Positions 1-64,000 of a stretch of DNA of 64,000 bases are shown piece by piece. Every line of letters starts with the position of its first letter. Position 1 is the stretch's first letter. Source of the DNA: Candidatus Altiarchaeota archaeon (GTDB taxonomy: Archaea > Altiarchaeota > Altiarchaeia > IMC4 > SCGC-AAA252-I15); the NCBI GenBank assembly GCA_043800255.1, contig JAZDNF010000001.1, positions 64,001 to 128,000 of the forward strand, written 5' to 3'. A program made the position numbers and the translations under genes. The notes under the pieces were generated by a model. The model saw only the letters and a list, made by a program, of their open reading frames with translations, was not told the DNA's origin and did not search any database.

Positions 1-2
1 CT

Positions 3-155
3 GGTGTCGAGAGAATAGTTTTCCCGATATCAAATAAGACTTACAGGATAATTGACATACTCATCGGTCTGCTCGGACTTGCTGTAGTGAAGTTTAACGA
101 GAAATATTTTGGAGTGAATATTGAACGGTTCAGGGAGTTCTCGTCTGAAGAATAG
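3..155 (+). CDS. 3' end of an unidentified CDS entering the window
   Basis: Open frame GVERIVFPISNKTYRIIDILIGLLGLAVVKFNEKYFGVNIERFREFSSEE* ending TAG at 153-155, convergent with coaB; no motif recognised. Confidence 0.4.
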   Translation, partial: GVERIVFPISNKTYRIIDILIGLLGLAVVKFNEKYFGVNIERFREFSSEE

Positions 156-777
156 ATGTTATCTCGTCCAAAATACATTCTGCAACATTTTTCAAATCGG
201 ATTTCCGAACGTGCTTAACTCCTCTCTCCCCTACGATGTAAACCTCTCTTGATTCTGACCCGAATCTGTCCTTTCCAATGTCGTTTGCCACCACCAAATC
301 CAGGCTTTCAGCCTTTTTCTTCTCTACTGCCCTTTTTATCAGGTCATCATTCTCCACTCCGTATTCAGCCTTGAAAGCTGCAACGAACAAACTTGGGAAG
401 CTCTTCTTCGCGACTTTTGTCAGTTTTTCCATAGGTGTCAGGATAAGCGTAACACTGTCTCTTGATGAGACCTTACCCCTCAGCCTCTTCTGAGGCTTGA
501 AATCAGCTATCGCTGCAGCTGATATAAGGACATCATAACCCCGCTTGAGCTCGTCCAAGGTTGCGTTGACCATCTCCTCGGCTGTCCTGACATTCAAAGC
601 TTTTACGTTGGCAGGGGCCCTGAGGCTTATGGGGCCGCAGACCAGCGTTACCTCATGGCCTCTCCTCTTGGCTTCCTCTGCCAGCGCGATGCCTGTTCTG
701 CCTGAGCTGGAATTTGTTATATACCTGACGTCGTCTATCGGCTCCTGCGTCGGACCGCAGGTTATGAGAACTCTCAT
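130..777 (-). CDS. coaB: Phosphopantothenate--cysteine ligase (stand-alone CoaB / DFP C-terminal domain)
   Basis: VLITCGPTQEPIDDVRYITNSSSGRTG, AAAIADF, AFKAE, DLVVANDI motifs. Confidence 0.9.
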   Translation of the reverse strand: MRVLITCGPTQEPIDDVRYITNSSSGRTGIALAEEAKRRGHEVTLVCGPISLRAPANVKALNVRTAEEMVNATLDELKRGYDVLISAAAIADFKPQKRLRGKVSSRDSVTLILTPMEKLTKVAKKSFPSLFVAAFKAEYGVENDDLIKRAVEKKKAESLDLVVANDIGKDRFGSESREVYIVGERGVKHVRKSDLKNVAECILDEITSILQTRTP

Positions 778-1649
778 CTTTTTGTTTTCAGAATTGCCTT
801 AGCAATGGCGTAGGCTTCCCCCAGGTTGATGACTTTATCATTACTTTTGAACAGGTCCTCAACTATCCTATACTGCACTTTCATCTTGAGGCCTCCAATG
901 GTCAGGGCGCCAAATCTTATCCTACCGTCAACCTTGCCGTTGTCTGTGGGTCTGACTCCTTCGATGCCGTAGGGCGGCACTGCGTTGCAGTCCGCTATGA
1001 CCTTCACGTTGTCGTACTTCAGCCACGACCTTTCCTGGACAAGCTGCACGCCTTCGGAGCCTGTTGCAAGCACTATCTCAGCCGTTGACAGGACTTTTTC
1101 GATCTCTGACTGCGAGGCAGCCACTGCAGGCTCCGCCTTACAGTCGTACATGTCCCTGATTCGTCTGCATGTTGCCTTCGCGCTCTCAATCTTCCTGGAT
1201 GTCAGCGTAACCTCCGCCCCCTCGTTCGCAAGGAGCGCTGCCGACCTCTCGCCAACAGGTCCTGTTCCTGCGACTACCGCAGCCTTTGAGCCTGAGACGT
1301 CAAAGGCATCCGCTATTTTTGCAACACATGCCGAAGAGGTTGTGTTAGCGCCTTCAGGGTCTACTCCTATTGAGATCCTGAACTGGGCTGGAAGCTGACC
1401 AATAACCTCGAGAGACTTCCGGAGAAGCGCTTCCGACAGTCTGCTGTTCTTCCCTCCTATGAAAACTGCAGTGTTCTTCAGGTCTTCCTTCCGTCTTGTG
1501 AAGACACAGCCATGTATGATGTCCTCCACATGGTTCTCATCTACGCTGCCGTAGGGCATGACAATATCCGCACCTGAGTCGTGGGCTACAACAATGTCGA
1601 ACATGCTTGGCACCGTATCAGGCGTCACATAGGCCAAAATCTTTTTCAT
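774..1649 (-). CDS. mtd: NAD(P)-dependent methylene-H4MPT dehydrogenase (MtdA/MtdB family)
   Basis: PSMFDIVVAHDSGAD, GCVFTR, TAVFIGG, DPEGANTT, AGTGPVG, DCNAVPPYGIEG, GALTIGGLKMK match the methylotroph-type Mtd family. Confidence 0.88.
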   Translation of the reverse strand: MKKILAYVTPDTVPSMFDIVVAHDSGADIVMPYGSVDENHVEDIIHGCVFTRRKEDLKNTAVFIGGKNSRLSEALLRKSLEVIGQLPAQFRISIGVDPEGANTTSSACVAKIADAFDVSGSKAAVVAGTGPVGERSAALLANEGAEVTLTSRKIESAKATCRRIRDMYDCKAEPAVAASQSEIEKVLSTAEIVLATGSEGVQLVQERSWLKYDNVKVIADCNAVPPYGIEGVRPTDNGKVDGRIRFGALTIGGLKMKVQYRIVEDLFKSNDKVINLGEAYAIAKAILKTKR

Positions 1650-1714
1650 CTTTTAAGGTTGAGGGTAAAAAATAAACTTTTATAGATAAAAAACTGTATC
1701 TTAGTCATTTTAGC

Positions 1715-3601
1715 ATGGAAAACAAGCTGATACCGCCCTGCAGCGCCTCCTGTCCCCTGGGACAGGACGTCAGAGGGTATGTGAACCTGGTAGCTGAAGG
1801 GAGGTTTGAGGAGTCTCTCAGTCTGATACTTGCGACGAATCCAATGCCTTCGGTATGCGGCAGGATATGCGTTCGCGACTGCGAGAGCAACTGCAGGAGG
1901 TCAGCGGTTGACCGGCCTGTAGCAATACGCGCCCTCAAGCGTTTCATCGCGGACAGAGCCGGATATGAGCAGCCGAAGCAGATTAAGAGATTCAAGGAGA
2001 AGGTTGCTGTTGTCGGCGCAGGCCCTGCAGGTTTGGCGGCAGCGCTCTCTCTTGGGGAGTTGGGTTACTCTCCAACGGTCTTTGAAAGAAGGCTGAAGCC
2101 TGGCGGCCTGCTCGCGTCTGTAATACCGTCTTACCGGCTTCCCAAAACCGCGTTGGTGCGCGATTTAGAGAGGGTCACTGGCGGCGTGAGAATAAGGCTC
2201 AAATCCGAACCCGACCTTCGCAATCTGCTTGAGGCGTACGATGCCGTTATCGTGGCCATTGGCGCTCCTCAGAGCAGAAAGTTCAACGTTCCCGGCGAGA
2301 ACCTTGATGGCGTGGTATCTGGCATGGAATTCCTTGAGAAGGTGAAGGCAGGCAAGAAAGTCCGGACAGGCAATGTTGTTGCCGTCGTCGGCGGCGGCAA
2401 CACCGCGTTCGACGCTGCGAGAACCGCCCTGAGAATCGGCTCAAAAAAAGTCTATCTGTTGTACCGGAGGTCAGCTGATGAGATTCCCGCAAATCCTGAA
2501 GAGATTGGGGAGGCGGTGGAGGAGGGGATAATCGTAAAATATCTGGTCTCTCCGAAGTCCATTGTCGGGAGAAACGGGAAGGTGGCTGGCATAATATGCG
2601 TTAGGAACAGGCTGTCAGCGAAGGATTCCAGCGGGCGCAGGAAGCCTGTTCCGATAAGAGGTTCGGAATTCCGCATAAAGGCGGACTGCGTCATAACCGC
2701 TCTGGGCCAGACATCGGAACCGGATAAGATAACTGCAGATAACGTTTTCTACTGTGGCGATGCAGAATCCGGCACATCGGATTTCACAAGAGCCATGGCA
2801 TCAGGCAGGCAGGCGACGCTGGATGCTCATAAGTTCCTAACTGGCAAGACGGAGGGTAGCCTAGTAAACACTGAAGCTCTTGGAGTGATACCTGCAGGCA
2901 CTCTTGAGATAATAGGAAAGCTCCCACGGCAAGAACATAAGAAGCTCGCTCCCAAGAGTAGGAGAAACTTCAGGGAGGTGAACATGTGCTTTGACAATGT
3001 CTCCGCAGTGAAAGAGGCGTTGAGGTGCATGAACTGCGGCGCAGGCGCCGTAGTCAACCCTGACTTATGTGTCGCATGTCTCGCATGCGTTAAAGCATGT
3101 CCCTACGAAGTGCCTGAGATAGTCGACGGCGTAGCATTCATAAGTCCGGACAAATGCCAGTCATGCGGCATCTGCGCCCCGGAATGCCCTGCGAACGCCA
3201 TAAATATGGGGAACAGTTACTCGTATGAGGGAATCAGAGATAAGATAGCTGCCGGCAAGAGGGGCTGCGTCCTGGGATTCGTCTGCAGGTTCGACCGCTT
3301 CTGGAACAGAAAAGGGAAGGGAATCCTAGCACCCAAAAATGCCCGCATCGTCGAGGTTCCCTGCAATGGCGTCATCCACGAGCAGCATTTTTTGGATGCT
3401 ATCGAGGCAGGCTATTCTGGCGTGTTCCTCATAAATTGTAAGGACGAGGACTGCAGACACTACGTCGGCTGCAAGAAGTCCGTCGAGCGCCTGGACGAGG
3501 TTAAACGAGTTTTAAACTCCTCCCATCTAAGAGATTACCCTCTAAACGTCTTGGAGAATTATGGCAAGATTAGGAAGTTCGCCGGCTCCTGCGAAAGATG
3601 A
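1715..3601 (+). CDS. GltD/NfnB-like FAD/NAD(P)H oxidoreductase fused to 2x[4Fe-4S] ferredoxin and MvhD(FlpD)-like [2Fe-2S] domain
   Basis: PPCSASCP..CGRICVRDCESNCRR; VVGAGPAG; VVGGGNTAFDAAR..YRR; EALRCMNC; two CxxCxxCxxxCP; C-terminal GFVC..VPCNG..GVFLINCKDEDCRH. Confidence 0.85.
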   Translation: MENKLIPPCSASCPLGQDVRGYVNLVAEGRFEESLSLILATNPMPSVCGRICVRDCESNCRRSAVDRPVAIRALKRFIADRAGYEQPKQIKRFKEKVAVVGAGPAGLAAALSLGELGYSPTVFERRLKPGGLLASVIPSYRLPKTALVRDLERVTGGVRIRLKSEPDLRNLLEAYDAVIVAIGAPQSRKFNVPGENLDGVVSGMEFLEKVKAGKKVRTGNVVAVVGGGNTAFDAARTALRIGSKKVYLLYRRSADEIPANPEEIGEAVEEGIIVKYLVSPKSIVGRNGKVAGIICVRNRLSAKDSSGRRKPVPIRGSEFRIKADCVITALGQTSEPDKITADNVFYCGDAESGTSDFTRAMASGRQATLDAHKFLTGKTEGSLVNTEALGVIPAGTLEIIGKLPRQEHKKLAPKSRRNFREVNMCFDNVSAVKEALRCMNCGAGAVVNPDLCVACLACVKACPYEVPEIVDGVAFISPDKCQSCGICAPECPANAINMGNSYSYEGIRDKIAAGKRGCVLGFVCRFDRFWNRKGKGILAPKNARIVEVPCNGVIHEQHFLDAIEAGYSGVFLINCKDEDCRHYVGCKKSVERLDEVKRVLNSSHLRDYPLNVLENYGKIRKFAGSCER

Positions 3602-4206
3602 TACTCACAAAAAAGAAAGACCTGGATGAGATAATAGGGAACCTGGGGAGTGCGAAGAAGATTCTTGTGCTGGGCTGCGGGACATGCGTCACGGTGCACA
3701 AGACCGGCGGGTCGAAGGAGGCCAGAAAGCTCGCATCAGCCATCAAACTGGCGTTCAAGGGCAAGAGGAAGGTTGACGCCTACTCTGACGTCGTTCTCAG
3801 GCAGTGCGAGCCTGACATGGTAGCAGAGCTTTCGGAGGAGATAGACGAATATGATGCGATAGTGTCCCTCGCCTGCGGAGCCGGAGCCCAGCTTGTTGCT
3901 GAAGTCTATCAGACTAAACGGCTTGTCCCAGGCCTTGACACCCAATATATCGGAGTCGTGAAGCCTGAGGGCGAGCGCGAGTACTGCAGGGGATGCGGGC
4001 GTTGCATAATAGGCGAGACTGTTGGCATATGCCCTATAACCGGGTGCGCGAAGTCCATGCTCAATGGCCCCTGCGGGGGAGTCAATGATGGCATGTGCGA
4101 GGTCGAGGGTAGGGGAAAGTGCGTGTGGGTTATGATATTCAACAAGATGAAGGAGATGGGCATGCTGGACGATTTCATGAAAGTTAGGACTAGGAGGGGG
4201 AGATGA
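3598..4206 (+). CDS. metV: Methylenetetrahydrofolate reductase small subunit MetV
   Basis: GCGTC..TGG, RQCE, SLACGAG, CRGCGRC..GICPITGCAKSMLNGPCGG..CEV..CVW; ATGA-coupled to both neighbours. Confidence 0.9.
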   Translation: MILTKKKDLDEIIGNLGSAKKILVLGCGTCVTVHKTGGSKEARKLASAIKLAFKGKRKVDAYSDVVLRQCEPDMVAELSEEIDEYDAIVSLACGAGAQLVAEVYQTKRLVPGLDTQYIGVVKPEGEREYCRGCGRCIIGETVGICPITGCAKSMLNGPCGGVNDGMCEVEGRGKCVWVMIFNKMKEMGMLDDFMKVRTRRGR

Positions 4207-5093
4207 GCAAGCTTTCCGAGAATTTCGGCAGACGTTTTGTGGTGACCGGTGAGATAGCCCCACCTAGGGGACACGACCTCACCTCATTCAACCATGAGGT
4301 CGAATTCTTCAAGCCGCTGATGAAAAAACTGTATGCTGTGAACGTTGTCGACATACCCGGGTCTCTGCTGCTCATGAGCTCGCTTGGGGCGAGCATACTA
4401 TTGCAGCAGAACAGGCTGGAGCCTGTCTTCCAGATGGTGTGCAGGGACAGGAACGTCCTAGCCTTGGAGGCTGACCTGATCTCTGCGGCTGCGTTTGGCA
4501 TAGAGAACGTTCTAGCGCTCACCGGAGACCATCCTAAGGTTAAGAGCAGCGACCACAAGGACGCGAGGCCTGTGTTCGACCTGGATTCTTCCAGGCTGAT
4601 CAAGGTCGTGAAGGGCATGAACGATGGGGTTGACATCAACGGGAGGAAGCTTAACATGAAGACAAGCTTTTTCTTGGGAGCTGCGCTCGCTCCGGGAGTG
4701 AATCCCCTAGAGCCTGAAATATACAAGACACGGAGGAAGCTTTTTGCAGGCGCCGATTTCTTCCAGACGCAGGCGGTGTTCGAGCCTGAGCTGATGGAGT
4801 CGTTCTTCAGGGGATATGAGAAGGTTTTCAAGGAGGACGTCAGGAAGAAGGTTCTGATGAGCGTCGTCCCATTGTACTCGTATGACATGGTACGGTTCCT
4901 CAAGACCATGCCAGGCATCGTGATATCAGACAAGACTGGAAAGCGCATAAAGCAGGCGAAAGACCCCCTAAAGGCAGGCGTTGACATAGCGGTTGAGGTT
5001 GTTGAAAAAGCCAGGGACATGAACGTTGCCGGTGTGCATGTGATGCCTGCAGGAAAGACGGAGGCTCTTGTTGAAATCCTGAACAGGATATGA
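4203..5093 (+). CDS. metF: Methylenetetrahydrofolate (or -H4MPT) reductase MetF
   Basis: VVTGEIAPP, CRDRN, NVLALTGD, VFDLDS, GADFFQTQAVF, GVHVM. Confidence 0.9.
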   Translation: MSKLSENFGRRFVVTGEIAPPRGHDLTSFNHEVEFFKPLMKKLYAVNVVDIPGSLLLMSSLGASILLQQNRLEPVFQMVCRDRNVLALEADLISAAAFGIENVLALTGDHPKVKSSDHKDARPVFDLDSSRLIKVVKGMNDGVDINGRKLNMKTSFFLGAALAPGVNPLEPEIYKTRRKLFAGADFFQTQAVFEPELMESFFRGYEKVFKEDVRKKVLMSVVPLYSYDMVRFLKTMPGIVISDKTGKRIKQAKDPLKAGVDIAVEVVEKARDMNVAGVHVMPAGKTEALVEILNRI

Positions 5094-5126
5094 GGTCTTT
5101 TTAACCAATAATAAAAAATAGTGTAT

Positions 5127-5495
5127 ATGAACTCCAACAAGATCACGGCAGTCTTCCTGGTCGTTGTTATCCTGGTCCTAACCTACTTTTTCGCTTTTAG
5201 TAACTGGGAGAAGCCTGCCCCATTAGGGACCGTGTACAATCCGCCATCAACTTTGGAGGAAACCACAACGCTTTCATCCGAGCCTGAGACGTCTGGGGGG
5301 GCTGATACATTGACTTCGATTCCAACTAAGATAGAGAGCTGCCTTGACTATTGTCTCGTGGGCGAGTTCAGTCATGGGATGTGCACGAGAACAAAGTCGG
5401 AGTGCAATGGTAGGGGCGGCGTGATCAAGATACCTGCTTCTAGGTACTGCGACAATCCTAACGTCAACAACTGCTGTTGCTTCGGGAAGAAATAA
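5127..5495 (+). CDS. Small exported or membrane-anchored protein: N-terminal TM, S/T/P-rich linker, 8-Cys C-terminal module
   Basis: Hydrophobic ITAVFLVVVILVLTYFFAF, PSTLEETTTLSSEPETS linker, CLDYC..GMC..EC..YC..CCC. Confidence 0.7.
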   Translation: MNSNKITAVFLVVVILVLTYFFAFSNWEKPAPLGTVYNPPSTLEETTTLSSEPETSGGADTLTSIPTKIESCLDYCLVGEFSHGMCTRTKSECNGRGGVIKIPASRYCDNPNVNNCCCFGKK

Positions 5496-5513
5496 AAAAC
5501 TTGAGGTGATGTT

Positions 5514-5771
5514 ATGGCCGAAGAGGAGATAGGTGAGGTGTTCTCCTATTTTTCGAAGGTTGGGGTTGCTGCTGTGAAGCTCACGGGCGGAGAGCTTAAC
5601 GTCGGCGATACGGTCAGGATAAAAGGCGCGAAAACCGACTTTACGATGCATGTTGAATCCATGCAGGTTGACAGGGATCCGGTTGAGACCGCATCTGCTG
5701 GGCAGTCAATCGGGATAAAGGTCCCGGAAAAAGTCAGGGGTAGCGATATCGTCTACAAGGTAGTCGATTAG
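5514..5771 (+). CDS. Translation elongation factor-like beta-barrel protein (EF-Tu domain II / U32 C-terminal-like)
   Basis: IGEVFSYFSKVGVAAVKL..GDTVRIKG.KTDF..VESMQ..GIKV..KVR; GAGGTGA RBS upstream. Confidence 0.8.
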   Translation: MAEEEIGEVFSYFSKVGVAAVKLTGGELNVGDTVRIKGAKTDFTMHVESMQVDRDPVETASAGQSIGIKVPEKVRGSDIVYKVVD

Positions 5772-5774
5772 CGG

Positions 5775-5921
5775 TTATTTCTTTTTTGGCGTTTTCGGCG
5801 TGAAGTAACCGCATGTGTGGCAGCCCCACTTTTCCTTAAGCGGGTGGTCTACAACAATCCCCTTGCCTAACTCGATATGGGTGCAATCGTCGTCATCCAC
5901 GTTGGCGCATTTCTTTTTCAT
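5775..5921 (-). CDS. 48-aa putative zinc-ribbon microprotein (not in supplied ORF track)
   Basis: Own translation: MKKKCANVDDDDCTHIELGKGIVVDHPLKEKWGCHTCGYFTPKTPKKK*; fills the intergenic gap; AT-rich upstream region. Confidence 0.6.
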   Translation of the reverse strand: MKKKCANVDDDDCTHIELGKGIVVDHPLKEKWGCHTCGYFTPKTPKKK

Positions 5922-5967
5922 GTATTAAATATTTGCATTACAACTTAAAAGCATTAAACAATGTTTA

Positions 5968-6702
5968 CTAATCTTTTATCCTCCACTCGTTGGAGTAGAC
6001 ATTGAACTTGGAATTGCGGGCGAATCCTGCAAGCGTCACACCCAACTTATCGCCCAAAATCAGCGCCCTGGAGAGCGGGGCGGTGTTCGAAACAACGAGG
6101 GGGATTCCAACCCTAACTGCCTTTGTGACTATCCCGGAAGATAGCCTGCCTGTGAAGAGCAGGAACTTGTCGCCAAGCGCTACGCTCTCCTGGAGAGCCC
6201 ATCCGACGACCTTGTCCAAGGCGTTGTGCCGTCCGACATCCTCAAAAAAAGAGAGACGCTTACCCTCTGCGGACATGAGGAAGGCGGCGTGCGTCCCGCC
6301 TGTCGCAGACCACTCCAACTCCCTGTCAGAAAAATTGTCAAGCGACTTCAATATGACCTTTCTGCTGAACCTTCCATCCCTGTCAAGAGGCTCAGGCTCG
6401 CGCTGCATGATGCCAGAGCATCCTGAGCTTCTCAGCTCTGTGAGAAGCTCAAGCCGGTCCTTACCGCTTACTTCAACTTTCACGGCGCTGCCATCAACCT
6501 TAACGTCCCTGATGTCCTCGTAATCGCAAACTCCTTCGGAGACGAGGAAGCCGACCGCCAGCTTGTCCAAGTGGCGGGGCAGAGCGAAGATGGAAATGAA
6601 CTTCAGACCGTTCACATACACTGTGACAAGCTCCTCGTCGGAGACCGCATCATCCCTCAACTCCTCCCTGTCGGAGTAGAAGACCCTTACCCTTCTGTTC
6701 AT
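5968..6702 (-). CDS. fdhD: FdhD-family Mo/W-cofactor sulfurtransferase
   Basis: LAVGFLVSEG, SSGCSG, TGGTHAA, EDVGRHNALDKVVG, TGRLS, GFAR. Confidence 0.92.
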   Translation of the reverse strand: MNRRVRVFYSDREELRDDAVSDEELVTVYVNGLKFISIFALPRHLDKLAVGFLVSEGVCDYEDIRDVKVDGSAVKVEVSGKDRLELLTELRSSGCSGIMQREPEPLDRDGRFSRKVILKSLDNFSDRELEWSATGGTHAAFLMSAEGKRLSFFEDVGRHNALDKVVGWALQESVALGDKFLLFTGRLSSGIVTKAVRVGIPLVVSNTAPLSRALILGDKLGVTLAGFARNSKFNVYSNEWRIKD

Positions 6703-7145
6703 GCCTTTTCCCTAGTCTGAGAATAGCCCCGTATTATCTCCTCAACGTCAGGCACTTCCTCTTTTGTCGGTTCGACTGTGATGGTCATGCCCTTGAAGTT
6801 CGGCGACCCTGTCTGCAGCGTTTCCGCCTCCACGATTGAGTTGATCCAGGGGCCTTTGGGGACGAATACAATGCCTCTGGGAGTCTCGCCAGCCTTAGCG
6901 TACAATGTAATGCTGGACACCCCTGAGGTGAGCTTTACCCTGCCGTCGTCTTGGACGTTCAAGGTTGCCATGTCCTCAGGATTCATGTAGCACGTTCCAG
7001 CAGCCGTCCTGTAGTCGTCCTTGTGCGTCATCTTCCTGCCGCTGCGCATTATCACACCCTGCTTGGAATCTGAGCCGGTGTCCAATATGACCTTCAGCTT
7101 CACCCTGAGGTAATCTCTCACGCTTTTGAAACCTTCCGGTATCAT
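6699..7145 (-). CDS. fwdD: Formylmethanofuran dehydrogenase subunit D (start may be GTG near 7103)
   Basis: ILDTGSDSKQG, CYMNPEDM, GIVFVPKGPWIN, GSPNFKG. Confidence 0.88.
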   Translation of the reverse strand: MIPEGFKSVRDYLRVKLKVILDTGSDSKQGVIMRSGRKMTHKDDYRTAAGTCYMNPEDMATLNVQDDGRVKLTSGVSSITLYAKAGETPRGIVFVPKGPWINSIVEAETLQTGSPNFKGMTITVEPTKEEVPDVEEIIRGYSQTREKA

Positions 7146-8443
7146 CCTCTCACCTTCCTAATCTCCTGGTAGATTTTTGAGAGCGTCTCCTCGTCTGAGG
7201 ACGTGAACTCGAACGGAGACTTCAGGAACTTTCTGGCTGTCAACGGCACGTTGTCCATCCTATAGTATGTGGCGTCAGATTCGAAGCCGCTTATAACTCC
7301 CGGTATGACCAGATCTGCCATATACGTTGTCGGCGTCGGAGCCACGTCTATCGATATCAGCGGTATCTTTGCCATGTGCTCCACGCACTTCCGGGGGAAG
7401 TGGGCGACAGGGTCTGCTGATATGCTTAGCATGGCGTCGATCTCCCCCTCTCTCAAGAGGTCGATTATGGAAGTCTCCCCAGGGTTATAGCGCGGGTAGC
7501 CTCTGAAGAAGTCAACAGCAAACGGGTAGCCTGTCCTCCATGTCAGGACTTCGTTGAATCCTGCGACATTATAATGGCCTCTCATCGGTATCACAGAGAA
7601 CCTGGTGTGGTCGTTCAAAGTCTTCACAAGTTCGAGCAGATTTTCGATGTTATAGGCTTTCATGCCTGAGTGGGTGAGGCCGAGGCCTATGAATGCGACG
7701 CCATACTGGCATTTTTTCAGCATTTCAGCGAGCTTTTCAACGTCTCTCAGCTTGAGGCCAGCGACCTCGCTTACGTTCAGCGTCTCTCCATTGATGATCG
7801 CCCTTAGGGCTGAGATGAGCTCGAAATCGCTGTTAGGTTCTATCTGGTAGAAGAAGTTCGCCAGCTTTGCTGTAGTGCTCTTCCTCGTGTCTATCACTAT
7901 GATCTTCCTGTCCCTCCTGCCCTGCTCCCTGTACATTCCCCTCGGGTATGTTCCAAAGCGTGACATGTGCCTCGGGTGGGACTCCATCGGGTTTGAGCCC
8001 CAGTACACTATCAAGTCAGAGTAGTTCATCACCATACCCAGGGTGCAGGTCGGAAGCCCGCTCATCTGCTCCCCCAGTATCGTCGGCCCGTGGCAGTGGG
8101 ATGACTGGCTGTCGATGTAGCCTCTTATGTGCTCTGCGATGTCGACTCCGACTTTTATGGCCTCGCACGAGTTCTCGCTCCACCCATACAGGAGGGGGCG
8201 CTCGGCTTCGGTGAGCATCCTGGCAGCCTCCTTTACTGCCTCCTTCCAGCCGATCTCCTCTGCCTTTCCGTTGACTTTGAGTGTCGGCTTCATGATGCGT
8301 TCCATTCTGCCGATTTCCTCGAATTTAGACTTGCCGACAAGGCAGGCGCCGTTGACTTTGACGATTCTGCCGTCTTCCAACTCTACGATGATGTCGTCGC
8401 ATCCGCATCCGCATACCGGGCATGTTATGTCCTTATATATCAT
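7142..8443 (-). CDS. fwdB: Formylmethanofuran dehydrogenase subunit B (Mo/W, Cys ligand)
   Basis: Start reassigned to MIYKDITCPVCGCGCDD (ATGA overlap with fwdC); CHGP, WGSNPMESHPRH, PMRGHYNVAG, YRMDNVP. Confidence 0.93.
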   Translation of the reverse strand: MIYKDITCPVCGCGCDDIIVELEDGRIVKVNGACLVGKSKFEEIGRMERIMKPTLKVNGKAEEIGWKEAVKEAARMLTEAERPLLYGWSENSCEAIKVGVDIAEHIRGYIDSQSSHCHGPTILGEQMSGLPTCTLGMVMNYSDLIVYWGSNPMESHPRHMSRFGTYPRGMYREQGRRDRKIIVIDTRKSTTAKLANFFYQIEPNSDFELISALRAIINGETLNVSEVAGLKLRDVEKLAEMLKKCQYGVAFIGLGLTHSGMKAYNIENLLELVKTLNDHTRFSVIPMRGHYNVAGFNEVLTWRTGYPFAVDFFRGYPRYNPGETSIIDLLREGEIDAMLSISADPVAHFPRKCVEHMAKIPLISIDVAPTPTTYMADLVIPGVISGFESDATYYRMDNVPLTARKFLKSPFEFTSSDEETLSKIYQEIRKVRG

Positions 8444-9186
8444 CTTCTGATCCTGACCTCCCCCTTCCCTTTGAAGCTTACGTCGCCATCGTATAAGATG
8501 TACTGCCCGTCTTCGCCCTTCCTTTTGAGGTAGAATGGAGCGTCCATTGGCGTTTCTACTGTAATCGATCCCTTCTTCATAGCATATCCCAGCGGGCTTC
8601 CGCACTCTCTGGCTTTGATGGTTCCCCCACTCATGTAACTTCCTGTGAATTTCTCGACTCTGCCCTCTACTGTTATCTCCCCCCCTATAAGTCCTTTCCC
8701 GACGTCCAATCCGACGTTGCCTCCCACTTTGATGGTTCCGCCGCTCATTCCCGAGTCCTCTCCTCTAACAGCGCAGCCGACATAGCATTCCACGCTCCCC
8801 TTAACTTCTATGGTGCCTCCTCTCATGCCAGTCCCAACCCAGCCTCCAGCGTCCTCTTCGACTATTATGCTGCCGCCTACCATGCCCTCGCCGAGGTGCA
8901 GGCCTGCGCCGCCTTTGACCAGTATCTCGCCTGCCTTCATATCCTCCCCGATTCTTTTAACCTTTGAGAAGTCTCCCTCCAGCAGGAGCTTCTGGTCTTC
9001 AGGCTTTTTGGCAATCTCACCCTCGATTTGGAAGACCTCGCCCAACGTTTTCTTCCTGTTGCCTGCGTAGACTTCAAGCTCCAGTATCTGCTTCATGGTC
9101 TTGCCTGCGAAGGACTCAGGCTTCAAAGCCTCCGCCTCGATCGGATAGTCCAATTTTTCCTTCAGCTTAATTGTTAACGTCTTCAT
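8440..9186 (-). CDS. fwdC: Formylmethanofuran dehydrogenase subunit C
   Basis: GxGMxGGxIxVxG beta-helix repeats; GDFSKVKRIG. Confidence 0.92.
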   Translation of the reverse strand: MKTLTIKLKEKLDYPIEAEALKPESFAGKTMKQILELEVYAGNRKKTLGEVFQIEGEIAKKPEDQKLLLEGDFSKVKRIGEDMKAGEILVKGGAGLHLGEGMVGGSIIVEEDAGGWVGTGMRGGTIEVKGSVECYVGCAVRGEDSGMSGGTIKVGGNVGLDVGKGLIGGEITVEGRVEKFTGSYMSGGTIKARECGSPLGYAMKKGSITVETPMDAPFYLKRKGEDGQYILYDGDVSFKGKGEVRIRR

Positions 9187-10765
9187 CTCTCACCCTATAA
9201 TTTGAAAGCCCAACGCTGTAGTATCTCCTGAAGAAGGTGCTGAGTTCATCGTCCAGTTCTTTGTTGTCAACTTTCCTGTCAGTGTGCTTTGTAACGCCCT
9301 TGAACGATTTTGCCACAACGCCGTCCTTGACGACAAGTTCGCCCTTTATCACTGAGTAATCTGCCTTGGTGAAGCCCTCCTCTATCCCGTTGCTTAAGTC
9401 ATAGACCGCGAAGCCGGCTTCCGCTCCCTCCCTTATCCCGTCATACTTGAGCCCCAGTATCCTGGCCGGGGTGCTCCTAGTGACTTTGGCTATCTCATAG
9501 AGCGTGTACTCCCTGTCCAGGCTCAGGAGCGTTGTCTTCTTCTCAAAGGCGGGGTTCAGGGTTTTCGCGTACTCTTCCCTCCCTTTCCTGCTCATCAGCC
9601 ACTCGATTATCCTGGGATACCTTATGTAGGGCCCAGCGTTTGGGTGGTCTGTTGACAGGCAGACCCTGTCAAGGTCCTCGGCCAACAGCATCAGCTCCAG
9701 TCCAACAGCCCATTGGGTGGAGTTGACTGGGTTCTTGCTGGAGTAGTGTATTGGGACTATGCCTGCGCCGTGCTCCAGCTCGACGTCGCCTGAAGTCCAC
9801 TTCTCGTGTATCAGCTTCGAAAGGTATTGTTCGAAGGGGCTGTCAGCGGTGAGCGTCGTAGTGTAGTCCAGTGTTATCTGGCCGACGTCGAACGTTATCC
9901 TCTTGTCCTTATTGACGTGCTTCATTATCTCATCAGTCTTGGAGCAGAATTCCTTCCACGAGTCTCCGCCGTAGCTGTTGAACTGCAGGTGGGTCACGTG
10001 CATTCTCTTCTCTGTCAGGCTCATCTCCTCGAGCGCTGACATATAATTCCCATAATAGCCCATCCCGTTCAAGTGTATGTGTATCGGGTGGGGGAGCTCT
10101 AGCTCGTTGTTCGCCCTCTCCAGGTTTCTTATTATGTCCGATGGTGTGATGTCAAGTTTCGGTATCATTGAGTCAGGTTTAGTCTTCTTCTGGTTCCAAA
10201 CCCATGAGAGGAACGCTCCAGGAGCTACGAGCTTTATCCCGTACGTTTTCGTCCTGTCAAGCATCCATGCGACATAATCGGTTAACTTCTCCGTCTCACC
10301 CCTCCTTATGAAATCAGCCACCAGGTAGTTGTTGCCAAGCATCAGGAGCCCGACCTTGTCCATGAGCGGTATGTCGTTCACCTCGTGATGGTAGTGTTTC
10401 ACCTTGAGGGGCGAGACGTCCGGGACGCAGAGTGTGCTATAACCCATAAGCGCGTACTGGTATCCTGTGAGGAACGTTGAGGGGCATGAGAACCCGGAAC
10501 CTGAACGGAGGCTCCCTCTGGACTCCAAGACAACGCTCTTGTCTTCAGGCCGCATCATCCTCGCGGCGTTCACAGCCGAGCCTGCTACGTGGGTGTGAAT
10601 GTCAACGCCTGAAGGCATGAGCACCTTGCCCTTCGCGTCTATGACCTCAGGCTTCCCCTTCGCCTTTCCAACGATCCTGCCATTCTCGACGAGGACGCTC
10701 ATCACCTCCCCGTCTATCTTGTTGACTGGGTCGTAGACTTTTGCGTTTCTGAACTCTAAGGCCAT
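9167..10765 (-). CDS. fwdA: Formylmethanofuran dehydrogenase subunit A
   Basis: Start MALEFRNAKVYDP; DIHTHVAG, PIHIHLN, HVTHLQF, QWAVGLEL, STDHPNAGP. Confidence 0.93.
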   Translation of the reverse strand: MALEFRNAKVYDPVNKIDGEVMSVLVENGRIVGKAKGKPEVIDAKGKVLMPSGVDIHTHVAGSAVNAARMMRPEDKSVVLESRGSLRSGSGFSCPSTFLTGYQYALMGYSTLCVPDVSPLKVKHYHHEVNDIPLMDKVGLLMLGNNYLVADFIRRGETEKLTDYVAWMLDRTKTYGIKLVAPGAFLSWVWNQKKTKPDSMIPKLDITPSDIIRNLERANNELELPHPIHIHLNGMGYYGNYMSALEEMSLTEKRMHVTHLQFNSYGGDSWKEFCSKTDEIMKHVNKDKRITFDVGQITLDYTTTLTADSPFEQYLSKLIHEKWTSGDVELEHGAGIVPIHYSSKNPVNSTQWAVGLELMLLAEDLDRVCLSTDHPNAGPYIRYPRIIEWLMSRKGREEYAKTLNPAFEKKTTLLSLDREYTLYEIAKVTRSTPARILGLKYDGIREGAEAGFAVYDLSNGIEEGFTKADYSVIKGELVVKDGVVAKSFKGVTKHTDRKVDNKELDDELSTFFRRYYSVGLSNYRVRDEDVNN

Positions 10766-10766
10766 C

Positions 10767-11219
10767 TTATGCGAAATCCAGTGCATCATAGGGGCAGGAG
10801 TCAGCGCATATCCTGCACTTCTTGTCATCGCCGAAGCGCCTGCACTTTTTCAGGTTCACTATCCTGACTTTGCCCTTGGCGACCCTCAACACGACGTCCT
10901 CGCTCTCAGGGTCTTTGCCTCCTCCGGCGCTCGGGTCATGCATCGCTGACACGGGGCACGCTATCACGCAGTTCCCGCAGCCAGTGCACCTGTCCTCGTT
11001 TATTATTATGCCAGTCTCCTCAGACTTAGCCCTGCCTGAGAGCATGGTCTCAAGCTCTTTCTTATGCTTTGAGAAGCTCTCTTGGAGTATCGGAGTGCAT
11101 TCGACAATCTTCGCATCTCCCTTGAGCAGCTTTGACGCGAATCCCATGCACGTGTCTACTCCGCATTTCCCGCAGTTCAGGCCGGGCAGCTTTTTGTAGA
11201 CTTCCATCAGGTTTACCAT
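10767..11219 (-). CDS. Fe-S protein: N-terminal RnfB/CdhE-type Fe-S domain plus FwdG-like ferredoxin
   Basis: LPGLNCGKCGVDTC..FA..ECTP, then CTGCGNCVIACP and C..CRICADSCP. Confidence 0.8.
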   Translation of the reverse strand: MVNLMEVYKKLPGLNCGKCGVDTCMGFASKLLKGDAKIVECTPILQESFSKHKKELETMLSGRAKSEETGIIINEDRCTGCGNCVIACPVSAMHDPSAGGGKDPESEDVVLRVAKGKVRIVNLKKCRRFGDDKKCRICADSCPYDALDFA

Positions 11220-11223
11220 CCTC

Positions 11224-12588
11224 TTACCTCCATTTCTCCTTCACGAACTTCCCTATCTCGGACGAGTCTCTCGGGCCTATGAGGACTTCCCATCCTGTCT
11301 CATCTTCTATTGTTCCTCTGATCTGCGAGGCGAACATCGGCAGTATAAGCTTCCTGTGCTTTACCTTATCTGCAAGCTTGCTGTTTTCGATGGCCTCCCT
11401 TATCTTCGACCCTGACAGGTCTCCTGTCGCGATTGCAGTGTCGACCGCAAAACCTTTGGTTCCTACAACCAGAAGGTAGCTGTCTATGCTGCTCTTCTGC
11501 AGGTCTCCAGCCACTGTGAAATACGTCAGGGAGAAGTTGGTTGTCACAAAGACAGGCGAATTCTCGCCCGGCTTTCCTATCTCATACAGCTTAGCATCCA
11601 CCTCAGGTTCCGTCCTCGGGTCAGTGTATATGTTCTGCCTCAGCGTCAGCATGTGAATCAGCGACCACGGCTCTATGGAGTGGACCACTATCAGGGATGC
11701 GAACCTTGACAGCAGAGCGCATGCCAGGACAGTCTCATAGTATGCTGCCATTATTCTGTCCTTTGTGCCGGTCCAGGCTATTGCAGGCACTCCCATAAGA
11801 GGATAGCCGAGTTCCCTGACGTTCTTTACAGCCGACTTCCTGAGCATCGTGAAACCTTCAATGGTGTTCTTGAGGCCTGAGCCTACAGGCATCGTCCCAG
11901 GGTCTAAGACTACGTTATCGTGGCCCAGATTGGAAGCTATGCTGCCGAGCATGTCGAAATCGTTGGAATAGACTGCCATGGGCGCGTTGTACCTCTCTGA
12001 GAGGGCGTTAACCTTCTCCCAGTTTTTCTCGTTGGCTGCGTAAATCAGAGGCCGCCTGCCATCGAGCTTTTTGAGGCCTGCCTCCAGCGCTTTCGGGTCG
12101 AAGGAGCACAATACCATCGGACCGTTAAAGCTCTTAGCGACTCTCTCGACCGTTTTAGCGTATTTTTCAGGATTTTTGGATGCGCATCTCACTGCTATGG
12201 CATCCAGTCTAAGTTTCTCCCCAATCCTCTCCAGCACGAAGTTCTTGACAAAGTTGATTCTGCCGTCTATCTCGGCGTCGGGCATGGTATCGCTGACGTC
12301 GACCGCTATCCTGCAGGGGTTGAAGAACTTCAGCTCGTGCCTGTACATGACCTCCTCGCCCCCCAATGTCATCCCCTCAGGATGGCCGAATCTGACCTCC
12401 TTGACAGGGGGAGTGACCATGTCCATCAGCTTCCCGAGGTTCTCCTTGACTATGTACGGGCACTCGCCCAGCTTCCGCCCCCTGTCTATGAGCTTTATGG
12501 CGAAGCTCATGCACGTGTTCTCCCCGCAGTCCTTGCAGTTCGTCTTCGGCAGGAGCTTGTAGAGCTCCATTGCGGTTGTTCTGGGCAT
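11224..12588 (-). CDS. cdhE: CODH/ACS complex gamma subunit (corrinoid Fe-S protein large subunit)
   Basis: LPKTNCKDCGENTCMSFA..CP, GGEEVMYRHE, LRQNIYTDP, VTTNFSLTYF, GPRDSS. Confidence 0.95.
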   Translation of the reverse strand: MPRTTAMELYKLLPKTNCKDCGENTCMSFAIKLIDRGRKLGECPYIVKENLGKLMDMVTPPVKEVRFGHPEGMTLGGEEVMYRHELKFFNPCRIAVDVSDTMPDAEIDGRINFVKNFVLERIGEKLRLDAIAVRCASKNPEKYAKTVERVAKSFNGPMVLCSFDPKALEAGLKKLDGRRPLIYAANEKNWEKVNALSERYNAPMAVYSNDFDMLGSIASNLGHDNVVLDPGTMPVGSGLKNTIEGFTMLRKSAVKNVRELGYPLMGVPAIAWTGTKDRIMAAYYETVLACALLSRFASLIVVHSIEPWSLIHMLTLRQNIYTDPRTEPEVDAKLYEIGKPGENSPVFVTTNFSLTYFTVAGDLQKSSIDSYLLVVGTKGFAVDTAIATGDLSGSKIREAIENSKLADKVKHRKLILPMFASQIRGTIEDETGWEVLIGPRDSSEIGKFVKEKWR

Positions 12589-13742
12589 TATCCCATCACC
12601 ACCCAATCCTCGTAATCTAGTTCAGGCTTTTTCTTCTCGTCCCAGAAGAGGTTTATGACCTCCTTCACGGATGCTATCGCAGCAGGGTGGAGCATCATGT
12701 ACAAATCAGTCCCAGAGAAGAGCGCAATGATCCCTGTTATCGTCTCCCAGAGGGGGCCTCTCAGCTCCTTGGGGCCCAATGCTGGGTCTTTTATCCACGC
12801 CTCTCTGGCGCTCCACGCGTTCGAGACTCCTGCCATTATCGGCATGGCGAGGTCCTTGTCGCCTTTCAGGGCAGACAGCCTTATCCTCTCCATCGTGCTG
12901 ATTGAGTACTCTATCCCATAGCCGAGGGAGGCCATGTTCGGGTCCATTATTATCCTGTCTGCAGGAAGGCCTCCCTTCATGATTTTCTTGTTCATCTGTT
13001 TCATCCCTGGGACGTCCATCGAAACCAGTGACAGTATCAGATGGTTGTGCTCTACCGCTGCCTTTACTACTGTCTCGTATCCCATGCCTGGCGAGACTGA
13101 GGATATGAGTACCCTCTCCCCTGACGCCGCCTCGGCGGCCTTTGTCAGGACTTCAGCGTCCTTCTCATAGTTTCCTGAGCCTGATATTATTATCGGGACT
13201 TTCACAGCCTGTAGGACGTCTTCAACGGTTTTAACCGCATCCTTCGCAGGCCTGTTCCACAGGTTCGGGTCTGTGCTCACCAAATGAAGCGTGACCATGT
13301 CTGCGCCGAAGTCTTTGACCTGTTTTTTCGCCCACTCCGCCGGATCTTTCATCGCATCGCCAAAATTCTCCTTGACGAATCCTGGCAGCCTGAAGGGCAC
13401 GTCGAAGACGTCGTGGCTTATTATCGGCTTGTTGGGCATCTTCCCCTCGAAGAAGTAAAGTGGTGGTGCGGTCTCCCCGCCTATCCTGAGCGTCTTACCC
13501 CTTGTGCCTCCTTCAGAGCTTGTTGCTCCCAGCGTGACCTCATGTACCCTGTTAGCGTACGATTCTGCAGGAATCTGGAACCTGAACTTCCTCTCAACCT
13601 GTTTAGCCTTCTCGACTGCCTTCCTCACGCTCTGCATTATGGCGTGCGGCATCAGCCCAAGCTCTATCTCCTCCGCCTCGAGGTTGAAGTCCTCTATCTC
13701 AAGCTCCTCAATGCCTTTCAGTATGTCCTCTATGTCTATCAT
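12588..13742 (-). CDS. cdhD: CODH/ACS complex delta subunit (corrinoid Fe-S protein small subunit)
   Basis: EGGTR..IGGE, DPAEWAK, LHLVSTDP, GSGN.EKD, LGYGIEYS, NAWSAREAW, RGPLWE, MLHP. Confidence 0.95.
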   Translation of the reverse strand: MIDIEDILKGIEELEIEDFNLEAEEIELGLMPHAIMQSVRKAVEKAKQVERKFRFQIPAESYANRVHEVTLGATSSEGGTRGKTLRIGGETAPPLYFFEGKMPNKPIISHDVFDVPFRLPGFVKENFGDAMKDPAEWAKKQVKDFGADMVTLHLVSTDPNLWNRPAKDAVKTVEDVLQAVKVPIIISGSGNYEKDAEVLTKAAEAASGERVLISSVSPGMGYETVVKAAVEHNHLILSLVSMDVPGMKQMNKKIMKGGLPADRIIMDPNMASLGYGIEYSISTMERIRLSALKGDKDLAMPIMAGVSNAWSAREAWIKDPALGPKELRGPLWETITGIIALFSGTDLYMMLHPAAIASVKEVINLFWDEKKKPELDYEDWVVMG

Positions 13743-14485
13743 GTCAGCCCCCCTGCAAAGGATGAGACGCTATTGTAAGCTTCCGAGTCTGCCGGCAGAT
13801 TTATCAGAGGCTTTCCTTCGAGGTCGTATTCTGCCACAAGCGTGTCCTCAGGTATCAGCCCTATGACGTCTATGCCAACTTCCTTCGCCTCCTTGAGCAT
13901 GAGTTCCCTGTTCCCGCTCTTCACCCTGTTCAGCACAAGGAACATGCTGTCGAACTCTATCCCCAGCTCTTTGGCAAGATCTTTTATCCTTCTAGCGGTG
14001 AGGAAACCCTTCTTTGACGGGTCTGTCACTATCAGCATGGTGTTGACGTTCTGCGTCGTCCTTCTGGACATGTGCTCCAGGCCTGCTTCGGCGTCTATGA
14101 TGCAGTAGTCGTAAGCCTGCGTGGTCTCGTCTATTATGTTCCTCAGCAGGTGGTTTATGGCGCAGTAGCATCCCGGCCCTTCAGGCCTGCCCATGACGAT
14201 GAGGTCGAATCCGTCCTCCTCCACTGTTATCTCGAAGACCTTGGAGGACAGGTGTTTCTCCTTCTCAACTCCCGGGGGGAGTTTCTCGCTGAGGAGGTCT
14301 TCCCTTATGTCGCCTACTGTCTTCTCGAATTTCACGTTCAAGGATTCGGCCAGGTTGGAGTCTGGGTCTGCGTCTATGGCAAGCAGACTTCCTTTGCCGC
14401 TCTCCTTTATCGCTCTCACCAATAAAGCGGAGAGCAGCGTCTTCCCGACCCCTCCCTTGCCTGATACTGCTATTATCTTTACCAT
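13739..14485 (-). CDS. cooC: CooC/AcsF-type Ni-insertion ATPase
   Basis: GKGGVGKT, IDADPDSNL, GRPEGPGCYC, DAEAGLEHMSRRT. Confidence 0.92.
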   Translation of the reverse strand: MVKIIAVSGKGGVGKTLLSALLVRAIKESGKGSLLAIDADPDSNLAESLNVKFEKTVGDIREDLLSEKLPPGVEKEKHLSSKVFEITVEEDGFDLIVMGRPEGPGCYCAINHLLRNIIDETTQAYDYCIIDAEAGLEHMSRRTTQNVNTMLIVTDPSKKGFLTARRIKDLAKELGIEFDSMFLVLNRVKSGNRELMLKEAKEVGIDVIGLIPEDTLVAEYDLEGKPLINLPADSEAYNSVSSFAGGLT

Positions 14486-15873
14486 TATCTTTTCTTGTCG
14501 ACTTTTTTGATTATCACCTTTTCAGCGTGTATTTTGGCGTTCTTCAGTATTATCCTGAAGCCGCCTGCAGCCGGAAGCGCCAGCGTGGGGGCTGATATCA
14601 CCTCCTGGCCCTGGGGGAAGTCCAAGGTCTCACCAGCCTTCTCCTTTGGAGCCTCCTCTATGTCCTCCTTTTGTCTGCTCATCAGGGGGTGTTTTTTCTC
14701 CTTCAGGAAGGTTTTCAGCTCCTCCATGCCTTTGACTTCGTTCTCTGTCGGTATCTTCTCGAACAACTCCTTTGGGATCGCATCAGCCATCCTCTCCTTC
14801 ACGTTGGACGGCATCCAGGCTATCCTGTTCCATCCGCCGTCTGCTGAGAGGAACTTGTCAGAGTGCATCCACTGCAGGCCGAAGCCGAGGAAGCCTTCGG
14901 TCTGGATCCCTCCTCCGGACTGGCTTGCCATGGTCGAAAACTTCAGGCCGTTGACGGTCTCCCCCTTGAAGTTCCTGTCCAGCACTCCTATGCCATCCAC
15001 CTCTGGAATGTAGAATGCTATCGCCTCGAAGCATCCGCATGATGTGTGGGGCTTGTCGAACATGCTGTACATCTGGAACCTCTCGTTGGCTCCGTTCGAC
15101 CCCTCTTTCACGGCATCGTTCACGCCGGAGTATTCTCCCTTCTCCTCATCGATTGTTTCCCCTTTCACTACCTTATAGATGGGCCCGTCTGGTTCGACCC
15201 TTGCCGCCGCGCTGGCGTCTATCCAGCTTATGGCGCCGCAGAGTGACGTCCTCTGGGGGCTTATCATGCATATGTGATTGGGTGCGAAGGACTGGCATAG
15301 CGTGCATGCGTAGAAGTCTTCCACGTCCTTGTCCTTCATGCCTCTTACTCTCACGTCTCTGCTCTCGTAGACTTTTAGGGCTTTATTGTAGAATTCTTCC
15401 ACTTTTTTCTCGTCCGTTATGAACGTTATCTGCATCTTCTGGATGAATGGCAGCTCCTTCTTGAACAGGTCCATCAAGGCCCCTCCTATGTGCTTGAAGG
15501 TGAGGCCTTTCTTCTTCGCCTCCTTGCTCACCCTGATCCAGATGTCATACCTCTGGTTCAGGTGCATCACGCCTTGAATGTAATTCATGAAATCGTGGTT
15601 CCTCCTCTCTATCACAGGCTCTAAGTCGCTGTCAATCTCCTTGCCGTAGACTTCAAGGTATATCCCAAGCGGCTGTTTGCTGCCTTCTTCGAAGTCGCCT
15701 ATGTCCTTCCCGACGACCTCGACTTTTCCGTCCTCAATCTCCTTTTCAGGCTTAACCTGGGTGAGTTCCGCCTTGTACTTCACTTTCGGGCCTCCGAACT
15801 CGACCTGCGTGTCAGGCCCCCTGATACGCTCCCCCTCGTATATTATCCCAACGTCCACTGGAATCTTAATCAT
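14485..15873 (-). CDS. cdhC: Acetyl-CoA synthase (CODH/ACS beta subunit)
   Basis: YEGERIR, MHLNQRYDIW, CTLCQSFAPNH, SLCGA, PHTSCGCFE (A-cluster ligands), DGGWNRIAWMP. Confidence 0.96.
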   Translation of the reverse strand: MIKIPVDVGIIYEGERIRGPDTQVEFGGPKVKYKAELTQVKPEKEIEDGKVEVVGKDIGDFEEGSKQPLGIYLEVYGKEIDSDLEPVIERRNHDFMNYIQGVMHLNQRYDIWIRVSKEAKKKGLTFKHIGGALMDLFKKELPFIQKMQITFITDEKKVEEFYNKALKVYESRDVRVRGMKDKDVEDFYACTLCQSFAPNHICMISPQRTSLCGAISWIDASAAARVEPDGPIYKVVKGETIDEEKGEYSGVNDAVKEGSNGANERFQMYSMFDKPHTSCGCFEAIAFYIPEVDGIGVLDRNFKGETVNGLKFSTMASQSGGGIQTEGFLGFGLQWMHSDKFLSADGGWNRIAWMPSNVKERMADAIPKELFEKIPTENEVKGMEELKTFLKEKKHPLMSRQKEDIEEAPKEKAGETLDFPQGQEVISAPTLALPAAGGFRIILKNAKIHAEKVIIKKVDKKR

Positions 15874-18416
15874 CCTTTCGCACCTCCTGAGAGTCTTTCT
15901 AATAGTGTCGGGTCTGGTATCCTTTCGACCGGCGTCCAGCCCTGCTTTTTCAATACCTTTAGTATCTTGTCTTTGATTGTGGTCGGTATGTCCTTCTCGG
16001 TCCTAACGAGCCTGTGCAGGTCGTCCGGGACCCTGTTGTAATACTTCTCATGGAGGTTTATGTAGTGGGCAAGCTTTATCTGCCTGCCTTTGACGCCGTC
16101 CGACGCCCTCATGCACAGTTTCGGGATCAGCGTCATGACCTCCTCCTTAGTCTCTGCAACGTATGAGAGATGCTCCGGAACAGGCCCCACGTCGTATTTG
16201 CCGGGGCCTCTCGTATCGAAGACTGTCCAGTCTGTTTTGTCGTCGCTTCTCAGTTCCTTCCTGTATTTTTTGCCGGATGGCCCCCATATCACCGGGATGC
16301 CCAGTCTCATGACGCCGGCGCCTATGGAAACGGCTTTGGGCGACATGGTGCCCCAGACGAGGCCCACCGCCCCGATCCTGTTGTGGACGTAGTCTGCTAT
16401 CTCCTCGAAGTTGCCTCTAATCTTTCTCCTGCCGAAGAGCGAGGCAACCTTTATCGCGGCCCCTGTTATGTGGGAGTTGCTGACGCATGACCCAACGTTG
16501 ACCAGGTTGCCGGCTTCGAACTTGCCGCCGTATTTCTCATACAGGTTGTTTGTCCCGCTGTAGTCTGTCGCGAGCGCCATCGCAGAGCAGCCTGAGGTTG
16601 CCACTATGAAGTTTCTTTTCAGGAATTCTTCCATCATCTCGCCAAGCTCTCTGCCGCCGTTCGGCCAGAGCGAGCATCCTACAGGGGCTATGATGCCCGG
16701 TATTTCGCCGAACACCAGGGGGGCGCCGACTTCCCTTATCTCTATGTCCTGTATCGGCCCCCTTCCCGGGTTGATTTTTGCCTTGTCATTCATGAACTTG
16801 CTCTTGTATATGTCGGAGAATATCGAGACTATCGGTATCCTCTGCGGGCAGTATGATTCGCATCTCCCGCAGAAGACGCACTTGTGCAGGTAAGCCATCA
16901 GCTCCTCCTCGCTGAGCGGTTTCTCGCTTTTTCTGTCTGAGCCCCTCTTCTTTATGTCTTCGATAGCGTCTTTTGAGAGTGAATAGTACATCTCCTTCCC
17001 GCTTTTTGTTTTTCCCAGCCCTTTTATCTCGTCCAGCATCCTGTAGATGTACTGTCTTGACACTCCAAGTTTGTCTGAGAGTTCTGTCGGGGTGTAGGCG
17101 TTCTCCTTCAGGAGCACGTTCATCGCAGCCTTCAATGTGCTGCCTCCTTCCTCGGTGGTGACGTCCACATCGTGCAGTTTGAGGCATCTCATCCGTATGC
17201 TCCTTATCATCCCTCTGACGTCGTTGCCGACGGGGCATGCTTGGACGCATAGGCCGCATGCGGTGCACTTCTGGCTTTCCTCTGCGTAGTCGATTTTCAC
17301 TGCCTTTTTGCTCTTGTGAATCCTGATGGCGGTCTTTGCCGCGATTTCCCCGGCCTTCTCAAGGTCTGGGATGTAGGCGCCTTTTATCTGCCTGCTTGCC
17401 AGTTTCTCAACCACTGTGTCAGGGTTCTCCTTAGAAAGGTCTGGCAGGCCTCCGACATTGTTGTCTGATGCTGTTATAACCGGTATTCCAAGTTTTGAGG
17501 CGTTCTCTATGGTGTCCACTCTCACGCACTGTTCGTCTGTCACTATGACGTCCGCTATCCCGGACCTGACGTACGGCAGCTGGTATGAAAGCTGCCCTAT
17601 CACCTTTGTTTTCCTGTTGTATCTCGCCAGGTCCAGTGCAGTGCAGCATATTCCTGCGACTTCCACGTCAATGTTGTTCTCCGTAACGTAGTCTATGATC
17701 TCGACTCCTGTCACCACGTTGTGGCCTATGCAGAGTATTACCGGCTTCTTGTTGTCTGCGGTGCTGAATCCTATCTCTGCGTGCTCTACCTCCTGCTCCC
17801 CCCTGGGCAGGTTCAACGCGACAATCTGGGTTATGTCCGCTATTTCCATGCCAAGGTGGTCTAACATCCCGGCGTGCAGCGTTTTTGAGCTGAAGTCGAG
17901 TTCGCTTGATTCCTGTCCCATGTGCAGGGACGACGTCAGCTGAGTGAGCTGTTCTTCTACATAGCTTAATGGCTTCTCCAGGTCTCCCAGAGTCTTCGGC
18001 CTTATGCCGTATACGAGTTGCGTCCACGGTGCCTGCATCTCAGAGCCTGCCGCCGGGTCAAGTTTCAGGTCTCTGCCGTATTTTTTTGTCAGGCTGTCTA
18101 GGCCGTGTCTGGCGTGTGCCGTGTGCGCCGCCGCGCCGATTACTGCCAGCAGGAGGTTTTCCCTTGCCATCTGCGTGTTCAGGTTGATTCCGCACGCTCC
18201 TCGCCTGTTGGCGTTGAGGTCGCATGGTCCGTAGGCACAGAGGAAGCATTGCTTGAGGTAGGTGTGGTACTTTGGCTTATACCTCCTGAGGAGTTTCTCG
18301 TCCCATCCTCTGAGGTCTGTGACCTTTGGTTTCATGTTGGGGCCAATTGGCTCCCAGTCATCATCTTCCAAAACTTCCCCTATTGTTATCCTTACGTTTT
18401 CTCCGTCAATCTTCAT
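15870..18416 (-). CDS. cdhA: CO dehydrogenase (CODH/ACS alpha subunit) with internal wHTH-like insertion
   Basis: WEPIGP, CxxCxxGPCDL..GACG, AHTAHARH, C-cluster IGHN/GICCT/DEQC/VGCS/SGCSA/GSCVSN, two CxxCxxCxxxCP separated by 117 aa, C-terminal PDPT. Confidence 0.95.
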   Translation of the reverse strand: MKIDGENVRITIGEVLEDDDWEPIGPNMKPKVTDLRGWDEKLLRRYKPKYHTYLKQCFLCAYGPCDLNANRRGACGINLNTQMARENLLLAVIGAAAHTAHARHGLDSLTKKYGRDLKLDPAAGSEMQAPWTQLVYGIRPKTLGDLEKPLSYVEEQLTQLTSSLHMGQESSELDFSSKTLHAGMLDHLGMEIADITQIVALNLPRGEQEVEHAEIGFSTADNKKPVILCIGHNVVTGVEIIDYVTENNIDVEVAGICCTALDLARYNRKTKVIGQLSYQLPYVRSGIADVIVTDEQCVRVDTIENASKLGIPVITASDNNVGGLPDLSKENPDTVVEKLASRQIKGAYIPDLEKAGEIAAKTAIRIHKSKKAVKIDYAEESQKCTACGLCVQACPVGNDVRGMIRSIRMRCLKLHDVDVTTEEGGSTLKAAMNVLLKENAYTPTELSDKLGVSRQYIYRMLDEIKGLGKTKSGKEMYYSLSKDAIEDIKKRGSDRKSEKPLSEEELMAYLHKCVFCGRCESYCPQRIPIVSIFSDIYKSKFMNDKAKINPGRGPIQDIEIREVGAPLVFGEIPGIIAPVGCSLWPNGGRELGEMMEEFLKRNFIVATSGCSAMALATDYSGTNNLYEKYGGKFEAGNLVNVGSCVSNSHITGAAIKVASLFGRRKIRGNFEEIADYVHNRIGAVGLVWGTMSPKAVSIGAGVMRLGIPVIWGPSGKKYRKELRSDDKTDWTVFDTRGPGKYDVGPVPEHLSYVAETKEEVMTLIPKLCMRASDGVKGRQIKLAHYINLHEKYYNRVPDDLHRLVRTEKDIPTTIKDKILKVLKKQGWTPVERIPDPTLLERLSGGAKG

Positions 18417-18591
18417 CTTTCTCAACTTCTGTCGTGTGGTTCATGAAGTCTATCTTCTTTATCCTGCAGTTTTCCAGCTCTGTTTTTTTACCGAGAATGT
18501 CTGAGATTATCAGTTTCCTGTCAGATATTGTTATCCTGGCAGCTTCTTTTACTATCTCTTCCCCGTCTAATACCACCTTTGATTCGCACAT
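18406..18591 (-). CDS. cooT: CooT-family nickel-binding protein
   Basis: 61 aa, MCES N-terminus (Cys2), DILG, IKKIDFMNH; first gene of the cdh operon. Confidence 0.8.
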   Translation of the reverse strand: MCESKVVLDGEEIVKEAARITISDRKLIISDILGKKTELENCRIKKIDFMNHTTEVEKDED

Positions 18592-18593
18592 CC

Positions 18594-18710
18594 TAGTTTA
18601 CATATATCGGCATCATCATTTAAAAATGAAAATTATTGGTTTACACGTCTTTAAAAAGCGCAATATCTAGCTCTATTATCATAAATGGCATGAACCACTG
18701 GTTTACATAT
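18594..18710. promoter_or_regulatory. Three T(A/G)GTTTACA(T/C) repeats upstream of the cooT-cdh-fwd operon; candidate operators
   Basis: TAGTTTACATAT 18594-18605, TGGTTTACACGT 18637-18648, TGGTTTACATAT 18699-18710. Confidence 0.55.
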
Positions 18711-18760
18711 TAAACCTACCCGCAGAACTTTTTTATATTATAAGACAGTACGCTCCCGGC

Positions 18761-20275
18761 TTATCCGAGAGAGTAGAGGTTGCCCTCTTTTTTGATGTTG
18801 ATACCCAGCTGTTGCCTCTCATAGGATGACAGGGTGTTGTAGACCTTCCCCAAAGAAACTTTGTTGGAGAGTATCGCGCTCATGATTTCACCCTTTGCCT
18901 TTCTACTGAACGCATTATCTGAGATGTCACCTTCAACTTTGACGCCAAGGATTGTGAGCCTCTCAACGAGCGGCTCTTCCAGGGCCTTTTCATCAGTCTC
19001 AGTCTGCTCTGGCATGGAAACGGGAGGTCTCACATCGTCCTGCGCTATCCTGAACTCAGCGTCCATCCTATCTGGCGTCTTTCCCGGCCTCCCCCTGGTT
19101 CTACTCTTTTCAGCAGGCCTTCCCTCTAAAGTTTTTGGAGCGTCTACCGGCGCTGGAATCTTATTAGCAGGAATCGGTTCCGGAGGAGTGCCCTCTTTCC
19201 TCTCATTTTGGACTCTAACCATGAGCTGTTCGAAGACCTTCGACAGGTCCTCCCTGCCGTAGCCTGCGAATAGGCTGATGCACTGCTGGAAAAAATTCTC
19301 CCCCTTCGCTGGTTCCGCCTGGTTTCCGAAGCGTTCGAACATGTGGGCTGCGCTATCATAGTGTTTCTTCTGATTGTAAGCGTGTCCCGCCCCTATAAAA
19401 TCCAGAGCCTTAACCTTCTTGAGTATGCTCTCTTTCGTGGTGACGACGTCGTCCTTGAGGTTCAACCTAGTCAGGATCACATTCTCCCCGTAGCCTCTTG
19501 CGAACGAGTCCAGCATCATGTTGTTGAGGTACGCCCAGGTGTCATAGTTGTTGACGAACTTCTTCTGCGCCATATTATCCAACATCACAGTAATGGCGTC
19601 CCTTGCGACCCTGTTCATCTCCTCAGGCTTTCCGAGGTGCACCTCCAAGTCCGTCCCCATTACCGTTCCATCCTTCCTCTGGAGTATGTGATCAACGGCA
19701 TAGTCTTTCCCCTTGCCTATGTCACCTACCACAGCGCCCTTGTCCTTGAAGGCTTTCAGGAACCTGCCTACTGCCTCCATCTGTTCTTCAACCTTCTTGT
19801 AGCTCATCGACTCTACAGCACCGTAGATTGAATCCTCAACTTTTTCTCCCCTCTCCTCTACCAAGTAAGTCCGGCGTGTTTTCCCGCTTGAGATCACAGC
19901 AGCAACAGGGATTGCAACAGGCAACCCAGTGTGGAGTAAAATAAGGTTGTTGTTTGCCTCCTCTTCAGGCGGAACGTGGGGGCCGGTTTTGAGGTGGGAC
20001 GTCTTGTAGACGAAGTCGTCCGAGTATTTCACAGGATCCCTCCTCCCAGACGGCTGGAACTCTCCAATCATTTTAACATGATCTTCCAGGCCCTGAGTTA
20101 ACATCATAAGAGGGAGGCCTGATTTAGCGTCAAATTTCAACTCATAGTCTCCACTGACGGACTGCTTGAACGTCTCAACCAGCGCGCTCCTCCTCTCAAC
20201 CACACTAAGGTCTCTTATCCCAAAGAGGTCAGGCGCGTTCCCGCCTCCTGCGGCACCCTGCCTGCTTTTTATCAT
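18761..20275 (-). CDS. Orphan protein with N-terminal protein-kinase-like (Kdo/WaaP-like) fold
   Basis: FVYK, EEEANN, GLPVAIPVA, YLVEE, GAVVGDI..DHIL, GTDLE in PKL order; Pro-rich linker; possible C-terminal wHTH. Confidence 0.55.
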   Translation of the reverse strand: MIKSRQGAAGGGNAPDLFGIRDLSVVERRSALVETFKQSVSGDYELKFDAKSGLPLMMLTQGLEDHVKMIGEFQPSGRRDPVKYSDDFVYKTSHLKTGPHVPPEEEANNNLILLHTGLPVAIPVAAVISSGKTRRTYLVEERGEKVEDSIYGAVESMSYKKVEEQMEAVGRFLKAFKDKGAVVGDIGKGKDYAVDHILQRKDGTVMGTDLEVHLGKPEEMNRVARDAITVMLDNMAQKKFVNNYDTWAYLNNMMLDSFARGYGENVILTRLNLKDDVVTTKESILKKVKALDFIGAGHAYNQKKHYDSAAHMFERFGNQAEPAKGENFFQQCISLFAGYGREDLSKVFEQLMVRVQNERKEGTPPEPIPANKIPAPVDAPKTLEGRPAEKSRTRGRPGKTPDRMDAEFRIAQDDVRPPVSMPEQTETDEKALEEPLVERLTILGVKVEGDISDNAFSRKAKGEIMSAILSNKVSLGKVYNTLSSYERQQLGINIKKEGNLYSLG

Positions 20276-20311
20276 ACACTTATAATCTGCGCTTGAGAAA
20301 TAAATAAGGTC

Positions 20312-20947
20312 TCAGATCCGCTGTTTTCTCCCATAAGTACAGTACTTTCTAATCCTGCAGGTGCTGCACTTCGGGTTGATGGGATGGCAGACTCGTTGTC
20401 CGTATTTTACCAGCAGCTCGTTGATTTCGATCCAATACTCTCTGGGAAGAACGTTTGAAAGCTGTTGTTCGGTCTGTTCGGGCGTCCTAGTCCTCACCCA
20501 GCCTATCCTGTTAGATATCCTGTGGACGTGCGTGTCAACTGGGATGGCAGGTTTGTTGTATGCATAGACAAGCACGCAGTTGGCGGTCTTCCTGCCAACG
20601 CCTGGCAGGGAGAGGAGAGTGTCCATGTCTTCTGGCACCGTTCCTCCGAATTTTTCCACTAATTGCCTGCTGATTTCTCTAATCCTCTCAGCTTTGACCT
20701 TGTAGAAGCCGCTCGGTTTAATCAGGGTTTCGATTGTCCGAATGTTAGCGTTGGCCAGCTGTTTTGGAGTCTTAAACCTTCTGAACAGTCTGTTTGAAGC
20801 TTTTTCGGTGTTAGCGTCCTTGGTCCTCTGGCTTAATACTGTAGAAATCAGAACCTTGAATGGATTGGTGTCCCAGACGACGGCCCAGCTGGTTCCGACA
20901 TCCTCCCTGAGAATGCTTACGATTGCCTTAATGTTACGGTTTCCCAT
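20312..20947 (-). CDS. nth: Endonuclease III
   Basis: LISTVLSQRTKD, LPGVGRKTANCV, VDTHVHRISNR, C-x6-C-x2-C-x5-C. Confidence 0.95.
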   Translation of the reverse strand: MGNRNIKAIVSILREDVGTSWAVVWDTNPFKVLISTVLSQRTKDANTEKASNRLFRRFKTPKQLANANIRTIETLIKPSGFYKVKAERIREISRQLVEKFGGTVPEDMDTLLSLPGVGRKTANCVLVYAYNKPAIPVDTHVHRISNRIGWVRTRTPEQTEQQLSNVLPREYWIEINELLVKYGQRVCHPINPKCSTCRIRKYCTYGRKQRI

Positions 20948-21463
20948 CTAAGCTGTTATCGTCCCGAAGTCGTGCCATTCGCCTGTCTCTGTTATGAACT
21001 CGACTTGGGTTTCCAGGAGCGAGAGGTGCCTTTCCTCAGCTTCTACGAGCATCTCGAACGTGTCCTGCAATTCTTCATCTTCGGCCTCCTTCTTCAGCCT
21101 GCCGTACAGTTCGATGCTCTCCTTCTCGGCGTTTATTCCGATGTTCAAGGCGTCAAGGTCATCCGAGCCTTTGCCGGAAGCACCGCCCGAAACCCTCTCA
21201 GAGAATACCCTGCCTATGACGACCTCCTCAAGGTCCTCTCCGCCTTCATAGTCTTCTCCGACGATTTCGACATACTTTTCCCTGAGCAGCGACTCATGCT
21301 CTGCCTCCTCATCAGCAAGGAAGTTGAACATCTCAGTGCCGTTCTCGTCAGCAGTCCTCTCAGCAGCCTCGCGGTAGAATTTCTGCCCCGCCATTTCAAG
21401 CTCGATGGCGCTCTCCAATCCTTTCACAATCTTCTCATCAGCTTCTTCCATCATATCACCCAA
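20948..21463 (-). CDS. Ferritin-like / rubrerythrin-family di-iron protein
   Basis: AIELE..FY..LADEEAEH and AEKESIELY..LVEAEERH (two ExxH). Confidence 0.85.
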   Translation of the reverse strand: MGDMMEEADEKIVKGLESAIELEMAGQKFYREAAERTADENGTEMFNFLADEEAEHESLLREKYVEIVGEDYEGGEDLEEVVIGRVFSERVSGGASGKGSDDLDALNIGINAEKESIELYGRLKKEAEDEELQDTFEMLVEAEERHLSLLETQVEFITETGEWHDFGTITA

Positions 21464-21505
21464 AAACTGTTGTAATATTCTTCGACCTTATATAAAAGGC
21501 TGGAT

Positions 21506-22144
21506 TCACTTAAAAACTTCGCCGGTTTCGATGGACCAGAAGAGCAGGTCGAGCTCGTCCATCGGGATTCCAATCTTCCTGCAGTAATCTCTCACCTTTC
21601 CCTCGATCTGAAAATACCTTTTTCTTGTGATGGTGTTCGGCACCCATCTGATGACTTTCTGAGCTTTCAGGTTTTTCATGATATGCCTGTCCAGTATGGC
21701 GACATCAGAGCCCCTGCCGACGTTTCTCATGAAGTGGGAGGCCTCCTTGTAGCCCAGTCCCTTCACGTTTCTGACAAGCCAGTCTCGCGCGAGTTCGTCG
21801 TTTTCGAAACTTTTGAGGACGTCATTTATCCCCAACCTGCCATCCCCTGAGAATGTCCGCCTCGCTTCTATGATGTAAGAAGCCTTGTTGTTGTGGAATC
21901 TGACGCCCGATTTTTTCAGGACCGCCGCAATTCTCGCCTTGCTGCCCTCTGGAAGCAGTCTCTCCGATTTAAGTTGCCTAACCGCTCTATCGCACGATCT
22001 CGCTTTCGACTGCGGTGTCAGAAGGCAGAAGCAGAGCTCCTCAAACACTCTCTCATCAGACTGTCTTCCCGCAGCTTTGAACTCGGAAAGCCTCTTCTTT
22101 ATCGCCCCCTTTTTTACGGCGTGTTCAGCAAGAAGTTCACTCAT
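21506..22144 (-). CDS. ogg: 8-oxoguanine DNA glycosylase / AP lyase (Ogg2 type)
   Basis: FEELCFCLLTPQ, VRFHNNKA, GLGYKEASHFMRNVG, AILDRHI, LDLLFW. Confidence 0.92.
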   Translation of the reverse strand: MSELLAEHAVKKGAIKKRLSEFKAAGRQSDERVFEELCFCLLTPQSKARSCDRAVRQLKSERLLPEGSKARIAAVLKKSGVRFHNNKASYIIEARRTFSGDGRLGINDVLKSFENDELARDWLVRNVKGLGYKEASHFMRNVGRGSDVAILDRHIMKNLKAQKVIRWVPNTITRKRYFQIEGKVRDYCRKIGIPMDELDLLFWSIETGEVFK

Positions 22145-22868
22145 ACTCCCGGACCAGATCAGCGAGCTTTGAAACTGACGTGTGGAATTTCGTATCGGTG
22201 GTCGTCTTCCCGGCTCTGAACAATTTCATAAACTCATCATCGAATGGGATCGAGTGGTCAATCTCAAGCTCCTTCTTCAGGAACTTCAGTTCACCGTCGT
22301 CGCGAACCTTGTTCGCAACGACTACGGCATTGCCTATCCCCAAATCCGACGCGAACTTCATCAGCCTCTTCGTCACCGAGACCGAGTTCCTGTCAGCCTC
22401 TGTCACGATCAGTATCGAATCCACTCTCCTGATTGTTCCCCTGCTCATCGGCTCAAGGCCGGCTTCCATGTCCACTATCACAATCTCGTCCCTTTTCAGC
22501 ACAATCTCTTGTAGAAGCGACCTCAGTATCGCGTTCTCAGGGCACATGCAGCCTTTCCCAGCCTCGGTGACCGTGCCAGCCACCAGGAGCTTCAGCCTCT
22601 CCTGCACTTCAACAGCGTATCTGTCAACGATGTCCCTGACTTCGGGATTCATCCTTACCAGCCCGTCAGGCAGCCTCGCTCTCTCGTCTGCCAGCTCCTT
22701 CATTTTGCTGATTGGTGTTATGTCATCGCGGTTGAAGACTGTCGCAAGGTTCAGGCTCGGGTCTGCGTCCACGAGTATAACGTCCTTATCCCTGCTGAGA
22801 ATGATCCCCAGCGCGGCTGCGATGGATGTCTTCCCGACGCCGCCCTTGCCTGTTACCGCGATTTTCAT
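22137..22868 (-). CDS. cooC: Second CooC-type Ni-insertion ATPase
   Basis: MKIAVTGKGGVGKT, DADPSLNL, GKGCMCPEN, DMEAGLE. Confidence 0.88.
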   Translation of the reverse strand: MKIAVTGKGGVGKTSIAAALGIILSRDKDVILVDADPSLNLATVFNRDDITPISKMKELADERARLPDGLVRMNPEVRDIVDRYAVEVQERLKLLVAGTVTEAGKGCMCPENAILRSLLQEIVLKRDEIVIVDMEAGLEPMSRGTIRRVDSILIVTEADRNSVSVTKRLMKFASDLGIGNAVVVANKVRDDGELKFLKKELEIDHSIPFDDEFMKLFRAGKTTTDTKFHTSVSKLADLVREYE

Positions 22869-23746
22869 TCTAGCTTGTGCTTCTTCCCAAACGTATACTG
22901 TCTGCCGCTCAACAGGTCAGTCACCTTAAGCTCCGCTGGCGCGAACACTGCAGGGTCTATCCTGTAGAAGTCCCTCCCAGCTGCATCATATATCGTCCTG
23001 AACCTCTGCCCGTAGGATTCCGACGCTGATGAGACCGCCTTAGCTGAGAGCTTCTCATCCCAGCCTCTCGTTCCTATGGTGACAGAGCCCTGGTATATTA
23101 TCGCGTCGTTCGCGGAGAACGCATCCCCCTCTTCCGGCATCGGAACAAGGCCGGATGCGGACTCTATCCTTGTGACGTCATATTCGAGGAAGTTCAGTCT
23201 GAACAGCGCCATCTCAACGACTCTTGCAAGCACGTTTACGAGCCCGATACGCGAGTCACCTCTGAACGCTGCCATGATCATCCTCCCGGAGCCCGCGGCT
23301 TTGGGAAGTCCCTCCAGCGTCTCCTGCTCAGGTAGTCTGTCTGTCTCCAATATCAGGGCGGTTTTTTCTGAAGTCTCCTTGTAGCCTACTGCCTCTATTA
23401 TGTCGCGCGGCTTCTTGGCAGGTATCCTTGCAGGGCCTGAGCCTAACGCGCTTCCGCTTTTGGTTGGAATGTTCCAGCCTGCGAGCTGGCAGCCCAATGT
23501 TGCAATCCCAGGATGCTCTTTTATGTCAACTTTGATGCCATCCTCGTTGACTTTAACCTTCCCGAGCAGGCCCATGCTGGACTCAGCGATTACCGGCGCC
23601 AGCTTCTCCGCCCTCCCAGGCGCCAGCTTCGAAGTGACGCCTAGGTCAAGCACCGTCAGGTTCTCGTATTCGATAACCTTGCACAGGTCTTTCAGCTGAT
23701 ACAGTCTGTCGTATGTTTTCCTGTTCAGCTCAAGGTTTCCATCCAT
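22865..23746 (-). CDS. mch: Methenyl-H4MPT cyclohydrolase
   Basis: ATLGCQLAGW, ALGSGPAR, ARVVE, NDAIIY.G, DFYRIDPAVFAPA. Confidence 0.92.
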   Translation of the reverse strand: MDGNLELNRKTYDRLYQLKDLCKVIEYENLTVLDLGVTSKLAPGRAEKLAPVIAESSMGLLGKVKVNEDGIKVDIKEHPGIATLGCQLAGWNIPTKSGSALGSGPARIPAKKPRDIIEAVGYKETSEKTALILETDRLPEQETLEGLPKAAGSGRMIMAAFRGDSRIGLVNVLARVVEMALFRLNFLEYDVTRIESASGLVPMPEEGDAFSANDAIIYQGSVTIGTRGWDEKLSAKAVSSASESYGQRFRTIYDAAGRDFYRIDPAVFAPAELKVTDLLSGRQYTFGKKHKLE

Positions 23747-24288
23747 CTGATGTCCTCCGGCGTGTTGATGTTCCTGAACGTTAGCAGCCCTCTGTCAAAC
23801 ATCCTAAGCTCTTCTACCGGGATGTAGGAGACGTCCAGCGATTCTATCATCGTCCTGACCCTCCTGTCTTCTGGAATCCCAACCCCTATAAACGGCTTCC
23901 TCCTGTAGATTCCATGCAGCGGCTCAATATCGCCGTTCTCATGCCTTGGGAAGAGCCCGTCACCCTCAACCCTGTCCACCATGAACCTTACTACTTTATC
24001 GTTAATAAAGGGCATGTCGCACGCGGCCACGAACACGTAATCTGATGTCAGGTTCTTGAGGCCTGCGACTATCGCCCCGGCAGGACCTGCTCCCAAGTCT
24101 TCGGTGATGTAATCGACGCCCAGTTTTCCGGTCTTGTCGGCTACAGACTCGTTCGCGACTATGAGAACCTTGTCGAATATTCCTGCAAGAGTTTCATAGC
24201 CGTGTCTGAAAAGCTTTCTGCCCTTGATTTTTATGAAAGGCTTGTCCTTGAGTCTGGTGCTCCTGCCGAAGAGCATTAGCGCTTGCAT
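23725..24288 (-). CDS. mobA: Molybdenum cofactor guanylyltransferase
   Basis: GRSTRL.DK, GPAGAI, ACDMPFI, EPLHGIY, FRNINTPED. Confidence 0.88.
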   Translation of the reverse strand: MQALMLFGRSTRLKDKPFIKIKGRKLFRHGYETLAGIFDKVLIVANESVADKTGKLGVDYITEDLGAGPAGAIVAGLKNLTSDYVFVAACDMPFINDKVVRFMVDRVEGDGLFPRHENGDIEPLHGIYRRKPFIGVGIPEDRRVRTMIESLDVSYIPVEELRMFDRGLLTFRNINTPEDIRWMETLS

Positions 24289-24292
24289 TCTG

Positions 24293-25348
24293 CTACAATA
24301 GGGCATCTACGTCAACGTTCTTTAGAATAAGCTCTCTGACGCGCTTCAATTTCTGATTGCTGGTGACGCTCAGCCTGCTGACTAGGGACTCCGATATCTG
24401 GACTGTTGTGGCGGTGTCATGGGACGTTGATATCACAGGGACGTTCTTCGCCTCCGCCTTGGAAATCACCTTTTCGTCCGGCGTCAGGTCTCCTGTCAGT
24501 ATGAGGCATTTTGTCGGAGTCTCAAGCGCGGCCAGCAGTATGTCCGACCTGTCGCCGCCTGTTATCACCGCCTTGTCTGAGACCTGCCTGAAATACTTCA
24601 TGGCGTGGCCTGGCGACATTGCTCCGACGACAAAGGACTTTATCAGGCCGTCGCCTTTGACCAGCTCCTTGGCGTTGAGCTTGACCCTAAGATCGCTGAC
24701 AGACACAGACTGCATTATCTCGTCCTGGGGCAGCACTCCGATGGTTTTGATGCCTTTGTCGTCAAGGAATGACGTCACTATCGTCTTCACAGTCTTCAGC
24801 TCCGAAGCTGGCACGTTGTTGAAAACCACTCCAGCGCATTTGACCTTCTTTTTCACGAACATGACATCGTTGAGGACCCTGTCGACAGCGTATACTGAAT
24901 CGTACCTTGATAGTAGGAGTATCCTCGTCTTCAGCATCTTTGCGACGTCTACATCGGAGAGGCCTATCATGGATCCGCCTCCGACGTCGCCAGCCCCTTC
25001 GAACAGCATGTAGTCCTTGCCTTTCGAAACCTTTGCGTAGGCGTTCCGGATTGTCCTCTGTTTGGCAGGCTTCCTGCCCTTCAACGCGTTGTCTATGAGC
25101 TCGTGGGTTAACAGGACAGGGGACATCAGCTTGGGAGGGTCGTCCAATCCCAGAATCTCTTTGGCGTGCAGCGTATCACGGTCTGTCAGGCCGTTGTTAT
25201 ACTCTGTGAGCAGGTTCCCGACAGGCTTCATGTAACCTACTCTCATGCCCCTCTCCTTCAGTATCAAGCCCAAGCCTAGGCAGAATGCGCTCTTCCCAGA
25301 GTATGGCTCGCATGAGCTGATGAACAAGCGCTTAGACGATTTTGCCAT
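24293..25348 (-). CDS. Phosphotransacetylase N-terminal-like protein (BioD-like P-loop + DRTGG)
   Basis: PYSGKS, GYMKPVG, FEGAG, VGAM, ITGGDRSDI, LILTG. Confidence 0.85.
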   Translation of the reverse strand: MAKSSKRLFISSCEPYSGKSAFCLGLGLILKERGMRVGYMKPVGNLLTEYNNGLTDRDTLHAKEILGLDDPPKLMSPVLLTHELIDNALKGRKPAKQRTIRNAYAKVSKGKDYMLFEGAGDVGGGSMIGLSDVDVAKMLKTRILLLSRYDSVYAVDRVLNDVMFVKKKVKCAGVVFNNVPASELKTVKTIVTSFLDDKGIKTIGVLPQDEIMQSVSVSDLRVKLNAKELVKGDGLIKSFVVGAMSPGHAMKYFRQVSDKAVITGGDRSDILLAALETPTKCLILTGDLTPDEKVISKAEAKNVPVISTSHDTATTVQISESLVSRLSVTSNQKLKRVRELILKNVDVDALL

Positions 25349-25784
25349 CCTCATCGATCTCCTTGGATTTTATCCTCTCGCTGGATATGGGCTTCCCATC
25401 GTCAGCCAGCGCCAGTGGCACCACCACGACAGTAAGCTTCGCAAGATTCTTCTTGAACCTTATCGTGTTAATCTCCTCAGCCCTCAGGAGCGTCTCCTCG
25501 CTTACGACTATGCAGTCTATCCCAGGGTCTAATGTTGCAACACCATAGCTGTCGTCTATCCTGACTATCTCATACGGTTTCCTGAAGCCCTTCACAAAAT
25601 CTTCGACCTGCTTCCTCCTCTTCTCGTATGAGGGGGCCTTGTGAGGCCTGAACCTGGTAGCGAACTCGTCAGAAGTCAGCCCTATGATAATGGAGTCTCC
25701 AACGTCGGCAGCGGTCTCGATAAGCCTCCTATGCCCCAAATGCAGCGTATCAAACGTCCCCCCAACAACAACCCGCTTGAACAT
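25332..25784 (-). CDS. coaD: Phosphopantetheine adenylyltransferase (archaeal type)
   Basis: GGTFDTLHLGH, GLTSD, IVVSEET, PISSERI. Confidence 0.92.
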   Translation of the reverse strand: MFKRVVVGGTFDTLHLGHRRLIETAADVGDSIIIGLTSDEFATRFRPHKAPSYEKRRKQVEDFVKGFRKPYEIVRIDDSYGVATLDPGIDCIVVSEETLLRAEEINTIRFKKNLAKLTVVVVPLALADDGKPISSERIKSKEIDEDGKIV

Positions 25785-25814
25785 GTTATAGTATTAGTTA
25801 TACAATAAATAACT

Positions 25815-26393
25815 ATGAGGGTGGAGTTGGTTGACATTACCGATGGCGCTGAGAACCTTATCGCGGAGTCTGCGAGGACCTGCTATAAGTCTGTCGCCAA
25901 GGACAGCTCCTCCAATGCGAAGCTTGTGGTTCACCTGAGGGATTCCGGCCACCTTTCGACGTTCGAGCATGCGAAGGCGACCTTCAGGATTGAGGGCATC
26001 TCCCGCGCATGCTCCCACCAGCTTGTCAGGCACAGGCATTTCTCGTTCTCCCAGGAGTCTCAGAGGTACGTTGACGAGGAGGACTTCAAGTACGTGACAC
26101 CCGATGATGTCCTCAGAAACGCCAATGCAAGGGAGAAATACGACAGTCTGATGGCAGAAATAAACAGCGCTTACTCCTTCCTCCTCAAGGAGGGGGTAAA
26201 GAAGGAGGACGCCAGGTTCGTCCTCCCGAACGCCTGTGAGACGACAATCGTTGTGACCGCCAACTTCAGGGCATTGAGGGAGTTCATAGAGCTCAGGAAG
26301 ACTGAGAAGGCGCAGTGGGAAATACGGGAGCTTTCCGCAAGAATGCTTGGAATCCTCAGGGAGAAGGCCCCGAACGCTTTCGGGGATTTGTAG
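25815..26393 (+). CDS. thyX: Flavin-dependent thymidylate synthase
   Basis: GHLSTFEH, ISRACSHQLVRHRHFSFSQESQRY, EDARFVLP, AQWEIR. Confidence 0.95.
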   Translation: MRVELVDITDGAENLIAESARTCYKSVAKDSSSNAKLVVHLRDSGHLSTFEHAKATFRIEGISRACSHQLVRHRHFSFSQESQRYVDEEDFKYVTPDDVLRNANAREKYDSLMAEINSAYSFLLKEGVKKEDARFVLPNACETTIVVTANFRALREFIELRKTEKAQWEIRELSARMLGILREKAPNAFGDL

Positions 26394-26426
26394 GGCTTTT
26401 ATAGTAATCTTATAAAAGTTTTATAC

Positions 26427-27533
26427 ATGTTCGATGATCTTTACACGAAGATAACCTCTGCCATAGACTACCGGATTCTGACTCTAGCGCCTCTTGCGGT
26501 CTCGCTGTTGATGCTCTTTGTCATATATACTCGAGGCGTGCCCCTAGGCATAGACTTCCAAGGCGGAACATGGATGGACATACTGCTTGATAACAACATT
26601 ACGGACCAGAACCTCGTCCAGATGCAGTCCGAGCTGCAGGATTACGGATTGGAGGATCTGAAAGTCTATGTCGGATATGACATGGATGCGAAAAAGGACA
26701 AACTCACTGTTGTAACAACAAGCCCTGTTGATGTCGTCAACGTCAGCGGAATAATTGAGCCATACACTGGCAGGCTGGTGGAGGCTGACATCGCCAGAGT
26801 CACTTTAAACAAGAAACCTCCCGTGGAGCTTTCCGAGAAACTCGAGAGCAGGCTGAAAGAGAACGTTAAATTAGCGTATGGGGACAATGTGCTGACGGTA
26901 GAGGCCTTAGAGTTGGATGAGGAGACGGTCGAAAGCGCATTAACCTACTACTTAGGCGAGAGCGTTGATGTAACCCTCGAGAAGAAGAACCTCAATTCCA
27001 GGGAAGTGAGCCCAACTCTTGGAAAAACCTTCAAAGAGCAGGGGATAAAGGCACTGATTGTTGCATTCGTCCTGATGAGCATTGTCGTGTTCTTCGCCTT
27101 CAAAGACTTCATACCCTCGATAGCTGTCCTGCAGGCTGCATTGTCTGATGTCACCATAGCCGTGGGTTTTATGAGCATATTCAGGATTCCATTGGAGCCA
27201 GCATCTCTCGCGGCGTTGCTGATGCTCATAGGTTACTCTGTGGATTCTGACATACTCCTGACAACAAGATGCCTTAAAGGCAGGAGGGCGGAGGTTGACG
27301 AGAACCTCGACGATTCCATAAAAACCGGATTGACGATGACCGGTACGGTAATCGGTGCTATGGTAGTGTTGTACATATTCTCCTCTTCTGTGGTTGAAAT
27401 GCCTGTCCTAAAAAGTATCTCCCAGATTCTACTGTTCGGTCTGATAGCAGATCTTTTCACAACGTGGCTCACAAATGCTGGCATCGTCAAATGGCATCTT
27501 GAGCGATCTCCCCATAAATTCAAAACAAGATGA
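26427..27533 (+). CDS. secF: Protein translocase subunit SecF
   Basis: GIDFQGGT, LLMLIGYSVDSDILLTTR, multiple TMs. Confidence 0.92.
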   Translation: MFDDLYTKITSAIDYRILTLAPLAVSLLMLFVIYTRGVPLGIDFQGGTWMDILLDNNITDQNLVQMQSELQDYGLEDLKVYVGYDMDAKKDKLTVVTTSPVDVVNVSGIIEPYTGRLVEADIARVTLNKKPPVELSEKLESRLKENVKLAYGDNVLTVEALELDEETVESALTYYLGESVDVTLEKKNLNSREVSPTLGKTFKEQGIKALIVAFVLMSIVVFFAFKDFIPSIAVLQAALSDVTIAVGFMSIFRIPLEPASLAALLMLIGYSVDSDILLTTRCLKGRRAEVDENLDDSIKTGLTMTGTVIGAMVVLYIFSSSVVEMPVLKSISQILLFGLIADLFTTWLTNAGIVKWHLERSPHKFKTR

Positions 27534-29110
27534 AAGAACTACTCAAGAGTTTACGTGTTATGCTGATGATTGTGCTGGTAGCGTTCTCCCTGCTTCTAGT
27601 GTTCAACATAATACCTGTCAACAAGGAGAAGGGCAAGGGCATCGGGTTCGGAAACGGTCTTGATTATGGTCTGGACTTTGCAGGCGGAACACAACTTCAA
27701 CTTAGGCTGGAAAGGCCAGTCGACTCTAATGTTATGGCAATCGAGAAGAGCATACTCGAGAACAGGCTGAACTCTCTTGGCCTTAAGGACATTCCAGTTC
27801 GGCCGTGGGGCAGCCAGTACATCCTGATACAGATTGCCGGGGCAACACCGACTGAGATAACCCGCATCGAGGAAGTGCTGAGACGACAAGCAAGATTCGA
27901 GGAGAGGATAGACGGCGAGCTTGCTGTTCTCGGCGATGAAGTCTCAGTAGACCTCAGCTCCACAGGCCAGCAGATTTACAAGTCTCCTGGAGGCTACTCA
28001 TGGGCGGTATCGGTAAGCCACAGCCCCGAGGGCGCATGCAGGTTCGGGAAGGTGGCGGAGGGCAAGAAGGGCAGGCCTGTGGACATCTTCATAGACCGGC
28101 CGGCCAACACCACGATACTGATGTATGAGGGCAAGTACAATCTATTGGAAAATGTGAGCGCGTCAGGCGAGGGGGACAGCTTCTATTTTGGGGATACTGC
28201 GATAGACCTTATCGAGGTCAGGGCTCAGATACCGGTCGTCGTGTTGGGCGAAATCAACCAGACGATCGAGGAGCTGAAAAGCAAAGGCAACTCCAATGTG
28301 ATACTCGCCGGGGACGAGAGCAGGATATCCGACAGTGTGAGGAACCTCCTTGAGGAGAGCGGATTCAGCACTGTGAGGAACGAGCAGGGCAATATCTCCT
28401 ACGACATGTGGATTTCAGAGCTAACGGGCTTGGAGAGCTCGCCCAGGCTGAACTTCGACACTCTCGGGAAGTGCGTCTACAACGCCCAGATTACGGGCGG
28501 CGCCTCGACTCTGGAGCTCGCCCAGAACGAGGTGAAGACCAACCAGGTTCTGTTAACGTCCGGGAATCTCCCAGCCAAGGCAACAGTCGAGTCAAAGTCG
28601 ACGACACCTCCCACAGTTGGCGGAAAGTTCCTCAGGTACGCGTTTTTCACGGGCGTTATGGCATTTGTGGTCGTAGCTCTCATCATATTCCTCAGGTACA
28701 GACGGCTCTCAATCACCCTGCCGATAATAATAACCGGGCTGAGCGAGATTATTCTCATACTGGGGCTTGCGTCGTTGATAAACTGGGAGCTGGATCTCCC
28801 CGCAGTTGGTGGCATAATCGCCTCTGTTGGAACTGGTGTTGACCACCTGATTGTCATAACCGACGAAACGCTGAAGACAGACAGGAAAAAGAGGGTGTTA
28901 AATTTCTCTGAAAGCCTAAGGAGAGCGTTCTTCATCATCTTCACCGCAGCAGCCACCATGATCGCCGCCATGTTACCCATGTTGAGCATAGGCGCTGGCA
29001 TGCTGAAGGGTTTCGCGTTCACAACGATAATGGGCGTCTTTGTCGGGGTTATCATAGCCAGGCCAGTGTATGCTAAGATGATACAGGAACTCCTAAAGAA
29101 GAGTTATTAA
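27530..29110 (+). CDS. secD: Protein translocase subunit SecD
   Basis: GLDFAGG, RLNSLGLKD, SGNLP, GTGVDHLIVITDE, LKGFAFTTI. Confidence 0.92.
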   Translation: MKELLKSLRVMLMIVLVAFSLLLVFNIIPVNKEKGKGIGFGNGLDYGLDFAGGTQLQLRLERPVDSNVMAIEKSILENRLNSLGLKDIPVRPWGSQYILIQIAGATPTEITRIEEVLRRQARFEERIDGELAVLGDEVSVDLSSTGQQIYKSPGGYSWAVSVSHSPEGACRFGKVAEGKKGRPVDIFIDRPANTTILMYEGKYNLLENVSASGEGDSFYFGDTAIDLIEVRAQIPVVVLGEINQTIEELKSKGNSNVILAGDESRISDSVRNLLEESGFSTVRNEQGNISYDMWISELTGLESSPRLNFDTLGKCVYNAQITGGASTLELAQNEVKTNQVLLTSGNLPAKATVESKSTTPPTVGGKFLRYAFFTGVMAFVVVALIIFLRYRRLSITLPIIITGLSEIILILGLASLINWELDLPAVGGIIASVGTGVDHLIVITDETLKTDRKKRVLNFSESLRRAFFIIFTAAATMIAAMLPMLSIGAGMLKGFAFTTIMGVFVGVIIARPVYAKMIQELLKKSY

Positions 29111-29135
29111 GAGCAAAGATTAATCATTTAAAAAA

Positions 29136-29630
29136 ATGGCCGAAAAAAATCAGAAGGATGTGAAAAAAAGCATACAGGCTTTTTATGATGCGAAAGTGGA
29201 TTCGTTCATGAGCAGACAGCTCCCCCTCATAGGTGCCAAGTCCACTGTCGGCGATGTCCTCCACAGGATGGGCAACTTGAGCACAGATCACCTGTGGGTT
29301 ATAGACTCTGAAAAGGGAGACAAGTTCGTTGGTGTGATAACCGAGAAGGATATCCTGCGTGGCCTTAGCTCTCCATATACGAGCGAGGACATGGAGTGGG
29401 ATATACTGGGTCTGAAGTCCATAACCTACGGTTCTGCAAAGACCGCTGGCGACATCATGTCAAAGCACATTATAACCGCAAAATCCAGCACGACTGTGGG
29501 AGAGGTAATCCGGCTGATGACCCAGAACCGTATCAGACGCCTCCCCGTGGTCGACAGAGACAAACTGATTGGCGAGGTTACAGTGCACCAGATTGCAGGA
29601 CAGGTGAGCAAGAACCTGCTCAAGAAATAA
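29136..29630 (+). CDS. CBS-domain pair protein
   Basis: VGVITEKDIL, AGDIMS, IRRLPVVD. Confidence 0.88.
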   Translation: MAEKNQKDVKKSIQAFYDAKVDSFMSRQLPLIGAKSTVGDVLHRMGNLSTDHLWVIDSEKGDKFVGVITEKDILRGLSSPYTSEDMEWDILGLKSITYGSAKTAGDIMSKHIITAKSSTTVGEVIRLMTQNRIRRLPVVDRDKLIGEVTVHQIAGQVSKNLLKK

Positions 29631-29633
29631 ATC

Positions 29634-30812
29634 ATGTCAGAGATAATCCTGTTCTTCGAGCTGGGTCTGGCTTTGATTCTGGCCAAACTCTTCGGAGAGC
29701 TCTTTGAGAGGATGAAGCAGCCTGCGGTTATGGGAGAAATCCTTGCAGGCATTATCATAGGCCAACAGGTCTTAGGACACTACATCGGTTTAGACCTTAC
29801 GGGAGAGGTTTTTAAGTCTATCGCGGGCATCGGTTCCCTGATACTGTTATTCCTGTCAGGACTTGAGGTCGAGCTTTCAGAGCTGAAGAAGACCGGAAAA
29901 CTGGCCGTTACGGTTGCGACTGGCGGCGTGCTTCTGCCCTTCTTCGGAGGCTATCTTGTTTCGCAATTCTTCGGCTATTCGTTCTCGCAGTCTCTCCTGG
30001 TCGGGGTCATCCTGACAGCGACGAGCGTCGGTGTCACAGCAAGAGTCTTGTTGGATGCTGAGATGCTGAACACGAGGGCCGGGACAACGATACTTGGGGC
30101 GGCGGTGATAGACGACGTGTTCGGCATACTCATGCTGGTGTTAGCGTCCAGTCTAGCTGTAAAACACGGGCTTGATGTGAGCGGTCTGTCCACTCTGGGC
30201 ATTAGCATATTCCTCTTCTTTTTTATAACCCTCTATCTGGGTTTGAAGTTTATCGGCAGGGTTGTTGACCTGCAGAGCAGGATGATAACTTCGAATGCAC
30301 TGCTCGCCATGTCTCTGGGGCTCGGATTTTTGTTCGGCGTGTTCGCAGAGGAGATAAAGATTGCCGCAATAACGGGGGCGTTCATAGCTGGCCTGATCAT
30401 CGGAGAAACTCCCCATAAGCAGAGAATGGTGGAAGAGACAAGAGTACTGGGTCACGGCTTCTTCATCCCATTATTCTTCGTCTACGTTGGAGCGCTGTTC
30501 GACTTCTCAGCACTATTGAATGCCGGATCGCTCATCGTACTTGTAGTTTTTGTTGCGATATTCGGGAAGCTTATCGGCTGCGGCCTGCCTGCGAAACTGA
30601 TGGGATCGTCAAACAGGGAGTCAATCATCATCGGAGTCGGCATGATACCTAGGATGGAAATCGGCCTGATTGTTGCTGCAATCGGCATAGAGTTGGGCAT
30701 GGCATCTGGTGTTGAGGCTGAGATGCTGGCATTAGCTATAGTCACCTCCATTGTAACCGGGCTCCTCCCGTTGTTCTTCCTCAGGCCCCTCCTCAGGGGC
30801 TACAAGGGTTAG
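29634..30812 (+). CDS. CPA2 cation:proton antiporter (NapA/Kef-like)
   Basis: QPAVMGEILAG, ATSVGVT, AAVIDD, GAFIAG, GMIPRME. Confidence 0.9.
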   Translation: MSEIILFFELGLALILAKLFGELFERMKQPAVMGEILAGIIIGQQVLGHYIGLDLTGEVFKSIAGIGSLILLFLSGLEVELSELKKTGKLAVTVATGGVLLPFFGGYLVSQFFGYSFSQSLLVGVILTATSVGVTARVLLDAEMLNTRAGTTILGAAVIDDVFGILMLVLASSLAVKHGLDVSGLSTLGISIFLFFFITLYLGLKFIGRVVDLQSRMITSNALLAMSLGLGFLFGVFAEEIKIAAITGAFIAGLIIGETPHKQRMVEETRVLGHGFFIPLFFVYVGALFDFSALLNAGSLIVLVVFVAIFGKLIGCGLPAKLMGSSNRESIIIGVGMIPRMEIGLIVAAIGIELGMASGVEAEMLALAIVTSIVTGLLPLFFLRPLLRGYKG

Positions 30813-30863
30813 GCTTTTTTAATACCTTTCACATATGTTAAAACCAATTTTGGGGTGAACTAT

Positions 30864-31850
30864 ATGGTTAAAATCTATCATGACGTTGACGCTGACATCA
30901 GCGTCTTAAAGGGGAAGACTGTTGCGATAATAGGATACGGCAACCAGGGCGGCGCGCAGGCTCAGAACATGCGCGACTCCGGGGTTAAAGTCATAGTAGG
31001 CTCTATAAAGGACGCCTCGTATGAGAAGGCCAAGGAGGACGGCTTCGAAGTCTATCCGATAGCAGAGGCAGCGAAGAAGGCTGACATAATCCACATACTG
31101 TTGCCTGACGAGGTCCAGTCTAAAGTCTACGAGACGGACATCAAACCAAACCTGAAGAAGGGCAACGCCCTCATGTTCTCCCACGGCTTCAACATAAGGT
31201 TCACGAGGATCATCCCGCCAAAGGACGTCGACGTCATAATGGTCGCTCCCAAGGGCCCGGGCAAGAGGGTCAGGGAAACCTACGTTGAGGGTTTCGGCAC
31301 TCCCGCTCTTATAGCGGTTGAGAGGGATGCATCAGGAAAGGCGAAGGATGTCGTCCTGGCATTGGCGAAAGCTCTTGGAGCCACCAGGGCAGGAGTCCTG
31401 GAGACCACGTTCACGGAGGAGACAGAGACTGACCTCTTCGGAGAGCAGGTTGACCTGTGCGGCGGAGCCACCGAACTCATCAAAGCCTCATTTGACACTC
31501 TAGTAGAGGCAGGCTACCAGCCTGAGCTCGCATACTTCGAATGCCTGCACGAGCTGAAACTGATAACCGACCTGATACAGGAGGGCGGCCTCGAGCACAT
31601 GTGGAAGTGCGTCAGCAACACTGCAGAGTACGGCGGCAGAACCAGAGGAGAGAAGATTATAACCCAAGAGACGAGAAAGGAGATGAAAAAAATCCTGAAG
31701 GACATTCAGTCCGGCAAGTTCGCCGACGAGTGGGTAGACGAGTGCAAAAAAGGAATCCCAAACCTCAAGAAGATGCGCGAAAAAGACCAGAACCTGCAAA
31801 TCGAGAAAGTCGGCGCACAAATCAGGAAGATGTTCGTCAGGAAAGGGTGA
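30864..31850 (+). CDS. ilvC: Ketol-acid reductoisomerase
   Basis: [42 protein letters not shown]. Confidence 0.97.
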
Positions 31851-31906
31851 GCGGAACGAAGAGAGGGAGATGTTCGAAAACTCAGATATCCTTTATGCGG
31901 CGAATT

Positions 31907-33148
31907 TCATGGATGTTGCGCCCCCTCTCCAGCTATGAGTTTTCCATTAATTGCAGCAATCATATCCTTTGGGGAGAATGTCGTCTTGTTCCATGAGCCG
32001 ACTATAATGCCCTTACGGGTTAGTTTGTCTATCTCCTCGCTGTATGGCTGCGGGTTGCTGGAATATATCATAAGGATGATTGCCTTAGGATATCGTCTAT
32101 GAAGTTCTTTAGTTAGCTCTATGCCGTTCATTCCTCCCTCCAGTTCTATATCCGATAGTATTACGTCCGGAGGCTTCTCACCAGTATTCACCTTATCCTC
32201 TATGACTTTTAGTGCTCGTTCTCCACTAGCATAATAACCTTTGCACTCACTCTTCCTTGTTATCGAATCCTCAGGCAAATCAATTTCTAATGGCGCATAC
32301 CTCTTCAGTCCTCTGCAGTGATTTAATCCATCTGCCCAAGTAGTATGGAAGGGATTGTCTTCAACAAGCATGAACGAGGCTTCCTTGACAAGTGGAGGTA
32401 TTCTGGTCCCAGAAAAGATTCCCAGACTCATTTTAGCTGCAGAAGACATCAGATCTATCGTTGGTTTGAGTTTGAATGCATGACCAGGGTCTGTGTAAAA
32501 TCTTGACTTCCTGCCGTTAGCCTTCGCAGCCCGGGATTCACTATCATAATCATCAGATACTATTGGCACATATCTGTCCGTATCTGCCTGAGCTATCTGG
32601 GCTGCATGTCCGAGGAATCCAACAGAGAAAATCCTGTTCTCCGGCTTTTCCATGAGATTCATAAGATTTTCATGGGTCTGATGCATATCCACCCAGACTT
32701 TTGCATCTGGACGCTCTTGCATAATTTGCTTGCGCAGGTTTTCGTCTTTCACAAACCTTGACCAAGCGGAACCACTTATATACGACAAAAATAAGCCCTT
32801 GACTCCCTTTTCGTTCTCACCTTTAGCAATTGTGGATTCGTCAATTCTCTGCGCCAGATACAAATCAAGAACGGGTCTTCTCAGGATATCGCCAACATTA
32901 TCGGCCAACAGAAATATCAAGTCCTCTCGCGTAAACTCAACTTTCGCCAAGTCGCTAAGATTCTTCTTATTGCCAAAAAAATTCCACAGGATACGAAAAG
33001 TCGCGATATTCTCATCCCGTTGATTCTTTGGCAGGGCCACTAGTTGATCAATAACCGGCTTAAACAACTGTCCAAATTTAGTTGACGCGGTAAATTCCAT
33101 CAAAGGAGGGAATTCCCCAGGCGATTCTGTAATCTGCTTAGTGACCAT
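31907..33148 (-). CDS. Orphan protein with C-terminal response-regulator receiver domain
   Basis: FMLVEDN..PDVILSDIELEGGMNGIEL..IYSS..K; N-terminal ~260 aa unrecognised; AT-richer than neighbours. Confidence 0.65.
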   Translation of the reverse strand: MVTKQITESPGEFPPLMEFTASTKFGQLFKPVIDQLVALPKNQRDENIATFRILWNFFGNKKNLSDLAKVEFTREDLIFLLADNVGDILRRPVLDLYLAQRIDESTIAKGENEKGVKGLFLSYISGSAWSRFVKDENLRKQIMQERPDAKVWVDMHQTHENLMNLMEKPENRIFSVGFLGHAAQIAQADTDRYVPIVSDDYDSESRAAKANGRKSRFYTDPGHAFKLKPTIDLMSSAAKMSLGIFSGTRIPPLVKEASFMLVEDNPFHTTWADGLNHCRGLKRYAPLEIDLPEDSITRKSECKGYYASGERALKVIEDKVNTGEKPPDVILSDIELEGGMNGIELTKELHRRYPKAIILMIYSSNPQPYSEEIDKLTRKGIIVGSWNKTTFSPKDMIAAINGKLIAGEGAQHP

Positions 33149-33327
33149 CCTTATTTTTTACTACTTACGCATACTGGGGCTGCTTTTCCATCAGCTCAGG
33201 CAACCCGTTATTGTGGTTATCTTGAGCGCTCTTCGGTATAAATTATCCTTACGCGTTATCAGACTAAATATCCGGACGCTATGGCCCACGTTGCGGATTT
33301 CTTTTCGTATTGTCTATAGTATTAGTG

Positions 33328-34381
33328 ATGGCTCTGAAGGAGAAGGGGGAGGTGATGGATGCCGGGCTTTTGCCGAAATCTAAGACACTGCAGAAGATAC
33401 CTCAGAATCCTCTAAGGTTTTATCTCATATCTGCTGGAAACACGAAGGATTTCGGGGAAATAGAAGATAGCTTGAACAGTGAAATAGAAAATGCTGTGAC
33501 GGCGGGGAAGAGGGTCGTCTACATGGAGGATGTGCACGAGTTCCCGATGCTGGAACATACTAAAAAGCCGATGTTGGGGCGGATTGTGGGTTCGCCAAGG
33601 CAGAGGAAAAAATTCAAGAACATAAACAGTCTGTTTCCGAGGGGTCTAAGCTGATGCCCCGCACTGCAGAATTCTCGGCAGTGATTGCGGAGGATTACTT
33701 CCAACGGAGAAAAAAGGGCAATATGGTGAAAAATTTGAGGTTGCGTCTGGTCTGCCAGAATATGGGCAGAGTATAAAATACAATGAGGCGTTCTCACTCA
33801 GAGAGAAGGCGTTAAAGGCAGCGCAGAAGGGGAATGCAGAGGATTATGTGGATGGCATGAGAGAATACAGCGGGAAGATGCTGCAATACTTGAGTGACAG
33901 GTACAAGCATCAGGAGCGTCGGATTAGGGAGCTGATGAGAAAAAATCCGGACGCTGTGTTGTTGACGGTAATACCGAACGCCCACCTGCCGTTCTACACC
34001 CTCATGAAGAATGCTGGATACAATGTCGGAGACCGTCCTGGATTCTACAGTCCAGTCGTGGAACTGTTCAATGCTGATGAATACCTGATGAGGCAGGCTA
34101 TGGGCGAGAAGATCCCAGAAAAAGACGAGCGTATGGGCTACCTGAGAGACTTCATATCTAACATGGTTTACGGGCATTTGATGTCCCAGCAGGGCGAGCC
34201 TGCCTTCGCGTCATCCACTAGGAAGACGGAACTGAACGCGAGGAAGATGACGGACCGGCTGTCAGACGAGGATGTTCTAGTTTATTGGACCAAAGATCAA
34301 TACATAAAACACTACAGCACGCCGAAATTCACACACGAGTGGGTGCAGGAGAGGTTAGACCGGAAGAAGAATGTTAACTAA
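33328..34381 (+). pseudogene. Probably frameshifted orphan gene (ORFs 33310-33654 and 33848-34381)
   Basis: The downstream frame is open back to 33650 with no ATG before 33848 and overlaps the upstream ORF stop at 33652-33654. Confidence 0.45.
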
Positions 34382-35147
34382 GCGGATTATCCCCTGTCTC
34401 GACTGTGACTTAAGCGTGCCGGAAGGCAGGGTGGTGAAGGGGATAAAGTTCGAGCAGATTAAGCATGCTGGGGAGCCTGCTGAACTGGCGGAAAAGTACT
34501 ACAAAGACGGCGCGGATGAAATAATCTTTTTGGACATCACCGCTTCCCATGAGAGGAGAGCTACCATGATGCATGTGATAGAGAAGACTGCTGAGAGGGT
34601 GTTCATACCATTAACCATCGGAGGTGGGATAAAGTCAACAGACGATATCAAGAGAATACTGCGGGCCGGAGCCGACAAGATAACAATAAACACCGCGGCA
34701 ATAAAGAACCCGAAGCTTGTGACAGACGGCTCAAGGAAATTCGGAAACCAGTGCATGGTAGTCGCAATAGACTCCAAGAGGACCGGGAAGACAAAATCAG
34801 GGCACGAGTGTTACATCTACGGCGGCAGGGAGCCTACAGGAGTCGACACCCTCGAGTGGGCTGAAAAGTCCGAAAAACTGGGAGCCGGTGAGATCATGCT
34901 CACCTCCATGGACAAAGACGGGACGAAGGAGGGATTCGACCTGGAGCTGACAAAATTGGTGTCCGAGGCGGTTAACATCCCCGTGATAGCCTCAGGCGGA
35001 GTCGGAAAACCGGAGCACATACTAGAGGCTTTCACAAAAGGAAAGGCCGATGCAGCCCTCGCGGCGTCAATATTCCACTATGGAGAATACACGGTAACAG
35101 ACGTGAAAAAGTTTCTGAAGGAGAGGGGAGTGCCTGTCAGGCTCTAA
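34371..35147 (+). CDS. hisF: Imidazole glycerol phosphate synthase cyclase subunit
   Basis: [47 protein letters not shown]. Confidence 0.97.
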
Positions 35148-35148
35148 T

Positions 35149-36846
35149 CTAGTCGACGATGTTCTCTATCATCTCGTGGAGGCTTCCGCCCGGTTTGACG
35201 ATGGGCATGATATTCTCATCCCTGTCGGTCTGTACGTCGATAATGCAGGGCATTCCCGACTTTATCGCGGACTTCAGGGCTGGCTGGATATCCCCAGGTT
35301 TTTCGACCCTGATGCCCTTGGCGTTGAAGGCTTCCGCGAATTTCACGAAATCCGGGACCTCACCAAGGTATGTGTGGGACCTCCTCCCATTGTAGAACAG
35401 GTCCTGCCACTGTCTGACCATGCCCAAGTATCTGTTGTTCAAGAGGAGCACGATTACTGGTATCCTCTCTACGACGCAGGTTGCTAGGTCCTGGCATGTC
35501 ATAAGGAACGACCCCTCGCTTGCGACGTCTATGACAGTGTAGTCTGGTTTGGCGACTTTCGCGCCTATTGCGAACGGGAAGCCGGCGCCCATGGTGCCCA
35601 ATCCGCCGGAGGATATGAACGTCCTGGGATGCTTCATGTTCAGATAGTGGGCGGCGAACATCTGATTGGTCCCAACCTCGGTCGTTATGATTGTCTTCTT
35701 GTCTATCAGCTTGTTCAGCTCCTTCATAACCCTCTGGGGCTTGATGGGAACGTCATCATAGTCATAGCATATTGCGAACTCTTTCTTGAACTTCTTTATC
35801 CTGTTATGCCATTCGGTGTTCCCCTTCCTCTTGAGTTTGCCGACGATGTCATGGACGCTCTTCAGGACCAGCTTAGCGTCGCCGACGATTGGAACATCGA
35901 CGTCAACGTTCTTCCCAATCTCTGACGGGTCGATGTCGGAGTGTATTATCTTCGCCTTCGGGACGAAGTAGCCGACGTTGCTGGCCACTCTGTCGTCCAT
36001 CCGCATTCCGATTGCGAATAGAACGTCGCAGTCGTGGAGCAGCATGTTTGCATACTTCCTGCCGTGCATTCCCACCATACCCAGTGCAAGCGGATGGTCC
36101 TCCGGGAAGCATCCCTTGCCCATCAGGGTAGTCGCGACCGGGATGCCAAGGGATGCGGCAAGCTTGTACAATTCGGCGCTCGCATTCGAGATGATGACGC
36201 CTCCGCCTGCGAGTATCATCGGCCGCTCGGCATTCATCAGAAGTTTTGCAGCCTCCTTGATCTGCCTCGGATGGCCTCCGGAGACTATGACCTTATAGCC
36301 TGGCAGGTCGACGTCCTTGGGATATGAGAATTTGTCTGTGAGGCTCCTTTGCTGGATATCCTTGGGCAAATCGACCAGGACAGGTCCCTGCCTCCTCGTG
36401 GTCGCTATCTTGAACGCTGTTTTGATGGTTCTCGGAATGTCGTCTGGGTTGGTAATCTGGAAATTATCTTTTGTTATCGGCATCGTGATTCCGATGATGT
36501 CAGCCTCTTGGAACGCGTCGTTTCCTATCAGATGGCTGGCAACCTGCCCGGTCAACGCGATAACCGGGGTTGAATCCATATACGCGTTCGCAATGCCTGT
36601 TACAAGATTCGTCGCGCCCGGGCCTGAAGTCGCTATACAGACTCCCGGCTTCCCGCTGACTCTAGCATAACCTTCGGCAGCGTGGGCTGCGCACTGCTCA
36701 TGGCGCATTAGAATATGCCGTAAAGTGCTCTCCGGAGTGTCATAGAGCACATCGTAGACTTCCATGATGGATCCGCCCAGTATCCCGAACATGTGCTTGA
36801 CTCCTTCAGCCTTCAGGCACTCTATTACCGCTTGGGAACCTTTCAT
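35149..36846 (-). CDS. ilvB: Acetolactate synthase large subunit
   Basis: RHEQCAAHAAEGYAR, TSGPGATN, DAFQE, GMVGMHG, SGGLGTMG, LGMVRQWQ. Confidence 0.96.
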   Translation of the reverse strand: MKGSQAVIECLKAEGVKHMFGILGGSIMEVYDVLYDTPESTLRHILMRHEQCAAHAAEGYARVSGKPGVCIATSGPGATNLVTGIANAYMDSTPVIALTGQVASHLIGNDAFQEADIIGITMPITKDNFQITNPDDIPRTIKTAFKIATTRRQGPVLVDLPKDIQQRSLTDKFSYPKDVDLPGYKVIVSGGHPRQIKEAAKLLMNAERPMILAGGGVIISNASAELYKLAASLGIPVATTLMGKGCFPEDHPLALGMVGMHGRKYANMLLHDCDVLFAIGMRMDDRVASNVGYFVPKAKIIHSDIDPSEIGKNVDVDVPIVGDAKLVLKSVHDIVGKLKRKGNTEWHNRIKKFKKEFAICYDYDDVPIKPQRVMKELNKLIDKKTIITTEVGTNQMFAAHYLNMKHPRTFISSGGLGTMGAGFPFAIGAKVAKPDYTVIDVASEGSFLMTCQDLATCVVERIPVIVLLLNNRYLGMVRQWQDLFYNGRRSHTYLGEVPDFVKFAEAFNAKGIRVEKPGDIQPALKSAIKSGMPCIIDVQTDRDENIMPIVKPGGSLHEMIENIVD

Positions 36847-36895
36847 CTTTATCTGACAAAAATCTATAATAAATTAAATCCCCGCCTTAAATAGA

Positions 36896-38011
36896 ATGGA
36901 AGATACGTCCAAGTACGCTCTCATGGGTTTGGAGGATTTCGAGAAAGTCCTGTCTGATATGCTTTCTGGGATGGGTTATACGATAAGTTCGATACGTCTT
37001 GAAGGTGATATGATAACCATAAGGGCTAAAACGACAGGCAAGATACTCAAGAAAGCCGTATTCGAAGTCCACCGGACGAGGAAGGTGTCCAAGCATGATG
37101 TCTCCAGTCTCTTGAAGAGGGTTGAGGCAGAGGGATACGATAGTCTTCATGTAATCTCACTCGACGGCTTTCAGAAGGGCGTTAGGTCATACTGTGGGCG
37201 TAAGTCGGTTGAGGCGATGGACGGCAGCCGGTTCCTGAGATTGATAAAAAAAGAGGCTCCCGATTCTGCAGGCAGGGAAAGGCACATACTCTACACACTA
37301 AGCTTCGGACGGGGAATACCGCCTGAGGAGGCTGAAAAACATTTCAAAAAAATCCTGAGGAAGGGCCCGCTGGGTTTTGGAGCAAAGGAGCGGATTATGG
37401 GCGTTGAATGCCGCTACACCCCTCTTGGCAGGTTCAAGATTACCGAGGCTAAGGCTGACATCCTAGCTGACCGGGCTGATGATTTTTACGTTGACCTTAA
37501 CTCCGGACTCCTATATTATGTGACGTTCGGCCTGCACAGGAACAAGATAAGAGTAAGGTCATCGGACGTGCTGGCCAAACTTCTGAAGCTGCCGATGGAA
37601 TGCTCTAACCTTCTGGGCTTCGTTTTCGAGAGGGAGATAACGAATTTCCACGACATTGTCAGCGTAGAGCGCGATGTCGTTAACGAGCATATCCTGATGC
37701 TGAGGGAGATGGATCTCATAGAGGTGACTTCAGACCCTAATCCCCAGATCCTATCCACCCTTAACATTCCGCGCCCAGCGAACATCAGATACGACCTCGG
37801 CCATCACCTGAGGATACTGGAGTCGCAGGATACCTCTTGCGAGGCTGACAGGATAATATACGATACTGATCTCATTGCCGGCGTTTTAGGCTCTTTTTTC
37901 AGGATGCCCTTCGAATTCAAGGATGTAGTGTACTTCCCCTACTATGTATGCATCATCGGAGACGAACGCGGGGTAACGCGGCGTGAGACTCTCCTCGCAG
38001 CCTCTCCCTAG
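36896..38011 (+). CDS. Mrr-like (REase-fold) protein with degenerate catalytic motif, paralog 1
   Basis: DFEKVLSDML..MGY, ISLDGF, EAMDGSRF; C-terminal blocks shared with the downstream gene. Confidence 0.65.
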   Translation: MEDTSKYALMGLEDFEKVLSDMLSGMGYTISSIRLEGDMITIRAKTTGKILKKAVFEVHRTRKVSKHDVSSLLKRVEAEGYDSLHVISLDGFQKGVRSYCGRKSVEAMDGSRFLRLIKKEAPDSAGRERHILYTLSFGRGIPPEEAEKHFKKILRKGPLGFGAKERIMGVECRYTPLGRFKITEAKADILADRADDFYVDLNSGLLYYVTFGLHRNKIRVRSSDVLAKLLKLPMECSNLLGFVFEREITNFHDIVSVERDVVNEHILMLREMDLIEVTSDPNPQILSTLNIPRPANIRYDLGHHLRILESQDTSCEADRIIYDTDLIAGVLGSFFRMPFEFKDVVYFPYYVCIIGDERGVTRRETLLAASP

Positions 38012-38027
38012 CCGTTGGACGTGATTT

Positions 38028-38131
38028 ATAGCGAATTGCATAAATAATTGAACATTTAGCTTTATGCAATTCGATATATGCAATTGCATATGCCGATTAA
38101 GAAAAGTTAAAAAACATATGTAATTGCCTAT
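38028..38131. promoter_or_regulatory. Four copies of palindrome ATATGCAATTGCATAT (one perfect)
   Basis: Perfect at 38076-38091; variants at 38028-38043 (12/16), 38062-38077 (13/16), 38116-38131 (14/16). Confidence 0.65.
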
Positions 38132-38160
38132 ATTTACATAATCTGCTCAAATCATAACAT

Positions 38161-39585
38161 ATGATAGACCGGCTCCCAGACATCCTGGAGGTTGACGCAT
38201 TCGACTTCGAGAAGCTGATAGAGAAATTCATCAACAAGATGGGCTTCAAGGTCGAGTCCAGCAAGAGGTCTCCTGACGGCGACATCCACCTTCTGGCGAA
38301 GACCACAAACCCCATGGGCGGCGAGGTGACCTCACTGATAAGGGCAGGAGCCTACGACAGGAAGGTCGACGTTGACACGATAAAGGACCTCTATGATGAC
38401 ATGATAAGCCACTCTGCCGTCAGGGCAGCGTATATAACGACGTCCGACTTCACACCAGAGGCTAAAGACTTCGCGCGGGGCAAGCCGATGAGCCTGATAA
38501 ACAAGTACGAATTCATAGAGGCACTTGACAGGGAGGGCATCAAGATAGACCCTGAGATGTTCAACCTTCTTGAGGCGCACGGGCTCACAGAGAAGAGGTT
38601 CAGGGAAGAGAAAGTTTTTTTCGAGTTTTCCAAAAGCACCCCGGAGGTTGCCGAATACTTCGCCAAGCGCAGGAAAAAGAAAAAATTGGGGCTTTTTGGA
38701 GTGGAGGATGATGTCAGCACCATAGTGAAACGCTACGCGCCAATCGGCATCTTCCGCGTCGCCTGGTCGAAGGAGGCTTCAGCGGAGGCAAGATCCATTG
38801 CCGAGACCCAGTCTGAGGATAATATTTTCGTGAACCTTCATAACGCAAAGTTATACTACATAACGAGGAGCAGGAGACTGTCCTCTGGGGAGGTATTTGA
38901 AAGGTCGAATGTTCTGGCAGAGATACTGGACCTTCCTGAGGAGGCGAGGGCGCATCTCCTTTACCTGATAAGGTATGGCGACCTGCCTCACAAGCAGCTT
39001 GAGGACAAGAACCTTTCAATCCTTGAGAAGAGGAAAATAATACGAATCTATGCGGCTGGGTCAAATGTTCAGGGCGTTGGGCCCTTAAGGAGCATGATAG
39101 ACGTTCTTGTTTACGTGATGCGCGAGCTATCGGACTTTCTAGTGCTCTTCATCCACGGCATTACCGGCAGTACGCCTTCAACCCCTGAGAGGGAGCTTGC
39201 GACGAGAGAGGGCGAAGAAGAGGAGAAGCTGGTTGGCGCGACTGTTGTGATGCCTCACACGTACGGCGGTCAGTATGACATCCTGAAATATCTTGCCACT
39301 GAGAATGGGCATGACACGAAATTCGAAGAAGACAATGTCGTCTACCCCTCAAAGTCTGTTGCAGACCTGCTTGCCGTGATACTTGACGCTGACGTCGAGC
39401 CCAAGGGTGTGGTCTTCATGCCCTACACTGTCGGGTCGTACAGGGACAAATCAACAGGCAAGATAACCCGGCGCGATATTCTCGTATCCCCTAAGTTCTT
39501 ATCGCACAAGAAGGCGGAGGGCAAGAAAGTCCAAATGCAGGCGGAGAGGAGGGAGTTTGGAATCCCCTACAAGATTATCAGATAA
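38161..39585 (+). CDS. Mrr-like (REase-fold) protein with degenerate catalytic motif, paralog 2
   Basis: FDFEKLIEKF..MGF, DGDIHL, ITTSDFTPEAKDFA, LIN. Confidence 0.75.
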   Translation: MIDRLPDILEVDAFDFEKLIEKFINKMGFKVESSKRSPDGDIHLLAKTTNPMGGEVTSLIRAGAYDRKVDVDTIKDLYDDMISHSAVRAAYITTSDFTPEAKDFARGKPMSLINKYEFIEALDREGIKIDPEMFNLLEAHGLTEKRFREEKVFFEFSKSTPEVAEYFAKRRKKKKLGLFGVEDDVSTIVKRYAPIGIFRVAWSKEASAEARSIAETQSEDNIFVNLHNAKLYYITRSRRLSSGEVFERSNVLAEILDLPEEARAHLLYLIRYGDLPHKQLEDKNLSILEKRKIIRIYAAGSNVQGVGPLRSMIDVLVYVMRELSDFLVLFIHGITGSTPSTPERELATREGEEEEKLVGATVVMPHTYGGQYDILKYLATENGHDTKFEEDNVVYPSKSVADLLAVILDADVEPKGVVFMPYTVGSYRDKSTGKITRRDILVSPKFLSHKKAEGKKVQMQAERREFGIPYKIIR

Positions 39586-40041
39586 TCACTTGAGGCACTC
39601 GAGCACTTCCTTATGCACGCCGTGGTCGTATTTTATGACGTCATGGGCTGCGTAGACTTCCATCGGATGCCCGTTCAACTTGGTCAGAAAACTCTCAAGG
39701 CCGTTCACGGCATTGTTTGACACGATGGCCTTTATCACAACCTTCCCGTCCAATGTCCTGAAAACCTTCTTGGCTTCGTCGAACTTTGAAATGTCTTCTG
39801 CGACCCTCTTGGATTCTGACGGGGGCGGGCTTACTATGATTATGCCCATCTGCCCGCAGTTTTCGTGGGCGTGGACTATTGCTGAAAACTTTTTAATCAC
39901 GCCCTTCTTCTTAAGCCTCTCAACCCGTGTGAATACTGTCGTATGCGGCACGCTAAGCCTTCTTCCAAGCTCTCTGAAGCTCAGCCGCCCGTTATCCTGC
40001 AGGTGCTCCAGTATATCAAGGTCTAGGTTGTCTATTTTCAA
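39586..40041 (-). CDS. Lrp/AsnC-family transcriptional regulator
   Basis: DNLDLDILEHLQDNGRLSFRELGRRLSVPHTTVFTRVERLKKKGVIKKF. Confidence 0.9.
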   Translation of the reverse strand: MKIDNLDLDILEHLQDNGRLSFRELGRRLSVPHTTVFTRVERLKKKGVIKKFSAIVHAHENCGQMGIIIVSPPPSESKRVAEDISKFDEAKKVFRTLDGKVVIKAIVSNNAVNGLESFLTKLNGHPMEVYAAHDVIKYDHGVHKEVLECLK

Positions 40042-40101
40042 GATATAATACTATGACCGCCATCGCATATAAATCAGTTTAAATTGTCTGGATATTAATA
40101 C

Positions 40102-41712
40102 ATGAGTGCCAAAATGAGAGTCAGGAACTTAAACATTCTCCTTCTTTTGTCAATCCTAGCCTATCTTCTGTTCAGACTGCCTGATTTGGGAGTTATGCCC
40201 TACTGGGACTGGGATGAGGGCGTCAACATGAACATGGCCTACAATGTGGCATACGGCAGGCCCCTCTGGTTCACCCTCATATTTCCATTCGTGCCTCATC
40301 CTCCATTGTACCTGCTTTCTCTCGGCCTGATGCTCCGCCTTTTTGGGAATGAGCTCATAGTCTTGCGCATCTTCTCAGTCTTGCTCGGCCTTTTCACGCT
40401 TTCTTTTGTCTACCTCACAGGCAGGGAACTGAAGGGGCCGTCTTTTGGCGTTCTCGCATCAGCATTGTATGCCCTCTACCCTATGGCCATATACTGGGAT
40501 AGGATGGGATTCGCAAACAACATGTTCTCGCTCCTCATAGTAGCCTCCCTGTATTCCATCCTAAGGTACCTGCGCACAGGCCAGACCCGGTTCCTATATT
40601 GTTCTGCATTGCTTGCCGGCCTGAGCCCTGTAACGCAGTACATCGGGGCCTCAACCGTCTTATCTTTTGCAATTGCCCTCTACCTTGCGAAGAGAATAAG
40701 ACTTAAGCCTATCCTGTTCAGTCTGCTGCCATTTTTCGCGCTGGTGTCCGCAATGCTCATCCTCATGAGGGCTCCGTTCATCGAGGATGTCAGGTTTCAG
40801 ATTGACAGGTTCAACCTGGCAGGATTCCTGATGCTTGTGGCGGCAGTTCTGCTGGCATACGTCGGATTACATCTCCTGAAGCCGTTGAAACGGATTATCA
40901 GCGATGCTTTCTGGAATGCGTACGCCCGTCTAGGCCTCAGCAGGGAGTTTCTTGCCGAATACGATGTGCCTATCCTCCTGATATCGGTGAACTTCGTGAT
41001 GGCGTTGGACGCGTTCCATGTCCTATCGTACCAGTACCTCTTCACAGGGCTTGGATACTACTGGGTTGGCATAGTCGGGTTGTTCCTGTTCGAGAGGGGG
41101 ATTCCGAGAGCCGTTCTCCTGTCCTATTTTATCCCGCTTTTCCTGCTGATTTTCAAGATTGGCCGCACAGACCATATGACCATTCCCTTGAACCCTTTTT
41201 TTGCCATTGGCTTTGCAGCTCTTCTGATGCGGCTTACGAGCGTAATACGCCAGCTGACTTCCAACCGGAAGGTTATAGCAGGGTTTACGGTTCTCCTGGT
41301 TCTGCCATTCGCCTCAATCTTCCTACGGGACGTTCAGGCGTTTGTGCTTACCGGGCTGAAAACCGAAAGTCTGACCGAGCGGTTCGAATTAGCATCCTAC
41401 CTGGATAATAATACCGCTCCTGGGGAATATGTGCTGGTTGACAGTCACGAGGGCAGGTTCATAAAAGCCAACTACTCTATTGTGACGCAGTCTATTGCTG
41501 TTAACGGCAGGCAGATAGGCTATTACCGGGGTGACTATGAGCCTGGCAGGTTCGTAGTCAATTTCTCATACCAGGGGGCTAAATATATCGTCTTGGAGGA
41601 GGGTGGCATTGAGTGGCTGAGCGGGAACGTTTCTGACATAGCTTCTGAGATTTCCGAGTGGGGGGTTGAGGCTGAGTTCGGCAGGTTTCAGGTCTTAAGG
41701 AACCCAAAATAG
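40102..41712 (+). CDS. GT-C membrane glycosyltransferase (PMT_2/ArnT-like)
   Basis: WDWDEG, HPPLY, LR..S, many TMs. Confidence 0.8.
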   Translation: MSAKMRVRNLNILLLLSILAYLLFRLPDLGVMPYWDWDEGVNMNMAYNVAYGRPLWFTLIFPFVPHPPLYLLSLGLMLRLFGNELIVLRIFSVLLGLFTLSFVYLTGRELKGPSFGVLASALYALYPMAIYWDRMGFANNMFSLLIVASLYSILRYLRTGQTRFLYCSALLAGLSPVTQYIGASTVLSFAIALYLAKRIRLKPILFSLLPFFALVSAMLILMRAPFIEDVRFQIDRFNLAGFLMLVAAVLLAYVGLHLLKPLKRIISDAFWNAYARLGLSREFLAEYDVPILLISVNFVMALDAFHVLSYQYLFTGLGYYWVGIVGLFLFERGIPRAVLLSYFIPLFLLIFKIGRTDHMTIPLNPFFAIGFAALLMRLTSVIRQLTSNRKVIAGFTVLLVLPFASIFLRDVQAFVLTGLKTESLTERFELASYLDNNTAPGEYVLVDSHEGRFIKANYSIVTQSIAVNGRQIGYYRGDYEPGRFVVNFSYQGAKYIVLEEGGIEWLSGNVSDIASEISEWGVEAEFGRFQVLRNPK

Positions 41713-41831
41713 GCTATTGTGAACATTAGACTGCATTTTTGCGAAAAATAATGAACATCTTTCATTTATATACCCTAGTTGTGCTATACTATACAGTATT
41801 TATTATTTTAAAAAAAATGGGAGGTGTCAAC

Positions 41832-42161
41832 GTGAACACAAAACATCTGGGTTTGGTTGCGGCGTTAGTCGTGCTAATGGCGAGTCTAGCCAGTGCACAG
41901 CTCGGATCTGCGCAGACAACTATCTGTAATATATTACAACAAGTATACACTTTACTGTTGTATATAGCGTCTGGTGTCGGTGCGGTGATGATAGTACTTA
42001 TGGGTGTGCTCTGGGTATCGTCCGCAGACAGCGCTAAGTCCAGAAATTCGGCAAAGAACGGTGTGGTCCATGCAATAATTGGATTAATCATCGTTTCACT
42101 GGCCATAGCACTTGTGACTATGGTTCTGCCAGAAGGTTCTGACTGCATTACCACATGGTAA
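41832..42161 (+). CDS. TrbC/VirB2-like pilin
   Basis: GGAGGTG RBS and GTG start; signal peptide ending ASA; two hydrophobic helices joined by SSADSAKSRNSAKN; AIIGLII. Confidence 0.7.
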   Translation: MNTKHLGLVAALVVLMASLASAQLGSAQTTICNILQQVYTLLLYIASGVGAVMIVLMGVLWVSSADSAKSRNSAKNGVVHAIIGLIIVSLAIALVTMVLPEGSDCITTW

Positions 42162-42167
42162 ACATAA

Positions 42168-42210
42168 GTTAGCCAAAACAGAACGGCTAACACCTTTTTT
42201 TATTTTTTTT
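42168..42210 (+). terminator. Hairpin plus T-tract terminator after the pilin gene
   Basis: GTTAGCC (42168-74) / GGCTAAC (42185-91) followed by two T runs. Confidence 0.65.
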
Positions 42211-42217
42211 ATCTGTC

Positions 42218-43270
42218 CTATCTTACCCCATAACTGGAGAAGGCCAGAATGCTGCGTATAACAGCCTCTACTATCATAAGAACGAGAAGCACCCTAAGCG
42301 CGGCCTTTACGACCTCTGACTTTTTTCCCAAATTCTCAAACGCATAGCTTATTGGAACACATAAGCTCCCAGCAGCAAACGCGAGGAGCCTGATGTTGTA
42401 ATCCTGGTTGGTGAAGAATGGTATGAACGTCAGGATATGGGGCAGAAAGACCCAGGACATGAGGAGCGCGGATTCGTTGTTATTCTTCAGGAAGGCTGGA
42501 ATGCCAGATGCTGCGAGTAGGACCGTTAACGGCCCGGCAATGACAAGATAATACAGGATACCTGGGACGTTTTTCGCATTTGCAGCTGACAATCCCGCCT
42601 GTAAGTCTATGCTATTTCCCCTCAAAGAATTTGTCACGTAGGGTGCGTATAGCATAAGTGATGCAAGCGTCACAATAGCAAAGGCAGATAAGGTGAATCT
42701 ATCTGCCCGTCTGCTTCTGACGATGGAATAGAGCAGTAGGGACAGCATAAAAAGGCTTATGTACATGCCGGAAGTCCTGTGTGCGATGACAACCGGAACC
42801 AGAATCAGCGGCGTGATAATGCTCCTCCTGGAAGTCTCAAGAGCAACAAACGTGTTAACCGTCAGTATGCCCAACAGGAGAGAGTATCCGCCCCATGTGA
42901 GAACCTCGGCAATGTCAAGGGGGCTGAAAACGTACAGCAGGGTTGTAATCATAGGATTGACTTTCAGCTTTTCTGAAATCACCCATAGCGGTATGACGTT
43001 CAAGGCCCCTATCAGGCAGCCTCCCACTATGGTCCCCGTCAGGTCATCCAGCCCGAGGAGCCTTCCCAACAGCATCACGGGCGCGAGTATGATGCTGACC
43101 AGGGCCTTGGGTTTGCCCTCCAGCAGGCTGTAGCTGTGCTGCAGGTAATTGCATTGGTCGCAGTTCCCGTCCGCACCACCAACTGGCGTGTACAATGTGG
43201 CGAGGAATACCCTGACCGCAAGGGCGAATAAGAACATCAGCGCAACCTGTTTTCTCCTTGAGAGTTTCAT
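42218..43270 (-). CDS. Polytopic membrane protein, probable GT-C glycosyltransferase
   Basis: ALAVR after TM1, acidic first loop (DGNCDQCNY), LYVFSP, about 10 TMs; coupled to the GT22-like gene. Confidence 0.55.
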   Translation of the reverse strand: MKLSRRKQVALMFLFALAVRVFLATLYTPVGGADGNCDQCNYLQHSYSLLEGKPKALVSIILAPVMLLGRLLGLDDLTGTIVGGCLIGALNVIPLWVISEKLKVNPMITTLLYVFSPLDIAEVLTWGGYSLLLGILTVNTFVALETSRRSIITPLILVPVVIAHRTSGMYISLFMLSLLLYSIVRSRRADRFTLSAFAIVTLASLMLYAPYVTNSLRGNSIDLQAGLSAANAKNVPGILYYLVIAGPLTVLLAASGIPAFLKNNNESALLMSWVFLPHILTFIPFFTNQDYNIRLLAFAAGSLCVPISYAFENLGKKSEVVKAALRVLLVLMIVEAVIRSILAFSSYGVR

Positions 43271-44718
43271 CTTTTGTATACTGTCACATTCCCGCAGGAT
43301 TTCACGCTACGGTACCCTGCATCCTCCAGGAAATCATTCACTGATCCATTGGGGCTGGTTATTATGACATAGTTTATGTCATGGTCCGTGATTTCGTCCA
43401 AGCCTATCGTGTTAAAGCCGCTGTGAGGGATCACATACCTGTCGTTGAGCTGCGGGCTGGATACGAACTCCAAATCTACTATGTGATAGGATGGAATGTC
43501 TCTGTGAAAGTATGTGTACACTCCTGAAAGGTACCAGTGGATCGAGTATGCCAGCGCTTTTGCGTCATCCTGCTGTCCAACATACCTGACAGCCTGGAAA
43601 TTATCCTCAAAGGGTGTCCACCCCCCACCCCACTGTCCTGGGAGTTCAAAGAATATGAGCAGCTGCGCGCCAAGGACGATGAAGATGAACGAAAGGAACA
43701 TGTATTTTACGACAATATTCTGCTGGTAGCTTGGCCTGGACTGTTCTATCATCCTGTCCAAACCCCTGGCGGAGAGTATGAAAAAAAGCGGCAGCGCGGA
43801 GAACATGAACCGCATCTCCTTGTGGGGGATGAGCGAGAAGACGGTAAAATAAAGCAGGAAAGTCCCCCATAGCAGGCCTGCTGTCCTCTTCCTTTCAAAA
43901 GACCATGGCAGGAAGAACATGATGGGCACGTGCAGCAGGAGGGGCAGCAGGTAGTAGACTGGCGGCTCGGTACCGAATATGCTCGATTTTTTCTCAACCA
44001 GGTTTGCCATGAAAAAGGCGACAGGAGAGTGCAGGAACGAACCCCATGTTGCGAGGTCGATGAGGCCCTGGAATAGCAGAACGATCGCAAAGCCCGCGGA
44101 AAAATATCTCAGAATCTGGAATTTCCTGACAATCAGGAGATACGCTGCCAACGGCATGAGATACACCGCCGAGTTGAACTTGAGCATGAACGCAATCCCG
44201 AAGAGAATGCCGGAGAATATCGCATCATGTTTCCTGCCTTTCAGCGAGCCAAGCAGGAAGTACAATCCTCCAGTCACCGCTAATGCTGCTGGAACCTCCG
44301 GCATTATCCTGGCGCTCCAAAGGTAGAGCAATCCTGATGCTGCTGTGAAGAAGCCTGCAAGCAATCCAGTCCTCCTGTTATAGGCAGCGTCAGCCAGCCT
44401 GTAGACCGCGTATACCAGCAGGATGGATACTACCATCATAAGCGCCCGTACGGCGAAGACAAGCTTTAGGATGTCGCTGACTCCTGTCAGCAGGCCAGCC
44501 TTGAATATGGTGTAGATTATGCCTGGGAAGAACCATGACCTTATGCCGTCAACGTACTCCCACGGCATAAGTCCGTAGCCGAAAATCTTGATGTGGACCG
44601 GCTCAAGGTACTGGTAGATGCTGTCAGGGTGTATCATGCCGCCGGTCATGTTCAAGGCATACAACCTGGATATTACGGTGAAAGCCATCAGCAGCAGAAG
44701 CCAACTCCTGAAGGACAT
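43267..44718 (-). CDS. GT22 (Alg9/PIG-B-like) mannosyltransferase
   Basis: HPDSIYQYLEPVH..GYG..PWEY..GIRSW and PHKEMRF signature motifs. Confidence 0.8.
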   Translation of the reverse strand: MSFRSWLLLLMAFTVISRLYALNMTGGMIHPDSIYQYLEPVHIKIFGYGLMPWEYVDGIRSWFFPGIIYTIFKAGLLTGVSDILKLVFAVRALMMVVSILLVYAVYRLADAAYNRRTGLLAGFFTAASGLLYLWSARIMPEVPAALAVTGGLYFLLGSLKGRKHDAIFSGILFGIAFMLKFNSAVYLMPLAAYLLIVRKFQILRYFSAGFAIVLLFQGLIDLATWGSFLHSPVAFFMANLVEKKSSIFGTEPPVYYLLPLLLHVPIMFFLPWSFERKRTAGLLWGTFLLYFTVFSLIPHKEMRFMFSALPLFFILSARGLDRMIEQSRPSYQQNIVVKYMFLSFIFIVLGAQLLIFFELPGQWGGGWTPFEDNFQAVRYVGQQDDAKALAYSIHWYLSGVYTYFHRDIPSYHIVDLEFVSSPQLNDRYVIPHSGFNTIGLDEITDHDINYVIITSPNGSVNDFLEDAGYRSVKSCGNVTVYKR

Positions 44719-44750
44719 AAACTATACTGTGACGGCATCTAAAAATAGGC

Positions 44751-45698
44751 CTAATGCCGGAGCACCGTTATCCTCCTGGTGAGGCTCTTGTGGACTCTGA
44801 GAGAGTAGGATTCCAGGACAGTGTGGCCTGCCAGCGGCAGCTCATAGTCTTCTGGCGACATCAATACGATGCAGCCTCCGTCAGTTACCAGATTTTTTGC
44901 GTTCTCAAGGAAACATGTGTAGAGTTCCTTCAGCTGTTTGGAGGAGTAGGAGGACCTGCCGTAGGGCATGTCAGTGACGACGGCATCTGCATCCGCCTTT
45001 CCCCTGAGAGCATCCTCCTGTTCGACTCTCCCCCTGAGACCGTAATGTTTGAGGTTCATTTTCGTGCCGTCAACAAGCTCCTTTCTGATGTCCCAGCCGA
45101 TGACGTTCAAGCCTATCAGCCCGGCTTCTATGAGAATCCCACCGGTGCCGCAGAATGGGTCCAGCATAGTGTCCCCCTCCCTGACTCTGGCAAGGTTGAC
45201 GAGGACTCTCGCCAGCTTCGGGTGCAGTGAAGTCGGATGAAAGTATGGCCTCAGCTGCGGTTTCCTGCCCTCAAAATCCCTCCAATTCGAGAACATGACT
45301 CCGCCATAATACTCTCCTGCTATCTGATGGCATGCGACCCTGACGTCAGGTCTCTTAAGGTCTACCTTGAGGCCCATGTTATGCAGGAGTCCTCCGAGTT
45401 CGCTCTCAACCTTTTTGGACTCTGAAACAACCCTGAAGGTGTCGCAGTCTGAGATGTGGTCGAAGATTGTTCCAGCCAACAGTCCGACTTTCTTGGAAAC
45501 GCCCAGTATATCATCGGCCTCCAGAGTCAGGGCAAGCCTCCTCACAAACGAGTTCTCCTCAGTCTGAACTTCAAAGAGGCGGAACCTGTCCTGTGCAAGG
45601 ACCTTTTCATGCTTGAGTCTCTCGCCTTCGAATACTGCTTCCAACTCCGCATCAGGGAGGCTCTCATGCTCTTTGGAAAAACGAAAAAGCAGTCTCAT
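44751..45698 (-). CDS. trm11: tRNA (guanine-10-N2) methyltransferase, THUMP-containing
   Basis: RPYFHPTSLHPKLARVLVNL, LDPFCGTGGILIEA, TDMPYG, VHKSLTR. Confidence 0.9.
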   Translation of the reverse strand: MRLLFRFSKEHESLPDAELEAVFEGERLKHEKVLAQDRFRLFEVQTEENSFVRRLALTLEADDILGVSKKVGLLAGTIFDHISDCDTFRVVSESKKVESELGGLLHNMGLKVDLKRPDVRVACHQIAGEYYGGVMFSNWRDFEGRKPQLRPYFHPTSLHPKLARVLVNLARVREGDTMLDPFCGTGGILIEAGLIGLNVIGWDIRKELVDGTKMNLKHYGLRGRVEQEDALRGKADADAVVTDMPYGRSSYSSKQLKELYTCFLENAKNLVTDGGCIVLMSPEDYELPLAGHTVLESYSLRVHKSLTRRITVLRH

Positions 45699-45741
45699 GA
45701 CAGTAGATTATATAACCTGGCATCCAAAATATATGACATCC

Positions 45742-47112
45742 ATGTTGTCAGACGACATTAAAGTAAAAATCGGCCTTGAAGTCCACGTCCCCCTGAACAC
45801 AGAGCAGAAGCTGTTCTGCCACTGTCCTACCAACTACTATGAGGTGGGAGAGGCCAACATAAACACTTGTCCGGTCTGCACAGGCATGCCTGGGGCGAAA
45901 CCCTACCCTCTGAACGAAAAGGCCATAGAGAGCGCCATAATGGTCGCTGAACTCCTGAATTGTAACATAGTATACGACAATATTTTCGTCAAGAGGAAGC
46001 ACTACGACTACCCTGACCTGCCGTCAGGATACCAGAGGACTTCAGAGCCCATCGGCAGGGACGGAAAGATTTCAGGCGTAGGCATATGGGAGGTTCACAT
46101 GGAGGAGGATCCAGGACGGTACGACCTTGCGACAGGCAGGGTCGACTACAACAGAAGCGGAGTGCCCCTGATAGAGGTAGTGACCGCCCCAGACATGAAG
46201 ACTCCCGAGGACGTCAGGAACTTCCTCAAGGAGCTCACGAACCTCCTGAAATACACCAACAGGATAATAGACGTCGGCGGGGTGATGAGAGCCGACGTCA
46301 ACATAAGCATCGAAGGCGGCGCGAGGGTGGAGATAAAGAACATCAACTCCGTCAGGGGAGCCTACAAGGCCCTGAAGTTCGAGATACTCCGGCAGAAGGG
46401 CATGATGAAACGCGGAGTGAAGGTAATCCAGGAGACCAGAGGCTTCGACGAGAAGTCCATGATAACCGTCGCCCAACGGGTCAAGGAGACTGCGGCAGAC
46501 TACCGGTACATCCCAGACCCCGACATACCCCCGCAGCAGTTTGATGAGCAGTTTGTGAGAAAAATCGAGCTGCCTGAGACTCCGCAGACAAGAAAGAAGC
46601 GGCTTCTGGAAAAATACGGCATAGCCCAGCAGTACGCTGACACCCTCGTCAGGGACAAGGACGTCGCAGACCTCTACGAGGCTGCCGCCTCGAAGGCTGA
46701 CCCCAAGTCAGCTGCAATGTGGGTGTGCAGGGAGGTCCTGGGGCAGCTTAACTACCGTGGGATAGAGCTGTCAGAGTCCAAGCTGACCGCTGACATGCTG
46801 GTTGAGATAATCCAGATGGTCAGCTCAGGTCAGATAACGGAGACTGTGGGGAAGAAGCTCCTCGAGAAGGTCATAGACTCGGGGAAGAGCCCGGAGGAGG
46901 TTGTCAAGAAGGAGAGTCTGGGCACCGTCTCAGGGGAGAGCCAGCTCTCTGAGGCTGCCGAGTCAGTGATAACGGAGAATCAGCAGGCTGTATCCGACTA
47001 TAAGGCCGGCAAGGCAGAGTCGTTGAATTTCCTCATGGGTCAGGTGATGAAGAAAATGCGGGGGAGGGCTGAGCCTTCAGCGGTCATGAAAATCCTGAAG
47101 GACAGGATATAA
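45742..47112 (+). CDS. gatB: Asp/Glu-tRNA amidotransferase subunit B
   Basis: IGLEVH, KLFC, CPVCTGMPG, YPDLP, HMEED, DYNRSGVPLIE, DYRY.PDPD, NFLMGQVMK; no GatE-type insertion. Confidence 0.95.
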   Translation: MLSDDIKVKIGLEVHVPLNTEQKLFCHCPTNYYEVGEANINTCPVCTGMPGAKPYPLNEKAIESAIMVAELLNCNIVYDNIFVKRKHYDYPDLPSGYQRTSEPIGRDGKISGVGIWEVHMEEDPGRYDLATGRVDYNRSGVPLIEVVTAPDMKTPEDVRNFLKELTNLLKYTNRIIDVGGVMRADVNISIEGGARVEIKNINSVRGAYKALKFEILRQKGMMKRGVKVIQETRGFDEKSMITVAQRVKETAADYRYIPDPDIPPQQFDEQFVRKIELPETPQTRKKRLLEKYGIAQQYADTLVRDKDVADLYEAAASKADPKSAAMWVCREVLGQLNYRGIELSESKLTADMLVEIIQMVSSGQITETVGKKLLEKVIDSGKSPEEVVKKESLGTVSGESQLSEAAESVITENQQAVSDYKAGKAESLNFLMGQVMKKMRGRAEPSAVMKILKDRI

Positions 47113-48113
47113 TGTCGCAGGATCCTGTAGAAAAGCTGGAGGAACTCGAATGCAGGGCGTTCGGAAAAATCAGGCAACTTGAGTCTCTTCTGTCCTATGT
47201 GCTTAAGTCAATAGCCTATAACAGCCTGTTCATGCTCTACCTGCTCTTCGCAGGCTACATCATACTAACCCTCACATCCCCTCTACTGATCGGTTCGGAT
47301 GACATTAGGCTGAGAGGTGTCGGGATAATCCCCTACCTTCTTATCTCAACGTTTAGGATGTGCCATCAGCTGCCGCAGAGGACTCTGATGTTCTATGGCA
47401 TCCCGCAGCCGATGTGCGCGAGGGATGCGGGAATATACCTGGGCCTGGTCTCAGGGTTCCTAATCCCGCTCCTGTCGAAAAAAAACGAAAGGTTTTTCGA
47501 TTCGGTGAAAGTCCTGCTGTTGCTGACGGTTCCAATAGCGTTGGACGGCGTATCCCAGTCCATACTGGTTGAGAGGGAGAGCGATAACATCCTGAGGTTT
47601 ATCACAGGCTTGTTGTTCGGCGTTGGAGTGTCAGCATATTCTGCAGCAAAAATCATCCGATTCTATCCTGACTTCAAGGCAAACGTCATGAGACTCGAAC
47701 ACCTGGCTGGGACAATCGCTGGAGCGCTCATCGTCTGGTACCTCATCCTAGGCTCCGTATCGCCGGAGCTTGGAAGAACTTACCTGTCAAAAAGCGAGGC
47801 AGTCAATGCCGTATTGTCCGAGCCTTCCGGCAATGTCAGAGTCTACTATGTGCCGCCCCTGTCGCCGTACAGCATCCAACATGACCCCTTTCTGAAAGGG
47901 TATGATGATCCGATACTGTCAGACCTTATGGAATTGAATCTCACGCTCGGCACAGCCTTTGAACGCCTTGACGGAGTCTACGGCATATGGGTCGTGGTAA
48001 TCCCAAACCAGACCGGGAATCCAGAAGGCAAAACAGCCTACGCATCTCCCAGCGGGATGTACTATTATGTTGACCCTTCCAACACGAGCATAATCCTAAA
48101 CAGAACCCACTAA
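47112..48113 (+). CDS. DUF2085-type membrane protein
   Basis: CHQLPQRT, PMCARDAGIYLG, P.ALDG..Q, ES.N.LRFITG. Confidence 0.8.
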   Translation: MSQDPVEKLEELECRAFGKIRQLESLLSYVLKSIAYNSLFMLYLLFAGYIILTLTSPLLIGSDDIRLRGVGIIPYLLISTFRMCHQLPQRTLMFYGIPQPMCARDAGIYLGLVSGFLIPLLSKKNERFFDSVKVLLLLTVPIALDGVSQSILVERESDNILRFITGLLFGVGVSAYSAAKIIRFYPDFKANVMRLEHLAGTIAGALIVWYLILGSVSPELGRTYLSKSEAVNAVLSEPSGNVRVYYVPPLSPYSIQHDPFLKGYDDPILSDLMELNLTLGTAFERLDGVYGIWVVVIPNQTGNPEGKTAYASPSGMYYYVDPSNTSIILNRTH

Positions 48114-48147
48114 TCATTTTATTAACCCAATTGTAATTGATTACAAC

Positions 48148-48699
48148 ATGCCAGAGGTCACTGACTTTTTCGAGGGGGACAAGCCTAATCCCTACCAGAA
48201 GTATTCTGAAAAGTATGGTGCAATACGCATAAATCTGGTGAAGCTCATACTCGGGTTCCTCCTGGCTCTTGGCGTGACGGTGACCCTCGTCGGCCTGTTG
48301 TCCTTTCTCAAGACATGGGAGCTCATCCTTAACATATTCGGAGTGCCTGTCAGCCTCCTGAACCTGAAAAGCGGCGGCAATCTGCTCAAAACAGCCGTCG
48401 AATCGTTCGGCTCTCTCGTAATCGGCTACATCACAGTCAACCTGTCATGGTCTGTTCTCAAGGCTGAGATGTCGTCTGTCAAAGCTGAGGAGGTTCCAAG
48501 CATCTGGGAGCATCTATCCCGCATAGTTGTCATAATCATAGTGGCGTTAGGCGTTGAAGCGTTCAGCATCCTCGCTGATGTTGAGGGCTCCGACGCCGGC
48601 CTGACGTGGGAATTCGGCGCCGCTGTTCTGGGCATAGCAGCGCTTCTCGCAGCTCTCGGTTACTACATAAAATCCCTGAAAAAATCCCAAACAGAGTGA
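48148..48699 (+). CDS. Hypothetical 4-TM membrane protein
   Basis: Four hydrophobic segments; host-like codon pattern. Confidence 0.65.
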   Translation: MPEVTDFFEGDKPNPYQKYSEKYGAIRINLVKLILGFLLALGVTVTLVGLLSFLKTWELILNIFGVPVSLLNLKSGGNLLKTAVESFGSLVIGYITVNLSWSVLKAEMSSVKAEEVPSIWEHLSRIVVIIIVALGVEAFSILADVEGSDAGLTWEFGAAVLGIAALLAALGYYIKSLKKSQTE

Positions 48700-48714
48700 C
48701 TCTAGAATAAGCGT

Positions 48715-49686
48715 CTAATCCCTGCTGATGCCCTTCTTCTCCAGAGTGTCTCTGACAGGCTTCAGGACATCTATCAGTGAGGAGGCGACCGCGTTCTTCA
48801 GGTCCATCGGGTGAAGTCTTTTATCAAGGTAATCCCTCTCGACTTCTTCGTACTTGTCATATGAGACGTCGCCTCCGAACTTCTCAGGCCTGCTCACTCC
48901 AAATTTGCCGGTTCTGGGCATTACCACCAGCCTGCAGATGTCCAGAATCGGGTTCACGCCCTCCTCTATCGGACAGTAGGCGCCCTTTATCTTGTTTGTT
49001 ATCTCCTCCGGAGTGTCGTCCACTGCTATCATCGTCTCAGGCTTGCTTGATGACATCTTCGTCTCAGGGCCCTTTATCGAGCATATGAGCGGCGTGTGAA
49101 TGCAGATCGGCTTTCCGAACCCTATGTCAGGCAGTATCTCCCTGGCTAGCATGTGTATCTTCCTCTGCTCCATCCCGCCGTATGCTATGTCGGCGTCCAA
49201 TGCCCTGATGTCCGCAATCTGCATCAGAGGGTAGATGACCTGCGACACTCTCGCATTCTCTATGTCCCTAGCTATCTCCTGCATGCTCCTCAACGCCCTG
49301 TTCAATGTCGAATTCAAACCCAGTTCGAGGACGCTCTTGAAGTATCCTCCATCAAGCTGGAAGTCGCTGCCTCTGACGTATTCTGCATTCTTCAGGCCGA
49401 GGGCCTCGAAACAAGCCTTCCAGTATTCCGCCATCTTCTCAATCCACTCTAATTCGCCTTTCATGTTCAACAGCGTGTGCAAGTCTGCGAGCAGAACCTT
49501 GACCTTAAGCCCAGCGTTGAGGAAGTCCAGCTGCTTGTTTATTGTCACCATGGTGCCGATGTGCACAGGCCCCGATACCTCATATCCGCAGTATGCGACA
49601 GGGCTCTTCTTCTGTTCGATCAGATTATTCAGCTCCTCATCTGTCACTATCTCAGCAGTGTTCCGCTTCAGAAGGTCCAGGTTCAT
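48715..49686 (-). CDS. tyrS: Tyrosine--tRNA ligase (archaeal)
   Basis: YCGYEVSGPVHIG, LADLH, YPLMQIAD, GGMEQRKIH, KMSSS, LHPMDLK. Confidence 0.97.
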   Translation of the reverse strand: MNLDLLKRNTAEIVTDEELNNLIEQKKSPVAYCGYEVSGPVHIGTMVTINKQLDFLNAGLKVKVLLADLHTLLNMKGELEWIEKMAEYWKACFEALGLKNAEYVRGSDFQLDGGYFKSVLELGLNSTLNRALRSMQEIARDIENARVSQVIYPLMQIADIRALDADIAYGGMEQRKIHMLAREILPDIGFGKPICIHTPLICSIKGPETKMSSSKPETMIAVDDTPEEITNKIKGAYCPIEEGVNPILDICRLVVMPRTGKFGVSRPEKFGGDVSYDKYEEVERDYLDKRLHPMDLKNAVASSLIDVLKPVRDTLEKKGISRD

Positions 49687-49690
49687 GGCA

Positions 49691-49933
49691 TTATTTTAGC
49701 GATTCGAGGTCGCTTATTATGTCCCAGAGCAGCGTCTTGGCGTGCATCGGAATGTTCACGTCGTTTGCGATGTCATCCAACTCGTATATGGCCGAAGTCA
49801 CTCTAATAGCAAGCTCCGGCTTTTCGGCCGTTAATTCTTCCTTGACTTTGGAGAGCGCCTCCTTAACCCTTTTTGGGATTCCCTTGCTGTTCAGGGTCTC
49901 GTCAATGCCGCTGATAGCATCCTCTAGGTCCAT
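49691..49933 (-). CDS. UPF0147 family protein
   Basis: IPKRVK..AIYELDDIANDVNIPMHAKTLLWDIISDLE. Confidence 0.85.
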   Translation of the reverse strand: MDLEDAISGIDETLNSKGIPKRVKEALSKVKEELTAEKPELAIRVTSAIYELDDIANDVNIPMHAKTLLWDIISDLESLK

Positions 49934-49989
49934 CTTAGAATGTTGTGAAACTATAATTATTCGTGTTATTATTAAAATAAATGTTGGGA

Positions 49990-50505
49990 TTAGTCGATTA
50001 ATGAGTCTATGTAGTTGCCAAGCTCTCTCGTCCTCCTGATCTGCGGGTGGTCTGGGCCTAACTTTTTCATCATATCCTCCAGAGTCTCCTCCAGCGTAAT
50101 CACTTTGGAACAGTCAACTAGGTTGTCTGCGTGCGCTATCACCTTCTCTTCCAAAGTCTCTGGCATATAGTCCTTCGCCGGGAGCCCTAACCTCAGGGCC
50201 TCTTCTGCCTTCAGTCCGGCCCCGATATGCCTCTCGCAGACTCTCGCATACTTCGGATAGTCTTTCAGGATGTCGGCTCCAGCAATCCCGTGGTCTATTC
50301 CGTGTGTCCTGCTCCTGCCTATGTCATGCAGGAGCCCCGCGACTTTCACGAATTCCGTGTCTATGCTGGTGCCGTTGGCTTCTATCCTCTTGGCGATGTC
50401 ATGGGCTAACTCTGAGACAGCCGTGCAGTGTTCTAACACTTGCTTGTCGCATCCGTTGTCCCTCAGAAGAATCCGGGCTTTTCTATAGTCCAGCGTCCCG
50501 CCCAT
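49990..50505 (-). CDS. HD-domain protein (TIGR00295-like)
   Basis: EHC..V, LLHDIGRSRTHGIDH, ERHIGAG, EEKVIAHADNL; adjacent to tfe. Confidence 0.88.
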   Translation of the reverse strand: MGGTLDYRKARILLRDNGCDKQVLEHCTAVSELAHDIAKRIEANGTSIDTEFVKVAGLLHDIGRSRTHGIDHGIAGADILKDYPKYARVCERHIGAGLKAEEALRLGLPAKDYMPETLEEKVIAHADNLVDCSKVITLEETLEDMMKKLGPDHPQIRRTRELGNYIDSLID

Positions 50506-50506
50506 A

Positions 50507-51001
50507 TCAGGCTTCCTCTAACCTGCTGCTTATGTCGGCAATCTCTCTTACGATTTTGTCTATCCTGCTCTTGCTCTTGGACTGCGTGAAGTTTTCGCCG
50601 CAGTTCTGGCACACGAAGTTCGTGTCCATCGCAATCTCAAACGGCACCTGACCGCATGCGCAGTCGAATATCATGGCCTGCTTTTCCAATTCCAGCTGGT
50701 CGTTCAGAATCTTGAGCTTATCGTTCATTATCCCCCTGATGTAATCGTCTATCTTGTCGTCACGCCTCTTCCAGAGGTAAGTGTACCATCCAGTCTTCTT
50801 GTTCTTCGACCTCGCATACTCCACAAGGCTCTTCTCATGCAGTTCGTTCAGGAGGGTTCTAACGACTGTGGCCTTGACCTTCAGTGAAGTGGCGATATCC
50901 TCGTCATAACTGGGCTTTTTCAGCCTTTTTATTATGCTAACGTGGTTTTCGCTCAGGTTTTCAGTTAGAATTTCTCTGATAACGTCGTTCTTCAACCCCA
51001 T
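50507..51001 (-). CDS. tfe: Transcription factor E alpha
   Basis: DEDIA..VRTLLNEL..TGWYTYLW; zinc ribbon CAC..F..AM..NFVCQNCG. Confidence 0.9.
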   Translation of the reverse strand: MGLKNDVIREILTENLSENHVSIIKRLKKPSYDEDIATSLKVKATVVRTLLNELHEKSLVEYARSKNKKTGWYTYLWKRRDDKIDDYIRGIMNDKLKILNDQLELEKQAMIFDCACGQVPFEIAMDTNFVCQNCGENFTQSKSKSRIDKIVREIADISSRLEEA

Positions 51002-51051
51002 GTTGTATTAAAACGCAATACTAGCTTAAATACCCCTCTCCCCTTTCCAGT

Positions 51052-51759
51052 TCAGATTAGCATCGGGCAGCCGGTCTGCGGGTCCGGCTCTCCTGATGCA
51101 TACGCGTTCGGGTTCCAGCTCACATTCATCTTGGCATCAAAGAGCTGGGCGCCAAGCGGGATAACGAGATATGCCACCTTCTCGTCGTATGTGTTGTTCA
51201 ATTCTATGATTTGTCTCTGAGCTGGTGTCCCGCCGTACTCGAGTTCCTGTATGGAACCTGTCAGATTCTGGACTAGAACTGCTCTGGCAGCCCAGCCGCT
51301 TACTGGCCTATCATCCTCGAACCCCGATATGAAGCGGACTGCTCTGGTCTTGTCCTTTGCTTCCCCTGAATCAGGCCTTTTCGAGTCTGGGTCAAGCTCT
51401 GAGCTATAAACCCTGTCACCTCCAATCTCAAGCGTGTAACCTGCACTTGGGGGGAGTATCGCGTCAAGCTCTCTTTTCGTAATGTTCGTAGCTTCCTTGT
51501 AGTATCCTTCACCCTGCTGTAGCTCGGTCGTGCTTGAAAAATTCCCTTCAGCCCATAGTCTGCCTATCTTTTCCAGAACGCCTCTCTTGCTCAGGACTTC
51601 GATAGCGTCTTCTGATTTTAAATGGGCTTGTCCGAATCCCACACCTTTGCTCTCAATGTTCCCGCTCATCCCAGGAAGAAAAAGAAAACTGACGAAAACA
51701 AGTAATACGAGAGTAACGGCTATCATCACGTCCCACGTCAGAACGAATCCCTTTCGCAT
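51052..51759 (-). CDS. Class III signal peptide (type IV pilin-like) protein
   Basis: MRKG/FVLTWD followed by hydrophobic VMIAVTLVLLVFVSFLFL. Confidence 0.6.
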   Translation of the reverse strand: MRKGFVLTWDVMIAVTLVLLVFVSFLFLPGMSGNIESKGVGFGQAHLKSEDAIEVLSKRGVLEKIGRLWAEGNFSSTTELQQGEGYYKEATNITKRELDAILPPSAGYTLEIGGDRVYSSELDPDSKRPDSGEAKDKTRAVRFISGFEDDRPVSGWAARAVLVQNLTGSIQELEYGGTPAQRQIIELNNTYDEKVAYLVIPLGAQLFDAKMNVSWNPNAYASGEPDPQTGCPMLI

Positions 51760-51780
51760 GTTAATATATTCTATTATGTT

Positions 51781-53235
51781 TTATAAGTTGCTGGCCCAGC
51801 CGTATAACATGCTTACAAGAGGGTAAAGGTTTATCACGAATATGAGGAGAGTCAGCGCCAGTATCGTGTATGCAAGCCTTTTTATGCTAACCTCGCTTAC
51901 GTTTAACGCCATTATGGCTTCTTTCAGCATTCTGCCGCCGTCAAACGGTGATATGGGCAGCAGGTTCACAAGACCTATGTTGACGTTGAAGAATGTTATC
52001 CAGCTCATGGCCGCCAGGATGACGAAAATCGCGGGGATAGTGCTCTGGAACCTGTGATGCGGATCGCCCTTCCATACCAGCTGCTGCATCATAACCACCC
52101 CAATATACGCTGTGCTATTGTCGTTCGGCGATGTCACGGTTTTGATGTCGTATTCTCCCCTTCCCGTGCTTACTTTTATCGTGTCCCCAACCTGGGACTG
52201 ACCCATCGTGCTCTTGAATGCTTCAAGAGTCGGCGTGCTTATGTTGTTTATACCACTGATAACGTCACCCTCCACCAATATCCTCTCAGCCGGGTATCCG
52301 CTGTCTAAACCTATGATCCTGACTCCGTCCTCCAGGAGATATGCGCTGGTGAGTGCCATAGTAGCCAAGACAACTATCAATGCCAGCGCCCCAACAGCGA
52401 AGTTTGCGAATGAACCTACCGCATAGAGCCTCATCCTCTCGATGCTCGGCCTTGACTCCACCTCCTTGTCGTCCGGTTCGACGAAGGCTCCTATGGGGAG
52501 AACTCCGAAAGTCAGAAGGCCTGTTGATTTCACCTTCATCTTATGGACTCTTGCGAGTATGCCGTGAGCAAGCTCATGCGAGACGAGGGTGACTATAATC
52601 GCTATCAGCGCATACCCCCCTGGGACGAAGATATCGTAGCCTGGGAATGTGACCCCGATTCTGCCATCCTTCGAAGTCGGGAGCAGCGGCGATATTCCCG
52701 GCATGTCAGAGTTCTTGAGAACTATGTTGAAAGCATTATAGGCCAGAGCGTAAACAAGTATCACCGGCAGGCCGACCAGAGACTCCAACAGGGCAATCAA
52801 TTTCGACTCTAGAATCTGCGAGGCCAGGGAGTAGATTACCAGAACAGTTATGAGGAAATCAAGCCTCTGATCATCCTGTTTGTAACCCCCTCCTAATACG
52901 GCAATCAGCAGGGCGAGTGCTGCAATTATTATGACTACCCCCTGATTCAACATAATAGCGGACACGCCCCCGAAAACAAGGAGGCTGAGGTAGAGGTTCT
53001 TCCTGCTGTCATTTTTCGAAAGGTAGGCTCCGCCAAGCCCGGAAAATGACAGAACCACAGAAAAGTCGGCGACGAATTTCCAGAATCTCGGGCTGATTTT
53101 CGCAATCCTGTCGATAAGATTGAGGCCGTATTCTGTCCGTACCAGAAACACTATGAAAAACCTCTGATATCCTTTCCTAAGCAGATAGACCGTTCCGACA
53201 AAGAACACGACCAACGCCGCCAGCATCTGATTCAT
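51781..53235 (-). CDS. Site-2 protease (M50) with PDZ domain
   Basis: HELAHG, GAFVEPD, GSFANF, NLLPISPFDGG. Confidence 0.92.
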   Translation of the reverse strand: MNQMLAALVVFFVGTVYLLRKGYQRFFIVFLVRTEYGLNLIDRIAKISPRFWKFVADFSVVLSFSGLGGAYLSKNDSRKNLYLSLLVFGGVSAIMLNQGVVIIIAALALLIAVLGGGYKQDDQRLDFLITVLVIYSLASQILESKLIALLESLVGLPVILVYALAYNAFNIVLKNSDMPGISPLLPTSKDGRIGVTFPGYDIFVPGGYALIAIIVTLVSHELAHGILARVHKMKVKSTGLLTFGVLPIGAFVEPDDKEVESRPSIERMRLYAVGSFANFAVGALALIVVLATMALTSAYLLEDGVRIIGLDSGYPAERILVEGDVISGINNISTPTLEAFKSTMGQSQVGDTIKVSTGRGEYDIKTVTSPNDNSTAYIGVVMMQQLVWKGDPHHRFQSTIPAIFVILAAMSWITFFNVNIGLVNLLPISPFDGGRMLKEAIMALNVSEVSIKRLAYTILALTLLIFVINLYPLVSMLYGWASNL

Positions 53236-53721
53236 CTACTCTTCCTCACCTTTTCTGACCACGACAACATCGCCCAAGGTGAGGTCCACAGCGTCCTTGC
53301 CGGTCTGCTTCACCTGAAAGTCCTCGCGTTTCTTGTAAATCCTGACATTAAGCCTCTTCTCCAGCTTGCGACCAACGATGGGGCTGGGCTCTATCCTCCT
53401 AGACTCTATCCTATGTATGAGCGACGACGGCTCGTTTATCATCTTCGCAAGCTCCTCCTGCTTCAAGCCCCTGCCCTCCCGAGCCTTCCTGATGATGCTG
53501 TCATAGTCCTCCTTCAGCTCGTTCTCATCCTCTGCGTCGAACTCTCCAACAGCATGCTCGACCTTCTCAACAGGTTTGGCCTTCTTCTTCGGCTGCTCTC
53601 CCTCAGCCTTCCCCAAAATTTTCCCGTAGGATGAGCACTCATCGCAAGCAGTCACTATCGAACCCTCCAACCTAACCCTGTTAGCGGCCAACACAATCCT
53701 GCCGCAGATTTCACACTGCAT
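53236..53721 (-). CDS. mbf1: Archaeal multiprotein bridging factor aMBF1
   Basis: CEICG..C..C zinc ribbon; IRKARE.RGLKQEELA..IE HTH; TLGD. Confidence 0.92.
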   Translation of the reverse strand: MQCEICGRIVLAANRVRLEGSIVTACDECSSYGKILGKAEGEQPKKKAKPVEKVEHAVGEFDAEDENELKEDYDSIIRKAREGRGLKQEELAKMINEPSSLIHRIESRRIEPSPIVGRKLEKRLNVRIYKKREDFQVKQTGKDAVDLTLGDVVVVRKGEEE

Positions 53722-53726
53722 AAACC

Positions 53727-53882
53727 TTTTCTTTCTTAGGAAGAAAGAAAACGTTTACGAAAAGAAAGAATTTCAAGTTTTCCACTCTCCTAAGATACCT
53801 CATTTTTTTGTTAAGAGCAACTAAGCGAGCGTTAGCGAGCGCACGCTGCTCCTTTTTGATCAAATTTTTTCTAAAAGTTTGA
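53727..53882. repeat. Palindrome-rich element in the tRNA 3' flank
   Basis: TTTTCTTTCTT-AGG-AAGAAAGAAAA inverted repeat; AGCGAGCG twice within a GAGCA..TGCTC stem; TTTTTGATCAAATTTTTTCTAAAAGTTTG abutting the tRNA. Confidence 0.45.
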
Positions 53883-53883
53883 G

Positions 53884-54049
53884 TGGGGTCGGGGGGATTT
53901 GAACCCCCATCGGCGGGTCACCTCAATATTAAGGCATCAGACCGTTCGGTCTTTTCCTCTGACCCTAGTTTTCGTCACAGCCTTTACGGCTCAGCGCTCC
54001 AAATTGTTTTTCTGGAGCCCGCTAGGATGCCGAGTTACCCCACGACCCC
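53884..54049 (-). tRNA. tRNA-Trp(CCA) with a 93-nt intron at 37/38 (53919-54011)
   Basis: Acceptor GGGGTCG/CGACCCC-A, anticodon arm GCGGG-CTCCAG^A-CCCGC, T-arm GGGGG-TTCAAAT-CCCCC. Confidence 0.93.
53919..54011 (-). ncRNA. Intron-encoded box C/D guide RNA (predicted Cm34 of tRNA-Trp)
   Basis: Guide TTTGGAGC-G-CTGA is complementary to GCTCCAGA and the fifth nt before the box pairs with C34; C'-like GTGACGA at 53978-53972; second CTGA at 53940-53937. Confidence 0.75.
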
Positions 54050-54074
54050 GTGGGAAATATATTATAGTTTATCG

Positions 54075-54989
54075 CTAAAAAATGTGGTCGAATGCGACTA
54101 TGTCCCTGAATTCCGCGTATCTTTTTTCGATGTCCTCCTGTGTGACAGTTCTCATCCGGTCTATGCTGAAGTCCTCGACGACGTATGATGCTATCACGCT
54201 CCCACATACCATCGACTTTTTTATCCATTTGTCGTCTAAAATGCCGTGTTTTGCCAGGTGGCCTACTGTTCCGCCTGCGAACGAGTCTCCAGCCCCTGTT
54301 GGGTCTTTTAGGTTCTCAAGCGGGTAGGCTGGCGCTGAGAAGAAGCTGTCCTTTGAAAAGTAGAGGGCCCCATGCTCTCCCTTCTTTATTATCAGCCTGT
54401 CGATGCCCATCTTCAGGAAACTTCGGCCGCATCTTATCAGGTTAGGCTCGTCCCAGTACATCCTAGCCTCTCCCTCGTTGATGATTGCCATGTCAACCTT
54501 CTTGAGGACCTTCTCAAGCTGCTTCTTCTTGTGTTCTATCCAGAAGTTCATGGTGTCGCAGAAGCTGTACTGCGGCTTTATCTCCTCGAGCGTTTCGAGT
54601 TGAAGTTCAGGGTCTGTGTTCGCTAGGAACAGGAACTTGCAGCTCTTGTACTCTTTGGGAATCTTAGGCTTGAAGGTCTCCAGCACGTTCAGCTCAGTCC
54701 TCAGCGTGTGGGCTTCGTTCATGTCATACTCGTAGTATCCTTCCCACCTGAAGGTCTCGCCGTCTGACCTCTCAACGCCTCTGACGTCAATCCCCTTGGA
54801 TTCAAGGAACCGTATGTGTTCCCCTGGGAAGTCCTTCCCGACAACCCCTATTATCCCGCATCTTGTGAAAAAGTTGGACGCCAGCGAGAAGTAGACTGCG
54901 CTCCCCCCTAGTATGTTCTCCTTCCTGCCGAATGGCGTCTTGATGGTGTCCAACGCGATGGTGCCCATAGCCACAAGCTCGGGTTTCAT
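54075..54989 (-). CDS. PfkB-family carbohydrate/nucleoside kinase
   Basis: GGSAVY, GVVGKDF, DTMNFWI, KKGEHGA, DPTGAGDSFAGG. Confidence 0.92.
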   Translation of the reverse strand: MKPELVAMGTIALDTIKTPFGRKENILGGSAVYFSLASNFFTRCGIIGVVGKDFPGEHIRFLESKGIDVRGVERSDGETFRWEGYYEYDMNEAHTLRTELNVLETFKPKIPKEYKSCKFLFLANTDPELQLETLEEIKPQYSFCDTMNFWIEHKKKQLEKVLKKVDMAIINEGEARMYWDEPNLIRCGRSFLKMGIDRLIIKKGEHGALYFSKDSFFSAPAYPLENLKDPTGAGDSFAGGTVGHLAKHGILDDKWIKKSMVCGSVIASYVVEDFSIDRMRTVTQEDIEKRYAEFRDIVAFDHIF

Positions 54990-55534
54990 CTGAGCCACCT
55001 CACTATTTTCGGCCTTCTGTCAGGCTTATCTTTCGCCTCGTCAGGGTATCCGAATATTAATGGCGCTATTATCTCATGGCCTTTCGGGACTTCCAATTCC
55101 CTGAGAACATCCTTGTCATTGTTCAAACTGGTTGCGAATCCTATATAACAGGAGCCCAAGCCCATCGAGTGGGCTGCTAGGAACATGGTTTGGGCGAGGA
55201 TTCCGCAGTCTATCTTCGCCCACTTATACTCCTTTTCTGCAGTAACTATTATGAGGAGCGGCGCACCGTAGAATATCGTGTCCTCCTTTGACTGTATCTT
55301 CTCTCTTGCCTGGATGGCGTAGCCAAGCAGACCCAAGTTCTTCTTCACAGCCTTCGAGAGATCGGAAATCTTCTTCTTGTCCTCTATTATGATAAAATTC
55401 CCCGGCTGCCTGTTGACCGCTGATGGAGCCATAACCGCGGCATCAAGCAGCTTTTCTATAATCTCTTTAGGCACCTGCTTGCTCTTGTATTTTCTGATGC
55501 TTCTTCTGCCGTTGATAGCGTCGAGAACTTCCAT
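54986..55534 (-). CDS. Nitroreductase family protein
   Basis: RRSIRKY, APSAVNRQP, AHSMGLGSCYIG, FGYP. Confidence 0.92.
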   Translation of the reverse strand: MEVLDAINGRRSIRKYKSKQVPKEIIEKLLDAAVMAPSAVNRQPGNFIIIEDKKKISDLSKAVKKNLGLLGYAIQAREKIQSKEDTIFYGAPLLIIVTAEKEYKWAKIDCGILAQTMFLAAHSMGLGSCYIGFATSLNNDKDVLRELEVPKGHEIIAPLIFGYPDEAKDKPDRRPKIVRWLR

Positions 55535-55537
55535 AGA

Positions 55538-56050
55538 CTAGAGTTTCATCCTGTCGACCAAGTAATATGTTACGTCGCCCTCCTCGTCGACTATCGCGTA
55601 TATCATGTCCTTGTTAACGTTTTTAGCAAGCCTGAGGGCACGGGCCATCTCAGGGAAGCTGCACGTGTACTCTTCTGGGACAACGTGCACCAAGTGTTTG
55701 GAATGGCCTTTGCCGAGCACCTCCCCCCTGTCATAGATTCTGAAGTCTGTGCCGAACTTCAGCCCAGTTCTCACCAGCAGGCCTCTCTCCCGCAGGTCCT
55801 TATAGACTATGTACTTGTTGTAAAATTCCTCCTCAACCTTGGAGCCTAACTTCAGCAGCTCGTCGAAGGTCAGCTTTTTATCGCCTTTCATCACATCCAG
55901 CTTCCCGTCTTCCGTCAGGAAGACAGCCTCTATGGTGGAGAGCATCAGCCGCTTCCCCTCCATCTCGCCGAAGCCCTTATCCTTAAGCTGGCTTTTAGTC
56001 TCACCATCTCCCACAACAACCTTCGTCCCAGATAAAATTCCGACGCCCAT
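55538..56050 (-). CDS. endA: tRNA-splicing endonuclease (single-unit catalytic subunit)
   Basis: VYKDLRERG, GLKFGTDFRIY, GHS, VNK (Y/H/K triad), VDEEGDVTYY. Confidence 0.93.
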   Translation of the reverse strand: MGVGILSGTKVVVGDGETKSQLKDKGFGEMEGKRLMLSTIEAVFLTEDGKLDVMKGDKKLTFDELLKLGSKVEEEFYNKYIVYKDLRERGLLVRTGLKFGTDFRIYDRGEVLGKGHSKHLVHVVPEEYTCSFPEMARALRLAKNVNKDMIYAIVDEEGDVTYYLVDRMKL

Positions 56051-56082
56051 CGTGTTTACTATTTTAGCATAGTATCTTTAAA

Positions 56083-56195
56083 ACGCTCTATTCCACCGGT
56101 CTCTGACGGGTGGTTTGGCCGGTGGAATAGGCGTGTAAGAACCACCAGTTCATTTCATAAGATGCCACCGGTCTCTGACCGGTGGTTCTTCACGC
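56083..56195. mobile_element. Non-autonomous IS200/IS605-like palindromic element (PATE/REP-like)
   Basis: CCACCGGTCTCTGAC(G/C)GGTGGTT at 56093-56115 and 56165-56187; each copy is a hairpin; the second is followed by CTTCAC. Confidence 0.55.
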
Positions 56196-56243
56196 AACCG
56201 GCGTATAGCCATTTTTCTATCTGTACTTTGCTATAGTAAACTG

Positions 56244-58313
56244 ATGGCAGTCGAGAGGAGGCCGGGCCAGAAGTCAGCCCACCGGGAGCTTCTTGTCGGG
56301 GAGGAGGGGGCTGTCGGGTTCATGAGGGAGAAGGTTGGTGGCGAATTCCCTCAGATAAAGGATTCTGCCTATAAGCTGTTCCACTCCAACCATGTCATCG
56401 TCTATGATAGCCCGGAGAACGGCATTGTGCAGCTGCGGAGGGAGCCTCGTTTTCTCTACTCGCAGTCGAAGCACGGGTTCGATAGGCTGTTTTATATCAC
56501 ACAATTGGCTCACACGCTCTTCCCAGGAGATGTCATCAACATGACGGAGATGATGTTGCCTGACAATATGCCAGAATTTTTCGGCTTCAGGAACCCTCCG
56601 ACCATGGCTGACGGCACCGTACAGTTCCCGACGTTCAAGAGCGAGCGCATTCCGACGACGAAGGCGCAGGAGAAAAGGTGGGCGGAAACTTTCGAGCTTA
56701 TCCAAGAGTCCAGGAAGAGGAGGTTCGACCTCTACAACAGGAATGACGGCGTCATAACCGAGAAACAGTGGGATGACATGCTCCTCAGAGACAAGCCTGT
56801 CAATGCGAAGGTTGAAGTGTATGAACAGTGGTTCAAGAATCTTGTGAAGAGGAGCGGCCTCTCCCTGAACGAGTTCGAGCTGAAGCTCCGGGAGGCCGGA
56901 TTCTCGCAGCCGCATCCTGAGGTTAACACGATACTGACTCCTAAGGCAGGCGACAGGCCGCGCCATCTGGTCTATGTCGAATTAGGCTCCCACATCGATG
57001 TCGGCAAGGTCCTAGAGACAATAGGCTCATTGCCAGGCGGCGAGCAGAAGAGCCGGGCAAACTATCTTCTTCTGAAGGCGTGGGAGGCTGAGGCTCTGGC
57101 GAAACATGACATCGCGCAGATTCCAGATGGGATAAGCCAATTGGAGAAAGACAAGTTTTTTTTGGGCGTGTCACACGATAAGAGGATTAAAACGCTAAGG
57201 GAGGAGATTGCGAATGAGAAGGGCGAACTTAAGGAGGAGCTTCCCGAAAAAGAGAGACCTACCATCTGGGTTGGAGAGCCAGACCCAAAATTTCCCAATC
57301 TCATACCGGTTGTCATACCTGCAGGCCCGATAGACGCCGCGCCGCCCCGTCAGCCTAAGAATCTGCCGTTCCCGTTTCAGGCGGAATACAGGAATGAGGA
57401 GAGGATATCCCAAGACCCTGAGTGGATCAGGGGCATGATGTTCGGCAGCCCGCGGTCAGGACATCCAGAAGGCCTTGTGGTGCTCCACATCAGGGACGTG
57501 CTGGAGAATATCAACTGGCTCGGCGCCGACGAAGACACTCGGAGTAGGCTGAGGGAAATCGCATTCGTACACGATACATTCAAGTACCAAGTGGATCATA
57601 CTAAGCCAATAGACGGGGAGAACACTCACCAGGCGTTCGCTGCCAAATTCGCCGAAAAGCACTTACAGGATGAAGGCGTTAAAAAGGTCATCAGACTCCA
57701 TGATGACGGCTTTCACGCATGGCAGTTGGGACATCTTGGCGAGGACTGGAAGAAGGCAGAGGAAGGGGCTGTAAAACTTATTAAACAGTTAGGGCCTGAT
57801 ACTGACCTTTTCCTGCAGTTCATGGAATGCGACAGGACAGAAGGAAAAAGCGTTGCGCCCCTGGATTGGTTCAAAAAAGTGGTTGAAGACAACAGGAACC
57901 CGATACCTCCGAGAAAAGTTCATCGAAAGGTGAACGAGCCTCTCGTTGCGGATTCAATAGACAGAGGCGTTATAAAAATAAATGAGCTGCTTGGGGAATT
58001 GCATCCTAAACAAAAAGACCCGTATGCCCTCATCGCCCTAACTGGTGGCTCATACGAACAACAACATGGATTCTTCAAACGGCTGCAGGAGATTAATAAC
58101 GCTGTCACATTCGGCTCATTCAATCACGTGCCTGACTTTGACGACTACCTCAGATACCATTTCATACACTGCGATCAATTCGTCTCAGCCTCCCGCATAG
58201 AGCAAGCCCAGGGGAAAACGCCTGACATAGTCGTCCACCTTCAGACCTCAAGCTTACCGAACGACAAACCCAGAATAGAGGCGAAAACCCAGCTGATAGT
58301 GAACAACAGATGA
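56244..58313 (+). CDS. Orphan multidomain protein with HD phosphohydrolase domain
   Basis: GHPEG..LH, FVHDTFK, NTH, RLHD, ECD; N-terminal part weakly kinase-like. Confidence 0.65.
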   Translation: MAVERRPGQKSAHRELLVGEEGAVGFMREKVGGEFPQIKDSAYKLFHSNHVIVYDSPENGIVQLRREPRFLYSQSKHGFDRLFYITQLAHTLFPGDVINMTEMMLPDNMPEFFGFRNPPTMADGTVQFPTFKSERIPTTKAQEKRWAETFELIQESRKRRFDLYNRNDGVITEKQWDDMLLRDKPVNAKVEVYEQWFKNLVKRSGLSLNEFELKLREAGFSQPHPEVNTILTPKAGDRPRHLVYVELGSHIDVGKVLETIGSLPGGEQKSRANYLLLKAWEAEALAKHDIAQIPDGISQLEKDKFFLGVSHDKRIKTLREEIANEKGELKEELPEKERPTIWVGEPDPKFPNLIPVVIPAGPIDAAPPRQPKNLPFPFQAEYRNEERISQDPEWIRGMMFGSPRSGHPEGLVVLHIRDVLENINWLGADEDTRSRLREIAFVHDTFKYQVDHTKPIDGENTHQAFAAKFAEKHLQDEGVKKVIRLHDDGFHAWQLGHLGEDWKKAEEGAVKLIKQLGPDTDLFLQFMECDRTEGKSVAPLDWFKKVVEDNRNPIPPRKVHRKVNEPLVADSIDRGVIKINELLGELHPKQKDPYALIALTGGSYEQQHGFFKRLQEINNAVTFGSFNHVPDFDDYLRYHFIHCDQFVSASRIEQAQGKTPDIVVHLQTSSLPNDKPRIEAKTQLIVNNR

Positions 58314-58347
58314 CAGTCTTTTTTACTCTAATGCAATTCCTTATACC

Positions 58348-58402
58348 CCGGCTGGAAATCCAGCCGGCAGATTGTGCCATCTTCGCTATCGCTCGATGAC
58401 AC
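58348..58402. repeat. Two short hairpins downstream of the orphan gene
   Basis: CCGGCTGGA-AA-TCCAGCCGG (58348-58367); GTGCCATC..GATGACAC (58374-58402). Confidence 0.45.
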
Positions 58403-58429
58403 TTAAAAAATAAAGCGGATGATTATACC

Positions 58430-59398
58430 ATGATCTTAGGCTTAGAAGGAACTGCCCATACCCTTGGCATTGGGATAATAGACAAAGATTTCAACGTATT
58501 GGTTGATGTGAGGAAAACTTATCAGCCCACGGCGGGGATTCATCCAAGGGAGTCGGCTCAATATCTTGGGGAGAACGTGCGGGGAGCACTGGATGAGGCG
58601 TTATCTGAGGCCAAGCTCAGAGAGGGCGATCTGAAGCTTGTGGCATTCTCGCAGGGTCCTGGGCTGGGACCTTGCCTTAGAACCACAGCGACCGCGGCCA
58701 GGGTCATAGCGTTAAAGAACAATATCCCAATCCTCGGTGTGAACCACTGTGTCGCGCACATTGCAGTCGGCAAGGTGCTCTCAGGTTTCAAGAATCCGCT
58801 GGTGCTCTACGTCTCAGGGGCTAACACGCAGATACTGGAGAAGAACATGGGACGCTATCGTGTCTTCGGTGAGACCCTTGACATCGGCATAGGGAACATG
58901 CTGGACAAGTTCGGCAGGGAAACTGGGCTGAAGCATCCAGCAGGCCCGAAGATAGAGAAGCTGGCATCAGAGGGGAAGAACTTCATAGAGCTGCCTTATG
59001 TCGTGAAGGGCACAGACCTCAGCTTTTCGGGAGTGCTGACTGCCGCATTGCAGGACTTCGAAAAAGGCTGCAAACTGGAGGACCTATGCTACAGCCTACA
59101 GGAGACGTCTTTTGCGATGCTCTGCGAGGTCACTGAGAGGGCGCTTGCGCATCTGAAGGCTGATGAGGTTATGCTGGTGGGCGGCGTAGGATACAACAAA
59201 CGGCTGCAGGAGATGCTTTCTAAGGTTTCCGAAGAGCATGGTGCGAGATTCCACACTCCAGTGAAGTATTGCGGCGACAACGGGGTCATGATAGCTATGC
59301 TCGGCAAGCTCGCCTATGATGCTGGGGCGAGGATGAAAATAGATGAGACGGTCGCGAAGCCAAATCAGCGGACCGACGACATAGAAATACTATGGTAG
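58430..59398 (+). CDS. kae1: t6A37 synthase Kae1 (KEOPS)
   Basis: LGLEGTAHT, GPGLGPCL, VNHCVAH, LYVSGANTQ, GETLDIGIGN, DNGVMIA. Confidence 0.96.
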   Translation: MILGLEGTAHTLGIGIIDKDFNVLVDVRKTYQPTAGIHPRESAQYLGENVRGALDEALSEAKLREGDLKLVAFSQGPGLGPCLRTTATAARVIALKNNIPILGVNHCVAHIAVGKVLSGFKNPLVLYVSGANTQILEKNMGRYRVFGETLDIGIGNMLDKFGRETGLKHPAGPKIEKLASEGKNFIELPYVVKGTDLSFSGVLTAALQDFEKGCKLEDLCYSLQETSFAMLCEVTERALAHLKADEVMLVGGVGYNKRLQEMLSKVSEEHGARFHTPVKYCGDNGVMIAMLGKLAYDAGARMKIDETVAKPNQRTDDIEILW

Positions 59399-59459
59399 CC
59401 CTCATATTTCCAGCGCTCACGCTTTATTACTTTTAACCTACCAATTTTAACTCTCTAAG

Positions 59460-61406
59460 ATGCCTGAACTATACGTCGGTGACGGGGGCCAGAAGCAGGA
59501 CCCTGAGCCTGAAAACCAGAAGACGGTTGAGCCTACGATAGACTCCTCTGCCATGAAATCATGGGACGACTTCGAGACGACAGAGCAGATAATCGTGCCA
59601 AAGCTCCTGATAGACCAGGTGATAGGGCAGGAGAAGGCTGTTGACATAATCAAGAAGGCTGCCAGGCAGAGGAGGCACATCCTCCTGATAGGCGAGCCTG
59701 GCACTGGAAAGTCGATGCTGGCTAAGGCGATGACTGAGCTGCTGCCTGCGGAAGACCTGGTTGACGTGCTGTCCTACCCCAACCTTGAGGATGAGAACAA
59801 TCCTAAGATCAAGATATCCCAGGCCGGTGACGGCAGAAAAATAGTGAAGGCTGAGCGCGAGAAGGAGATTGCAGCCAACCGCGGAGGAGGCTTGAATGTC
59901 CCGCTAATGCTGTTGGTCTTCGTCGCTGTGCCGCTCATCTTATACATCTCAGGCGTCATAAAGGACGGCATCATAATAGCGGCCATGATGGGCTTTGGGA
60001 TAGTGTTCTTCCTGCTTTTCGGGATAAACTTCAGGTCAATGATGGGCGGTCAGAAGACATTCACTCCAAGGATGATAGTTGACAACGCTGAGCGCAAGGA
60101 GGCTCCGTTCTATGAGGGAACCGGCGCGCACGCTGGGGCATTATTGGGCGATGTGAAGCATGATCCATTGCAGACCGGAGGATTGGGGACTCCAGCCCAC
60201 ACGAGGGTTGTGGCAGGCCTGATCCACAAGGCAAATAAGGGCGTACTCTTCATTGACGAGGTCGGCACATTAGGCAAGTCTCAGATGGACTTGCTGACCG
60301 CGATGCAGGAGAAGCAGATAGCAATAACTGGGAGGAGCGAGATGAGCTCAGGTGCGATGGTGATAACAGACCCTGTGCCCTGCGATTTCATACTCATTGC
60401 AGCAGGCAATCTCCACATAGTAGAGCACATGCACCCTGCATTGAGGTCCAGGATCAGAGGATACGGGTATGAGGTGTACATGAAGGATACCATAGAGGAC
60501 AACGACGAGAACAGGAAGAAGATAGTGCAGTTCATCGCCCAAGAGGTTACGAAAGATGGCAAGATACCTCACTTCAAAAAGGATGCAGTCGCTGAGATAA
60601 TAAGGGAAGCGAAGAGGAAGGCAGGCATGCGCGAGAAACTCACGCTCAAGTTCAGGGAACTCGGCGGAATAATACGGGCTGCGGGAGACATCTCAAGGGA
60701 GAAGGGGCACAAGTATGTCACAGCCGAGGACGTTTTGGATGGGAAGAAGTCAGCAAGAACCTTGGAACAGCAGGTCGGCGACATCTACCTTGACAAGAAA
60801 AAAGAATATAACATCCTGATAACGACCGGCAACAAGGTTGGTAGAGTGAACGGCCTCGCGGTCATGGGAGAGGGCGGGACAGTTCTCCCCATAGTCGCTG
60901 AGGTTGCTCCAGCTCAGAGCAGGCGCTCTGGGACCATAATGGCGACAGGAAAGCTGGGGGAAATAGCGAAGGAGGCTGTGACAAACGTCTCAGCCCTGTT
61001 CAAGAAGATGTCAGGCAAGGACGTCAGCAACCATGACATCCACATACAGTTCCTCCAGACGTATGAGGGAGTGGAAGGCGACTCAGCCAGCGTCAGCGTC
61101 GCTATCGCGGTCATATCAGCGCTGGAGCATATACCTGTCAGACAGGATGTTGCAATGACCGGCTCCCTCACAGTCAGGGGCGAGGTCCTGCCTGTGGGCG
61201 GCGTAACCCAGAAGATCGAGGCTGCCATAGAGGCCGGCATAGCTGAAGTAATCATCCCAGAAAGCAACGAAAAGGACGTCCTCCTGGAGAAAAAATACGA
61301 GGGTAAGGTAACGATCAGGACTGCGAAGACGCTCATAGACGTGATGAAACACTCCCTCGTCGGCGGCGATACCATAATAAAGAAGATGTCGAAGATGCTA
61401 GGCTAA
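59460..61406 (+). CDS. lonB: ATP-dependent protease LonB
   Basis: [10 protein letters not shown] insert, [23 protein letters not shown]. Confidence 0.96.
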
Positions 61407-61449
61407 CCTATTTAAAACAGAAAACACATAAGTTATTCCAATTTTTATC

Positions 61450-62379
61450 ATGGATTTAGAGGATTTGGAGGGTGTTGGGGCGGCTGCCGCCGAAAAACTC
61501 AGGGAGGGCGGTTTTGACTCGATAGAGAGTGTCGCGACAGCGTCTGTCGGAGAAATCATGGAACTCGGATTCTCCGATAACACAGCGGCCAAGGTAATCA
61601 ATTCTGCCAGGAAATCCCTGAAGATGGGGTTCGAGTCCGGTCTTGAAATTCTCGCCAAGAGACAGCAGGTCGGAAAGCTCTCAACAGGCAGCAAAGAACT
61701 GAACAAGCTGTTCGGAGGCGGCGTGGAGACGCAGGCGATAACAGAGTTCTTCGGCATGTACGGCTCCGGGAAAACGCAGATCGCCCACCAGCTTGCAGTG
61801 AACATACAGCTCCCCAGAGCGAAGGGAGGCCTGGAGGGTAACGCAATCTACATAGACACTGAGAACACCTTCAGGCCTGAGCGGATACAGCAGATGGCTA
61901 AGGCCGCGAAGATTGACCCGGAGGAGACGTTGAAGAACATATTCGTCGCCAGAGCCTACAACTCAGACCACCAGATGATCCTGGCTGAGAAGGCGGCTGA
62001 GATAATGAAGGAGAGGAACGTCAAACTGGTCGTGGTTGACAGCCTGACAGCACACTTCAGGGCGGAGTACACCGGCAGGGGCACGCTCGCGACGAGACAG
62101 CAGAAGCTGAACAGGCACATGCACACCCTCCAGAGGAAAATCTCAGACCCGCATAATGCAGCCGTCGTAGTGACAAATCAGGTCATGTCGAGGCCTGACA
62201 TACTCTTCGGCGACCCTACTGTGCCCATAGGAGGCCACATAGTAGGCCACCATTCGACCTTCAGGGTCTACCTTAGGAAGGGCAAGGCAGGCAAGCGTGT
62301 TGCGAAGCTAATAGACTCGCCGAATATGCCAGACGCTGAATGCGTTTTCGAAGTGACCACAGACGGAATAATCGACTGA
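61450..62379 (+). CDS. radA: DNA repair and recombination protein RadA
   Basis: N-terminal Hh[38 protein letters not shown]. Confidence 0.97.
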
Positions 62380-62384
62380 TCAAA

Positions 62385-63551
62385 ATGAGAAACATAACTG
62401 TTGAGTTTTTGGATGCACTCCCCTTGGAGAAGCAGAAGACGGAGCTTGTTGAGAGAAAGGGAATAGGCCATCCCGACAGCATATGCGACGGCATAGCTGA
62501 GGCTGTGAGCCGAGCATTGTGCAAGGAGTACTTGGACAGGTTCGGAACGCTGATGCACCACAACACCGACCAGGTCGAGATTGTCGGCGGCCTGTCTGAG
62601 CCAGAGTGGGGTGCCGGCAGAATAGTGAAACCGATGTATTTGCTCTTGAGCGGGAGGGCTACCAGCGAAGTAAGCGGGAAGAAGATCAACACAGGCGAAA
62701 TTGCGATAGAGGCTGCCAAAGACTACCTGAGGAAGAACATAACAGAGCTTGACGTTGACGAGCACATCATAATAGAACAGAAGCTGGGCCAGGGTTCAGC
62801 AGACCTCCGGCACGTTTTCGGCAGAGGCGGCGTTCCCAAATCCAACGACACATCATTCGGGGTCAGCTTCGCCCCCTTCTCATTGACGGAGAAGCTCACA
62901 TACGAGGTTGAAAAATACATCAACGGGAAGATGAACATGCCTGCATCGGGGACTGATGTCAAGGTTATGGGCGTGAGACACGGCGATGACATAACACTTA
63001 CGATTGCGAATGCCATGGTGAGCAGGCACATCGACGACATGAAGCATTACAAGGAAACCATCAGCGAAATGCAGGATAAAGTCAAAGGCTTCGTAGGGAA
63101 GATAACCGACAGGGACGTCACAGTCGACATCAATACGGGAGACAACTATGACGCTGGGAGCGTTTTCCTCACAGTCATCGGAACCAGTGCCGAGCAGGGC
63201 GATGACGGCTCCGTCGGCAGGGGCAACAGGGCCAACGGCCTGATAACGCCCTACAGGCCGATGTCGATGGAAGCCACAGCCGGTAAGAATCCGGTGAACC
63301 ACGTCGGCAAAGTGTATAATCTGCTTTCAAAGCACATTGCAGCCGACATCGCAAAGGCTGGAGCTGAGCAGGTCTACGTCCGGCTTATGAGCCAGATTGG
63401 GAAGCCAATAGACCAGCCGCTCATAGCATCAGTCCAGCTTATCGGCGACAAGAGACTGGAGAAGAAGGCGGTTGAGGTTACAGACTACTGGCTTGAGAAC
63501 ATCGCCGAGATGACGAAGATGTGCGTCGAAGGCAGAGCAGAGACATTCTAG
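62385..63551 (+). CDS. mat: S-adenosylmethionine synthetase (archaeal type)
   Basis: ERKGIGHPDSICDG, HHNTDQ, NDTSFGV, GDDGSVGRGNR, AGKNPVNHVGK. Confidence 0.96.
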   Translation: MRNITVEFLDALPLEKQKTELVERKGIGHPDSICDGIAEAVSRALCKEYLDRFGTLMHHNTDQVEIVGGLSEPEWGAGRIVKPMYLLLSGRATSEVSGKKINTGEIAIEAAKDYLRKNITELDVDEHIIIEQKLGQGSADLRHVFGRGGVPKSNDTSFGVSFAPFSLTEKLTYEVEKYINGKMNMPASGTDVKVMGVRHGDDITLTIANAMVSRHIDDMKHYKETISEMQDKVKGFVGKITDRDVTVDINTGDNYDAGSVFLTVIGTSAEQGDDGSVGRGNRANGLITPYRPMSMEATAGKNPVNHVGKVYNLLSKHIAADIAKAGAEQVYVRLMSQIGKPIDQPLIASVQLIGDKRLEKKAVEVTDYWLENIAEMTKMCVEGRAETF

Positions 63552-63557
63552 TCTGAA

Positions 63558-63758
63558 ATGCATCCTCTTATCGACTCTGATAATTGCATCGGTTGCGGGG
63601 CCTGCGTTTCAGCGTGTCCTGTCAGCCCTAAGGTGTTCGAGCTCAGGGAACTTGAAGGCATTGTGAAGTCAGCGGTGGCGCATCCTGAATCATGCGATGC
63701 GCTGGGCGGATGCGTTAGGGCATGCCCTACAGAAGCCATAAGACTTGTCGAGGATTAG
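63558..63758 (+). CDS. Ferredoxin
   Basis: CIGCGACVSACP and CDALGGCVRACP (second motif has three Cys). Confidence 0.85.
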   Translation: MHPLIDSDNCIGCGACVSACPVSPKVFELRELEGIVKSAVAHPESCDALGGCVRACPTEAIRLVED

Positions 63759-63764
63759 CCTCCC

Positions 63765-64000
63765 ATGTTAGCAGATTTTCTCACCCCCTTTTTCGCGGTC
63801 GGCTTGGCGGAGTTCGGAGACAAGACGCAGCTTTCCGTCCTCCTGTTAGCTTCCAGAAGCAGGAATCATTTTAAGCTGCTGGTTGGCGTCATCCTGGCGT
63901 TCTTTGTCGTTGACGGTGTTGCGGTTCTCGCAGGCTACTGGATTTCCGACAGCATATCTCCAACCACATTAAAGACTGTTTCCGCGGTTGTTTTCATCAT
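63765..64000 (+). CDS. TMEM165/GDT1 (UPF0016) family transporter, truncated by the window end
   Basis: Own translation MLADFLTPFFAVGLAEFGDKTQLS contains the ExGDKTQ signature. Confidence 0.85.
   Translation, partial: MLADFLTPFFAVGLAEFGDKTQLSVLLLASRSRNHFKLLVGVILAFFVVDGVAVLAGYWISDSISPTTLKTVSAVVFI

Follow-up and report, generated by a model that had tools for sequence, protein, structure and literature searches.

The cdh operon and its alpha subunit

The window analysed here is a 64,000-nucleotide stretch of DNA from a groundwater archaeon of the Altiarchaeota, a subsurface group that is uncultured and abundant worldwide. On its minus strand lies an operon of CODH/ACS, a metalloenzyme that ranks with the oldest and most studied of its kind. 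The gene cdhA is encoded together with cdhC, cdhD and cdhE, and a cooT-like gene (PF10133; E 8.8e-11, 42.4 bits, cut-off 27) is the first in the operon, its stop overlapping the ATG of cdhA. Homologues of cooT were found upstream of cdhA in relatives too. The genes and the parts of CdhA are listed below.

18406-18591, minus strand: cooT-like gene (61 aa, begins MCES; PF10133 CooT)
15870-18416, minus strand: cdhA, ACDS/CODH alpha subunit (848 aa counted from the ATG at 18416)
17232-17267, minus strand: first ferredoxin-type motif CTACGLCVQACP (residues 387-398)
16881-17231, minus strand: inter-motif stretch (117 residues, 399-515)
17148-17231, minus strand: N-side linker (residues 399-426, from the alignment of spacer types)
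16929-17147, minus strand: winged helix-turn-helix (wHTH) domain (residues 427-499; ESM Atlas, PDB profile and Pfam matches)
17025-17063, minus strand: putative recognition helix VSRQYIYRMLDEI (residues 455-467, aligned to the recognition-helix region of AdcR/ZitR)
16977-17012, minus strand: putative beta-wing KTKSGKEMYYSL (residues 472-483, basic)
16881-16928, minus strand: C-side linker (residues 500-515, homologous to the second arm of a hairpin)
16845-16880, minus strand: second ferredoxin-type motif CVFCGRCESYCP (residues 516-527)
10767-15873, minus strand: remaining operon
14485-15873, minus strand: cdhC
13739-14485, minus strand: MinD/CooC-like ATPase gene
12588-13742, minus strand: cdhD
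11224-12606, minus strand: cdhE (gamma)
10767-11219, minus strand: RnfB-like Fe-S protein gene

Residues of CdhA are numbered from the TTG at 18425, to which the frame is open (ORF 15870-18425, minus strand, 851 codons). The ATG at 18416 is the likelier start, because the 97%-identical P0003 opens with MKIDGEN and the ESM Atlas copy starts at residue 4. The protein matched TIGR00314 in two stretches with 917.3 bits (cut-off 781.3) and is assigned to CdhA by this profile. Both the E- and the F-cluster motifs (CxxCxxCxxxCP) are complete at residues 387-398 and 516-527. In an alignment of 82 CdhA sequences C387, C393 and C397 were invariant and C390 was conserved in at least 90%. H235, C260/C261, C300, C584, C60, C63, C68 and C78 were invariant as well, C613 and C647 fell in columns conserved in at least 90%, and all of these residues are present in the window protein; we take them to be the C-cluster ligands and the B/D-cluster cysteines. 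The enzyme around the insert thus looks catalytically intact, as the first-pass annotation had proposed on the grounds that the C-cluster ligand motifs were kept, and both the profile score and the conserved ligand columns bear this out at the level of sequence.

No cdhB gene for the epsilon subunit (TIGR00315) was found in any of the 41 genomes of the order, including the window's own genome, which is 93% complete; the control was matched in 3 of 14, so that a miss with this model falls short of proving the gene absent. Subunit contacts must differ in these complexes if it is.

A genuine insert at the tip of a short hairpin

The two ferredoxin-type motifs had been described as lying 117 aa apart in an intact frame, and positions 16881-17231 on the minus strand indeed contain no stop and encode precisely the 117 residues that separate CTACGLCVQACP from CVFCGRCESYCP. 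Such a stretch might be an artefact, in which the two halves of cdhA were joined by a chimeric assembly or by frameshifted junk, and all four runs with it came from one study, possibly the window's own source; no RNA run was listed among them. Against this artefact, the frame is open throughout, nine further species genomes have the same insert, and so do 23 protein clusters drawn from several sources. Moreover, a 3752-nt contig from another run covers all 1101 nt, where it differs by 55 substitutions but by no indel, and a second contig bridges the junction at 16881. The junction and related-genome checks that had been called for thus came out in favour of a real insert; a chimera was ruled out, and the artefact retains virtually no credence.

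The length of the spacer is exceptional relative to the solved CdhAs. Residues 10-402 and 507-831 of the query aligned to residues 17-417 and 431-759 of 8riu_A, and 9c0q_A behaved likewise. The split in the alignment to 8riu_A leaves about 104 residues in the window CdhA where 8riu has 13, which delimits the insert; the solved CdhAs hold about 9-13 residues at this position. Spacer classes were counted in 121 CdhA-like proteins. A regular expression recovered a short spacer in 70 of them, 17 further proteins that it had missed carried the motifs 38 residues apart and hence 26 residues between them, and five had one motif only. The remaining 29 had long spacers, all of the wHTH or extra ferredoxin (Fdx) cassette types. 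The canonical spacing of about 25-30 aa given in the first-pass annotation agrees with these short classes. Canonical and short-type CdhAs have a short hairpin here, and its first arm is the homologue of the first part of the N-side linker; this linker has a mean identity of 86% among CdhAs with the wHTH only. The domain is grafted on the tip of the short hairpin that joins the two cluster-binding motifs of the E/F-cluster domain.

A predicted winged-HTH fold

Residues ~427-499 almost certainly form a real wHTH domain of the ArsR/MarR/TrmB kind. With the insert alone, HTH_11 scored 26.4 bits (cut-off 25), and with the whole protein 21.7 bits, which is under the cut-off. TrmB and HTH_11 were each matched in 12 of 15 homologous inserts at E<=0.01. 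A profile of the insert retrieved AdcR (2.7e-7) and ZitR (1.6e-6) from the PDB, and also CzrA, SmtB, PH1932 and AspA, in alignments that span helix 1 to the wing. For the ESM Atlas model of the window CdhA, all 10 of the listed neighbours were ArsR/SmtB-type clusters (TM 0.55-0.64 over 70-87 residues), a comparison with predicted models on both sides. The winged HTH that had been read by eye inside CdhA is therefore recovered by Pfam, PDB profile and ESM Atlas matches that agree with each other, and the proposed structure check favours the same fold in so far as predicted models can tell.

The insert seems to have no family match to the Fe-S wHTH regulators, as the Rrf2 match was weak (E at least 0.0024, in 5 of 15 inserts) and so was that to SufR (E 0.039). 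Cys and His were absent from the invariant and near-invariant insert columns, both in the 15 inserts and in the wHTH-only set. ArsR/SmtB metal sites consist of Cys/His at alpha3N or alpha5; with no conserved Cys/His, such sites are absent from the insert.

The insert alone, searched against 1.84 billion representatives, gave seven matches, all multi-HTH repeat proteins or unrelated repeats and none of them CdhA, a result that is uninformative about its origin. No wHTH paralogue was found in the own genome, in which the best match was an ArsR-like stretch (C8:276205; 31% identity, E 0.003). A metagenome search for related loci with the insert returned four loci, two of them the known lineages again and two weak non-CdhA HTHs. 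The C-terminus of a 504-aa upstream ORF looked wHTH-like by eye, but Pfam found nothing in it.

Distribution and evolution of the insert cassette

The wHTH insert occurs in 10 of 61 Altiarchaeota species genomes, 21 of which have cdhA. Among longer proteins all 20 matches of the insert profile were CdhA-type (19 with PF03063, one a fragment), and this wHTH subfamily was found only in such proteins. At the one insertion point the variants are no insert, the wHTH, an extra 2x[4Fe-4S] domain, or both. The modules follow the order [~90-aa unknown domain]-[wHTH]-[extra 2x4Fe-4S] in several combinations. Among the searched sequences this cassette, with the wHTH as one of its modules, is confined to the CdhA of Altiarchaeota. 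For the extra ~90-aa domain of P0044 the ESM Atlas had no model and no match. When the wHTH and Fdx inserts were compared by hhalign, the probability of 57.6% was carried by the flanks; only the flanks align, and the two insert cores are unrelated by this comparison.

On the CdhA tree the wHTH insert was lost or exchanged at least six times, so it is dispensable. An AU test rejected a single clade (p 1.2e-5), and short and remnant CdhA forms are nested among insert-bearing ones (P0047/L039). This pattern would suit a structural passenger, namely a wHTH that a permissive loop acquired a single time, possibly from the gene of a mobile element or a regulator, and that is retained mainly for stabilising or spacing the Fe-S domain, with no ligand of its own. 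The very different contents that the loop tolerates would fit it too, as would weak matches to resolvase/transposase-type HTHs (HTH_7, HTH_23, HTH_28, IS630). The conservation of the domain speaks against such a passenger, which we regard as improbable: purifying selection on the wHTH matches the strength of that on the catalytic body, and putatively exposed polar and basic residues, needless for a mere spacer, are invariant across orders.

The mean pairwise identity among seven wHTH-only CdhAs (21 pairs) was 0.76 for the wHTH core and 0.71 and 0.79 for the catalytic halves. As dS was saturated in most pairs, the L003-L005 pair alone was usable for dN/dS; its omega was 0.13 in the insert, 0.088 in the core and 0.104 in the rest of the protein. 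The dN of the insert was lower than that of the rest in 7 of 10 pairs, equal in one and higher in two. In a strain-variant contig the seven listed differences inside 16881-17231 are all at third codon positions, and P0003, which matches this contig, is identical to the window CdhA over residues 400-510. Q458 is invariant across all 15 inserts, S456 and R457 are near-invariant, and G476 and K477 are invariant or near-invariant, in proteins whose whole-CdhA identity falls to ~50%. Within the wHTH-only set S456, R457, Q458, Y459 and Y461 (S-R-Q-Y-x-Y) are invariant, as are K472, K474, G476, K477 and Y481, which include the wing pattern K-x-K-x-G-K; the core has a pI of 9.3. Judged from these substitution patterns, purifying selection acts on the wHTH in the lineages that retain it, and its conservation is like that of the catalytic body. 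Conservation of the recognition helix, for which a check had been suggested, is apparent in its S-R-Q-Y start in wHTH-only CdhAs and in the glutamine shared by 15 of 15 inserts.

Operator-like boxes at the cooT-cdh promoter

The promoter of the operon contains the following elements.

18594-18605, minus strand: operator-like box ATATGTAAACTA; 2 nt separate its end from the cooT ATG
18618-18626, minus strand: TATA-like element TTTTTAAAT, assigned by eye, between the two proximal boxes and in the same layout in relatives
18637-18648, minus strand: operator-like box ACGTGTAAACCA, immediately upstream of the TATA-like element
18699-18710, minus strand: third, distal operator-like box ATATGTAAACCA

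The motif RTGTAAACYA occurs three times in the window, where 0.15 copies would be expected, and none of 100 shuffles reached three; all three copies lie in the 115 nt upstream of cooT. The layout of box, TATA, box and ATG was present in all six distinct wHTH-only genomes with upstream DNA, which represent four genera and two families and whose promoter sequence is otherwise diverged. It was absent from all three distinct cooT promoters of Fdx-type operons. The 12-nt form of the box has only six copies in the own genome, at three intergenic places, of which the cdh site alone is conserved in relatives. The two proximal boxes are direct repeats 42-43 bp apart. Altarchaeum had no such box within 900 nt upstream of cdhA (0 of 3 loci, four gene copies); its cdhA is not at the operon start. 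The boxes track the f1 and f4 lineages as much as they track the wHTH, which may amount to a single event in evolution, and they could be bound by any other regulator.

A box also lies within the 160 nt upstream of an isopropylmalate/citramalate-synthase-like gene, in G000 only. It was absent upstream of that gene in the cdhA-bearing genomes G008, G015 and G019 and in 12 cdhA-less rows (at least 54% identity; one row of only 53 nt). This site is therefore not conserved, and CdhA and another regulator are not separable there. Single heptamers were seen upstream of the same gene in L130, L134, L141, L144 and L145. Of 41 genomes the own one alone had the palindrome TGTMAACNNGTTKACA, which is thus uninformative for relatives. 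Rfam found nothing in the cooT-cdh promoter, upstream of the leuA-like gene or in the window, and no tRNAs were found.

Possible ligands of the domain

Our preferred reading, at a probability of roughly 40%, is that the wHTH is a working binding module whose ligand is nucleic acid, as inferred from its conserved residues. With the S-R-Q-Y helix start and the basic K-x-K-x-G-K wing the domain would contact nucleic acid, and we propose that such binding would turn this CODH into a trigger enzyme associated with DNA. The best candidate target in the wHTH-only lineages would be the pair of AYRTGTMAACYA boxes that brackets the TATA of the own cooT-cdh promoter, with one box upstream of the TATA box and the other over the likely transcription start; autoregulation would follow, under this proposal, from CdhA sitting on them. 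That the wHTH binds the cooT-cdh boxes is doubtful. Direct repeats 42-43 bp apart are a poor fit to a two-fold symmetric CdhA dimer, and the recognition helix of Altarchaeum (CSRQYIYNVL) is nearly identical, yet boxes were not seen upstream there. In addition, CODH/ACS is usually very abundant, unlike a typical specific regulator. The full proposal, a CdhA that acts as a sequence-specific DNA-binding trigger enzyme at its own AYRTGTMAACYA boxes and binds according to how the neighbouring clusters are reduced or assembled, is unlikely, and modulation of binding by the flanking clusters is pure speculation. The sensing of CO or redox state and the PutA/BirA-like trigger role put forward in the first-pass annotation are likewise conjectural.

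Winged helices in large enzyme complexes are often protein-binding, and protein docking is an equally fair reading of the insertion site. The domain could be an adaptor at the electron entry port that does not bind DNA, with a ferredoxin-like carrier, the RnfB-like Fe-S protein encoded in the operon, the in-cis ferredoxin domain or an ACDS subunit of the epsilon-less complex as possible partners. The insertion falls between the E- and F-cluster motifs, in the surface domain whose exposed F cluster is the electron entry point according to PMC11474084. The position of the wHTH in the electron-entry domain, beside an extra ferredoxin domain in many relatives, suggests docking of an electron partner. 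Relatives carry the extra 2x[4Fe-4S] domain at the same point, either alone or directly after the wHTH. PMC11493965 describes a ferredoxin-plus-F420-reductase subunit that docks on the CODH of Ca. Ethanoperedens in trans, which would mark the E/F region as a place of module addition. The differing subunit contacts implied by the apparent lack of cdhB and the Fe-S protein gene in the operon point the same way. On the other side, a conserved polar helix start and a lysine-rich wing are the usual pattern of DNA contact and not of a hydrophobic protein interface, and wHTH-only forms retain the domain without the extra ferredoxin domain. Furthermore, short-type CdhAs of the same order have neither module and also no epsilon, and thus cope without them, and the partners named are candidates only. 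Docking without DNA binding is a realistic possibility beside the nucleic-acid reading.

If the wHTH binds DNA, this CdhA would be a new kind of trigger enzyme with redox clusters wired directly to a wHTH and would give a first way into how carbon fixation is regulated in Altiarchaeota; if the trigger reading is true, a central carbon-fixation enzyme would report directly to its own promoter. If the wHTH docks a protein, it would mark where epsilon-less complexes plug in electron partners. Either way, the E-F loop is a natural permissive insertion site with at least three different modules, which is useful for CODH engineering.

Comparison with known systems

The first-pass annotation knew of no description of this architecture, and none of a wHTH inside CdhA was found in the searchable literature. 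To our knowledge, no DNA-binding-type domain is known inside the Fe-S wire of CODH/ACS. The window CdhA resembles canonical CdhA (8RIU, 9C0Q, 3CF4) in its full-length homology (E 6e-210 to 8riu_A), in all cluster motifs and in its operon with cdhC, cdhD and cdhE. It differs in the ~104 residues that replace about 9-13 between the E/F motifs, and the canonical alpha2-epsilon2 CODH differs in its epsilon subunit, cdhB not having been found in the window genome or 40 relatives. The Altiarchaeota CdhAs with an Fdx insert (P0018, L008, L014) share the insertion point and homologous linkers, whereas the window CdhA has the wHTH only. Those of Altarchaeum (P0041, P0046, L030-L032) have the same wHTH with the CSRQYIYNVL helix, but as wHTH plus Fdx.

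The ArsR/SmtB and MarR regulators (AdcR 3TGN, ZitR 5YI0, CzrA, SmtB) are alike in profile from helix 1 to the wing and in predicted fold. They are free-standing dimeric repressors of ~100-150 aa, whereas the window wHTH is internal to a 95-kDa enzyme and has both ends tied to Fe-S motifs. Fe-S wHTH regulators (Rrf2/IscR, SufR) ligate their cluster by their own C-terminal cysteines; in the window CdhA the clusters belong to the flanking ferredoxin fold. PutA (RHH), BirA (wHTH) and NadR are trigger enzymes with a terminal DNA-binding domain and proven DNA binding. Like them, the window CdhA joins an enzyme to a domain of DNA-binding type within a single polypeptide and has a possible operator at its own operon, but its wHTH is inserted internally, into a ferredoxin fold, and DNA binding is putative here. 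The CODH of Ca. Ethanoperedens (alpha2-epsilon2-zeta2; PMC11493965) likewise has an accessory 2x[4Fe-4S] ferredoxin module on the electron side; there it belongs to a separate subunit with an F420 reductase, whereas in Altiarchaeota the modules, a wHTH among them, are inserted in cis.

The insert in CdhA and its position

Both CxxCxxCxxxCP motifs (E/F-cluster motifs), which the first-pass annotation had placed 117 residues apart in an intact frame of the CO dehydrogenase alpha subunit, were found in the cdhA open frame:

15870..18425, minus strand: cdhA open frame, 851 codons

Translation of 16881-17231 was free of stops and gave exactly the 117 residues separating the two motifs. Residues are numbered here from the TTG at 18425; translation probably begins at the ATG at 18416, to which the N-terminus of the stored protein P0003 (MKIDGEN) and the start of the ESM Atlas entry of the window protein at residue 4 both point. 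Scoring 917.3 bits against TIGR00314 (cut-off 781.3), the window protein is a full CdhA. Its best solved relative was the CODH of Ca. Ethanoperedens (8riu_A, E 6e-210). The TIGR00314 and 8riu_A matches were both split in two, with residues 10-402 paired with 17-417 of 8riu and residues 507-831 with 431-759, so the window CdhA holds ~104 residues where 8riu has 13.

A short spacer between the motifs is the rule among CdhAs, as the annotation had supposed. It was short in 70 of 121 CdhA-like proteins; a further 17, missed by the regular expression, had motifs 38 residues apart, and five contained a single motif only. Among 80 loci collected with an Altarchaeum CdhA as query, the spacer could be classed by script in 59, being short in 44 and long in 15, and all 15 long-spacer loci carried the insert types described below, among them a winged helix-turn-helix (wHTH) and a ferredoxin domain. 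The residues that we take to be cluster ligands were invariant or nearly so among 82 aligned CdhAs and were all present in the window CdhA, in line with the reported retention of the C-cluster ligand motifs. The initial observation was confirmed in all these respects.

Fold and conserved residues of the insert

Three kinds of comparison agreed that the insert reads as a wHTH. In a Pfam search of the insert alone, HTH_11 was matched at 26.4 bits (cut-off 25), with weaker matches to HTH_17, TrmB, PF0610-like_N and others; TrmB and HTH_11 each matched 12 of 15 homologous inserts. Searched against the PDB, the profile of these 15 inserts matched repressors of the MarR and ArsR families, namely AdcR (2.7e-7), ZitR (1.6e-6), CzrA, SmtB, PH1932 and AspA, in alignments spanning the first helix, the recognition helix and the wing. 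In the ESM Atlas model of the window protein itself (pTM 0.83, pLDDT 0.79), all ten listed structural neighbours of residues 403-510 were ArsR/SmtB-type wHTH clusters, with TM 0.55-0.64 over 70-87 residues, mostly 427-499. Short of a solved structure, the assignment as a wHTH domain could hardly be firmer.

Q458 and G476 were invariant in all 15 inserts, and S456, R457 and K477 nearly so. Among the wHTH-only CdhAs, S-R-Q-Y-x-Y, with which the putative recognition helix begins, never varied, nor did K-x-K-x-G-K of the wing; the wHTH core had a pI of 9.3. The unchanging residues are not core residues alone, and their pattern is what would be expected of a DNA-contacting wHTH. The aligned inserts shared no conserved Cys or His, so the insert has no ArsR-type metal site.

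The insert is selected and is no artefact. It recurs in seven other protein clusters (69-100% identity), and it is present in five other genomes of the window's family and one of a sister family. Across 61 species genomes of the phylum, cdhA occurred in 21 and the wHTH insert in 10, in each of the 10 within an open frame of 580-1084 codons. An assembly chimera is further opposed by two contigs, although the four runs holding the stretch all come from one study, possibly the window's own source: a 3752-nt contig from another run spans the insert and its surroundings (1101 nt), differing by 55 substitutions but by no indel, and a second crosses the junction at 16881. Among seven wHTH-only CdhAs, pairwise identity averaged 0.76 in the wHTH core, 0.86 in the N-side linker, and 0.71 and 0.79 in the two catalytic halves. 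In the sole pair with unsaturated dS, omega was 0.13 for the insert, 0.088 for its core and 0.104 for the rest. A strain variant encoded a protein identical to the window CdhA over residues 400-510, its seven listed differences inside the insert all falling, by hand arithmetic, at third codon positions. We consider it improbable that the domain is a structural passenger, less likely than nucleic-acid binding or protein docking.

A modular cassette between the cluster motifs

The main point beyond the reach of the sequence-only first reading is that the insert belongs to a modular cassette. Within the same archaeal order, one insertion point between the motifs holds several contents:

short hairpin, nothing more
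extra CxxCxxCxxxC pair, making one more 2x[4Fe-4S] ferredoxin domain (protein length 856-898 aa)
wHTH alone (838-851 aa)

Altarchaeum-type CdhAs show further contents:

wHTH then ferredoxin domain (Altarchaeum-type CdhAs)
~90-aa domain without known family ahead of wHTH and ferredoxin (some Altarchaeum-type CdhAs, 1052-1084 aa)
remnant only (protein P0047, locus L039)

The linkers on either side are homologous across all spacer types, each matching one arm of the short hairpin. An hhalign probability of 57.6% between wHTH and ferredoxin inserts was carried by these flanks; the cores of the two inserts are unrelated. Besides the window, the wHTH occurred in 23 protein clusters, 10 with the wHTH only and 13 with wHTH plus ferredoxin. 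All 20 matches of the insert profile among longer proteins were CdhA-type, so in that search the subfamily was seen nowhere else.

On a CdhA body tree with the spacer removed (55 rows chosen from stored proteins plus two loci; quick LG+G4 search), wHTH presence required at least six changes. A single clade of all 23 wHTH-bearing rows, a group named after the first tree was seen, was rejected by the AU test (p 1.2e-5). This is most simply read as an old insert whose modules were lost repeatedly; exchange between cdhA genes may also have shaped the distribution.

Many Altiarchaeota CdhAs have the extra 2x[4Fe-4S] domain and with it four cluster motifs in a row, the two extra CxxCxxCxxxC motifs lying at the same point in loci L008, L011, L012, L014, L015, L033-L036, L040, L041 and L044. 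Altarchaeum contigs carry a tandem pair of cdhA-like genes (L031 4001-7159; L032 1256-3985 and 4001-7249; L039 2963-4891 and 5250-7736). Before its wHTH the longer copy has the additional ~90-aa domain, which matched no Pfam family and no Atlas model, and in L039 both modules are gone save a remnant. The cdhA gene is patchy across the phylum (21/61 species genomes; 6/21 in the window's own family), and the enzyme is altogether absent from most close relatives.

Operon and promoter

The window cdhA is the sole cdhA of its genome, that of an Altiarchaeote to go by the organism names attached to the nearest proteins and loci. The operon runs cooT-like, cdhA, cdhC, MinD/CooC-like ATPase, cdhD, cdhE, RnfB-like Fe-S protein (PF04060 and two Fer4 motifs), fwdA, fwdC, fwdB:

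18406-18591, minus strand: cooT-like gene, 61 aa, begins MCES (PF10133, E 8.8e-11)
7142-11219, minus strand: fwdA, fwdC and fwdB, after the cdh genes with the RnfB-like protein between
18594-18710, minus strand: operator-like boxes AYRTGTMAACYA around the TATA-like element of the cooT-cdh promoter

The fwd genes thus bring the first methyl-branch step into one cluster with the carbonyl branch. The cooT-like gene lies directly upstream of cdhA, its stop overlapping the cdhA ATG, and homologues precede cdhA in relatives of both wHTH and ferredoxin types. No cdhB (epsilon, TIGR00315) was found in the own genome and 40 relatives (41 Altiarchaeota, 14 with cdhA), control genomes being positive; Altiarchaeota ACDS complexes seem to lack epsilon. 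Just upstream of the promoter, a 504-aa ORF (18761-20275, minus) belongs to no family in Pfam or NCBIfam; judged by eye its C-terminus resembles a wHTH, but no model matches, and genomes of group g9 do not conserve the ORF at this place.

RTGTAAACYA occurs three times in the 115 nt upstream of cooT, whereas the expectation for the whole window is 0.15. The TATA-like element lies between the two proximal boxes, the nearer of which stops 2 nt short of the cooT ATG. This layout (box, 10-12 nt, TATA, ~14 nt, box, 3-20 nt, ATG; boxes 42-43 bp apart) recurs in all six distinct wHTH-only genomes with upstream DNA, from four genera and two families, while the surrounding sequence has completely diverged. 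Besides the window, the loci with these boxes upstream of cooT are L003, L004, L005, L007 (second box TGTGAAC) and L009. The layout was absent from all three distinct cooT promoters of ferredoxin-type operons and from all 29 other upstream rows examined, many of them duplicates of the same genomes. The 12-nt box form occurs six times in the own genome (3.3 expected), confined to three sites between genes:

the cdh promoter
a perfect palindrome with trpC on one side and an unknown gene on the other
a position 16 nt ahead of a gene resembling isopropylmalate/citramalate synthase

The synthase-like site is not conserved among relatives, which leaves the cdh promoter as the only conserved box site. 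The palindrome TGTAAACTAGTTGACA (L110 1501-1516; G000:C7:50101-50116) consists of two of the same half-sites, adjoins a TATA-like element, separates trpC from a 282-aa gene without family, and was found in 1 of 41 genomes. In many family genomes the synthase-like gene also has, ~60-100 nt upstream, a conserved inverted repeat rich in GC, GCTGCGAG...CTCGC (L116 about 1390-1450; same place in L117-L127), with no Rfam match and no tRNA.

The boxes fit a dedicated regulator of the cdh operon, a role for which the wHTH of the enzyme itself is one candidate. However, they track lineage as much as the wHTH domain, their arrangement as direct repeats is a poor fit to a dimer of two-fold symmetry, and Altarchaeum cdhA genes, which encode a near-identical recognition helix, have no such box within 900 nt upstream, though they are not at an operon start.

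Possible function and relation to known CODHs

We put the probability that the wHTH binds nucleic acid at roughly 0.4; about half of this falls to the boxes of its own promoter, whose binding, taken by itself, would be unlikely. Docking of a protein at the electron port is a tentative alternative, ranked only slightly behind nucleic-acid binding. A trigger-enzyme role for CdhA is possible. A bench test is worthwhile because it is cheap and a positive outcome would be remarkable.

Searches of the main text of openly accessible papers found no account of CdhA with a wHTH or with any of the other inserts; passages of PMC4975002 and PMC4500143, both on Altiarchaeales, make no mention of it. With its wHTH, this CdhA is a novel form of an enzyme already known. 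According to a published study, the E/F-cluster domain is itself an insert separating CODH's two Rossmann folds and the D cluster is buried by epsilon (PMC11474084). The CODH of Ca. Ethanoperedens, as described in another, has one more subunit, which comprises a ferredoxin domain plus an F420 reductase (PMC11493965), which marks this side of CODH as a place where nature adds modules.
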